Shown here in pieces: positions 1 through 64,000 of a stretch of DNA of 64,000 nt. Each line of letters begins with the position of its first letter. The first letter of the stretch is position 1. The stretch is from Owenia fusiformis (lineage: Eukaryota). The translations under genes were made by a program, and so were the position numbers. The notes below the pieces were generated by a model. The model worked only from the letters and a program-made list of their open reading frames with translations. It did not search any database and had not been told where the DNA came from. The DNA is taken from the NCBI GenBank assembly GCA_903813345.2, contig CAIIXF020000001.1, positions 3,286,001 to 3,350,000 on the forward strand. The letters run 5' to 3'.

Positions 1-1674
1 TTTGGAGATTCTGTGGTACAGTCTGATATGAAACAATGGCCGTTTAAAGTTACAAACGATGGGGGTAAACCTAAAATTGAGGTGGACTATAAAAATGAAC
101 TTAAAAAATTTACCCCTGAGGAAATCAGTTCAATGGTTTTGACAAAAATGAAGGAAACCGCAGAAGCATACTTGGGTCAAAAGGTCACTGAAGCAGTAAT
201 CACTGTCCCTGCTTATTTCAATGACTCTCAGAGACAGGCTACTAAGGATGCTGGCCACATTGCAGGGCTGAACGTCAAGCGTATTGTAAACGAGCCAACT
301 GCTGCAGCCCTTGCATATGGACTTGATAAAAATATGCGGGGAGAAAAGAATGTACTGATATTCGATCTTGGTGGTGGCACTTTTGATGTGTCAATCTTAA
401 CTATCGATGAGGGTTCAATGTTTGAAGTTCGAGCCACTGCAGGTGATACACATCTTGGTGGGGAAGACTTTGATATGAGAATGGTAAACCACTTTGTACA
501 AGAATTCAAACGCAAAAACAAGAAGGACATTTCCAACAACCCAAGGGCTATGAGACGTCTCCGAACAGCATGTGAGAGGGCAAAGCGCACATTGTCAAGT
601 AGTTCACAGGCAAGCATTGAAATAGACTCCCTATTTGAAGGCATCGACTTCTATACTTCAATCACAAGAGCAAGGTTTGAAGAACTCTGTGCTGATCTAT
701 TCCGTCAAACCTTAGAACCAGTTGAAAAAGCATTACAGGACGCCAAACTTGATAAATCACGTATTGATGATGTCGTATTGGTTGGTGGCTCTACAAGAGT
801 GCCAAAAATACAGAAATTATTGCAAGATTTCATGGGTGGGAAAGAACTCAATAAATCTATCAATCCAGATGAAGCAGTTGCATACGGTGCTGCAATCCAG
901 GCAGCCATCTTATCTGGGGTGAAGGATGAGAAAGTTCAGGATCTCTTGTTGGTTGACGTTGCACCACTCTCCATGGGAATCGAAACCGCTGGTGGTGTCA
1001 TGACAAAAATAATTGAAAGAAACACTCGCATCCCAACAAAGAATGCTCAAACTTTTACCACATATTCCGACAACCAGCCAGGAGTTAGTATCCAAGTGTT
1101 TGAGGGAGAGCGTGCAATGACGAAGGACAACAATCTTCTTGGACAATTTGAACTGTCTGGTATACCTCCAGCTCCGAGGGGTGTTCCAAAAATAGAAGTC
1201 ACATTTGACATTGACGCCAATGGAATTCTCCATGTAACAGCCAAAGATGAAAGCACAGGTAAATCAAACAATATCCGTATCACAAACGACAAAGGCAGGC
1301 TCTCCAAAGAGGACATTGAAAAAATGGTTAATGATGCCAAAAAATATGAAAATGAGGACAATAAACAACGAGAGCGCGTAGCGGCAAGAAACAACTTGGA
1401 GGGTATGGCTTTCAACTATAAAACTGCTGCAACTGAAAATGAGGCCAAAATATCAGCTGATAATAAAGACATTGTATTGAATAAGTGTAAAGACATACTT
1501 TCTTGGATAGACAACAACAGTCTGGCAGAGAAAGAAGAATATGATGATAAATTAGAAGATCTCACTAAAACATGTTCTCCTGTAATGGCCAAGTTACATG
1601 GAGGAGCACCTAACCATGGTCAACAGGGAGGATCTTCTCATGCTGGCGGGCCAACTGTTGAAGAAGTTGATTAA
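1..1674 (+). CDS. HSP70: Heat shock protein 70, cytosolic inducible type; 5' end lies outside the window; no introns in the visible part
   Basis: Open frame from base 1 ([15 protein letters not shown]...) to TAA at 1672-1674. Hsp70 signatures [14 protein letters not shown] and [16 protein letters not shown]-terminal GPTVEEVD. No GGMP repeats, and the extra Ser in IDEGSMFEV is typical of inducible invertebrate Hsp70. The track's start at 13 is an internal GTG. Confidence 0.97.
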
Positions 1675-3078
1675 TCAAACAATATTGACTGAATGTGAAT
1701 TGATATTGTTATTAGACTATTCATTTTTAAGTATCCGTCAAAATATGGATATAGTCCAATTAAACATAGCATAGCTAGATATACTCCATATCACATTTAT
1801 TGTTTAATATTCATGTAAAATATTTATCCTGTATATTATTTAAAACAGATTATTGTATCATATAGAGATGTAGATTGTAATAATAAAAATTATGTAGGCT
1901 ATGATAGGAAATTATTTTATGTTTATAGTACAGTCTTTATAAGGATCAATGCCCAGACCCAGATTTGAGGACTCATTAATTAATTATTCAGAATGAAATG
2001 TTATTAAGCTAAGCCACTGATTTAGAAATTCATTTTATGATAGATGATGGGGAAATTACCAAATTCTTTAGAATTGAAGAGTTAGCCTTTGATTGTTTCA
2101 GGATTTTGTCACCCCTTTAATATCTCAACGACTACGTATCCTTTCAAGACATAAATCATTCATTTTTGTGTTAATGACTTTGTATTTAGTGCACAAATGA
2201 AACATGCTGAAGCTTTTTTGACAAGTTTTAGAGAATCAGAAATAGCTAGCAGCTTTTCCATAGATTGGCTCAATTTCAGAATCTTGAAGTTCCATTATTG
2301 CTTCTCATGCCCATTTTCTTATCAAAGCAGCAACTCAGCAAGAGATGTGCAACTAACTTTCTAAAAATTGTCGCAGTTTTACAATATTTGTTGCATACAA
2401 CATTGCATGTCATTCGCATGCCTATTTTCCCCAGTTCTGACTTTTAAAAGTACAACAATTAGTGCATGGACCAGTGTCAAAATATATTTAAATTTTTAAA
2501 TTTGGATATTTCATCAAGACTTGCATCTATTTTTTATTATCTACAAAGAATCCCCCAAGATTAACATTATTTCAGCTGATATTCCTCTTGAAACATGGTG
2601 GATCATAAAAATATAAAAAGTGGATTTCCCCTTTTTGAAGCTTTGATCTGAATTTACACTTCTTAATGCTGAAATTGATAGTTTATCCATACATTTAAAG
2701 GTAGGCATGTGCCTTGATAGCTCAGAAAAAGAAATTTTCCTATTTTCTCTCTACAGGCCTTGTTGCCCCTTTAGGGAATAAAGACCAAGATACTATTTAT
2801 GGCACAATATATGACTTTATGATTTTTTCTGATTATTGTTAGACCAAAATTGCAGAGCGATTGAGGGTCTCTGGCAATGGGCAGAATAAAATCTAAGGTA
2901 TATTTGCAATAAATCATAGGTTTATCAAGGTCTTTGTTACGATTCTAATAAGATAATCAGACCAGAAAAACAACTTTCCATTCATGAAATCTAGGGTCAT
3001 AGACCAGTAAATAGTTCTAGTAATTGAGATGTCATATATCATTATAGAATAAGCAAAAAATTCTTGACATTTCTACAT

Positions 3079-3630
3079 CAGTGACAAAATATACGGGTAT
3101 ACTTAAGCTGTTTGAAGCAAAACTTGTGATGTAGGTTTTTAAATATTTATTTAAGGAATATGATGAAGTATTTCATGTTTAATTTCATGTGCATGCTCTT
3201 GGCAAGACTTTAACTTTCTTATTATGTGGAAATAACCAACATTTTCCAACCGGTCAATTATGTGGGTGGAATTACCTAGAAAAACTCGAGCTCTGCTCAA
3301 AGATCTAATTAGAAAGTTAAAAGTCTTGGCAAGAGCATGCACATGAATTTAAACATGAAATACTTCAACATATTCCTTTGATAAATCTTTTAAAACCAAC
3401 ATCACAATTTTTGCTTCAGACATGACAAGTAATATATGGAGGACTTCCCACTATCCGTGGGCATTACACATTTATATTTCATTTTTGTACTTAAGTAGTT
3501 TGTAGTTAGTTGTATGCTTTGTGTATGACCCCTGATGGGGATTGAAATACAATAAAGCTAATAAATTTGAATTTGAAATTTGAATTTGACAACGTACAGC
3601 TAAAGTGTACAATCATATATTTTGTCACTG
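3079..3630. mobile_element. Degenerate foldback/MITE with long inverted arms; right arm interrupted by a retroposed 3' fragment (~3423-3592)
   Basis: cagtgacaaaatata...aagactttaactttct (3079-3220) is mirrored by agaaagttaaaagtcttg...tatattttgtcactg (3310-3630). The insert ends in aataaa plus a (tttgaa)n tail and is flanked by tgacaa on both sides. Confidence 0.65.
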
Positions 3631-5410
3631 TACATTCTCGATGGTTAGGCGTGATCTTTTAAATAACTTAATCAGATACCTAAATTCTTACTTCAGATAA
3701 GGCGAACTTCCTTTTTGAAAATATGGTTTCCAACATTTCTTTGTTGTCACCTAATGAAAGAAAACAGGATTAAAGAAGTATGAAATCTTTGAAAAACCAT
3801 TGTTATAATTCATAACGGATAAATATTTATTCCTCCTAAATAAAATTACAAGCAATGAATGTATAAACATCTGGATATTCATCTTCACTATAATAGCTAC
3901 TGCAATCGTTTTACCTGGAACCGCTGGTTATATACTTTATATAACATATAAACAACACACCACCCAATATTTCAGAGCATTATGATTATACATAAGCCTT
4001 TAATAATTTGTTTTACACAGGGCATTGACAAATGACGTTAACTTATGGTCTAAAATTTGAATTATATTGGTACGGTAGCACTTTTAAAAGTTTCAAAAGT
4101 TTGAGTTCAAAATGAATCTGAAACCATTAAAAATTTTGCCTCACTTGGCAATATTGTAAAAACATGTGCTTAAATAATTGTACTTATGCATACATAATTT
4201 CAGGGAAGGGATAAAGTCATTTGTCGATTACTTTAACACAAAAACAAATATCGTGACTCAGACAATTAATAACCTTTACTCAATTTGGTGTTGGAATACT
4301 ACCTCACATGTAATTGTATGTACATGTACAACAATACAATGTTCTACATATTAACATAATTATTCATAAATAAATTACATTCACAACTTATTAATTATCA
4401 AACAATTAACAAATATAGCAAATTGAAATACATTCTTCTGTAGTGGTTATATTTTAAATGTATGTACATGTATGCATAAATGAAACTGGTAGCTAAAAGT
4501 GGCTCAATCTTTGAATAACTCCCGAAACCAAAAATTGAGGCTATCTGTAACTTATGGACTCAGTTACCTCCCCAGGACCTTTTTTCCAAGGGGTGCTAAA
4601 TCAGGGTTCAAAACTCACAACTGCCAATTGTGACCAGTTTCCACTTGGCAATGGACAATGTGGCAATACGTTTTCAAAATGCTAAATTTAATAGAGAAAT
4701 GTTTATAGAAAAGAAAATTTGTACCATTATCTATGAAGTCACAGATAGGTATGAAATTTCAGCTTGGGGTATTTCATGAACACAGTCAGAGATCGAACCA
4801 CTTAAAATTTTCTAAATAATATGGCACAATTACTCTTTTACGAAAATGAAAAATGTGAACCAAAATATAAACATTTAGAAAAAAACTAATATAAAATTAC
4901 AAAATACAACTTATTTTTCTAAGCAATAAATACATTTGTTTGTATACAATGATGGACTGAAGAAATATGTACAGCCTCTATTAAGTACTAGGGGTGGCCA
5001 TGAATAACACATTGGTAGATCTATGCTTCACGCTTAATCAGATTATTGAATATCAAGTACATGTGCTGCATTTCTTTACAACTTCAATAAATAACTTATT
5101 TAACAAAAACGTCTAGCACAGTAGGCCTATATGAGTTACTGATTCACTAGATTTGAAAATAAGTTTTTTAGGGTCAATATGCACTTATGATCAGTAGGAG
5201 TGGCAGTGTATCACTGGGAGTAAGGAATATAACTCACATTCCGATTCAGGACCAAGGAATAAGCTTTTTGTGAGTTTATCTCATGACTTTCAGATATTTC
5301 AGAGCTTTTTGACAATTGATTTTGATGTTGTGATATGTTTAGTGAAATTTTGTGTAGGGTCGATATAATGGTACAGGAAAATATACAAATTCTTTGCTTG
5401 ACTTCTTGTA

Positions 5411-6141
5411 GAGGGTGTCCCGAAAGTATTCCCCCCTATCTAGGCAGACATGTACCAATGTCTCCATAGTATGTGTGATATATCATATTAAAGCATATCC
5501 AAAGTTACATTGATTTGCCAACTATCATGGTTCAACTCACAAATGCTAAAAAGTTACAGGCATTTTTGGTCATTATGGAAAGCATTGCTGCTGTTAACAT
5601 ATCCTAGGGAGACAAATCAACTTTTATTTTGGTGAAAAACTTACTTTAATTTTTTTGCCAAAAACTTTTTCCCATTTGTGAGTTGAACCATGATACATGT
5701 ACTTCGAAAATCGATATAACTTTGGATGAGCTTTAAAATGTTGTATTACATACCCAGCGAAGCATTTGTATTGAAGTCAATGGAGCTGAAGGTCGGCTAT
5801 ATATTCCTGTAAAGCCGCCAAACCTTTTACCATGACAATCTTATGACGTCATCGGGACGTCATGTTTCATTTCTTCCTAATATCACTCGCACACAGACAC
5901 GTGGCATCATTGATATAACGTAGCCATGATATAAAAGTATGTAATACAACCGTTATGTCCGTATCATTGAATATATGCCTTCGGTCTTTCGTAATATAAC
6001 CCTCACAAGCTCGGGCTATATTGGTGACAGACCTCAGGCATATATTCAATGATAGGGACATAACTGCTAAATATGACACATCCTATGGAGACATTGGTAT
6101 ATGTCTGCCTAGGGGGAGCTCCATACTTTCGGGACACTCTG
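5411..6141. mobile_element. Tc1/mariner-type MITE
   Basis: TIRs GAGGGTGTCCCGAAAGTAT...taggcagacatgtaccaatgtctccatag and the inverse ending gggacactctg; TA on both flanks (5409-10, 6142-43); extra internal inverted repeats. Confidence 0.8.
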
Positions 6142-7267
6142 TATATGATTTTTACTTATGGTTTAATCTAAATCGAATATTTGCCAAAATGAATATATAA
6201 GAAAATTGCAAATGGTGGCAGATGTAAATTAATATTCTAAATATTATAAAATACTCAATAAAAAATGTCAAATTACAGTATTCCCTGAGAAAGAATAGCA
6301 AGCTGTACATCCTTAGTTAGTGAGTATATATACATGTAATAGTCTCTATTCATTTAAAACATATTACATGTGCATGTATTCCACAGACAAACTCTGGAAG
6401 GAATGAAGCATGTGCATCATTTTCATTATGAGTCACAGTGCCTCTCCCCATCTGCTTTAGAAATGTGCTAGCATGTCATGCACATTACATAGACTACATT
6501 GCATAGACTATACATTACATGTTGACTTCTTTGTTGTTAATGTCAATAGGTTTACACTACAATTCAAATAAGTCACAATTATCGATAATTATAAATTTAA
6601 GTCTTTCAGTTTCATATTTAAATCATTAAGATAAGAAAGAATTATCTTAACATCTCAACACCCAGTGCAAATAAGCCAAATACATTACATAAATCTTGGG
6701 AGGTTGTGAATTCTCTAATAGCACATGTTCGTAATATCACATGTTCGGAAGACATAAACCAATTTTTACATCAAGCCCCTTCCCCTTTGCTCTAAAACTA
6801 TAGATAGTGGGAGGGGGTTAGGAATTTGATCCAAGAGTAGATAAGAGGAAAACTGAATCTAGTTTACTTTTAATAGCAGATCAGAACCTTTTTTATTTAT
6901 CAGAACAATATTTACAATACACTGCTTATTGTTGTCCTAAGTACAACCAAACAGGATTAAAGCCTCGAGCCACATTAACTAAAAGGACAAATTGCCTAGA
7001 ATACAAATACAATAGATTTTGGGGTTTAATTAGCAGCAGACAATTCTTCAGTTGTTTAACCAAACTTTCCAGTTGTTTTAAGGATGTTTACAGCTGTAAC
7101 CTTGTTAAGAATACCAGCAACTGCAAGTACCACTCGTTTCCCTTTGTTTTGCCCATTGTCTGTGATTCTAATGTGACCCCCAATTTTAATGTAGGAAATG
7201 TGTTTATATTGCATTGACTACTTTGTAGCACTATTCTTTTCATATACTAGTACTATCTACATCTGAA

Positions 7268-9613
7268 TCAACATTTTAATTCACTACCAAGTTCCTGCTC
7301 TTTTACATGTTCCGTTGATGGGGCCTCATTAGACATGGCCTTTAACTCCAGTTGGTCTAAACAGGACTGGATGTATTTCACTGTCTTTTTCCGTGCTTGT
7401 CGGATTTCATCTTGTCCATTTGATTCTACTAAATCCAATTTCAGTAAAGATCTAGTCAACATTTCTTCTAACATTTTATATTGTTTATCTTGTTTAGACC
7501 CTGTGAAGTCTTCAATCTGTGTTTGATACCCCATTGCCTCCGAGAGAACTTTCTCAATCGTCTCCATTGGGGTGAGTTTAGGTGCTGGAGAAGGGGACCT
7601 AGATCTTGGTTTCACATCCTCTGGTTTCTGAAGAAATGCACCTGACTTTGCTTCAGTAGGTTTAGCAGTTGGTTCAGCTGAGTATTGTTGTTGAGGTTGC
7701 TGAGGTCTTGACTGACGTTCAGGCTCGGGTGGATTTCCAGGTCCATGGGCTATGGGTATCTCCCAAGCTTTTTGCCCAGAATCTTTGCTTGGTTTAAACT
7801 CAGTCCTTCGCAATACAGGGCTTGCCTTTGGGCTACTATGCCGAGCTGTTTCTGAAAAACGTTGTGGGCTAGAACGATGAGGACTTCCTACAAATTGACG
7901 TGATGGATTTGAATGGTTAGTGTCCATGGGCTCAGATTGTTGTGGTCCCCAATTCTGTTGCTGAGGTGGCATTTGTTGAGGGCGTTCTTGATTATGGCCT
8001 GAACCTTCATGTACAATTGGTATCTGAACTCCATCTTGATGACCTGATGTCGCATGTGACTGAAAATATATAAAACAAAGATCAATATAAATGTATACAG
8101 TCTACAGAATAGGCAAAAATATGATCACATTCTGAAAAAAAATTAGCTTACTCAATCTATATAAAAGGTATTTAATTTCCAGCGAAATGCTATGAAGAAG
8201 TAAATATATGAATCTGCATATGTTACAAAGTAATATTTACCATCTACTCTACCCTTGATTAAATTTCCACTGATTTAAACATTTGGGTGACCATTTAGCG
8301 TATCGAAGTAATAGTAAATTCCTGCTCTAGACAGCAAATTTGAATCAACATTATACATCTCAGTGGGATAGCGTGAGTACTTTGTGAGTGTATGATACAG
8401 TGAGAGAACTGAATGAGCTTTGAGGGGGGTTCTCCCCCAAGAAAATTACAAAACAAAATTGCATTTGAAGCATTCTGGGGCATTTTAAAAACGAAATTCA
8501 GACTACTATGGACTAATAAAATGTAAATTATTGGCCATTTTTATGGGTTCGCTCCCCCCCTTCCGGTCAGGTCAAGGAAACTTTTAACTTCTGGTCAAGA
8601 TTTTAATTACACTAAATTTAGGAACTTTCCAAACAGTTTCGGCCTTTTAAATCCTGTGTAATATTTTGCAATATCGTTCAGTTTACTTATGCCATGCTCA
8701 GTTTGTCCCGATTTTCTCTAAATTTAATGTTCTCAGTGGTCAAGCAGGTGACCTCACTTGACCCTGACGTCACTGATCACTGTTGACCAATCAGTGCGCA
8801 GTAGACCAGACCCATACATCGCTATCGCTCTCGTTTTATTTGAACAGATTCCAATTTGCTGCTACAATATTGCGTATACCACCAAGTACCAACCACCATA
8901 CTGTATTTGGGATTGACGCACATATTTCACACAACCCCAAGCACCTGCAGAGGGTGTCAGATATGTTGTTTTACACCGTTACACCGTAAAGATTTGTTGG
9001 ACCATTCTCGGATTCGATAAATAAAAGATTTTCTTATTTTCTACGACAATTTGGTTACTTTTAATTCGGGTAGGGAACTTTTTCCAATTGTGGTTAGCAA
9101 TATAGTTACACAACGACAGAATCTCAAAGATAATCATGCAATAAAATAATTTTGGAATGTGTTTTTGATCCTACCACCCCTATGAAAAAAATAAAAGCGC
9201 CCGCCTGGGTCGCCTGCCCGCCTGTAGGTGCATTCATGCAGCCTCTGGGTCTCTGAGGATCGTGTTGGCCCTAATGCAAGTCCATACGACAATCCTACGC
9301 ATTAGAGGCAGTGTTCACCGTCCGCCTGTACAATAGTCTACAGGTAACCGGAAAAAACTTGTTTAAGGCTGTAGTTCAGGAATATAGGCCCAATGTAAAC
9401 AATGTTAAATGAATAGAATTATATCTAAACTCAACTTACGTGTCGCCTTGGGTCTGACCAAGTCGTTTTCTGTTCACGATGGTTGACAAAAAATGGCCAA
9501 CCAGTTTGTGGGTCGATCAACATTTCCCAATCGGGTGGTAATGGTTCGTTATTCACTGGTGGTTGTGCTCTCTGTTGTCGCTGTTGATAATGGTGGTTAT
9601 TATGGTATGACAT
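7268..9613 (-). CDS. BAG3: BAG3/starvin-like Hsp70 co-chaperone (WW + two IPV-like motifs + Pro-rich region + BAG domain); exons 9613-9440 and 8059-7268
   Basis: Exon 1 encodes a WW domain ([32 protein letters not shown]) and ends at a phase-0 gtaagt donor. Acceptor ttttcag opens [18 protein letters not shown], in frame with the 7268-7972 ORF. That ORF contains WEIPIAH, RSRSPSP and a BAG domain ([38 protein letters not shown]). Confidence 0.9.
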
Positions 9614-9637
9614 ATTTTATATCTGATGATATATAAA

Positions 9638-9706
9638 TCCAGAAAATTCCACTAATTTCAAGAATTTCCAGGCAGTTCGAGATCTTTCGAGTAATTCCGA
9701 AAACTC
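9638..9706. promoter_or_regulatory. Cluster of heat-shock-element-like nGAAn/nTTCn units in the BAG3/TMEM60 divergent promoter
   Basis: tccAGAAaaTTCc, TTCaaGAAttTCC and TTCgaGATctTTCgaGTAatTCCga lie just upstream of the BAG3 ATG; CCAAT-like boxes near 9712 and 9745. Confidence 0.65.
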
Positions 9707-9960
9707 AACAACCAATGAAATCATTTGTTACAAACATACTTGGATTGGTTTTTGTACACATTCCAAATATATGGCAAATAAATTTCAGTACGATAAGACA
9801 AATAAGCAAATAATTTGCATTTCGAGAAACTATTATAAAACAAAATTCTGCTACTGATGTACGTGAGACAGTTTTGTCCTGAATATAATGTTACTTTTAT
9901 TTTCACTAATTGCTAAATAAATTGGACTGTGTATCAAGATAAAAACAAAAGTTTATTGAA

Positions 9961-10347
9961 ATGGCAGCTTTACATCGAGCCTTATTTACTTGGTTTATCG
10001 TGCTAATATCCATCATATTGCTTGTATTAAAACTAGATGGAAAGGCTGAATGGAACTGGTTTATAATAGTGATACCTATGTGGTTATTTGATGGTATTAT
10101 TGTTGTGTACATTATTTTCAAAATGATCAGTCACTGCATCAATGGTTATTCAGACCTCACAATGCCTAGGAAAGTATGGTTCCTAATATGTATGTTGATG
10201 AAACTAACATTCCAAGTACTGATATGTGTACGCCTAGAAAATTACAACGCGATGCCACTTTACTACGCCATGATCCCATTTTGGTTGCTTATGATTGCAA
10301 CGACAGGTGACATTGGACGAACAATACTAAGTAAAATTCAGCAATGA
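9961..10347 (+). CDS. TMEM60: Transmembrane protein 60, single coding exon
   Basis: 128-aa hydrophobic ORF with LVLKLDGKAEWNWFIIVIPMWLFD and KVWFLICMLMKLTFQ, matching the TMEM60 family pattern as recalled. Confidence 0.88.
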   Translation: MAALHRALFTWFIVLISIILLVLKLDGKAEWNWFIIVIPMWLFDGIIVVYIIFKMISHCINGYSDLTMPRKVWFLICMLMKLTFQVLICVRLENYNAMPLYYAMIPFWLLMIATTGDIGRTILSKIQQ

Positions 10348-11450
10348 TTTTTGTATACTAGATACCAATCATGCCAAAATATGGATGCACAGGTGTAACA
10401 TAAGTGCCAATGGATTTCTAAATCATTCTAACATGTCTCCGAGACAATGTCACATGAGATTCGTGTGACATTGTAACACTGCTGTTCGATAAAATACATC
10501 TGTGATCTATGTTACTGTGTCCCTACAAAATGCCAGGATGGATGAATATACAATTTGACATGCTGTATGAGTATGAAGTGCAAGTCATGGTGATGTGCGA
10601 GAGTACACTACTGATAATCCATACATTATCTTTTAATATAATGTAATGTGTTCAGCTTGTTCCACCTGCAGTTATCATTCAATTTCAAGTGAAATTGTAG
10701 GACACGATCATTGATGCAATGGATCAGCGACTGCGAATTGCAACTTGGGAGTACAAGGGTCTTGAAACAACAGACCAAGGCAATCATGAATTTGTTTGGA
10801 TATAAGCATCTTATTGCTACATAAGTACAATATTTTGGATTATCACATCTCAAACTATAACTGTGATTGGTTAGATCGTGTCACATGACCATAGGCATTT
10901 GATAATTCAGTCTTACACATTGAAAGGCCCAGATGGCCTGTGAAATTGTTGAAGTTCTAGGATGAACTATATGATATTGTTGACGTTGAGTCATGTGCCA
11001 GGTTGAGCTATGTGATATTTCATCTCAATATCGCATAATGGCATGAAGACAATGTTGCTCAACTGACAGCACTTTTTGGTAAAAACATTATTTCATGACT
11101 TAGAGTGTGATATTATATTAAATATCAACTCTTGATATCACCTTGTATGATATTTTTTCCTTGAAGTGATATTTCAGTTTATTATATCACTATCTAGCTA
11201 GCGACAGTATGATTGGTCAAAACCGGGTCACATGTCGTGGGATATCTGGCGATATTCAATGGCAATGCTAATCAGATAAGACAACCGTGAGATATCTAGC
11301 GATATCCCACGCTCCCGGGAATTTTCAAAGAATTTGTTTTCGTTCAGTGTAAATAATTTAGTTCAGTTTAAGTCAAAATGGCAGACGAACTGAGTAGATT
11401 CGTAAAAATATCTGAAGACTTAATGACTTAATAATATTAGGGATGTTTAA

Positions 11451-11627
11451 CTAGACAGTGATATAATAAAACAAATATTTCACTCTATTTTCGGTGAATA
11501 CCTGTAGCACTTTCACAAGGTGATATTCCACTTGCCCTTTGGGCTTCGTGGAATATCACTTGTGAAAGATGTACAGGTATTCACCTCAATAGAGTGAAAT
11601 ATTTGTTCAGTATTATATCACTATTTA
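11451..11627. repeat. Palindromic (hairpin) repeat, part of a larger degenerate element; related sequence at ~12170-12300 and 27780-30308
   Basis: agtgatataataaaacaaatatttcactcta...gatattccac / gtggaatatc...tagagtgaaatatttgttcagtattatatcact. Confidence 0.65.
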
Positions 11628-11740
11628 GCCTTGTTCAAGTCAGAGTCATTTTTATTTATTTTTTACTTTTGCATTATTTTTTATTTATATTAATTGAAGA
11701 TCAAGATAAGTAAAACAAAATACTGATTTAGGCAAGGCTA
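11626..11740. mobile_element. Short palindromic MITE; same family at 57107-57213
   Basis: tagccttgttcaagtcag ... ctgatttaggcaaggcta; the second copy reads tagccttacccaagtcag ... ctgacttgggcaaggcta. Confidence 0.6.
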
Positions 11741-13505
11741 ATCAGTAATCACTGACTCACATTTCTCACTCTCTGATTGGTCTGTGTCTTACATGTGACT
11801 AAAAATGAGAGGAGATATTCAATGGCTGTAGATATGACTATGAAAAATCAAATGATATTCACCAGTTATGACTTAGTTCAGTGTAATTTTAATTTTATAT
11901 ACTGTACTTCTATTTAATTTGGTGCTATTTGTTTTGGTGGATTTGCTATTTTGATTTATTTGGTGGCTACTTAATTTGGCAAACTTGCAATATTACAATG
12001 TAATAATGGTACCAATTTACATGGTACTAAAATTATTGGGTAATATGGCAGCGACTTGATTTGGTGAACTTTAACAATTTGAGTGATCCGCCAAATAAAG
12101 TACAAGTACAGTATCCCTGGGAATACTTTGTTATTATTAATTAGACATCTGTTGTTTGTTATATTCCATTAGTTCGAGTGAGGAATAGCAGTGAATAATT
12201 AAAACAAATATTATTTTTTGGCTTCATGGAATAACGCTTGTGAAAGATGCGCAGGTATTCACCTCAATAGAATTAAATGTCTGCAATGCAAATATCACCC
12301 TCATTCATGTAACCGTGCTATAACATGAAATAGTTTTACATGGGTGAGTGGACAGTTAATGTCACTGTGATTAGCAGTTTGTTTGCCATTATAAGTGTTT
12401 TTGCTATTGAAAGATGTTACTTCCACAACAAATCAACTCAAGAACGTACAATGCTATATTGGAGAAGTCATAAATTTGCAATTGAAATGATAATGTATTT
12501 GTATCGATACATCCTGTCTTTAAATCCTCACAGGCTAATTTAATGACAAATAAGATAAATAAAAATTGTTCTTAAAAATAAGATTGCTTTTGTGCTTTCT
12601 CAATATTAAAATATTACGCTATGTCACTTTGATTTTCATGTCAAATATTCAAAATTCAAATTAATATTTTTATCATAATTTTGGCAAATTTTTGTTAAAC
12701 CATTGGATCCAATGGTTAAACTGTTTTTTTGCTCATGCAGATTTGTGTATTCATTCAAGGATAAAAGTCATATCATATCTCAAGTAAATCATATATATTC
12801 TCTCTATCACAATCCATTTGACTGTAATTTGACAGTAAAATACTCATCATTTATGCTGATTTTTAGTGGACCTCCAAACTTGTTTGTTGGTTCAGAAACG
12901 GTGTCTTAGGTATTTTGGACAATCTTTTAATGTACAGGATGAGCCATAAAAGGTTACACAAACAAATGCTGATAACTCAGTCATTCAACATGAGTTTAAA
13001 GTCATATTTGGTTTCTTCGAAATGTTATTTTATTCCTCCAAGTTTCATTAGTATTTTCCAAATGGTCATGATTTTATGGCCATTTTACAAAACATGATCC
13101 AAATGCCAGCCTCGTCTCTAGAGCCAAACAAAAATGCGTAGGGTGAAGTTGGTCAGACTACACATTCACAGACATCTTTTGTAATGGCTCTCACCTCCTT
13201 CCATTTTAACTCTGATGCTTCAAGGCTTGTTAGTGAAGACATGATATCCTTAAAGATAAGTCCGGAGGTTCATGTCGGGTGAGAGTGGCATGTATCGGCA
13301 TTTGGAGCACATAATGTAAAATGACCATAAAATCGTGACCATTTGGGAGAGATCAATAAAACTTGTGCTTAATATGACTATAGACCAATACTGGATGACA
13401 AAGTCACATTTAGCCTGAGAATTGAGAAAAAGTATTTACAGTTTTATGGATGGTTAACAGGTTAAGGTGACCATTTTGTTTACGGATACCCAAACTTGGT
13501 AACTA

Positions 13506-13992
13506 ATGGCCTAGTCACATAGCCCGGCCGATGAGGTTCCGATGAGCCAGCGATGCAATTTTCACCGAACTCGGCCGAACACCGGCCGGACACCGGCCGG
13601 ACATCCGTGGCGTTTGTTGCTTAAAACCGCATCGGTGGCAGCTCGGTGAAATTTTAACTTCGGAGTTAAATTTCACCGGGCTCTCACCGAGCTCCCTCAT
13701 CGCAGCCCCATCGTAACCACATCAGAACACACGTCGGCCGGTGCACGGCCGAGTATCGGTCGGTGTCCCGTGCATCTGAGACAACCAGAGGACGAGGTTT
13801 TTTTAACGGACACCGGCCGAGCTCCGGCCGATGTGGGACAGAGCCTTGGAAAGTATAGTACCTGAAGATGTCCGGACGGAGTCCGTTCACGTCACCGAGC
13901 TCTGCTTCCGATGAGGAGAGCTCGGTGGCACCAAAAAAATCCACCGAGCTCTACCGATGCCGGACATCGGCCGGGCTATGTGACTAGGCCAT
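13506..13992. mobile_element. GC-rich MITE with ~26-bp perfect TIRs; superfamily uncertain
   Basis: atggcctagtcacatagcccggccga ... tcggccgggctatgtgactaggccat, flanked by TA (TAA/TTA context); sharp GC contrast with the flanks; many internal ccgagctc/cggccg motifs. Confidence 0.85.
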
Positions 13993-14554
13993 TAAAAACA
14001 AATATGGAGGGATTATCATATTTGAGATGGAATCTCCAACTTGTATGAGTAACAACAAGTACAGTCAATCAATGAGTTCCCAATTGATGGTTAAGTTCAG
14101 CTTTAGCTCCCAGGTTGGTAAATGACAGGTATCTCCATAATCATTGAAAGACAACAAAAGTAGTTTATGTCACTTTTATAGTTAATTAACATAAATCAAT
14201 CATTCTATAAGCACTGTCATTTTTATTTTAAAATTACTAGTACATTACAATGTCAGCACTGAGTACTGTTGTACAATAACTAATTTCATAGGTTTTGTCA
14301 TCATTAAATGATGCTGTATTGAAGTATTGAATACACTTAATTATAACTCTTGTTTTGCCTTTTAAAAGCACTTTCAATAAAGGTGCAAGACTAAACAGAG
14401 AGTACCTTTCCTACAAATTATCACATTTTTTACAATATTTTGGGTTCACAAAATTCATCATGCTTGAGCAGCTTTATTCTAAAATATTCAATAGTTCCCA
14501 TAATATAATATATATATCTTTTATCGACTCTTTAGATGTCATATCATGACATAT

Positions 14555-14826
14555 TAGTCACTTAGGTAGAGCAGTTCTTCCCATTGTCGAGTTGAAGAAC
14601 TGGTATCTTTATCCTGGCTAGAACCATAGACAATTCTAGCCAGCGCCAGCCTTTTATCGAGTTAGCAGCACTCTAGTAATCGCCGGTATAGGTCAGCAGT
14701 CATAGGTCAAAGACAAATCACAAGAAGTGCTGTGACCTGGGTTTGAACCCAAGACCTCTACTTTTCAGCTTGAAGCCAGACTTCCTGCTTTTCAGACCAA
14801 TGCCTTAACCACTAGGCCAACCCGGC
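14555..14826 (-). mobile_element. tRNA-derived SINE (or tRNA pseudogene head with a SINE body)
   Basis: Minus strand begins GCCGGGTTGGCCTAGTGGTTAAGGC (A box) and contains GGTTCAAACCC (B box). The acceptor stem does not pair and non-tRNA body follows. The 3' boundary is approximate. Confidence 0.65.
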
Positions 14827-15199
14827 GACCACAAAAAATTATGTATTGCAAGGGAAAAATTTGCATTCTTGTTCATAAATTGTTGAAACCATCTCTGGTA
14901 TTTGCTGTAACCTTAACACATATACCTTGTAAAACGCATACTTTGACAAAAAAGTAGGCCTTTTTGACATAATTACAATCTAAAATACACCCAGGATGGC
15001 TTTTTGATTTAACATCTACATATATGAAAACATGATATTTCTATGTACACACTGGGACATCTTATTATATATGTATACTATATATGTACAGTACAGTCAA
15101 TCCACATTGAATTATCACTTTTGTCTTATTTTTATACTATATATACAAACTTGATAATGGCACACTGGTTTCTACAAACACCTATTGAATATATTAAGT

Positions 15200-15815
15200 G
15201 GTAAAGTACAGTAAAGTATAATACTGAACAGTACAGTACCATACTATTATGTGCAGTATAGTACAACACCATACAGTACTGTGTAGTACAGTATAGTAAA
15301 ATAGAGTACTTAACGGTATAGTAAAACATCATACATTACTGTGAATAATAGTACAATACCATACAGTATAGTACAATACAATACAGTACTATGCAGTATA
15401 ATACAATATCATACAGTTATGTGTAGTATAGTACAATACAGCAGTGTAGTACAACACTATACAGTACTATGCAGTATAATACAATATCATACAGTTATGT
15501 GTAGTAAAGTACAATACAGCAGTGTAGTACAACACTATACAGTACAGTATAGTACGATACCACACAATACTGTACAGTAGAGTACAATACCATACAGTAC
15601 TATGTAGTATAATACAATACTGTGCAGTATTGTAAAATATCATAAAGTACTATGAAGTACAAAATAGTACAATACCATACAATACTGTGCAGTATAGTGC
15701 AATATCATACAGTACTGTATATAGTAAAACACCATACAATACTTTGCAGTATAGTATAATACAATACCATAGAGTACCGTACAGTATAGTTAGTACAGTA
15801 TAGTATAGTACACTA
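15200..15815. repeat. Degenerate low-complexity tandem repeat (tacag/tatag/tacaa pentamer-based)
   Basis: Repeated catacagtactatgcagtatagtacaatac variants. Confidence 0.85.
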
Positions 15816-16632
15816 CTACCTAAAATATGAATTTGCCATCAACTAGATAAATGGCAATATGAAAGCACCAGAGAAAATGAAAGAACGTTTTGACAGTTTG
15901 ACATGCAATTTAAATGAAAGAAATATAAAATATGTTTATATACAAACACTGAATGTAAATAATAAAATTACAATTCCATGCTATATCCCATAAAAAGTAA
16001 AATTCCAATAAAAGTCATTTAGTTCATTCCTTGTACACGTTGTAGATAAATATCTTATAAAATTCTGTATGAGGAAGATTTGTATTTAAATGAGTTATTA
16101 CATTCTTCCAAGCATAACTGAATAAATAAATTATATAATGATCCAATACTGGTATTCTAGATTTTTTCTGACCAAAAATGTACAAAACTGTACTTGATTG
16201 ACTTAACCTTCTGTTAATATCTAATAAAATAGGCAAACTTAGTTGCATATTTTCCAAATGGGCATGAAATAACAATTTTTTAATTCACATACCCATCTCA
16301 ATGACAATTTAATCTATTCTGACTTTGCATTGTTTTTACAGTATATGCACAAAATATGATAATGAACTGAGATGTACATGAAAAATAGTATGGCTGAATA
16401 ACTCCACCTTTCCCATGCCTGCTGCTACAAAGAGCTCATCATGTCACATGTGTAATTTTTAGTTCATTTTTTGTCCCATTCAAAATTTCAATTGTAATTG
16501 AGAATACATGAAGTGTATAATTATTCAATGCCAATAATAGTATACAATCTTTTGCAAATAAAATTACCCCCAAAATTCAGACATCATTTCAGACATTCCA
16601 CCCATAACCATGAAATAGTATAATTAATCTAA

Positions 16633-17291
16633 TTACAAAATATGCATACTTTGTTTTTCTCCCATCAATCCATCAATATATCCCGTGATTGGATCAATGT
16701 AGTGATGTTCCACTACAGGCTTCATATGTTCATTCATTACAGGCCTCATATGTTCATTTACAGGCCTAATATGTTCACTTACAGGCTTTAAATGTTCACT
16801 TACAGTTACATCATTCATTTCATCAACATTTAGATTCAATAACCTATCAACTTCTTGATTAAGAGCTTTAAGGTCCATTGTCTTTACCCATTTGATTTCC
16901 ATACCTTTGTGCCGATTTCTGCAGTGTTTACGACAATTTCCCCCAGTTTTACATGTAAAATTACAATAGAAACACTTGTAAGGACGAGCCTCTTTATGGA
17001 CATGCATTACACGAATATGAGTTTTCAAATGACTTAGAACACTTGCTTTTAAGCCACATATGGGGCATTGCAAAGTTTTCTCTTTGTGAATCCACTTGAT
17101 GTGTCCTTTAAGATTGTGATCAGAGCTGAATGCCATGCCACAAGCATCACAGACATGTTCTTTAATACCAAGATGACTGTCCATATGCTCCTTGAATCGC
17201 CGCTTTCTCTCTGTAGCGTATTTACATAAGTTACATTCGTACACGATTTGGGTCTCCTTGAGCTTAATGCGATGTTTTGCAAACATATGAT
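16633..17291 (-). CDS. BTB-ZF alternative terminal exon T3
   Basis: Acceptor ttttgcAG|ATCAT, phase 1: (N)HMFAKHRIKLKETQIVYECNLC... with 4 fingers and a PV(S/N)EH repeat tail; stop at 16633. Confidence 0.85.
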
Positions 17292-20200
17292 CTGCAAAAT
17301 GGAGATAAACATGATTTATATATAATAATTATCATAAAGATTAACAAGAGCATCTCCATTCTGCAGAAGTCATAATGTTCCTAAAATGTGCACCATTATA
17401 TTTTTATTCTGTCCCATGATACACATTATGCTCAGTACTCCAGAAGATGATTTTTGTTGAAAATTTTGTTGAAAAAGAAAGAAAACTTGATAAAATTTAT
17501 AACAATCTCTAGTGTCTTTAAAATATTGTCATGGGAAAAAATAAATATACAATGTTTATGCCAAATGTGTAAGTTACAGCGCATGAAAATTCTCAATCTA
17601 AAGCCCATTGCATCCATTGGAGGCTATAAATAAATATAGGGAATTACAACCTTTAGTCCTTCAGCCCACATTCAATAGAAATTCTCAACATTAAAATATA
17701 TAATCACCTAGCTACATCGCAATATTACTACCTGGTAGTTACAGTAAAATAACATCACCGGGCGACAGGAAAATAATATCACCTACTATTCATTGGTAAT
17801 TTCACTTTTGGTGAGATTCACGGCAGTTGTTTGCAACATTTGTGGTTCTTCTATGGGGTCAACTTTGACCCATTTGACTTTGAGACCCTTGTGTTTAATA
17901 TGGCTGTGATTGGCTATATTGTTGCTAAGTGCACATCGATGGTCACAATAGAAACATTTGTAAGGTTTAACACCTTTATGAGTGTGTTGCAAGCGTATGT
18001 GCTTTTTCATATATTTCGGGTCAGCTGCCATGTGGTTACAATAGAGACATTTTATATCTTTTTCACCGTGAACTCGCCGAACATGTTTTTTGAGTTCAGC
18101 ACCTTCTATGAACATTTTCCCACATATTGAGCAAATATGGTCTCTTTCATTTGTGTGATATTTCACATGACGCTTTAAACGTGACGTCAAATCAGTCACA
18201 TATGTACAATGGGGGCACTTGAAAACATGGTGCTTCTTGCGTGTTGTTTCACCATGTAATGCAAACATGTGACCTGCAATGAAAGGAAAGTGGTACTTTG
18301 TTATTCATTCTGTAATGCATGACTGTAGTACAGGCATGAAGGGAAACAATTTAATCTCATAGCATTTGAACATAAGTACCACTTCCCTTTTATTGCAGTT
18401 TATGTCTTAGTTATCATGTTCAGTGACCTGTTTCCTATCATACCTCAAATACAGTCCTCATTGTTGCTTTATTTATTACGTATATTACATCCAACAGGAA
18501 ATATTTTACAGCAAAATCTGTATAACACAAACTTTAAAAATCTCAATGATGTTGGTGTTTTGAAATACACCTGTGCTGTCGACAGTGGGCTTACAAACAT
18601 AACCACTGAATGAAATAAACAGATTACAGGGGTTTTACCACCAGAGCTATGATTTACAGATTTTACAGTATATCGTTAAAACCATGCACTCTCAATGAAC
18701 AGACGAACACATCTTAGTTTAAATGTATACTATTATTATTAGTATTCTTTCGTTTTATACACAACTATTAAAACATGACATGAATCAAAACAAGGAAGAA
18801 TGGTAATATGCGACTCCTAATTTATTAACACATAAGTCAATCATGTTTTATGCCAAGAATGGGGCCTTTGCATATAGTGCCAGTTTGAGCCCGACATGCC
18901 AGGGGCTTGCAATGGAGGTGATGGGATTCTATTGGTGCTCGCAAGTGAAGGATCATCATCATGAGTTATAACTGATGGTTTCTCGGCCGAGAATGAATCA
19001 CCAACTTTTAAACCAATACTGTCAATAGCCATCGTCATATTTTCTTGATTCTTTTGAATATCATTGCCCTTAACCATTGATTTAACTTCATTGTCTTCTT
19101 CCCCAATAGGGAATATTGATGACCTTCCACCCGAGAATGATCCACTTGGCTTAATAACAATACTACTTTCAAGACTTTCTTGAGTTTTGTCTGTGATTTT
19201 GATCCACCTAACCTCTTCATTTTTGTGGCGATTCATGCAATGTTTGCGACAATTCCCAGATGTTGCACATACAAAATTACAATAAAAACACTTATATGGT
19301 TTGTGATTTCTATGAGTGTGCATGATTTTGACATGGTCTTTCAAATGGGTAGTATCATTGGTCACATAATTGCAAAAGTCACAAGTCAGGTTTTTTGGGG
19401 TATGTTTCCATTTTTTATGCTTTCGAAGGGTACGTATTGATATGAACATTTGTCCACAGATATCACAGCTGTACTCTTTGATGCCTCTGTGAGACCTTTG
19501 GTGGTCCTCAAACCTCTGTCGGCGTTCACACGCAAATCCGCAAATCTCACACTCGAAAATAATCATAGTTTGACTCAAAACAATATGGTGAAGAGCAAAC
19601 ATGTGACCTGGAATTTCAAACAAGTTACAATCATTAATACAACGGAGTTTTTATCACTCTGAGCTTCATCTGAAAAATAAAATCTACAAATAAAAGAAAT
19701 CTTAAAAATGAAGAAATATGTGTATGTCTCATCAGTCTCCTCAAAAAAGTGTGAGTTTTTGGTAACCTTGGTAAATGTTCAGTAGTAATGACTAATTCAA
19801 GAGATACTTAAAGGCCCCAGGTAAAATTTACTCCAAAGTATAACATACAGGGTGTCAAATAAGTCCTGTCCCCCATGCTACAGCTTAAACCTTAATAGAT
19901 GGTACCTAGTGTGATATACCATTGGAAAGATCATCCAAAGTTATGTAAAATTACCAACTCTCAAGTATTTTGGATGAAATTCACCTATATTTTCATGATG
20001 TCCTTCATAGTGAGTGTACCCTCAGCTTTTATTGCGTCAAAATGAGAAGGATATGACCTCATAAATATGTCAAAAAGTTAACCTTTTTCGCATTCCACCT
20101 GTTACAAAAAGGTTTTCACCACTTTCCTTGCACCTCTGTTTTCTACACATCTAGCCCTATCCAGAAATAGGTTTAATTTATTGCCATTTACATATGTTGT

Positions 20201-23200
20201 CATCCTTAGGTCCTTTGACTTTTATTATACCCGATTGTTATAATCCTGCCAAATACACCAATTTGCCATGTTTTGAGGCCTATTGACCACAATTTATAAA
20301 ATGTAAAAATTGTGATATTGATTGACATGTATCAGATTTACACCAATCAACGTAGGTTTTGGCTGTAGAGGGGGGGACTTATTTGACACCTTAAAATTGT
20401 ACATCCTAAAATTTACTCCAAACCATGACATTTATTCCTAATTTATATTTTAAGAAAAGATATCAAAGCTTATCCTCATAACACCAATTTTTTTAATGAA
20501 AACAGCAGTTAACTATATTCTGATTTGTGAATAGATAAAGATGAAAAGAAATAGAGGTCATTTTTGCAACTATTACCAGAGAAGGAGACAGTTTTTAGAT
20601 AGGCCTAATAGAGATTATTTCCCTGGCAAAACAGTGTACTTCAGTCCTTTTCAAGCAAAATTCTCTTTAAGCAGATAATTAATTAATCCCCAGGGGCCTT
20701 AATAAGTGGATCACCACCTACTATTAATGTCCAAACAAAAACTTACTCTGGTAGTTTCCCTTGTCTGCTGTAGCATAGCCACAATGTGAGCAGACATGTG
20801 TTTTGGCCCCATGACGTGCCATGTGAGTCTTCAGTTCAGCTTCCTCCCCATAGGATGCCCCACATTGGTCACACATATATGGGCGAATGCCACGATGGAT
20901 TTTGTTCATATGCTTCTCGAGATATCTACAACATTTAAACAGAATATGTTGCCAAAAATTTCAAATACATGGATACCAACATTACTTAATTTTTTACTAA
21001 CAAATTTAACTGTTTAAAATACAGTACAGTAGAACCGGTGTAAGTGGAACACCCTTGGGACAAAAAAAGTGTTCCACTTGGGAGGTGTTCCACTTATAGA
21101 GGCTCATTAACATGGAGCAGATAGGCCATGGGACTTTAAAACACTGTTTCACTTGTGAAGTGTTCCACTTATAGAGGTGTTCCACTTAGCAGGGTCTACT
21201 GTACTTTAATGCATTAAATAATCTTCAAGATCCACCTATTACTTTATTCTCTTGTTTTTACAGTATAAGCTTAATATCTGGGTATAATTGATCATTTTAT
21301 TTATAAGATAGACTTACAGTTCTGTCTTTAATTTTTTTCCACACTCTAAGCAAGTGAACATTTTTCCAGGCATGTGTTTCTGAGCATGCTTCTTCAATGT
21401 ATACTTCTGGGGAGTCTTATAGTTGCAACCAGGTTCAGGACACTCAAATACCTATAAGACAATACAATACAATTTGGGATAAGAAACAAAGAACACTGAT
21501 TTTTTAAAATGGTTTTCAGAATACTGTTGATATTGAGAAATTGGTATTTTTATAAGACTTTAGTATAGTACATGGATAGAGCTTAGAACAATGACCAAAA
21601 TATATTAAAAGAGAAAAAATTATAAACATGTGAGAAATTTTAAGTCTCCTCCTCAACAGGGAGGTTTGATTTAAGTTGAAGCAATAAATATAAGTTACCT
21701 GTAAATCTTCCGATTCTATACCATGTAAGGAGAACTCATGGTGTTTAACATGGTATTTACTGGAGAATGTCTTGTTGCACATTGTACAGGAGTAGGCCTT
21801 CATTCGAATCTGATGTTTACGTGTCATGTGATTCGTTACTTGGGACTCTAAACAGCTGGTGTAAGGACACCTCTGGCAGCTGTGCATCACATCTGGATGA
21901 CAGTCTTTATAATGTTCCTTGAGGTTTGTTTTCCCGATGCATTCAAATACACAGCCAGCTTCTTCACATTTCTGTCCTCCTGATATCCCGTTAAAGTCCA
22001 CGCCATGAATTTCCCTACGATGTACCCCTAAATGCTGTCTCTTGAGGAATGTTTTGGGGCAATCGTTGCATTTATATGGTTTTTCTGTTCCATCATAAGC
22101 AGGGATCTGGGCAATTCCATGATTCGCTGCTAAGTGAGAACGCAACTTTGTTCGTTTTGTGAACAATTCATGGCACTCTGTACACACAAAAGGTGTCTTG
22201 AAATGTTGGTTTACCTTTTCTGACCATTTATCAGCCAAATTATCTGGAACGTAATGTATACCTTTCATATGATCCTTCATATATTTCTTGTCACTGAATG
22301 ACTTTTTGCAATATTTACATGGGAATGGTTTTAGCATAATTTCAGAGTGTCTTTGTGAAATGTGTACTGCCAGGACTTTTTCATTTAGGGTTCTATGTGG
22401 ACAAAAGTAACATTTGTAGTAGTGGGGTTTACTCCTCTTCCTCCCCCGTTCTCTCCTCGTTCTAGATTTCTTCGGAATCTCCTTGTGCTTTAAATGCTCA
22501 TGTACTTTCAGGTGAAAGAAGCTCATAAAGGTTGGGAGTTTGGGACATTTTGTACATTTCACAAGGCGTCTGTGCACCTTAGTACAATGTTGTTTGAGGG
22601 ACGTGTGGTATGCGAATGCACCAAGGCAGATATTGCACTTTGGTGGTGGGCCTTCACTGACTGCAAGAGCTACTTGCGTCTGTCTCAGAGCCCTGGCTAA
22701 TAACAACCTACACCTGACACTCTGCCTGTAGACAAACTTGTGTTCTTGCTGGATGTGAAGTTTCACTGTGGCAGCGTGTGGGAACCCTTTATCGCAGTAG
22801 CTACACATGAATGGTCGAGGAAGGGGTTTAGGTTTTAGAAACTGAATTTGCGGGAGTTTGTCCCATTGTTTATATTTAGGCTTTATATTCTCATCTAATT
22901 TCTTTATCTTGATTTTGAGGGTTTTCAGCTTTGGCTTAGCTTTTGATGAACCTTTTGATTTCTTCCCTGTATAATGAGACACCATTTCAAATTCTGCTTG
23001 TTGGTCAACCTTCCTTGGACGACCACGCTTCCGTTTGGATTTGACTGGCTCGACAGGGGTCAAATCAGAAAGGGGCATCCAATCATTGTCACTAAAGTGA
23101 TCCTGCTCATTGTAAGTATCATTCATATCTGGTTCTGCCTCACTGAACACCTCTTGCTTGATGGCAATTTTTGATTTCGGGGTAAGGTCACTTCTTGGGG

Positions 23201-24324
23201 GGTGTGAGGATTGGGGACTTGATGGTTGGGGCTGCCCACTAAAAGGGATGGAAGGATATTCTTGGGTGGTCTGTGTAGAGGCAACTGACATCTCTATTAT
23301 CTTGGCTATTGAAGACTTTCTCTAAAATAAAAAAGTAATAATAATTTTTCAAATTGATTTTTCGAGATACTCAACACTGGGAGCATATTTATTTACACTT
23401 TTGGTGCAGGGTAAATTCAAATATTCTTCTAAACAGAATGCGAAAATTGCTTCAGTGCGAGGAATTCTATTTATATATCTGTTATTCATTTCATCATCAA
23501 CTATGTTAAATATATATCTGATTTTAATATGAAATGAATTCAGAAATGCATTAAAATGAATGTAATACCTGCTCTACATCACTAACAGCAGCACTCTCAG
23601 TCAGGACAGCTTGTTGTGGGAAGACAGGGCCTTCAGTTGTCTTACGAACATACTCCTCACATAGCTTCTTAGCAGCCTGAATGTCCAGTTGTTCAGCTGT
23701 GTTCTTCACTCCCCATACATTAGACTTGTTAAGCATCATTGAGCCAGTGTAGAGGAAATCCAAGAGCTGGTTAACATGGGTTGGGTTGAGGCCTAAGGGG
23801 AAATAAAAATCAATACATAAGTGATATTTTATACATGTATTATGTATAGACCATAGAGTGTGAATATGCAATTTTCTCATCACTTTCTCAAAAATGTTGA
23901 CATGTTTTATTGTAGCATTTAAAAATGTATCCAGTGAAAAACATTGTCTTTGAGAGTAAATATTTAGTCAATTGCTTTGCAAAAATATTCATTTTTATAG
24001 ACAGTACTTACTCATCCCTCAACAAAAATTTACTTTATTTTCACACAGGTGTTGACAATATTGGACAGCCCCCTTCCCCATAATCCTTTTAATTTTGTAT
24101 TCTTTACCTGGCAAATCATATCTGTTGACGAAGAGCATGCCTTGATCAAGAAGTGTTTTGAAATAACCAGACCCACTGACTAGCATTACTTTGTGCAGAT
24201 GGAATTCCACATAGCCACCAATTACAAGCGTGATGTCACAAAGAAGTTGACGCTTGTACAGGCTGTTCACTACAGGGAGCAACTCTGTTGGGAAGTCTGA
24301 TGATGTCATTAACTGCTCATCCAT
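16633..24324 (-). CDS. BTB/POZ + AT-hook + multi-C2H2 zinc-finger protein (ZBTB-like). Constant exons 24324-24108, 23792-23569, 23321-21699, 21451-21318, 20925-20747, then one of three alternative terminal exons
   Basis: BTB motifs LCDITLVIGG..FHLHKVMLVSGSGYF and LLDFLYTGSM..AEQLDI; AT-hook KRKRGRPRK; more than 10 C2H2 fingers. All introns are GT-AG with consistent phases (1,0,0,2,1). Confidence 0.9.
17786..18273 (-). CDS. BTB-ZF alternative terminal exon T2
   Basis: Acceptor ttgcAG|GTCAC, phase 1: (S)HMFALHGETTRKKHHVFKCPHC... with 4 fingers; stop at 17786; AATAAA at 17408-17403. Confidence 0.85.
18841..19607 (-). CDS. BTB-ZF alternative terminal exon T1 (completes the split finger, adds 4 C2H2 fingers and a ~110-aa tail)
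   Basis: Acceptor ttccAG|GTCAC, phase 1: (S)HMFALHHIVLSQTMIIFECEIC...; stop at 18841; AATAAA at 18826-18821. Confidence 0.85.
19848..20390. mobile_element. Degenerate Tc1/mariner-type MITE in the intron before T1
   Basis: (ta)cagggtgtcaaataagtcc...cccc versus ggggggacttatttgacacc. Confidence 0.55.
21027..21201. mobile_element. pogo/Tigger-like MITE; relatives at 62286-63143 and 38255-38315
   Basis: TA|CAGTAGAACC...GGTCTACTG|TA with repeated gtgttccactt motifs. Confidence 0.8.
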
Positions 24325-24945
24325 TGTGATTTTTTAATATTCTCACAGCAATCTGGAATAAGAATTATACTTCATATTATGGTCATGTCAAGAAACAAGT
24401 GTGTAAATCTATTACATATACAACATGTTATGCCTGGGTCACATTTGCTCCGATCCATCTGCCAGCGCCTGGCCGATTGAGTGTTTTGTTCAATATTGTA
24501 TTCAATCTTGAACAAAATACTCAATCAGCCGGGCGCCATAGTGAAAATCGGAGCAAATGTTACCAAGATATTAACAAGCAACTCAAGTAGCTTTAATCAG
24601 CCAATCTGTATTGCTAATGAGTTTGCCCCCATTGCTCATCTCCTTAGCGAGACGGAAAATATTGGTACGGAGGGGACAGTATCAGCAGCAATACTGAGAA
24701 TACAGAATATTTCCTCTTAGGAATGATCTCCCAGGTAAAATGTATTGACCTAAGATCATATGATAAAAATGTTATAGAATGATCTGTACTCTGTAGTGCA
24801 ATACAGGATGTATTCTGCTCTCGATATTCTCAATTTCGTCTCGTTCCAATACAGAATTTCTTCAAATTATCAAACAAATTATTCAATAAGGTATGATTGG
24901 CAGTCGTATGTCTATGTCAATAATCTGCAAAATGCTAATAAGCCC

Positions 24946-25700
24946 CAGGCGCGTATCGTGGTCATTTTGCAAGGGTACGCCCCCGTATGTGGATGAATAA
25001 TGTGTGAAGATGAATGCGATTTTTGGCGTATGATTTTTTGGCCAAACACCCTCAATGAGAGTTTGTTTTCTCTCTACAGAAGTAATACACTCCCTTAATG
25101 AATTTGCATCGATAATGTTGTCATAGCTGGGGCCATTTCTGCAATAGACGTGGTATTAATTGATTAGTAACCCGTGAATTACAGGCCCCCAAAAATAAAA
25201 ACACTACACCAGACGAAAATAGAGAAAGTCGTCTGCACAAGGTCGTGCGAATTTGGAAATGCTCCACACATAAGGGCTTTATTGGCTTAATCAATGTAGT
25301 TAAAGCTAAATCCACTTATCGTATGGTTTAAATGATTAAATTACTTCTTACATTCAATAATGTCAAGTGATACTCAGGTTAAAACGTACTGAATTTGCTG
25401 ATTTTGAGCGTGTACTCTACCGGGATTCGCCATCATACCCCATACGGCCTTGAAGAAGCGTACAAGAATGACGCAACTCTTTGAATCACGAAAAAATTCG
25501 AATCTTTGAATCACGAAAACAGTGAATGACAATGAGGAAATCGAGAACTTATTCAGTGTTAATACACTTGTACAACAAAGGTTTACACATCATCAAAGAA
25601 AATAACAGTAAAATACTGAATTTCATGTTTTTTCAAAATATTTTTTCAAATTCAAACAGTACGCCTGGGCGTATTTTGCGTACATGACGATACGCGCCTG
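24946..25700. mobile_element. Non-autonomous DNA transposon with CAG...CTG termini and an apparent 5-bp TSD (agccc); hAT-like
   Basis: CAGGCGCGTATCGT ... ACGATACGCGCCTG, flanked by agccc at 24941-45 and 25701-05. Confidence 0.7.
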
Positions 25701-25707
25701 AGCCCAT

Positions 25708-26350
25708 ATCCTCCATCAACCAAGCAACCTCCATCAATGCCCTGAAAAAGTGAAGGCTCAGGCGTATAAGTCACTAGTCCGGCCTAATTTAGAGTATGCC
25801 AGCTCGGCATGGGATCCATACCGACAAAAAGATATTGATATGTTGGAACAGGTACAGAGAAGAGCAGCCAGGTTTGTAACCAAATGTCACTCAAGGGAAC
25901 CAGGCTGCGTCACCAAAGCTCTTCAAGACCTACAGTGGGAGCCACTGAAGGAGCGTCGAGAGGCTGCTAGAGTTTTCCTTTTCTACAAAGGAAAGCAGAA
26001 CCTAGCATCCATCGACGTGCCTCCATACTTCCGCCAACAGATCAATACCAACACTAGGTTGTATCATCCTTCTAAGTTCATACAACCATCAACTAGAACG
26101 GATGCATACAAATTTAGCTATTTCCCTAGGACAATAGCTAAATGGAACACTCTACCTGGTGACATCTTAGACTGTGACAGTCTAAGTAGTTTTAAATCAT
26201 CATACTATGCCTATGTCAATAACTGCAATTAAAAAGGTGTGTTTTTAATATAGATCTATGTTTTAATGTAAATGGTCCCCAGTGCACAGCAACAAGCCTG
26301 CACTACTGGTAAAGAGGGGTGATGTCAACGCGGTAGCCTGACAGTCTCCC
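25708..26350 (+). mobile_element. 5'-truncated non-LTR retrotransposon (CR1/L2-group ORF2 C-terminus); boundaries approximate
   Basis: ORF 25750-26232: AYKSLVRPNLEYASSAWDPY..LEQVQRRAARFV...SYFPRTIAKWNTLP, the typical post-RT region. Confidence 0.85.
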
Positions 26351-26604
26351 CAGGTAAAATGAGTTTTAAACCATAGATCTATTTTTAAATGTTAAGGTTT
26401 TAAATTATATTCTATTCAAATTCTATCACTGTTAAATTATATATCTGCTTTATATGGGCTTATTAGCCTTTTGCAGATTATTGACATAGACATATCGTAG
26501 AGTGTAGTCTAACAGTAGTCTAATAGCGCTTGAACACCTTTTACACAGATTGACGCATATTTTACTTTGAAATTAAAAACTCATAGAAATACAAAATGGC
26601 CTAA

Positions 26605-27030
26605 GGGGATGCATCAAAAGATCAATGTCTGATAGAAAACTAAATAAATCTAGTTTAGGGGGGAGGGGGTAAAAGCTATTTCAGTTTGCTATCCGACAAA
26701 TTTCAACTTTTAATTTTTTTGCAATTTTGACTCGAAATGCCTTGGAATGGTTTAAAAATAAAGACTTTACCAGATGCCAGTTCTTCACCAAGATGCATGA
26801 AACATGGAATATTATGTCTATTGTTGTTGGGACATGTTTTAAGAATTATAAATAAGTTATATTACCAGATTACTGCCCCCATGAAAGTCGAAATTGAGTC
26901 GCTAAAACATGTGGAAAGTCCGCAATCAACTTTCATTGTATTTAGATTTGAGGGGGAGGGGGGGGGGGGTCCAACTCAACACTAGATTTATTTAGTTTCC
27001 TATCAGACATTGAACTTTTGATGCCTCCCC
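26605..27030. mobile_element. PIF/Harbinger (Tourist-like) MITE
   Basis: ~50-bp TIRs GGGGATGCATCAAAAGATCAATGTCTGATAG... / ...CTATCAGACATTGAACTTTTGATGCCTCCCC, with TAA on both sides. Confidence 0.8.
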
Positions 27031-27569
27031 TAAAGCATGTCTAATTACTGACCCTTTAACCCTTTTACTGATCACTTATTTTTAGTAGCCTGGACAAAGC
27101 AAAAGTGTGGAAATACAATTTTGAAATGCCTTAATCAGAATAAATGCATACACATACATGTAAATCTAAATGTTAGCAATTGTCCTCTAATATATACCTT
27201 TGTCTGTACATATTTCCACGCTATTTGCTAGTAAGGATCATGCTAAAAACGTCAATCACGCAAGTGTATATTTCGCCGGCCTAGATTTTTCAAGATGGAG
27301 GATGAGAATTGACACTTATTCTCATTCTGAGTTCGTATCAAAGGTCTATGTGTCTACGACTTGCTTTTCCTAGAATATCATCTGTCATAAATGATGGCAC
27401 TAAAATTGATTAATCCATCATAAATAAATTGAAATTAAGAATTGTATATATTTTAATAAAAAATGACGAAACTGATAATTGAATAATGTGTAGCTCTGTA
27501 CGATAATTTCTTCAGCACGTTGTGAAATATTTTTAGAATATTTCTGTGTTTTTAGTTAGATGAGTTGAG

Positions 27570-30500
27570 ATGGAATACATACAACAGCAAAACAATGCCA
27601 GTCTTGGCACAATGTAAGTTAATTTTTACGTTTCATTGGTATTAAAGAAGGGTGTATTCCAAAATATGGAGGGTGTGTGTGACACATTTTTTCTCAGTCA
27701 CTGAGTCAGTGTGCTGTGATAGAAAAATGAAAAAATTGTATTTTTTCGTGCCCATCATTTTATTTTACATCTTTATGCATGCGTATTATCAGTTATCACA
27801 CGTTTCAGCATGATACAGGAAATATTCCACGAAAGGTAATATTGTATCATCCACGAAAGCGAAGCTTGAGTCACCCTATGCAGACAGAGCCTGTGGGAAA
27901 TATTGGGTGGGGCGCAAATGAGTGGAGGGTGCGGAGCTAACGGTCATTTTTGAATTTAAAATTGGGATATTTCTGAAACTAAGCCGTTTTGGGACTTCAA
28001 ATATACCAAGATATGTGTATTTGACACCAAATATCAATAAAATTGTGAAAATAGTAGTGCAATTCATTTTATAGCGACGCAGTATGCCTTAAACATTTCC
28101 CAGACCTATATATTTTGAGACTATCCTTTTAATACTGCGTCCCCAGCATTCATAAAAAATGGTGTTCAAGATACACTACCCATGCAAATTATTTTTGCAT
28201 CTTGGAAGCCAGGCAGTATTTTTATAAAATCACACAGATACTGCCTGGCTTCCAAGATGCAAAAACAATTTGTATAGATAGTGAACATTGAACACCATTT
28301 TTTATGAATGCTGGGGACTCAGTATTAAAAGGATAATTTCAAAATATATAGGTCTGGGAAAGGTTTAAGGCACACTGCGTCGCTATAGAATGAATTGCGC
28401 TACTATTTTCACAATTGTATTGATATTTGGTGTCAAATACACATATCTTGGTATATTTGAAGTCCCAAAACGGCTTAGTTTCTGAAATATCCCAAATTTA
28501 AATTCAAAAATGACCGTTAGCTCCGCACCCTCCGCTCATTTGCTCCGCACCCAATATTTCCCACAGGCTCTGTCTGCATAGGGTGTTGAGTGGTGATACA
28601 TTGTTACCCAAGTGGAATATTTCCTGTATCACATAAGCTGAAACGTGTTATCATCATCATCATCATTTGGTACTGTAGCTGTTAGGCTTGTGTGCCTGTT
28701 GTCGCTAAGCTCTTTTTATATTTATCAGCTAAAAACTGATCGTGATATTTTAATCATTTGAACCACCTGGTCCAAGACACTTTAAGTTTGACAGGTGAGC
28801 TAGGTTAAGCATAGACCCCAAAGATCAGACTTGCAGACTGGTCTTCTTGTTGCAGTACTTCAAGGGTGCGTGCTGTTGTTCCGCCATGCTATACTATGGT
28901 GTAGTGTTTTTCTGACCAGAATTTGTCGAGCCTCGTTTTGAAGGTGGTGATAGAGTCTGAACTTATGACGTTCTCTGGTAGACTATTCCAGTCACTGATT
29001 ACTCTCAAGCTGAAAGTGTTGCTTCTAAGTGAAGTTTTGCAGTGTCTCTTGAATAGTTTTTTTGAATGGCCTCTCGTGGTGGAAGTGGATGACTGGGAAA
29101 ATAAATCAGGGTTTAAGTTGACTAGTCCATTGAATATCTTATAAACTTCTATCATATCACCTCTTTTGCGTCTATAATGTAAAGAGTGTAATTTCAGTTC
29201 CTTCAATCTATAACTATATGCTAGGTCCTTTAGTCTATAAATTAATTTAGTTGTTCTTCTTTGGATTTTTTCAAGCTTTCTTTCATCTGTGATAAATCTA
29301 GGGTGCCATATAAAGTTTCCGTAGTCCAAAACTAGTCTAATTATAGCTTTATATACTTTGATAATACTTTGTTTGTCTATATGTCTAAAAGTCCTTTTAA
29401 TCAGGCCTAGTTTGCTGTTCGCTTTGTTGGCTATTCTTGATATATGACTGTGAAATTTTAATTCATTATCAATTGTGATACCCAAGTCATTTTCCTCTGT
29501 AGTCTCTTGTATTGGTGTGTTGTCTAATGAATATGGTTGATGTACATTTCTGGCTCCTCCTAAGTGAAGTACTTTACATTTGTTGGAATTAAATTTCATT
29601 TGCCAGGTTTCTGTCCATTTAGATAGTGAGTCTATATCATCTTGAAGTGACTTTCTTTGCTCTTGTGTTAAGCTCTCTCCATACAACTTAGTATCATCTG
29701 CGAATATTTTGATTGTATTTTTAACTACTTTGGGGGCGTCGTTGATGTAGATAATGAAGAGACAAGGTCCGATCACGGTTCCTTGAGGCAATCCAGATGA
29801 TACTGGGGCTTCTTCTGACATGTCTCCATTTACTCGGACTCTCTGGGTTCTTCCTGATAGAAAATTAGCTATCCAGCGTTGTAAATTTCCTTGAATTCCA
29901 TATGAATCCAGTTTTTTGATGAGCCTCTGGTGCGGGACAGTGTGATGACGATTTTATCACATGTCTAGGAATTTTGAAGCATTTTGATTTGGTCAGTTAT
30001 GGATTGTGTTCAGAACCCTGTACTCCCGGTAACTACAGTATTATAACTTTTGATTTTGCTTTGAAACAATATGACGTCATACCGTTGTATTCGTACTTGT
30101 TTGTGAAATAGTATGTCGTCATATTGTTTTCCTTAGCTAGGAAGTGATATAACCAGTGACATCACATCATTGCTATTGACTCCGTAGTGATACAGCCCAC
30201 TGTATCACATGAAAATTAGCCAGGTGTCTTGTGATACGGAATATACATCATCACAACTGACCAATCAAAATGTTTAGACACTCCTAATCATGTGATAATA
30301 TGCATTACTACAATCATCAAATTCATATCCTGAGTATATATGTAGTAATAAAAGTTCATTTGTAAAAAAGCATTTTGAAACAGTTCAGCTACCGGCAGGG
30401 CCAGGGAGTGGCGTATGATGTAACATCTGCAAATTAAATATCCGCCGCATCTGTTTGACCGTGCACCTCTTCTTTCTTCAGATTATGCTGTAAGTGTGGA

Positions 30501-33500
30501 GTTTCAATAGCTCCAAATCCTGCCAACATGTGTGTAGGCTGTCTACAGTCAGAGGTCGACATCACAGAAGGAATTCCTAAGTCTGCTACACTTTACTTCT
30601 GTCGTAACTGTGAGAGGTAAAGCACAAATTTGTAATAGTTTACTTAAATTATGGGATAACATTGATTCACAATTTTTGGAGTTTATTTTCAGAACCTCCA
30701 GCGTTCATTTCAAGATGATTATCACTTGTATGACCATGTTACATATAATATATATGTAAATGGGAAGGATGTTCTAGAGTCATTAGATAGTCACACAGAT
30801 TCACAACTGTAAACTTTCTTTTCATTAGGTATCTTCAACCTCCAAGTCAATGGATATCTGCAGCCCTAGAATCAAGGGAACTTCTAGCAGTCTGCTTGAA
30901 GAAATTAAAATCTGGTTTGAGTAAAGTTCGTCTGGTGGATGCTGGCTTTATCTGGACTGAGCCACATTCTAAAAGAATCAAAATGAAACTAGCTGTTCAG
31001 AAAGAGGTAAACAACTGAAGGAAAAATTGAAAAATGAATGTGGAATAATTAGATGAAAGTTAGATGAAGGTTCCTTGTCTCTGAAACAGATCCATCTATC
31101 AGGCAATATCCAGTAAACATAGCCCAACACTAAGTAGTGAACCAACAAAATTGTTGAATCCAAGAATGACATCAGATTTTATTTCTAGGTGAATAATGGT
31201 GCAATTCTTCAGCAAAATTTTGTCGTGGAGTTCACTGTAAACAATCAGATGTGTAATGACTGCCATAAAGTGGAAGCAAAAGACTATTGGAAAGCAGTAG
31301 TACAGCTACGGCAGAAGGTTAGTATGTTCAAAAGATTCAGAAGATACTGTTATAATCTCCAGAGATTTGCAACTATACAAGAATCATTGATATCTTTGCA
31401 GGTTAACTGTCCTCAAAGTATCTTCTGGTTCTTTGTTTAATTGATTTAAGGTAAAACCTGTCTAATCTGAACGCTACTTCATCTAGCCAGAATTATTTAA
31501 ATTAGTAGGTTTTCACATTTATGGTGTCTTACTATGTTAGTCAGTTGTTAACTAAATTGGGACCAAGATAAAGTGTTCACATTTAGAGGTGTTCGGATTA
31601 GAGAGTTGTTTGATTTTGCTGTACATGATTCTGTTCCTGTATTTCAGGCCTCTCACAAGAAGACTTTCTTCTATCTTGAGCAGATGATGTTGAAACACCA
31701 GGCACATAGTAACACCGTTAATATCAAGGAAAACTATGGTAGGTCATTATTGTGTAAACACCATGAAAGAACCTCAGCAAAACTGTGTGATTTTGTAATG
31801 TATCCTGTAGGTCTTTGAAGTGCAAACACCATCAAAGAACCACGGCAAAATTTTGTGATTTTGTCAGTATCCTAAAACATATCCTAGAATTGTCATATGT
31901 TGTCCAAAAATAAGTTTATGTTTTTAAGTTTCTAGTCAAGTTCCTACTTTCTAACAGCCCTGAATTACCGTCCATATTGTCCTTTTCAGTTCTGACATCA
32001 TATCTTCATTGGTATGTCAATGCTCACACATATGTTTGGAATGCTATACATATTACAATGTATTATATACATCTAACAATTGAGGTCTTCATGTTTACTT
32101 GTTTATTTCAGAGGGTTTGGATTTCTTCTTCGCTCAGAAGAATGATGCAAGAAAGTTGACAGAGTTCATACAGCAAGTGGTACCATGCAGGTAGGAACTC
32201 AAAAGTTCAGATCTGATCACACTTGCAATGTATTCCCAATTTCATATATTACTGTTCAATTTCAAATGAGAAAAAATCAAGAAACATCGGATATAATTTT
32301 ATTTGAATACCATTGAATTAACAAATATAGTTTTACTTGTCAGATCATATTTCTATATGTATAAAATATGTATAAGATAAAAAGAACTTCTTGTGATTTT
32401 TTGTGGTATATCTGGTCACACACAGCAGTTAACATCCTCTTAATAAAAACTTGTAGGGCCTATTTGTCAAAAGTCACAAGATATCCTGACACCTCTACTT
32501 CTAAAATAGAGATTATTTCCTTAACACATACAAATAAAACTGTATGTTTCCAGGTATAAAACTGCACAAGAGCTAGTATCACACGATGTGCACAACAATA
32601 CCTATGTATACAAATATACATACTCAGTAGAGATTGTGCCTATATGTAAAGTAAGTATATTTAAAGTATCACTGTATGCATATTTCAATTAAGGGACATG
32701 TTAGGTCTCTGTACAAAATCCAAGTTAATTAGCCAAAACCAGTCATTTTGCTTCCTAATACTCCTCAGGATTTCTAATCAGGAACTGAAGAAAAACATTT
32801 ACATAGCATTATAGAAATTAGCATATTACAACATTTACATTCATTGATCCTAATCGCATTTCACATTGTTACAGTCTGTTATGTTATGTTGCAGGACAAC
32901 ATTGTGTGTCTGTCAACCAAGATGGCCCAGTCACTTGGGAACATCAGTCAGATATGTATCTGCCATAGAGTCACACAGACTCTGCATATCATAGACCCTA
33001 ACACACTGCAGGGTAAGTATTTAGTGTCAAGAACAGGCCTGACAAAGACAAGGAAAACCAAAATCATGTTAGCTGACCTGGAAAAGTCATAGCATTTCAA
33101 AATTATTTTGTTTGTCAATGCCAGGTAAAATGAGATTGGTCAGTGAAATTTCAGTTTATTTCATTATTCAAGTCAAGGAAATTTCAGTTTATTTCATTTT
33201 TCAAGTCAAGGAAATTTCAGTTTATTTCATTATTCAAGTCAAGGAAATTTCAGTTTATTTCATTTTTCAAGTCAAGGAAATTTCGGTTTATATCAATTTT
33301 CAAGTCAAGGAAATTTCGGTTTATTTCAGTTTTCAAGTCAGGGAAATTTCGGTTTATTTCAATTTTCAAGTCAGGGAAATTTCAGTTTATTTCAGTTTTC
33401 AAGTTCATGTATTTTGAATAGATGCCTCACTGTACCTCTATATTACATAATAATTAACTCCTCCACAAATTGATGAAAGACTTCAATATGGATATCAAAA

Positions 33501-35365
33501 TAGAAGTGACATAAACATATGCTTGTTTCAGTTGCTGAGATATCTGGCACCACTTTCTGGAGAGATCCATTCAAGACACTTTGTGCCCCCAAAGATTTTA
33601 CTGAGTACATTATAATGCAGCTTGAATTCATTGAACCCAGCAAGCATCGTCATCCTCTTTCAACCAAGGTAAACTGATGATGATGAGAATAATCTGCAAC
33701 TCTGTGTATTTAAAGATATGTTGCCTTATATGTTACCCTAATATTAGGTGTTACACTCTAGTTAGATTTCACCAGATTAAAAACCCAATAGGATTTAAAA
33801 CATATGTACATGCATAAAGTATGTAGTATTTACAGGATGTAGATGTATACTAGATTCCTACCTATGCTATGTTCTATATATTACAGCATGTGTTAGCAGA
33901 GGTTTGGGTGGTCAAGGCAAGTGAGATAGGTTCCGATGAAGGCCAGTACTTTTGCAAGACACATCTGGGACATTTACTCAATGTAGGCGATTCAGTATTG
34001 GGGTATGTATTTCCAGAATAAAACTATTCACTTACTATTCACCTACTAAAATATATCCAAAACCTAAAGTTTATTAATGACCAGCAAAATAATAAAATGT
34101 TGATGGTATTTGGCCCAATCGGTATGTTATTTCGAAAAACAAAATTTTTTAAGAGTTGTTCAAGTTTCATAATGGATGAAGTGTTGATCTGGTTTCTTAC
34201 TATATACTTCTCTTTATTGTAGGTATGATCTGCGCTTCAGTAATGTTAATGATGCAAATCTTGAGAAAATGTCCCCTGACAGGATACCAGATGTGGTAGG
34301 AACCTGTTTCATATTCTACTCTTGTGATTTGATAGTTACCAAAAGGATCAATTGTTTTATAACTCAAGGCAAGAAAACCTATGTCTATGTTGTAACTTTG
34401 AGTACATGAAACTCATGATGATATTCTTGTTGCTGAATAGTACAGAAGGTTTATGATTGTGTTCTAGCTTGGAGAAAAGAAGGATTACATTTGTATTGTA
34501 GCTTTGAGAAATGATGGTTTATGATTGTGCTTTTAGCTGAGTTATGTAATTGTGTTTTGTAATTTTATCGTATGATTCCTACTGATTTGTAGGTGATAGT
34601 AAAGAAAGTGTACGCAGACAAGGCGAAGCGAAATAGGAAGAGGAACTGGAAGTTGCGTCACATGGATCGTCTTATGGAGGGATCCCAGACCTCAAGTATT
34701 GAAAAGTAAGTCATGTAACGATTATTCAGTTTACAAGCTCAGTTCATTGATAAGTCTGGGCTATACACTTACAATCAGAGCCATTAAATTTTAGCTAACG
34801 ATGAAGTCAGAATTTGACATTTGAATATGGATTGAATACTCTGTAAAAAGTTCTTGGTGTAGTTAACGGATTGTTTGATCCCCAACAAAGATATGTTATA
34901 AACAGGTTTAAAAAACAGGTCATATGAAACATATAAGATATGATTTGTAGACATTTGTACTGTTTTATATAAATAATATTTAATCATTTCAGTCAGTACA
35001 CAGATTTCTTGGAAGATCTGGAAGAGGACCCTGACCTCAGACACAATGTCAACATTTATAAAGGTATGTTGTTTAAATAATCCATTGATGCTCATATAAA
35101 TCATAAATGAACTTGTAGGCAGGCAGTTGTTTGAATTACATTATTAATTAAGGCCAATGAAATATACTAAAATATTCATTTCATCCTCTGATCAGTGTGT
35201 TATTCAAAGACATTTGTGTGTTTTACAGATACTAACAAGATTGCTGTGGATCAGGATGACACAGATGATGAGAATGTTCCAACTGTCAGTCTTCAAGAGA
35301 TGTTGGATGATCTTCACATATCAACTGATGCAACTGGAGAAGAGGGTGCTGAAATGCAAGAGTGA
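27570..35365 (+). CDS. NMD3: 60S ribosomal export adaptor NMD3; coding exons 27570-27613, 30482-30616, 30829-31006, 31189-31317, 31648-31738, 32112-32190, 32554-32650, 32895-33012, 33532-33668, 33887-34002, 34223-34295, 34593-34705, 34993-35063, 35229-35365
   Basis: Spliced translation MEYIQQQNNASLGTILCCKCGVSIAPNPANMCVGCLQSEVDITEGIPK...LESRELL..DAGFIWTEPHSKRIK..WKAVVQLRQK..HKKTFFYLEQ..C-terminal NES-like SLQEMLDDLHI; GT-AG introns; AATAAA near 35881. Confidence 0.95.
27872..28585. mobile_element. 714-bp near-perfect foldback element with CAC...GTG termini and a 6-bp TSD
   Basis: The two ~350-bp arms (CACCCTATGCAGACAGAGCC... / ...GGCTCTGTCTGCATAGGGTG) meet at a short loop near 28222-28238; ttgagt at 27866-71 and 28586-91. 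Confidence 0.9.
28650..29945 (-). mobile_element. 5'-truncated CR1-group LINE (RT C-half, 3' UTR, (ATG)n tail)
   Basis: Uninterrupted frame TVPHQRL..SGLPQGTVIGPCLFIIYIND..IFADDTKLY..W..NSLP to the stop at 28889; (tca)n tail at 28651-28666; imperfect flanking duplication gtgttat/gtgtgat. Confidence 0.92.
33145..33405. repeat. 33-bp minisatellite (~8 copies) in an NMD3 intron
   Basis: Unit gaaatttcagtttatttcatttttcaagtcaag. Confidence 0.92.
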
Positions 35366-35953
35366 CGGAGTAGCCGTGGAGATGTGGATTTATGTGGACT
35401 ACCTGATCAAAGACTGGTGTAACGTTGGAGTCATCGATTGTTGAAGAGATCATGGCTTGTAGTTCACAAATACATTGTTGAGAACTAAATATGGAAATAT
35501 TAATTTAAGGCAATAGACAGATATGCATCATATTCAAGGACGAGTCTTGACATTTATAACTGAGGCATTCTGACTTCTGAGGGTTGTATATACCTGTTTA
35601 TAATGGACAGACAAGAAACTGCCAGTGACCTGTTTTGTCTTCCCATTCATACTCAGTGGAGGGTTTTGGGCTATATCACTATATCCAACATTGTCAAATG
35701 GAATGTTTAAGGGATGAACAAAATACTGTTGATTTGTTGAATATAAGAATAGTGTGATTAGTTCACTACAATTATTATTTATCTATGTTATCATTCAATC
35801 TGGCTTCAATGGGCTTGGATATAATCTCCATGTGCTCTCGTACATTGTACATGACCGTACATGTATTATACTAATCTATAAATAAAATATAAACTGCAAT
35901 GCAACCATGCATGTCAACAAGATATGTTATGTATTATATACATATTAGACATA

Positions 35954-36939
35954 CGAGGGTTGATCATAAAGTTCTCATAATATCTCTCTAATTTCTTTAT
36001 TTTTCAATATTTTCCTATGAAATTTTCACAGAATGTGCAGCATGGAATGCTTTATTAATCCAACAAACAATAATAAGAATAACAGAAATATAAAATAAGA
36101 AATGGTTGCCATAGTAACTTGAAACCAAGGCACCCGGGGCAAATAAAAAGACTAGCTAGAATAGCCCCCATTAACCATGTTTAAATACAATATAAGTTGT
36201 CAAATGAGATATCAACATTAAATTGTCAAATAATATGGGCTCTTAACTGTTGTGAACTATTATAATGGTCATGTGAATTGTATGATCTCATAATGGATGA
36301 TAGTTATGCTTCATTAGAAGTGACTGTTAGATTGATTTTGCCCCTTTAGTTCATTTTTAACGTGTACAGACCACACACAGGGTGTAATTTTGTTGATATC
36401 TTAGCAATATATTTGTTTTAGATCATGTTTAGTCTGACCAGAGGATCTTACAAACTTAACGTAACATTTTATCAGTATGAATTTTATTTTTCTGAAGATC
36501 TCTGCATCTATCGCATTCTCTTACTCAGTCATTTCTGATCATAAGCTTTGAGTCTCAGACTCTGGTATCACATCTAACGGAGCATGAAAGCACCCCCTTT
36601 GACATCACATAACTTACATGATCGCTTTATTTAATTGTTAAAGCACTTTACAACATATTCAAGCTAACATTTAAACGTGCTTGGTAATTCATGAGAGTTT
36701 ATTATGTATGTAAACATGGTTAATTAAGCTCATTCTCTCAATTATTTTTATTTGCCCGGGTGCCTTGATTTCCCGTTACTATGGCAACAATTTCGTATTT
36801 AATATTTCTGTTAAGCTAAATATTTTTTGCTGAATTAATAAGACATTCTATGCTGCACATTCATTGAAAATTTCATTAGAATATATTGAAAAATAAAGAA
36901 ATTAGAGAGATATTATGAGAACTTTATGATCAACCCTCG
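35954..36939. mobile_element. mariner-type MITE with long (~200 bp) TIRs
   Basis: TA|CGAGGGTTGATCATAAAGTTCTCATAATATCTCTC ... GAGAGATATTATGAGAACTTTATGATCAACCCTCG|TA. Confidence 0.88.
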
Positions 36940-39713
36940 TATGAGGATTTATTTTATATAATTCAAATGTTTTTCACTCTCTCATTGGCCATGAGCTACA
37001 AGATGAATGCCTATTTACTAGAATTTCAAAGCAGTCCTATTTAGAATATATACACCACACAGTATATACTGTATATCATGATAGTTTCCCCTGTAAGTTC
37101 ATGTTCATCTTTCCCTCAATATATTTTGGGGTCCAGTTGGATACTAATAACTGTACTACATGTATTTGTTAAATATAAATAAACAGAAATACAATATTAA
37201 TAATAACAACAAAATGTTTATTGATCCAATTATCATTTGGGAAAGTACATATAAGAATGGCAAACATAATATGTTTCAATATGAAGGTCAAGCTGTACAT
37301 TTTACAAAACTTGTGTGTGTAGAGCTATGATCCTCTGGGGATTAGCCTCCTTTACATGAATGAGTATGTAGGTACAAGGAAAAAGTTGTAATTAGGCCCC
37401 TGGAAAAACTAATCCCAGAGGGTCATATTATAGGTTCACGTACAATTTAATTCACTAAAAACATGTAGCTTAACCTCCCTATTATCTAGATACATATACA
37501 TGTACACTTCTTTATGTTTCTATGACCTCATTGTAATTCAATTTTACGATGAAGCAGTGTCTCAGATCTAAGAATTTTCGAATTCAAGAACAACAATAAC
37601 ATCGTTCATAAATTATATTTTGTTATCTTTAAGGTATTTGTTCATTTCACCAGAGATCAAGATAATTTCAAATAAGATTAAAAATGTAAAAAGTAATATA
37701 TGACACTATATTAAAAATTGTGTTACTATAATACTATCATGCACACAAACTGCAAATATGTACTTCTGAAATGCCCAATAGGCTATAACATTAGACACAA
37801 TCTTAAGTTTTGGTCAATCAAAGAAAAGGTTGAAAATATAATAGGCCTACTCAAAAGTAGAAAGAAATAGTAAGAAGGTATAAACTATAAAATATGGAAA
37901 CGGTTGTGAGGATTTATTTTGAATTCATATTTTATTGTTTGTGCCTAGTTACTGAAATGAGTTAATTATTTGAGTAGCCATTTATAGTCTATGGTCTATC
38001 TAGTTAACTCAGAAAGTGTCTGAACTTTATTCAGGATTCTCTAACTCACATTATAGGATAAACATTCACATACTTGAATGCAAAATTTATGAAATTTTAA
38101 TTTACACAATTGTAAACTAGCCTGGTGATTTTTGGCAACTTATAGCAGTAATATATTATATTTCCAGTTTACGTTTTTATTACATTGATACAAAACTTCA
38201 GTTTTTTTTATATCAGACAACAGAAAACTCTACATGGACCTAAAATGCCTCATACAGTAAAATCTGCATTTATAAATGGCACCTCAAAAGGTGTTCCACT
38301 TTCCAGGTTTTACTGTACTTCACCTACATGCTTCTACTAAATACAATACAAAGAAAAGCCATCTGATTTGCTTATCTGATAGTGATATATTATATCACAA
38401 TAACATTTGCAAACTTGTGCTGTGCTAAGATTTTCCATTTTTACATGCATATTGGATTCCTGTGCATTATGATATCACTGCATTATTATGTAACAATGAG
38501 AATATTGTTCCTAATGTTAACTCACTGCCCTTGCTAACTACAGGTGCCTAATAAATAGTGTTATATATACAATTTAACTGTAATATATTATTTGACATGT
38601 GCTTCCAGAGCTCCATTCTTCAATATGGCAGGACAGTATCTACATTTACTCGTTTACTTATACTTACATATACTTATTTGATAAGTTCTTTTGCAACACA
38701 GGTGGAAAAGATTATGGCTTGTATCCATTTCCAATCAATATATAGGAATATTATAAGCTTATCTGGTTAGACTATGCTAAATCTATAAGTTTCTTCCATT
38801 GGGCAAGAATCACAACTTTATGTACAAATGTACAATGACATACACCATGACATAATTCTTTTTAAATGTCGTAGTTTTAACATATGTGATACAAATCCCT
38901 TTGAGGGCATGATGATATAGATCACAAGTTCATAAGTACATTTGAAGCTGAAATATCAAGAAGTACATGTCATTACTTGGTCCAAGAATTTCCAACTAAA
39001 AGAAAGATTTAATCAAAAAATGTAAATTTACAAATGAGAAATAGTCATTAAGTTCAACTACAAAATACTTAATCATAAACAATCCCTTGGCAATCAAGTA
39101 CCACACATATAACACATGCTATCAAGTGCCATTCTAACAATTCCATATTGAGTTGACCTACACTTTAACACAGATTATATTTTGGTACTTGGCAAACTGG
39201 AATTTTGGAAATGTGACTCAAATGCCTACTACAATTAAAATGGCAGATACATTAACAAGTTAGCATTCTTATCAACTGTCTTTCACACTAAAATCAGGCT
39301 TTGGCAAATAATGCATTACATTTTTTGTATGCTTCCATTTAGCTTTAATCCTAGTATTCCTGGCTTTGATCTAAGACTGACTAGTCTCCGTAGTGCCTAC
39401 AATACTTCAGCTGCAGTAAACTTCCAAATCAAACACATTACACACACTTCACTGTACAGGTATTTGATCCAAACAAGCTAAACTTAACTAAAGTGTAAAG
39501 CATTTATTGCAACTAAGGGAGACTTTTCACTCTAAATAGCATCATCATTTGAGGCAAAATTAGGCTTTCATTAGTCTAGTGAATATCCATTGTTTCTCGA
39601 TTTCCTCAAAAAAGAAATGACTCTTTTTGTACGACACAGATCTAGAAGTGCATTGTTATTTCACCATTCTAGATGAAGCCAATACTTTGTCGATTTGCTA
39701 TGTGTTAATATCG

Positions 39714-63610
<23,897 letters not shown>

Positions 63611-64000
63611 CTACAATATCATTAAGATTAAGTACATCATGATGTATAAGAATTCATACAGGAACAGTCTACCATTTATCAAGTCTCTTTGAATGGGATC
63701 ATGAACACATACATGTATTATTTAATTTATTTACAGAATTAACTTTATACAGAAAGAAATCTAATTATGGTTAAAGAGGTAAAATTGATACAATTAGTAT
63801 AATAAGAACTTCATATAAAAGTTTTAACAGTAGATAGTCTTGCATAAAGCCTTTGTTATACCCCCCCCCGCCCCCCTACATATTTTGAGGTGGCAGGTAA
63901 ATGGGGTGGTACAAAGACTTGATGCAAGGGTAATCTTTACAATTACCAAATTAGCAAAATATCACAATATTCAATTTTTAGGATTTGTAATTAGTGATTT

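Follow-up and report, generated by a model that had tools for sequence, protein, structure and literature searches.

A ZBTB-type zinc-finger gene of Owenia fusiformis with three paralogous terminal exons, at least two of them joined to a common body

Results

A BTB zinc-finger gene with three paralogous ends

The 64-kb stretch of Owenia fusiformis DNA analyzed here (the window) carries one gene on the minus strand in which five constant coding exons are followed by three paralogous terminal exons, T1, T2 and T3 (Table 1). The constant part encodes a BTB domain, an AT-hook-like motif, 13 C2H2 fingers and the Cys half of a fourteenth; all boundaries are of the AG...GT type, and the reading frame is continuous across the exons. 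A deposited O. fusiformis protein of 1047 residues (P0003) corresponds letter for letter to exons 1 to 5 plus T1, representing the T1 form only, and matches the Pfam families BTB (5.1e-19, residues 20-123) and zf-C2H2 (8.2e-25). Exon 1 begins at an AG acceptor near 24352, and an assembled RNA contig has a piece spanning 24107-24352 together with 70 further letters. There is therefore a 5′ UTR exon upstream of 24352.

Table 1. Coding exons of the gene and predicted hairpins at two of its acceptors, in window coordinates.
Feature	Position	Strand	Content
Constant coding exon 1	24108..24324	-	ATG at 24324; first half of BTB; Pfam BTB 3.6e-08
Constant exon 2	23569..23792	-	Second half of BTB; Pfam BTB 1.6e-07
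Constant exon 3	21699..23321	-	Linker with AT-hook-like motif and 10 C2H2 fingers; Pfam zf-C2H2
Constant exon 4	21318..21451	-	One finger and Cys half of the finger finished in exon 5
Last constant exon (exon 5)	20747..20925	-	One complete finger; Cys pair and beginning of the helix of the hybrid finger
Terminal exon T1, coding part with stop	18841..19607	-	His pair, 4 fingers, 122-aa tail; 1047-aa isoform
Terminal exon T2, coding part with stop	17786..18273	-	His pair, 4 fingers, short tail; predicted 954-aa isoform
Terminal exon T3, coding part with stop	16633..17291	-	His pair, 4 fingers, tail; predicted 1011-aa isoform
Hairpin at T2 acceptor	18274..18398	-	25-nt arms, 92% complementary
Hairpin at T3 acceptor	17291..17367	-	16-nt arms, 94% complementary

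The initial annotation of this DNA had described an exon that stops in the middle of a finger, in phase 1, and three downstream reading frames that each start at an in-phase CAG, supply the missing His pair and encode four paralogous fingers up to a stop of their own. All of this was re-derived. Exon 5, bounded by an AG acceptor and a GTAAGT donor, ends in CSHCGYATADKGNYQ plus one nucleotide (A), and T1, T2 and T3 (at 19607, 18273 and 17291) begin directly after a CAG in the matching phase. The codon split between exon 5 and the terminal exon is AGT (Ser) for T1 and T2 and AAT (Asn) for T3, and it is followed by HMFALH, HMFALH and HMFAKH, respectively. Each terminal exon then encodes four C-x2-C-x12-H-x3-4-H fingers, the last of which starts KPYKCFYC, and closes with W(I/V)K ahead of its own stop codon (18841 in T1, 17786 in T2, 16633 in T3); the T3 tail includes a 21-nt (7-aa) tandem repeat at 16714-16805. 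Poly(A) hexamers (AATAAA or ATTAAA) lie downstream of each terminal exon, before the next acceptor, with AATAAA at 18826, 18477/18473 and 18394 behind T1 and at 17408 behind T2, while the 3′ UTR of T3 extends past 15900 (read depth 11-12 down to 15900 in the stranded RNA run X17 described below). Pyrimidines occupy 14 of the 17 nucleotides before the CAG in T2, 13 in T3 and 10 in T1, and aligning 153 nt of sequence ahead of each acceptor revealed no common motif in the introns apart from some 7 nt at the acceptor itself.

In a six-frame scan of the whole window, T1, T2 and T3 were the only HMFA-type exons, and C2H2 patterns were confined to the gene, bar one plus-strand match at 40912-40986. 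That match is isolated and chance-like.

The AT-hook-like motif, KSKRKRGRPRKV (23007-23042, minus strand), consists of a GRP core flanked by K/R, and so fits the description of an AT-hook as a GRP core with flanking basic residues in the accessible text on PATZ1 (PMC11354804); no Pfam AT-hook match was listed at E <= 0.001.

RNA reads join exon 5 to T1 and to T3

Exon joints were followed in two RNA runs, X17, which consists of stranded raw reads, and X13, a second run consisting of assembled contigs; two further runs considered as RNA (X1 and X2) proved DNA-like, with introns covered and without GT-AG joints, and were excluded. The constant joints 24108/23792 and 23569/23321 were covered by 11 X17 reads each, 21699/21451 by 16, and the joint of exons 4 and 5 (21318/20925) by 31 reads with 22 start places. 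Exon 5 was joined to T1 (20747/19607) in 12 reads and to T3 (20747/17291) in 16, with 11 start places in either case. All four constant joints and the T1 and T3 joints also occur in spliced contigs of X13, with one contig each for 24108/23792 and for the two terminal joints, so that two of the three junctions singled out for checking in the initial annotation are present in the reads and in the contigs. The reads over the six joints have their first mates all on the plus strand and none on the minus strand, and the CT..AC ends of the gaps are GT..AG on the minus strand. These data demonstrate that T1 and T3 are interchangeable ends, with similar read counts in one sample. Of the three interchangeable exons originally proposed, T1 and T3 are thereby observed, and we infer the use of T2.

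The joint of exon 5 to T2 (20747/18273) was absent among the 15 of 49 joints listed, which have a summed support of about 25 or more, a level below which a T2 joint with some 10 reads would fall. T2 is nonetheless transcribed in sense: X17 depth is 19.3 in the bin 17826-18146, compared with 17-19 in T1, 20-34 in T3 and 0.5-1 in the intron between exon 5 and T1. Depth in the spacers is 7 at 18368 and at 18769 and 19 at 17320, and these spacer reads therefore indicate read-through from T1 into T2 and T3, part of the depth over T2 and T3 being 3′ UTR of transcripts spliced upstream. The X13 contig with the exon 5-T1 joint extends without a break over 19605 to 17262, crossing the T2 acceptor, and ends 30 nt into T3, as is expected if T3, not T2, has a second incoming path there. 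With 31 reads over the joint of exons 4 and 5 against 28 over the T1 and T3 joints together, little is left for T2, at a Poisson noise of about +/-8. Accumulations of molecule starts or ends were reported at 17658, 18861, 19874 and 18053; no clear 3′-end piles were reported in the reads, the spacers being covered.

The T3 form is missing from the protein collection searched (5.8 billion sequences), and the deposited annotation has the T1 form only. In the same collection, no protein longer than 104 aa contains exon 5 except the T1 form, and no protein longer than 282 aa contains T2.

The BTB domain is of ZBTB type

TTK-type BTB domains are defined by an N-terminal FxLRWN motif and are found in arthropods only, according to the available part of a survey of these proteins (PMC11426971). 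Both the F.LRWN pattern and the string LRW are absent from the translation of exon 1. The best solved relatives of the domain are vertebrate ZBTB17 (6.4e-11), ZBTB7A and NAC1, and the best 60 of 79 solved BTB matches are ZBTB, KLHL/KBTBD, BACH, BCL6 and similar proteins. The protein also has the architecture of the ZBTB/POK family, an N-terminal BTB/POZ domain and C-terminal C2H2 fingers in one chain, encoded by exons that are joined in RNA. Judged by motif and by solved matches, the BTB is of ZBTB type and not of the arthropod Tramtrack type, which answers a question that the initial annotation had put forward.

Among relatives of the whole protein, a paralogous Owenia protein of 847 aa (P0001) is collinear in its finger array, which closes with the same half-finger (HIFTKH) and a four-finger module. 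Its C-terminus is nearest to T2 (56/140) in a four-sequence comparison that is unrootable and does not date the duplications. A PYKC.YC last finger near the C-terminus was found by motif scan in P0001 and P0003 only, among 153 proteins. A profile of the terminal modules run against 1.84 billion representatives gave 163,562 matches at E <= 0.001, and among the 150 matches listed, which are crowded by giant multi-finger proteins, no orthologue was gained. Word-based searches against longer proteins returned two matches from 46 candidates for T2 and two from four for exon 5; for whole P0003 they returned 18 matches at E <= 1e-10, including ZBTB40, ZBTB11 and ZNF335, the best named relatives being ZBTB40 (23% identity over 42% of the query) and ZBTB11. 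Within these 18 matches of a word-limited search there was no close orthologue in another species and no PATZ1, the latter being weak evidence. A search of the ESM Atlas with residues 770-935 of P0003 gave generic C2H2 clusters alone.

The terminal modules are diverged and constrained

Pairwise, the modules are identical at 51, 72 and 52 of 143 positions. By the NG86 method dS is undefined or 2.4 and dN is 0.47-0.67, and a dN/dS ratio is not computable because dS is saturated. Identity between modules is 0.35-0.44 at third codon positions versus 0.48-0.64 at positions 1 and 2, and all 16 finger ligands and the His pair (18/18) are kept in each of T1, T2 and T3. Among the polymorphisms listed inside the terminal exons, which are drawn from 40 of 216 differences, eight of ten are synonymous (T2 2/2, T3 3/3, T1 3/5), and both replacements listed fall in the T1 tail. 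To judge from these comparisons, T1, T2 and T3 are old duplicates maintained by selection. For T2, an open frame and a complete set of zinc ligands, kept despite saturated synonymous sites, clearly point to an exon held as coding.

The recognition-helix strings quoted in the initial annotation are exact, but divergence at the base-contacting positions is similar to, and no greater than, that in the remainder of the module. At positions -1, 2, 3 and 6, T1 and T2 share 4 of 16 residues (31/108 elsewhere in the module), T1 and T3 share 8 of 16 (48/108) and T2 and T3 share 2 of 16 (34/108), and in finger 4 the base-contacting residues TGNK are identical in T1 and T3.

Predicted hairpins cover the T2 and T3 acceptors

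Folding of the pre-mRNA predicts a hairpin at the T2 acceptor in which a segment 75 nt upstream, containing the AATAAA at 18394, pairs with the last 25 nucleotides of the intron (pyrimidine tract and CAG). Its minimum free energy is -48.7 kcal/mol (range -47 to -48.7) with a z-score of -6.04, and none of 200 shuffles folded as well. The hairpin predicted at the T3 acceptor pairs the last 15 intron nucleotides and the first exon nucleotide with a stretch 45 nt upstream and begins 36 nt downstream of the AATAAA at 17408 (minimum free energy -35.6 kcal/mol, z -4.79, 0/200 shuffles as good). When the gene's seven acceptors were compared, only these two were structured (T2, z -6.89, mean pairing probability 0.94; T3, z -3.98, pairing probability 0.84), the other five having z-scores of -0.83 to +0.70, and the T2 acceptor is predicted to be the most strongly occluded.

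A 15-nt complement of the T2 tract in the intron between exon 5 and T1 (18280-18294 with 20118-20132) was considered as a docking site and set aside, with about 0.4 such matches expected by chance on a rough estimate.

Discussion

We hold with good confidence that the locus is one ZBTB-type Owenia gene whose constant body is spliced to one of several tandemly duplicated terminal exons. The body, from the BTB dimerization domain through the AT-hook-like motif and the 13 fingers to the Cys half of the fourteenth, is joined to a terminal exon that finishes the fourteenth finger and fixes the residue at its position +6, which is Ser with T1 or T2 and Asn with T3. Four further fingers, a tail, a stop codon and a 3′ UTR then come from the terminal exon as well. 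On this model, the gene makes 18-finger proteins with 13 fingers in common, differing in the last four and in one residue of the hybrid finger. In some cells or at some stages, exon 5 would be spliced to T2 too, and different modules may change the choice of DNA targets. The choice of exon itself would lie between splicing to a distal acceptor and cleavage and polyadenylation behind the proximal exon, a competition that the hairpins, predicted to occlude the T2 and T3 acceptors and to touch the preceding poly(A) signals, may modulate.

T2 might instead be a relic of the cassette, no longer spliced to exon 5 at all and now simply transcribed within read-through 3′ UTR, which would leave a two-way switch between T1 and T3. 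Its joint is absent among those listed, the T1 and T3 joints nearly equal in number those of exons 4 and 5, the X13 contig runs unbroken across the T2 acceptor, X17 depth in the spacer upstream of T2 is 7, and this acceptor has the strongest predicted occlusion. Yet while its synonymous sites are saturated relative to T1 and T3, T2 has kept an open frame of 162 codons, for which the chance at local base composition is 2.5e-6, as well as the exact phase, the half-finger HMFALH, every finger ligand and the best pyrimidine tract of the three. Its listed polymorphisms are both synonymous, its X17 depth (15-19) is two to three times that of the spacer, and a joint of about 10 reads would be hidden beneath the support of those listed; we therefore think it unlikely that T2 has been lost from the cassette. 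We regard it as highly improbable that T2, or each of T2 and T3, forms an independent transcription unit with a promoter of its own and a short four-finger protein as product, outside the BTB gene. For T3, such a unit, named in the initial annotation as an outcome that would speak against a cassette, is refuted by the 16 joint reads and the X13 contig that link it to exon 5. For T2, the climb in depth relative to the spacer where no T2 joint is listed, and an ATG at codon 2 (the M of HMFALH), could be read in this way, but T2 has a conserved CAG acceptor in phase 1, its His-His half-finger can serve no purpose unless exon 5 provides the Cys pair, and no pile of read starts was reported at the beginning of T2.

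Returning to the cassette of alternative ends, the hairpins may have a part in the choice or may be incidental inverted repeats, such as transposon remnants or by-products of duplication, with no effect on it, a possibility that we place just short of an even chance. Inverted repeats of at least 16 nt within 150 nt are common (61 pairs in the 64 kb), the T3 and T2 folds lie only within the lowest 9.9% and 2.4%, respectively, of 2202 background windows, and T3 is spliced well in spite of its own hairpin. A mere accident of repeats is harder to reconcile with arms that in both hairpins end within 1 nt of the splice junction, with two acceptors whose different pyrimidine tracts each have a matching upstream arm of their own, and with five other acceptors that are all unstructured. 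The three polymorphisms listed in hairpin elements (17320, 17322 and 18368) all lie in loops, although three of three is not significant. Occluded acceptors beside the poly(A) signal of the preceding exon in a cassette of paralogous terminal exons are a reading of predicted folds, in which the gene would resemble known cases of splice-site occlusion by RNA hairpins, with local stems over 3′ splice sites. Its tandem terminal exons with their own stops and poly(A) hexamers resemble alternative last exons and intronic polyadenylation.

By swapping DNA-binding modules on a common BTB body, as in lola, fru, br and ttk, a few insect genes give rise to many regulators; the lola modules have one or two fingers each. 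The Owenia gene shares with lola, tramtrack, broad, fruitless and mamo the joining of common BTB exons to alternative 3′ C2H2 exons, and it differs from the Tramtrack group in a BTB without the FxLRWN motif and in its source, an annelid and not an arthropod. In contrast to the lola type, the switch follows 13 constant fingers and falls within a finger, and there are just three modules, of four fingers each. Because its BTB is of ZBTB type and not of Tramtrack type, the lola-like layout probably arose independently; the initial annotation had raised this possibility, and the lack of FxLRWN, the vertebrate ZBTB proteins among the best matches and the annelid source support it. In the available part of the survey cited above (PMC11426971), 17 of 20 lola isoforms have different C-terminal fingers, the DNA-binding domain varies among the isoforms of many TTK-type factors, trans-splicing is reported for lola and mod(mdg4), Drosophila non-TTK BTB-C2H2 proteins have a single isoform each, and isoform multiplicity is tied to the arthropod-only TTK-type BTB. 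Unlike those Drosophila non-TTK proteins, the non-TTK gene of Owenia has at least two finger-module isoforms.

With other non-TTK proteins of the ZBTB/POK family, such as ZBTB17/Miz-1 and ZBTB40, the gene has in common an N-terminal ZBTB-type BTB and many C2H2 fingers, and with vertebrate PATZ1 a ZBTB-type BTB, an AT-hook in mid-protein (a candidate one in Owenia) and C-terminal C2H2 fingers. Alternative splicing of PATZ1 (ZBTB19) yields four isoforms, which differ in finger number (four to seven) and, in the accessible text, are not described as swapping paralogous modules (PMC11354804). Keyword searches of open-access papers found no paper describing, for annelids or other spiralians, a BTB gene with alternative finger exons, which is not proof of absence.

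A more far-reaching scenario, which we regard as rather unlikely in its entirety, is that a ZBTB subfamily of spiralians, to which this gene and at least its paralogue P0001 belong, invented lola-style swapping independently and gates exon choice by RNA structure. The distal acceptors would be locked by hairpins with their second arm positioned at, or immediately below, the preceding poly(A) signal, polyadenylation of one module would be coupled to the unmasking of the next acceptor, and T2 would provide a conditional third specificity.

Four-finger modules supported by RNA in a non-TTK ZBTB gene of an annelid show that the strategy of swapping terminal fingers is not bound to the TTK-type BTB or to arthropods. 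The T3 form is real in RNA, and the deposited annotation is without it. The hairpins predicted over the distal acceptors offer a concrete hypothesis for the balance among tandem terminal exons. With three modules and one hybrid finger, the gene is a small and tractable case of how terminal fingers on a long constant array may alter target choice, and it is suited to asking how BTB dimers of mixed isoforms behave.

Gene structure

The gene model was read from the minus strand, and each boundary was then checked by script. Exons 1-5 have AG acceptors and GT donors throughout and share one continuous frame. A BTB/POZ domain is split between exons 1 and 2 (Pfam 5.1e-19 when taken whole), and exons 3-5 contribute a total of 13 constant fingers. 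Exon 5 breaks off in phase 1 within a 14th finger, its last letters being ...CSHCGYATADKGNYQ and a single extra A. The 5' end of exon 1 is an AG acceptor 28 nt ahead of the ATG (24352), and a contig of the X13 set carries 70 extra letters 5' of this point; at least one 5' UTR exon therefore lies upstream of 24352.

The terminal exons T1, T2 and T3 each supply two His for the hybrid 14th finger and a split codon that sets its +6 position, so that this finger is completed, and its +6 residue fixed, by the terminal exon. Each then encodes four fingers, a W(I/V)K motif, a tail unrelated between the exons and its own stop. When re-derived from the sequence, the coordinates, phase, sequences and helix strings of the initial annotation all proved correct. 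A six-frame scan of the entire 64 kb identified no further finger exons of this type.

Features of the BTB zinc-finger gene and its surroundings, in window coordinates
Feature	Position	Strand	Description
Exon 1	24324 (ATG)-24108	-	BTB first half (Pfam 3.6e-08)
Exon 2	23792-23569	-	BTB second half (Pfam 1.6e-07)
Exon 3	23321-21699	-	AT-hook-like KSKRKRGRPRKV (23007-23042); 10 C2H2 fingers
Exon 4	21451-21318	-	One whole finger, then a Cys half-finger completed by exon 5
Exon 5	20925-20747	-	Rest of the exon 4 half-finger, one whole finger, then the split finger
T1	19607 (right behind CAG)-18841 (stop)	-	Split codon AGT (Ser), HMFALH; predicted protein 1047 aa
T2	18273 (right behind CAG)-17786 (stop)	-	Split codon AGT (Ser), HMFALH; predicted protein 954 aa
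T3	17291 (right behind CAG)-16633 (stop)	-	Split codon AAT (Asn), HMFAKH; predicted protein 1011 aa
Repeat in T3 tail	16714-16805		In-frame tandem repeat, unit 21 nt (7 aa), 4.2 copies, EH(L/I/M)(K/R)PV-like
T2 hairpin	18274-18298 / 18374-18398		Last 25 intron nt (pyrimidine tract and CAG) and an arm 75 nt upstream, 92% complementary
T3 hairpin	17291-17306 / 17352-17367		Acceptor and upstream arm, 94% complementary
Repeat, exon 4-5 intron	21036-21356		Short inverted GTGGAACAC / GTGTTCCAC motifs; 17-nt tandem at 21145-21188
Very high-copy repeats	24246-24566, 24888-25208; 19752-20072		Just upstream of exon 1; exon 5-T1 intron; depth summed over DNA contigs reaches 63689
Inverted repeat	24465-24536		34 nt, palindrome-like
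Both-strand reads	24819-24861		Joints between opposite strands
Inverted repeat	27872-28585		348-nt arms, 94% complementary, 18 nt apart
Open frame, 354 aa	28889-29953	-	Looks like part of a reverse transcriptase
Open frame, 176 aa	25702-26232	+	Looks like part of a reverse transcriptase
Tandem-repeat block	15208-15812		Below the T3 3' UTR; degenerate, periods 10-78 nt; long spurious ORFs on both strands
Long open frame	7268-8101	-	Probably an exon of a neighbouring gene
Long open frame	9943-10347	+	Probably an exon of a neighbouring gene

The repeat in the exon 4-5 intron is high-copy and reaches a summed contig depth of 12838 (X1) and 8573 (X2), against ~16 nearby, with RNA reads on both strands (95.6 and 58.7) and many rearranged joints and loose ends; its sequence looks MITE- or SINE-like. 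The two reverse-transcriptase-like frames, whose translations were judged by eye, would belong to non-LTR retrotransposons. As for the two long frames that probably belong to neighbouring genes, one is rich in Pro and Gln and has a helical C-terminal portion, and the other contains several hydrophobic segments.

Splicing of exon 5 to T1 and T3

Reads from four runs were aligned over 15900-25500. X17 is stranded raw RNA-seq with the same species label (~6% of the run sampled, 2609 reads placed), and X13 is a contig set that is spliced and hence RNA. X1 and X2 were rejected as RNA evidence, being DNA-like, with covered introns and no GT-AG joints. In X17 the joints linking exons 1 to 2, 2 to 3, 3 to 4 and 4 to 5 had 11, 11, 16 and 31 reads, and exon 5 was joined both to T1 (20747 > 19607, 12 reads) and to T3 (20747 > 17291, 16 reads), each from 11 start places. 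Read on the minus strand, all six joints are bounded by GT..AG; the first mate is on the plus strand in all reads and on the minus strand in none, and the same six joints are present in X13 contigs. Exon 5 is therefore spliced to two alternative ends, T1 and T3; their levels are similar in one sample, and both independent data sets show them. Usage of a single junction is thereby removed as an explanation, as is a promoter of its own for T3, given the 20747 > 17291 joint in 16 X17 reads and an X13 contig.

Most placed reads (1975/2609 in X17) are 95-99% identical to the window, and indels of 10 nt (16575) and 18 nt (18368) distinguish individuals; polymorphism is therefore high and lowers local read depth in non-coding parts.

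Is T2 joined to exon 5?

The initial annotation had proposed three interchangeable terminal exons. The RNA joints bear this out for T1 and T3, but the T2 joint (20747 > 18273) is absent among the best 15 of 49 joints, each with support totalling at least about 25, and a T2 joint with ~10 reads and no contig would rank below these. Speaking for T2 is the sense-strand X17 depth over this exon, 19.3 in the bin 17826-18146, with points of 15-16 at 18077 and 17861; in the spacer ahead of the exon depth is 7 (at both 18368 and 18769), and in the exon 5-T1 intron it is 0.5-1. Other observations speak against it. A depth of 19 at 17320 represents read-through into T3, so that the coverage of T2 and T3 stems in part from 3' UTR of RNA spliced further upstream. 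The X13 contig with the exon 5-T1 joint extends without a break between 19605 and 17262, crossing the T2 acceptor, and ends only 30 nt inside T3; such a course would be expected where, in that sample, a second incoming path leads to T3 and not to T2. Moreover, the T1 and T3 joints (28) nearly use up the exon 4-5 joints (31), and local depth dips can also stem from indel polymorphism: an 18-nt insertion lies at 18368 and a 10-nt insertion at 16575, where X17 depth drops to 1. Because of the read-through, the joint tally and such dips, we claim no depth step at the T2 acceptor. It is nevertheless quite probable that T2 is joined to exon 5 somewhere, since T2 is constrained and its two-His half-finger would serve no purpose unless exon 5 supplied the Cys pair. 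The module-swap interpretation thus has RNA support for T1 and T3, and for T2 it is likely to hold.

Constraint and divergence of the terminal modules

The 140-residue modules align without gaps, with identities of 51/143 (T1/T2), 72/143 (T1/T3) and 52/143 (T2/T3). Synonymous saturation is evident in NG86 dS, which has no defined value for two of the pairs and reaches 2.4 for the remaining one, with dN at 0.47-0.67; identity is 0.35-0.44 at third codon positions versus 0.48-0.64 at positions 1 and 2. An open frame (the chance of 162 open codons is 2.5e-6) is preserved in all three exons, as are the phase, the half-finger and each of the 16 ligands in the four fingers. Ten T-exon polymorphisms occur among the 40 of 216 differences listed; eight are synonymous (T2 2/2, T3 3/3, T1 3/5) and both replacements fall in the T1 tail. 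These features are evidence that T1, T2 and T3 are all coding despite the age of the duplicates.

Residues -1, 2, 3 and 6 of fingers 1 to 4 are RQRD, SRTK, DTHD and TGNK in T1, LSRR, EAEK, DKYK and LNNN in T2, and RRRE, SHNG, VSHT and TGNK in T3. Identical contact positions number 4/16 (T1/T2), 8/16 (T1/T3) and 2/16 (T2/T3), compared with 31/108, 48/108 and 34/108 in the rest of the module. The contact residues show no sign of particular diversification, since their divergence does not exceed that of the module elsewhere. The differences are large enough to expect different DNA contacts, from which we infer that the modules would change target choice.

Hairpins at the T2 and T3 acceptors

An inverted-repeat scan identified two inverted repeats in register with splice sites, at the T2 and T3 acceptors. 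The upstream arm of the T2 hairpin includes an AATAAA (18394), and that of the T3 hairpin begins 36 nt below an AATAAA at 17408. Predicted folds reached -48.7 kcal/mol for the T2 acceptor (z -6.04) and -35.6 kcal/mol for T3 (z -4.79), each with 0/200 shuffles as good, versus -20.1 kcal/mol for T1 (z +1.66, 192/200). In a second scan, of all seven acceptors, exons 2-5 and T1 had z of 0.19, 0.40, -0.23, -0.83 and 0.70, versus -6.89 (T2) and -3.98 (T3), and mean pairing probability over the last 20 intron bases was 0.94 (T2) and 0.84 (T3), with 0.32-0.74 at the other acceptors. Three points temper these values: inverted repeats of like size are common in the window (61 pairs in 64 kb), the T2 fold lies in the lowest 2.4% of 2202 background windows but that of T3 only in the lowest 9.9%, and T3 is well spliced despite its stem. 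What is unusual is the splice-site registration at two paralogous acceptors of differing sequence, each with its own matching arm. Pyrimidines before the CAG number 10/17 in T1, 14/17 in T2 and 13/17 in T3. An open, pyrimidine-poor proximal acceptor (T1) may compete with strong but masked distal acceptors (T2, T3), the masks being located where the exon before has its poly(A) signals. The chances that the hairpins matter appear about even.

Relatives and known systems

A deposited 1047-aa protein, assigned by name to Owenia fusiformis, matches exons 1-5 plus T1 letter for letter. The protein collection contained no T2-containing protein above 282 aa and no other exon 5-containing protein above 104 aa, so that the deposited annotation has one isoform. 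At least one Owenia paralogue of the same design exists: P0001 (847 aa) has a BTB domain and a collinear finger array (27% identity across 420 residues), and its C-terminus, HIFTKH followed by four fingers, resembles a T module. In insects, BTB genes with alternative terminal exons for their fingers are well documented, and alternative last exons as such are frequent; the cassette is therefore a variant and not a new principle.

Among named relatives outside the species, the best are ZBTB40 (23% identity over 42% of the query) and ZBTB11, both from vertebrates and neither claimed as an orthologue, and the best solved-structure match of the BTB first half is ZBTB17/Miz-1 (6.4e-11), followed by KBTBD2, ZBTB7A and NAC1. 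The gene's BTB lacks the FxLRWN motif, described in PMC11426971 as defining the Tramtrack-group BTB and as found in arthropods only. The terminal-cassette layout is like that of lola; unlike lola, the Owenia gene lies outside the Tramtrack group and is of ZBTB type. The vertebrate ZBTB gene PATZ1, which combines BTB, AT-hook and fingers, is described with four isoforms of four to seven fingers (PMC11354804).

Keyword searches of open-access papers returned nothing on such a cassette in annelids. The interest of the gene lies in its phylum and BTB type, in a switch point that falls within a finger and makes the hybrid finger vary with the module, in four-finger modules that follow a 13-finger constant array, and in an RNA-supported isoform missing from the annotation, together with distal acceptors that may be masked by hairpins.

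What the first reader, a model, noticed from the sequence alone, without database searches (positions are those of the whole stretch)
17291..17367. A second, sequence-unrelated hairpin buries the T3 acceptor
Seen: transcript UCUGCAGAAUGGAGAU (17367-17352) pairs fully with AUCUCCAUUUUGCAG|A (17306-17291), 16 bp including one G-U, covering the T3 acceptor. An AATAAA (17408-17403, candidate T2 signal) lies ~35 nt upstream of the stem. I found no comparable local stem at the proximal T1 acceptor. Inference: two different hairpins at the equivalent position of both distal exons, each tolerating G-U, suggest selection for RNA structure rather than chance.
Basis: partly seen in the sequence, partly recalled or inferred. 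Interest (0 to 1): 0.75.

Follow-up and report, generated by a model that had tools for sequence, protein, structure and literature searches.

The report
Hairpin hiding a worm splice acceptor
In a marine worm's zinc-finger gene with three interchangeable last exons, the entry site of the last exon is predicted to be folded into a strong RNA hairpin, one of four neighbouring stems that may together set which protein ending is made; function is untested.

Summary
The stem is real and longer than reported: 27 pairs (17380-17351 with 17307-17281) over the pyrimidine tract, the AG and 11 nt of exon T3 of an Owenia fusiformis BTB zinc-finger gene. It scores -29.2 kcal/mol; 0 of 23 annotated and 0 of 41 predicted acceptors reach this, and it ranks 16 of 2303 acceptor-like sites. 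The arms are single-copy; T1 has no stem. Two further stems were missed. One buries the AATAAA at 17408 (most buried of 164). The other crosses the T2 mask and forms first. RNA depth does not drop after that AATAAA, so it is not the main T2 end in these samples. Depth steps suggest about a third of messages use T3 despite the stem; T3 junction reads were not displayed. All 8 listed T2/T3 coding variants are synonymous. Best reading: local masks that damp the distal acceptors on a read-through pre-mRNA (0.45). The G-U argument is weak, strong stems occur every ~2 kb here, and a distant homologue lacks the stem; covariation could not be tested. The scan noted the T2/T3 masks before only on this window. 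New variant of a known kind.

The parts
17351..17380 (-).
   Evidence: region single-copy in G000
17281..17307 (-). D': pyrimidine tract, AG (17293-17292) and first 11 nt of T3, all paired with D
   Evidence: cost to open the last 20 intron nt 23.8 kcal/mol
17308..17350 (-). Loop of the T3 hairpin with three candidate branch-point motifs (17345, 17336, 17333)
   Evidence: motif scan only; not mapped
17403..17408 (-). AATAAA after T2, buried in stem C-C'; no fall of RNA depth after it
17529..17563 (-). C: U-rich upstream arm of the stem over the AATAAA
   Evidence: (I17)
17387..17419 (-). C': arm holding the AATAAA; ends a few bases before arm D
18369..18398 (-). B: upstream arm of the T2 acceptor mask, holds an AATAAA (18394-18389)
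   Evidence: (I13)
18274..18302 (-). B': T2 pyrimidine tract and AG
18428..18456 (-). A: upstream arm of the stem that crosses B-B' (order A, B, A', B'); starts about 12 nt after AATAAATAAA 18477-18468
   Evidence: (I18)
18321..18349 (-). A': arm ending in an out-of-frame decoy acceptor (exon would start at 18322, 49 nt before T2)
16633..17291 (-). T3 terminal exon (4 zinc fingers plus the end of the split finger); its ORF from Met is annotated as a separate 217-aa protein
   Evidence: 3 of 3 listed variants synonymous
17786..18273 (-). T2 terminal exon
   Evidence: 5 of 5 listed variants synonymous
18841..19607 (-). T1 terminal exon, the annotated form (P0001); acceptor unmasked
18821..18826 (-). 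AATAAA just after the T1 stop; RNA depth falls by a fifth to over half across this area
   Evidence: bins 18856-19046 against 18665-18855
20747..20925 (-). Last shared exon; ends in half a C2H2 finger, phase-1 donor at 20746
21318..24324 (-). Upstream shared exons (BTB domain and zinc fingers): 24324-24108, 23792-23569, 23321-21699, 21451-21318

Best explanation
The stem is a local RNA mask on the most distal of three duplicated alternative last exons, and one of four single-copy stems in the two spacers. Internal poly(A) signals are partly or mostly read through (the one after T2 is itself buried), so one pre-mRNA carries all three acceptors. The masks damp T2 and T3, probably by keeping U2AF off the pyrimidine tract and AG while the branch point stays in the loop. 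They so set the share of the three zinc-finger endings and keep unused acceptors quiet. T3 is used when its stem is opened or kept from forming by a protein or helicase. Shown: sequence, predicted folds, statistics, continuous RNA cover. Inferred: T2/T3 use (from depth steps and synonymous variants). Not shown: that the stem forms in cells, that it lowers use, or what opens it.
For: Acceptor-by-upstream duplex: T3 -29.2, T2 -37.3, T1 -10.4; 23 annotated acceptors -6.2 to -16.2; 22 of 2303 acceptor-like sites reach -28; 41 predicted acceptors of other zinc-finger exon rows reach at best -25.1. Opening cost T3 23.8, T2 13.2, annotated 3.6-11.1 kcal/mol. Among all 40-nt window pairs in 20960-15850 the best duplexes are a repeat's inverted ends, then B-B', D-D', A-A'. 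Arms are single-copy. AATAAA 17408 is the hardest to open of 164. Stranded RNA covers both spacers (6.2/7.7/6.0 before T2; 16.8/14.1/5.1 before T3) while the shared intron next to T1 is at 0.29/0/0; the shared exon (31.8/32.1/27.6) exceeds T1 (17.4/17.2/18.9) by about what the steps at T2 (+3.3/+3.8/+4.4) and T3 (+10.7/+10.8/+10.5) add (my arithmetic). 8 of 8 listed coding variants in T2 and T3 are synonymous. Masking of splice sites and of AAUAAA by hairpins is established (PMC9198270 passages; PMC8052449 passages; PMC2645353 abstract).
Against: T3 seems used in about a third of messages although it has the highest opening cost, and T2, cheaper to open, is used less; a plain repressor does not explain this. 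Junction rows for donor 20746 to T1, T2 or T3 were not among the 15 joints shown (111 hidden), and depth steps are confounded by G+C and 3' bias at depths of 5-40. Strong local stems are common here: 110 clusters in 214 kb. G-U strand bias is only 9 against 3. 0 of 9 listed spacer variants fall in arms, but that has p about 0.09 and 392 rows were hidden. The homologous acceptors in L051 and L052 have no stem (-12.8, -14.8).
Confidence: 0.45

Rival explanations
1. Neutral relic: arm D is an inverted copy of the T3 intron-exon junction made by local template switching or fold-back duplication, with no selected RNA role.
For: D mirrors the junction, exon bases included, at 24 Watson-Crick pairs of 27. 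Strong stems occur about every 2 kb in this genome. The T2 stem has no strand preference. No stem in L051/L052. T3 appears well used.
Against: It must have happened at both distal acceptors (ranks 6 and 16 of 2303), at a decoy AG and at the most buried of 164 AATAAA, all within 1.06 kb and in single-copy DNA. The exons are old (37% and 51% identical to T1) and the spacers show no clear homology (best 6 of 200 shuffles). Three of four stems fold 4.5-6.9 kcal/mol better on the transcribed strand.
Confidence: 0.2
2. Safeguard, not dial: T1- and T2-spliced messages run on to the end after T3, so the distal acceptors stay in a 3' UTR. The stems hide them there to stop stray splicing after the stop codon, which would trigger decay.
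For: Continuous stranded cover of both spacers, including the T3 loop (depth 23/15/7 at 17320). Only acceptors that can end up in a UTR are masked. The decoy AG at 18322 is masked too. Complementary regions are enriched at cryptic and inactive splice sites in human (PMC8052449, passages).
Against: The same stem forms in the pre-mRNA as soon as the acceptor is made, so it would affect choice as well. The reads may include unprocessed RNA; the library record does not say poly(A) selection.
Confidence: 0.15
3. Positive or other structural role: the hairpin presents the branch point or binds a factor and so helps T3 compete from far away; or it acts after splicing (localisation or stability element in the long UTR, or a 5'-tailed-mirtron-like hairpin ending at the AG).
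For: T3 is used more than T2 by depth steps and is the copy closest to the outgroup (23 of 41 residues against 16 and 14). Candidate branch motifs lie in the loop. The intron-only fold ends exactly at the AG (-25.5).
Against: Pairing over the tract and AG is inhibitory in known cases (own knowledge; MBNL1/U2AF65 case in PMC9198270, passage). The intron-only stem is 16 bp with a 43-nt loop, short for a Dicer substrate (own knowledge). 0 Rfam matches at E up to 1 in 16000-21000.
Confidence: 0.13
4. Docking-site/selector competition as in Drosophila PGRP-LC: one site near the shared donor pairs in turn with elements before each exon.
For: Same gene layout (tandem 3' cassettes). One duplex of -30.9 between the donor region and 18648-18601, with an 11-bp core.
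Against: Each arm's best partner is its local one, by 6-19 kcal/mol. B and D are unlike each other and share no partner near the donor. Donor-region duplexes lie in the continuous tail of scores.
Confidence: 0.05

Closest known systems
Local hairpins that hide a splice site (MAPT exon 10, chicken beta-tropomyosin exon 6B, TNNT2 exon 5, yeast APE2; PMC9198270, passages read)
   Same: A short-range stem covers a core splice signal of an alternative exon and would need a helicase or protein to open.
   Different: Here two of three duplicated last exons each carry their own unrelated 27-28-bp mask, flanked by stems over a poly(A) signal and a decoy acceptor. No functional test exists.
Competing RNA pairings at 3' variable regions: Drosophila PGRP-LC, CG42235, Pip (PMC6191721; abstract, introduction and passages read)
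   Same: Tandem duplicated 3' cassettes spliced to a common exon, with RNA pairing proposed to set the choice and coupled to 3' end formation.
   Different: There one docking site pairs with selectors and activates the next acceptor. Here no docking site stands out and the stems are local and cover the acceptors.
HIV-1 polyA hairpin (PMC2645353, abstract read)
   Same: AAUAAA inside a stem, with read-through as the predicted result (stem C-C').
   Different: Cellular gene; the stem sits next to an acceptor mask; repression is inferred only from the lack of a depth drop.
Drosophila lola and mod(mdg4) (PMC13490949, search listing only; the rest recalled)
   Same: BTB protein with common N-terminal exons and alternative C-terminal zinc-finger exons.
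   Different: Only three variants, each completing a finger split by the intron; no sign of trans-splicing was sought or seen; orthology not tested.
[quoted passage not shown]
   Same: RNA structure couples last-exon choice and poly(A) site use.
   Different: Recalled as one long-range pairing; here four local stems.

Membership tests
Splice-site-masking regulatory hairpin | Stable stem covers the pyrimidine tract and AG, beyond background | tested here: met
Splice-site-masking regulatory hairpin | The acceptor is alternatively used | tested here: inconclusive
   depth steps and synonymous variants favour use; junction rows were not displayed
Splice-site-masking regulatory hairpin | Conserved pairing or covariation | tested here: inconclusive
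   no close relative held; distant L051/L052 lack a stem but have another exon layout; 0 of 9 listed variants in arms, p about 0.09
Splice-site-masking regulatory hairpin | Disruption changes use and compensatory repair restores it | not testable with these tools
   needs minigene or antisense work
Docking-site/selector system (Dscam1, PGRP-LC type) | One docking site complementary to similar selectors before each exon | tested here: not met
Docking-site/selector system (Dscam1, PGRP-LC type) | Tandem duplicated, frame-compatible exons | tested here: met
Poly(A)-signal-occluding hairpin (HIV-1 type) | AAUAAA base-paired in a stable stem | tested here: met
   rank 1 of 164; z -4.08
Poly(A)-signal-occluding hairpin (HIV-1 type) | The signal works when the stem is opened | not testable with these tools
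   only the lack of a depth drop is seen; the hexamer may never be functional
Transposon or repeat-derived inverted repeat | Further copies in the genome | tested here: not met
   1 match for 17270-17600, only self and mirror for 18260-18500 (the search skips very common words); contig depth 53-140 against over 10000 at intronic repeats
5'-tailed mirtron | Hairpin ending at the AG with a duplex of about 21 bp | tested here: not met
   16-bp intron-only stem, 43-nt loop; length rule recalled
5'-tailed mirtron | Small-RNA reads from the arms | not tested
   no small-RNA run was laid

The most novel reading that the evidence does not exclude
The four stems form an interlocked, co-transcriptional relay for last-exon choice. 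A-A' forms first, traps arm B and leaves the T2 acceptor open for a time before B-B' (13 kcal/mol more stable) closes it. C-C' hides the T2 poly(A) signal so that the RNA reaches T3. D-D' gates T3. This would be an attenuator-like logic built only of local, unrelated hairpins, unlike docking/selector systems, and evolved in an annelid.
Probability: 0.2. Interest if true: 0.75.

Novelty: new variant of a known kind. Interest (0 to 1): 0.52.

Why it matters
How one of several duplicated last exons is chosen is known in detail mainly from Drosophila docking/selector cases. A 1.3-kb unit with separate masks on two acceptors, a poly(A) signal and a decoy AG would be a second design, small enough for a minigene with compensatory mutations. 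It would swap four and a half DNA-binding fingers of a transcription factor. It also shows that the annotation splits the gene: T3 is filed as its own protein and the exact T2 ORF is not in the collection. If the stems are neutral, the case still tells how long inverted copies of splice junctions can persist without silencing an exon.

Tried and rejected
Orthologue search: T1 as query found only P0001; P0001 residues 600-1047 found only generic zinc-finger proteins of 21-29% identity; a T1/T2/T3 profile was swamped by long zinc-finger proteins. No T2 or T3 isoform protein turned up. No further T-like exon in G000 beyond the three (only 150 of 1983 candidates scored). Searching the records behind L051/L052 was not possible. 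Rfam: 0 matches. No RNA holder was listed in the index; the RNA runs came by species label. Laying reads over 15800-21500 with a contig run let intronic repeats crowd the tables, so the decisive junction rows and 392 variant rows stayed hidden. A position-weight score for T1 is circular (T1 was in the training set) and is not used. The outgroup comparison was in the wrong frame and was redone. In one search the window ended before arm B', so its value for AATAAA 18394 (0.0) is an artefact; one search gives 0.2 unpaired. A long-range duplex 18724-18685 x 17204-17160 (-30.2, rank 5) lies in the continuous tail and was set aside. A shift to the next free AG in T3 was considered: by my count the next three AGs are 29, 35 and 38 nt on, all out of frame. 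A-to-I editing in the stems could not be judged from the rows shown.

Full report
Gene. The window holds a minus-strand BTB plus C2H2 zinc-finger gene. Its annotated protein P0001 (1047 aa) is named Owenia fusiformis by the sources, an annelid. Mapping P0001 gives five shared exons and the donor at 20746 spliced to T1 at 19607. The last shared exon ends in half a finger. T1, T2 (18273) and T3 (17291) each follow a YAG, complete that finger in frame and add four fingers. T2 and T3 are 37% and 51% identical to T1. The T3 ORF from its Met is filed as a separate 217-aa protein; the exact T2 ORF is not in the collection. A search of G000 found no fourth copy, with 150 of 1983 candidates scored.

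Observation. The stem extends to 27 pairs, 17380-17351 (D) with 17307-17281 (D'), -33.7 kcal/mol, over the tract, the AG and 11 exon bases. The fold has z -3.68; T2's has z -6.05; T1's has z +0.68. With the acceptor fixed and the upstream 170 nt shuffled, 0 of 2000 reach T3 or T2, 1875 of 2000 reach T1.

Background. I scored each acceptor (-25 to +5) against the 170 nt upstream. T3 gave -29.2 and T2 -37.3. The 23 annotated acceptors (18 of the neighbouring phosphofructokinase gene, 4 shared, T1) gave -6.2 to -16.2. Of 2303 acceptor-like YAG sites on both strands of the DNA fetched (707 kb of strand length), 22 reach -28. T3 ranks 16 and T2 6; three of the 15 above T3 belong to this locus, and several others are G/C runs or palindromes. 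41 acceptors predicted by me in other zinc-finger exon rows on C2 reach at best -25.1. Opening the last 20 intron bases costs 23.8 kcal/mol for T3, 13.2 for T2 and 3.6-11.1 for the annotated set. Against this: strong local stems as such are common, 110 clusters in 214 kb, so only their position on the signals is unusual. The arms have no other copy in G000.

More stems. C-C' (17563-17529 with 17419-17387; z -4.08) holds the AATAAA at 17408, the hardest to open of 164 on this strand of 124 kb (7.8 kcal/mol, median 0.8), and ends just before D. A-A' (18456-18428 with 18349-18321; z -3.20, 1 of 200 shuffles) crosses the T2 mask B-B' and covers an out-of-frame decoy acceptor at 18322. In folds of growing transcripts A-A' is the best structure until the T2 acceptor is complete; then B-B' wins by about 13 kcal/mol. 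Among all 40-nt window pairs from 20960 to 15850 the best duplexes are the inverted ends of an intronic repeat, then B-B', D-D' and A-A'; C-C' is 21st. No docking site near the donor stands out.

RNA. Three stranded raw runs (6-12% of each read) and one contig set were laid on 15800-21500. Depth is 31.8/32.1/27.6 on the shared exon, 0.29/0/0 in the intron before T1, and 17.4/17.2/18.9 at the start of T1. It falls near the AATAAA after the T1 stop (19.4/12.1/14.1 to 7.9/9.7/9.7), stays at 6.2/7.7/6.0 just before T2, and rises by 3.3/3.8/4.4 in T2. It is 18.3/11.3/7.3 and 16.8/14.1/5.1 in the two bins before T3 and rises by 10.7/10.8/10.5 in T3. Read as shares of the shared exon this is about 54-68% T1, 10-16% T2 and 34-38% T3. 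This is inference from bins: the 15 joints shown include 20925-21318 (31/24/25 reads) but none from donor 20746, and 111 were hidden. G+C and 3' bias may add to the steps, and an own start for T3 is not excluded. Depth is 13/14/5 at 17435 and 23/15/7 at 17320, so there is no fall after the AATAAA at 17408. The hairpins are thus present in abundant RNA that has passed T1 or T2.

Selection. Of the 40 variant rows shown (392 hidden), all 8 in T2 and T3 coding sequence are synonymous (3 of 5 in T1), so both exons look translated. None of the 9 shown in the two spacers lies in an arm (p about 0.09). G-U pairs number 9 on the transcribed strand against 3 on the other; three stems fold 4.5-6.9 kcal/mol better as transcribed, B-B' does not. 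This is suggestive only. A scan of metagenome contigs gave two unnamed animal-like contigs with the same split finger and phase-1 intron (L051) or the same exon start (L052). Their 41 residues match T3 at 23, T1 at 16 and T2 at 14, so T3 is the least changed copy. Their acceptors have no stem (-12.8, -14.8). The L051 exon follows the donor directly, as T1 does, and is cut by a further intron, so this neither shows nor excludes conservation in close relatives.

Mechanism. Most likely (0.45) the stem is a local mask. Read-through puts all three acceptors on one pre-mRNA, and the masks damp the distal two and set the mix of finger sets. The main difficulty is that T3 seems well used under the strongest mask, which calls for an opener that I cannot name. 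Rivals: neutral inverted copy (0.2), safeguard of acceptors left in long 3' UTRs (0.15), a positive or post-splicing role (0.13), docking/selector pairing (0.05).

Known systems. Hairpins over splice signals are well known (PMC9198270, passages on MAPT, tropomyosin, TNNT2, APE2), and complementary regions are enriched at inactive and cryptic sites in human (PMC8052449, passages). Tandem 3' cassettes under RNA pairing are known from Drosophila PGRP-LC, where a docking site activates acceptors (PMC6191721; abstract, introduction, passages); that design is not met here. Occlusion of AAUAAA is known from HIV-1 (PMC2645353, abstract). Tandem exon duplication is common (PMC9013439, first quarter of the text). 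BTB genes with variable zinc-finger ends recall mod(mdg4) and lola (PMC13490949, listing only; otherwise recalled). Searches listed no paper on this gene or on such a set of stems in an annelid; they cover open-licence papers only, and no supplements were read.

Earlier notes. e1-7142767 reached the same reading of the two masks on this window, and e1-7142766 describes the cassette. I had formed my reading before seeing them. That note plays down polyadenylation; C-C' and the read-through argue that 3' end control is part of the picture. No such finding on other DNA was returned.

Verdict. Real, well above background, part of a larger structured unit, function unproven. New variant of a known kind; interest 0.52.

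Noticed in passing
G000:C2 34.33-34.39 Mb and 34.625-34.665 Mb (L031-L038), also C2 9.69-9.70 Mb (L039): Dozens of short minus-strand ORFs, each a pyrimidine-rich phase-1 acceptor followed by 2-11 C2H2 fingers and a stop (41 acceptors predicted in 90 kb sampled). They look like very large lola/mod(mdg4)-style rows of alternative last exons in an annelid; the common exons were not located. Their acceptors lack masking stems.
   Followed up: partly
window 58073-58169 and about 59170-59291, minus strand: The phosphofructokinase gene has, besides the annotated exon at 58169, an upstream frame with a PFK-like stretch (ORF 58992-59291) that may be a duplicated, mutually exclusive exon.
   Followed up: no
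window 24465-24536: A 34-bp hairpin with a 4-nt loop (88% complementary, about -48 kcal/mol) lies 140 nt before the gene's start codon, in the 5' UTR or first intron.
   Followed up: no
window 19841-20405 and 21060-21190: High-copy repeats in shared introns; the first has inverted ends (-50.8 kcal/mol) that would shorten the donor-to-T1 intron by about 560 nt when paired.
   Followed up: partly
window 19607, 18273: T1 and T2 both begin with GU after the AG, so the spliced junction re-creates a weak donor-like sequence; re-splicing was not tested.
   Followed up: no
window 16705-16798: T3's tail carries four 21-24-nt tandem repeats coding for a short repeated peptide; a 10-nt insertion allele lies at 16575 in the 3' UTR.
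   Followed up: no
window 15800-16313: RNA depth continues to 15800, past the two ATTAAA at 16313 and 16284, towards a partly palindromic tandem repeat (15200-15820); the true 3' end was not seen.
   Followed up: no
L051 1-450 and 1470-1720; L052 835-970: The distant homologue shows repeated partial copies of exon starts, and a near-identical second copy of the T-like exon with a different upstream intron.
   Followed up: partly

Follow-up and report, generated by a model that had tools for sequence, protein, structure and literature searches.

The window analysed here is a stretch of 64,000 nucleotides of the Owenia fusiformis genome (contig CAIIXF020000001.1, positions 3,286,001 to 3,350,000 of the forward strand), and all positions given below are counted from its first letter. 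On the minus strand lies a gene encoding a BTB domain and C2H2 zinc fingers, as indicated by matches to the Pfam BTB and C2H2 families; the gene next to it has a 100% match to a protein of Owenia fusiformis. Its last common exon (20747-20925, minus strand) encodes the first half of a zinc finger that is split by the exon junction; the acceptor of this exon at 20925 is supported by 31, 24 and 25 junction reads in three RNA runs, and its 5' splice site reads CAGA/GUAAGU, with the intron starting at 20746. To judge from sequence, this single donor at 20747 can probably be spliced to any of three paralogous 3'-terminal cassettes on the same strand, T1, T2 and T3, and the split finger would be completed by whichever of them joins. 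T1 spans 18841-19607, T2 spans 17786-18273 (stop codon at 17788-17786) and T3, a paralogous zinc-finger cassette, spans 16633-17291 (stop codon at 16635-16633); RNA depth was part of the evidence for T2 and T3. The reading frame of T2 opens with GUCACAUG immediately after the AG at 18275-18274, finishes the split finger and then encodes more C2H2 fingers. The acceptor of T1 is weak, with 10 pyrimidines in the 17 positions of its tract, against 13 to 14 of 17 in T2 and T3.

The cassettes are 33-52% identical in amino acids and 35-45% identical at third codon positions, and their sequences mark them as old duplicates. When the T2 peptide was searched among longer proteins, the sole match was an Owenia protein of 847 amino acids encoded on another contig, with 40% identity, which by its sequence is a paralogue. 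The protein of the common exons returned only generic zinc-finger matches (21-26% identity), and in a scan of metagenome proteins 21 patterns were matched and none was confirmed; the pattern of the hairpin arm described below had no match in the metagenomes. Between T1 and T3 (positions 19607-17292) no sequence agrees with the donor consensus at 8 or more of its 9 positions, as would be expected if T1 and T2 are terminal exons. For the same reason we dropped the idea that the structures described below guard against cryptic donors.

Reads were taken from three stranded RNA runs labelled with this species and from one DNA run (X1). RNA depth over T1, T2 and T3 was 9-42, compared with 0-0.4 over the intron stretch 19649-19819. 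The interval between T1 and T2 was also present in RNA, at a depth of about 4.6-9.6 against approximately zero in the upstream intron, and the 5' arm of the T2 hairpin described below therefore sits in an extended 3' UTR of T1; the original prediction had placed it in the T1 3' UTR. Among the best-supported 15 of 100 junctions none joins 20747 to T1, T2 or T3. Use of the T2 acceptor is suggested by a rise in depth, from 6.5, 7.4 and 6.3 in the 171-nt bin holding the T2 hairpin (7.2, 9.6 and 4.1 in the bin upstream of it) to 9.3, 10.9 and 10.8 after the acceptor.

Hairpins at the acceptors of T2 and T3

The inverted repeat that the original prediction described at the T2 acceptor, with one mismatch, one G-U pair and one bulge, is present as claimed. 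Its arms (18398-18374 and 18298-18274, minus strand) are 92% complementary over 25 positions and lie 75 nt apart; 24 of the 25 positions are paired, 23 by Watson-Crick pairs and one by G-U, with a single A.C mismatch, and beyond a 1-nt bulge the stem continues to reach 30 nt on one side and 29 nt on the other. The 5' or anti-acceptor arm (18374-18398; RNA 5'-CUGCAAUAAAAGGGAAGUGGUACUU-3'), which reaches 18369 past the bulge, contains the hexamer AAUAAA at 18394-18389, also as predicted. The 3' arm (18274-18298, extending to 18302) is the polypyrimidine tract of exon T2 together with its AG, at which the arm ends exactly, confirming the predicted identity of this arm. The 75-nt loop spans 18299-18373, and an outer helix pairs AGACAU (5' strand, 18402-18407) with the exon bases AUGUUU (18268-18263). 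A UAAC at about 18303-18300, read by eye, is a likely branch site.

Folding the minus strand from 18260 to 18410, a test proposed along with the prediction, gave a dG of -50.1 kcal/mol (z -6.38), and none of 200 shuffled sequences was as stable. Pair probabilities in the T2 stem were 0.89-1.00 whether the surrounding context was 300, 600 or 1000 nt, and across 18290-18274, which covers the polypyrimidine tract and AG, the probability of being unpaired was at most 0.10 at 16 of 17 nucleotides. Inverted repeats of this grade (25 nt, at most 2 mismatches, loop of at most 200 nt) occur five times in the window and never in any of 10 dinucleotide shuffles.

The acceptor of T3 is likewise taken up by a hairpin of its own, formed by 17380-17351 with 17307-17281 (dG -34.9, z -6.4, none of 200 shuffles as stable) around a shorter loop of 43 nt. 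Its 5' arm (17351-17380, minus strand) reads GAACAU, AUGA and then UCUGCAGAAUGGAGAUG, and its 3' arm (17281-17307) runs from the polypyrimidine tract through the AG to the eleventh nucleotide of exon T3. At both T2 and T3, a stable helix thus takes in polypyrimidine tract and AG.

We compared acceptors by pairing the 22-mer of each with its upstream 250 nt, using 300 shuffles per site. The acceptors of T2 (-28.5, z -6.4) and T3 (-26.8, z -6.5) were both better paired than all 300 of their shuffles. No masking hairpin was found in the upstream 250 nt of the T1 acceptor (-12.1, z 0.0, 136 of 300 shuffles as good) or of the constitutive acceptor at 20925 (-10.8, z -0.8, 63 of 300). The two strands of the window together contain 331 acceptor-like sites; in their ranking T2 leads, followed by its mirror image and then by T3, and the best of the remaining sites reaches -23.2. 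Only 0.68% of arbitrary 22-mers (n = 10,620) reach -26.8, and by our own arithmetic the probability that at least two of three given sites do so is about 1.4e-4. We regard T2 and T3 as probably carrying a functional pair of hairpins that mask their 3' splice sites.

Detailed comparison of the two helices, anchored at the AG, covered 16 common positions, of which six are identical pairs, three show one-sided changes, six show two-sided changes that preserve the pair and one forms a pair in T3 but not in T2. In shifted registers just 6-10 of the 16 remain paired. The arms of T2 and T3 differ at 10 of the 16 positions, each fitting its own acceptor. It could be that the two hairpins arose independently, in which case the two-sided differences would not represent compensatory evolution.

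Alternative readings of the hairpins

According to the original prediction, one stem would mask both a distal poly(A) signal of T1 and the acceptor of T2, thereby switching 3'-end formation and exon choice together and allowing read-through to T3. The part concerning the acceptor agrees with the burial of the T2 polypyrimidine tract and AG, but the coupling to polyadenylation is not supported. The hexamer does lie in the stem, where five of its six bases have a probability of at most 0.11 of being unpaired, and the RNA retained between T1 and T2 indicates that T1 transcripts read past the proximal AAUAAA of T1 (18821-18826, minus strand), just downstream of which RNA depth falls. Moreover, the sole mismatch of the stem, the A.C, is the fourth base of the hexamer, which would read AAUGAA without it; this could reflect selection for a signal, but a single G-to-A transition could also make the hexamer by chance. 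The equally strong T3 hairpin has neither AAUAAA nor AUUAAA in its arms (17380-17351 and 17307-17281), the nearest AAUAAA lying in the T2-T3 interval at 17408-17403, 22 nt upstream of the hairpin base. In addition, RNA depth (about 7, in 171-nt bins) shows no drop past the hexamer at 18389, staying steady across the predicted cleavage zone, and the molecule ends listed, beyond which there are 378 further ends, do not cluster near 18370. We consider joint control of the two signals by this stem quite unlikely and the AAUAAA within the T2 arm most likely incidental; a hexamer so strikingly placed in a stem can arise simply because an anti-acceptor arm is rich in purines.

A further pairing at T2 bears on two more elaborate schemes. 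The segment A (18429-18456, minus strand) is complementary to A' (18348-18321), in the loop of the hairpin, with 22 of 28 positions in Watson-Crick pairs and a duplex energy of -30.5 kcal/mol; A:A' is interleaved with the main stem of T2, and the two are mutually exclusive. At T3 no such competitor helix was found (z -1.2, 35 of 300 shuffles as good). The T2 module might therefore be imagined as a two-state, co-transcriptional device in which A:A' forms first, leaving the anti-acceptor arm and AAUAAA in a loop, and the main stem, B:B', displaces it only after the acceptor has emerged, with a short timed interval during which poly(A) signal and acceptor are exposed; in this annelid gene family, tandem arrays of 3' cassettes would then follow an ancestral design rule, position-specific masking of acceptors, by which the choice of cassette is linked to the formation of 3' ends. 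Such a scheme seems to us improbable. Competition between a docking site and selectors, as in Dscam or PGRP-LC, with the local hairpins as the competing intra-intron state, could instead be read into the complementarity between A' and positions 20647-20613, 100-133 nt past the donor (-27 to -30 kcal/mol, matched by 0 of 150 and 6 of 200 shuffles). This match is, however, one marginal result in 18 arm-by-region tests, neither T1 (z 0.5) nor T3 (z -0.3) has a matching selector upstream, and near the donor no significant partner was found for any of the four hairpin arms, so that we give docking very little credence.

The hairpins could also be substrates of an activity specific for double strands (Drosha-like cleavage, ADAR editing or binding by a dsRNA-binding protein) rather than steric masks. 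Their stems measure 25-36 bp when the outer helices are included, and T>C, which would read as A>G on a gene of the minus strand, is the commonest class of difference, at 25, 29 and 19 places in the RNA runs against 13 in the DNA run. The T>C sites listed in the unique T1-T3 stretch are nevertheless near-fixed, present in the DNA contig too, or present in the DNA contig only, and look like polymorphisms. Rfam gave no match at E<=1 over 16000-21500, and typical pre-miRNAs are unlike hairpins with loops of 43 and 75 nt. No variant falls in a stem among those listed; the expectation, from 14 listed noncoding variants in 1061 nt, is 1.6 in the 118 nt of stem, and the deficit is not significant, with 141 further variants beyond those listed. 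A role as double-strand substrates is accordingly hard to credit.

Finally, the hairpins may be inert inverted repeats, either remnants of foldback or MITE-like elements or local template-switch duplications, that abut the acceptors by chance and are tolerated there. Local inverted repeats are indeed abundant in the window, with 45 pairs that are 20 nt or longer within 400 nt (the T2 pair is only 19th by length). Repeats of 28 nt with 22 or more matching positions number 30, against none in each of 6 shuffles, and the adjacent introns hold high-copy repeats. Membership of a multicopy MITE family, which had been named as a result that would speak against the prediction, is nonetheless not what we observed: a single contig of DNA run X1 spans 17770-19642 at a depth of 85.2, against 1e4-2e5 in nearby intronic repeats, making the region single-copy at the level of copies at least 92% alike, and the T2 arm sequence occurs only twice in the window. 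Nor is there a target-site duplication, the flanks being AAA and GUC, although an old duplication could have decayed. Descent of the hairpin from a direct repeat was rejected as well; the loop and the acceptor have only short words in common (TTTCCYTTCAT, TGCATTACA and CAGGTCAC), which is too little. Chance abutment is also at odds with the top rank of T2 and T3 among the 331 acceptor-like sites and with the differing arms of the two hairpins, each matched to its own acceptor. The exons have diverged anciently and yet the helices are paired at 24 of 25 and 16 of 16 positions. Because the cassettes are old duplicates, neutral arms would be expected to decay over that time, and the separate, equally significant hairpin at T3 argues for acceptor masking being a selected feature. 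Inert repeats are thus, in our view, an unlikely explanation.

Probable acceptor masking and the choice of cassette

We lean towards the reading that the hairpins at T2 and T3 tune the choice of cassette by masking acceptors rather than by controlling polyadenylation. The cassettes that are not first in line, T2 and T3, each have, 43-75 nt upstream, an inverted copy of their own acceptor (pyrimidine tract, AG and first exon bases), and once transcribed the acceptor can be captured in a hairpin of 25-27 bp. Provided that the hairpins fold in vivo, as we infer, capture would make the acceptors of T2 and T3, which are intrinsically the stronger ones, harder to reach for U2AF and U2 and leave a share for the weak, unmasked acceptor of T1. 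The ratio T1:T2:T3 would then be set by the ease with which the hairpins open, possibly affected by helicases, RNA-binding proteins, polymerase speed and temperature. RNA depth over T3 is 17-42 despite its hairpin, and this apparently heavy use implies that masking is at most partial, or that the hairpin could even help.

The arrangement resembles hairpins that sequester 3' splice sites, in that a stable local helix buries the AG of an alternative acceptor together with its pyrimidine tract. Kalmykova et al. (2021, PMC8052449) report that inactive and cryptic splice sites are obstructed by complementary regions, and that local structure tends to suppress the cryptic ones. Unlike such cases, the present locus, which is known from sequence and reads, has two paralogous terminal cassettes each with its own mask and a first cassette without one, and its helices extend 6-11 bases into the exon. 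Pan et al. (2018, PMC6191721) describe a 3' variable region where pairing within an intron competes with pairing between introns; RNA pairing is proposed there to bias cassette choice in Drosophila PGRP-LC, CG42235 and Pip and is linked to 3'-end formation. These genes also place tandem alternative 3' cassettes on one 5' splice site, and one docking site pairs with selectors upstream of each cassette in an activating manner (PMC6191721). At our locus, by contrast, no common docking site was found, pairing is local and inhibition would be expected.

A likeness also exists to the Drosophila BTB zinc-finger genes lola, fru, broad and mod(mdg4), which have alternative 3' zinc-finger exons, in that a common part with the BTB domain is followed by one 3' cassette, chosen from several, that encodes zinc fingers. 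The common part here is, unlike theirs, already many-fingered and the junction splits a finger; the comparison with those genes covered the Pfam BTB and C2H2 matches, and there is no evidence of trans-splicing here. With regard to polyadenylation, the 5' poly(A) hairpin of HIV-1 occludes a poly(A) signal. A switch between splicing and polyadenylation mediated by structure is known from Drosophila Nmnat, as cited in PMC8052449. The T2 hairpin is like these in holding AAUAAA within a stable stem and unlike them in that no use of the signal is seen in RNA reads and that the hexamer is not common to the T3 hairpin. A literature search found nothing on splicing of Owenia BTB zinc-finger genes among the 10 papers listed of 923 matching. 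Hairpins that mask acceptors are a known kind of structure, of which the pair at T2 and T3 is probably a new case.

Alternative splicing is known to be steered by RNA structure, and the cases worked out so far are, to our knowledge, mostly from insects, vertebrates and viruses. A compact and testable spiralian case would be provided by this locus, with three paralogous cassettes within 3 kb, and the comparison between paralogues, two cassettes with self-matched masks and one without, constitutes a built-in evolutionary replicate. If the masks do set the isoform ratio, the DNA-binding module of a multi-finger transcription factor would be under their control.

Architecture of the gene and its terminal cassettes

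Three minus-strand open frames of 269, 172 and 231 codons, measured from stop to stop, encode paralogous C2H2-finger blocks, here called T1 (18841-19607), T2 (17786-18273) and T3 (16633-17291); T1 and T3 are 52% identical and T2 is 33-37% identical to either. Upstream of them on the same strand the gene contains a BTB domain (23554-23967), a finger-rich exon of 601 codons and two small exons. The last common exon ends with CAGA/GUAAGU at an intron running from 20746, and its own constitutive acceptor at 20925 is confirmed, the three RNA runs giving 31, 24 and 25 split reads. A zinc finger is split by the junction: the common exon provides C-x2-C plus eleven further residues, and each T exon begins with two bases finishing the junction codon, followed by His-Met-Phe-Ala-x-His. 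Both finger cysteines are hence common, and every cassette has its own copy of the two histidines (HMFAxH) at its start. The junction codon (donor 20747; acceptors 19607, 18273 and 17291) encodes Ser on joining to T1 or T2 and Asn on joining to T3. Because each T frame continues to its own stop and the stretch from 19607 to 17292 is free of donor-like sites that match the consensus at 8 or more of 9 positions, the natural reading is that of three alternative terminal cassettes. An 847-aa Owenia protein encoded on another contig, the best match of T2 (40%), is the product of a paralogous gene. The neighbouring gene at 7268-8101 (minus strand) encodes a BAG-domain co-chaperone that matches a protein of Owenia fusiformis at 100% identity, this annelid being the most probable source of the window, and 6 kb away an uninterrupted HSP70-like frame (1-1674, plus strand) runs off the start of the window.

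Hairpins at the T2 and T3 acceptors

The T2 acceptor lies in one arm (18274-18298, B') of an inverted repeat whose other arm (18374-18398, B) is found upstream in the transcript, the arms being 25 nt each, 92% complementary and separated by 75 nt. The pair count (23 Watson-Crick pairs, one G-U and one A.C mismatch) and a local alignment, which extends the stem beyond a one-base bulge through AUGUU/AACA(A), agree with the stem of the original prediction, with its one mismatch, one G-U and one bulge. Folded as RNA, the minus strand of 18260-18410 reaches -50.1 kcal/mol (z = -6.38; 0 of 200 shuffles as stable), and stem pair probabilities were 0.89-1.00 in contexts of 300, 600 and 1000 nt. An outer helix of 6 bp pairs (A)GACAU with the exonic AUGUUU and has a 6-bp counterpart in the T3 hairpin. 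Repeats of this grade (25 nt, at most two mismatches, loop of at most 200 nt) were observed five times in the window versus none in each of 10 dinucleotide shuffles, so chance does not account for the T2 repeat. Nor is it one of a kind: the window has 45 local inverted repeats that reach 20 nt or more, among which it ranks 19th by length, longest first.

The fold predicts that T3 has the same device, an acceptor-masking hairpin (17380-17351 with 17307-17281; -34.9 kcal/mol, z = -6.38, 0 of 200 shuffles). Its upstream arm forms 17 contiguous pairs (17367-17351), taking in the pyrimidine tract and AG of T3 as well as the first base of the exon, and two more helices of 4 and 6 bp extend 11 nt into the exon. 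Folding 260 nt around each acceptor gave a mean probability of being unpaired, over the last 20 intron bases, of 0.06 for T2, 0.16 for T3 and 0.45 for T1. When the 22-mer of each acceptor was matched uniformly with its own upstream 250 nt, the best duplexes were -28.5 kcal/mol for T2 (z = -6.4; 0 of 300 dinucleotide shuffles as good), -26.8 for T3 (z = -6.5; 0/300), -12.1 for T1 (z = 0.0; 136/300) and -10.8 for the constitutive acceptor at 20925 (z = -0.8; 63/300). The two strands of the window together have 331 acceptor-like sites (YAG after at least 10 pyrimidines in 14); T2 is at the top of their ranking, followed by its mirror image and then by T3, and the fourth stands at -23.2. The level of -26.8 was reached by 0.68% of 10,620 arbitrary 22-mers, a rate from which the chance of at least two of the three named sites reaching it is about 1.4e-4. 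The pyrimidine tract is weakest at T1 (10/17, against 14 and 13 at the other two).

Aligning the T2 and T3 helices at the AG gave 16 common positions, at which six pairs are the same, three have changed on one side and six on both sides while still paired, and the last is mismatched in T2 (A.C); with the register moved by 1-3 bases, just 6-10 of the 16 remained paired. The two exons share 53% of their nucleotides, or 45% when third positions are taken alone, and no meaningful similarity between T2 and T3 was found in the loops or in the stretches upstream of the arms. Judging from this comparison, either compensatory change may have preserved an ancestral hairpin or a mask may have been gained separately by each cassette, and both origins would point to selection on pairing and not on sequence. 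As T1, the closest paralogue of T3, has no mask, the presence of a mask goes with a non-first place in the array and not with relatedness. Short words shared with the T2 acceptor and the start of its exon lie upstream, namely CAGGTCAC (18423-18430), TTTCCYTTCAT (18333-18343) and TGCATTACA (18311-18319), the last two keeping a spacing of 55-56 nt; they may represent a decayed local duplication.

RNA evidence and alternative readings of the stem

Three raw RNA-seq runs from a single study with the same species label (X22, X23 and X24, depths in that order) are strand-specific, the first mate lying on the plus strand in nearly all pairs, as fits a minus-strand gene. Mean depth on this gene was 15-24 in common exons (20675-21016, 21359-21500), 0.4/0/0 in the intron (19649-19819), 11-23 in T1 (18794-19648), 4.1-9.6 between T1 and T2 (18281-18793), 8-21 in T2 (17768-18280), 4.6-18 between T2 and T3 (17426-17767) and 17-42 in T3 (16571-17254). 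Since the upstream intron is essentially empty, unspliced precursor cannot account for the reads between T1 and T2, which must come from T1-spliced RNAs extending beyond the proximal AAUAAA at 18826; processed RNA therefore carries the T2 hairpin sequence. At the T2 acceptor depth goes up from 6.5/7.4/6.3 to 9.3/10.9/10.8, and the increase into T3 is steeper, as fits some direct splicing to each. None of the best 15 of 100 junction rows, apparently dominated by high-copy repeats at 21017-21187, joins 20747 to a T exon, so that splicing into T2 and T3 is inferred from depth. The stretch 18500-18680 is highly polymorphic (reads with 2-8 differences each; a 6-nt deletion at 18550 in one run), and the 92% likeness cut-off may have lowered the depth recorded there. 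Between 16400 and 21500 the commonest difference class in the RNA runs was T>C, that is A>G on the minus-strand gene (25, 29 and 19 places versus 13 in the DNA run); polymorphism or editing is possible, most single sites being outside those listed.

The original prediction was that one stem could mask both the T2 acceptor and a T1 polyadenylation signal, thereby acting as a switch. Its acceptor half is supported, and the AAUAAA does lie in the upstream arm, at 18394-18389, but the polyadenylation half is probably wrong and we regard the coupled switch as unlikely. The perfect complement of the acceptor would be AAUGAA, the hexamer arising only through the single A.C mismatch of the stem; the T3 hairpin arms contain no AAUAAA, the nearest (17408-17403) being 22 nt upstream of the hairpin base. 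Moreover, depth in the hairpin bin was 0.8-1.5 times that of the upstream bin instead of about half, and no end cluster near 18370 appeared among the loose ends listed (378 further rows lie beyond these). With bins of 171 nt, a depth of about 7 and this partial listing, minor use of the hexamer is compatible with the data. Another reading takes the T2 module as a two-state device. A second helix joins A (18456-18429) to A' (18348-18321, inside the hairpin loop) with 22 of 28 Watson-Crick pairs and a duplex of -30.5 kcal/mol, a grade found 30 times in the window versus none in each of 6 shuffles. It is interleaved with B:B', an order that two intact insertions cannot produce, and the two helices are mutually exclusive in a nested fold. 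The reading is based on folds of the growing transcript, in which A:A' (22 pairs) is present once transcription is at 18320-18299 and is supplanted by B:B' once at least 14 acceptor-arm bases exist. T3 has no counterpart of A:A' (z = -1.2), and we give a two-state device little credence.

Membership in a multicopy MITE family, which the original prediction named as evidence against itself, was not found. In the DNA run X1 depth was exactly 85.2 in every bin of 18110-19477, the depth of a single contig of 1,873 nt spanning 17770-19642; at a likeness of 92% or above the hairpin therefore has no second match among the contigs of that assembly. Between this contig and the window there are 13 differences, all of them outside 18246-18505. 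The window has just two copies of the arm, and no target-site duplication was found in the flanking sequence, which also argues against a mobile element. In contrast, 19820-20332 and 21017-21358 reach a summed X1 contig depth of about 11,000-196,000 versus about 50-100 elsewhere. These are high-copy intronic repeats with RNA reads on both strands, hundreds of which continue into unlike sequence. Elsewhere, at 27872-28585 and 28889-29953, a 348-nt inverted repeat (94% complementary, 18 nt apart) adjoins a reverse-transcriptase frame (Pfam RVT_1) and is probably retroelement debris, and an open frame of a repeated unit (…KEISVYF…) at 33073-33417 (plus strand) indicates a tandem DNA repeat.

Proposed steric attenuation of distal acceptors

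We lean, by a modest degree, toward steric attenuation of the distal acceptors by their hairpins. The anti-acceptor arm is transcribed before the acceptor emerges, so that tract and AG could be captured in the hairpin ahead of U2AF binding; the weak, unmasked T1 acceptor would gain share, and the output ratio would vary with hairpin opening. Obstruction of splice sites by local structure is a principle described in PMC8052449, applied here to a tandem array of 3' cassettes of the general type treated by Pan et al. 2018 (PMC6191721). Unlike in that system, no shared docking site was found in 18 arm-by-region tests; the one notable result, 20647-20613 against A' (equalled by 0 of 150 shuffles and then by 6 of 200), had no comparable match for T1 or T3. 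Acceptor masking is a known kind of mechanism, of which the T2/T3 pair may be a new case, and a paralogous, position-specific pair of hairpins is of more interest than a lone one.
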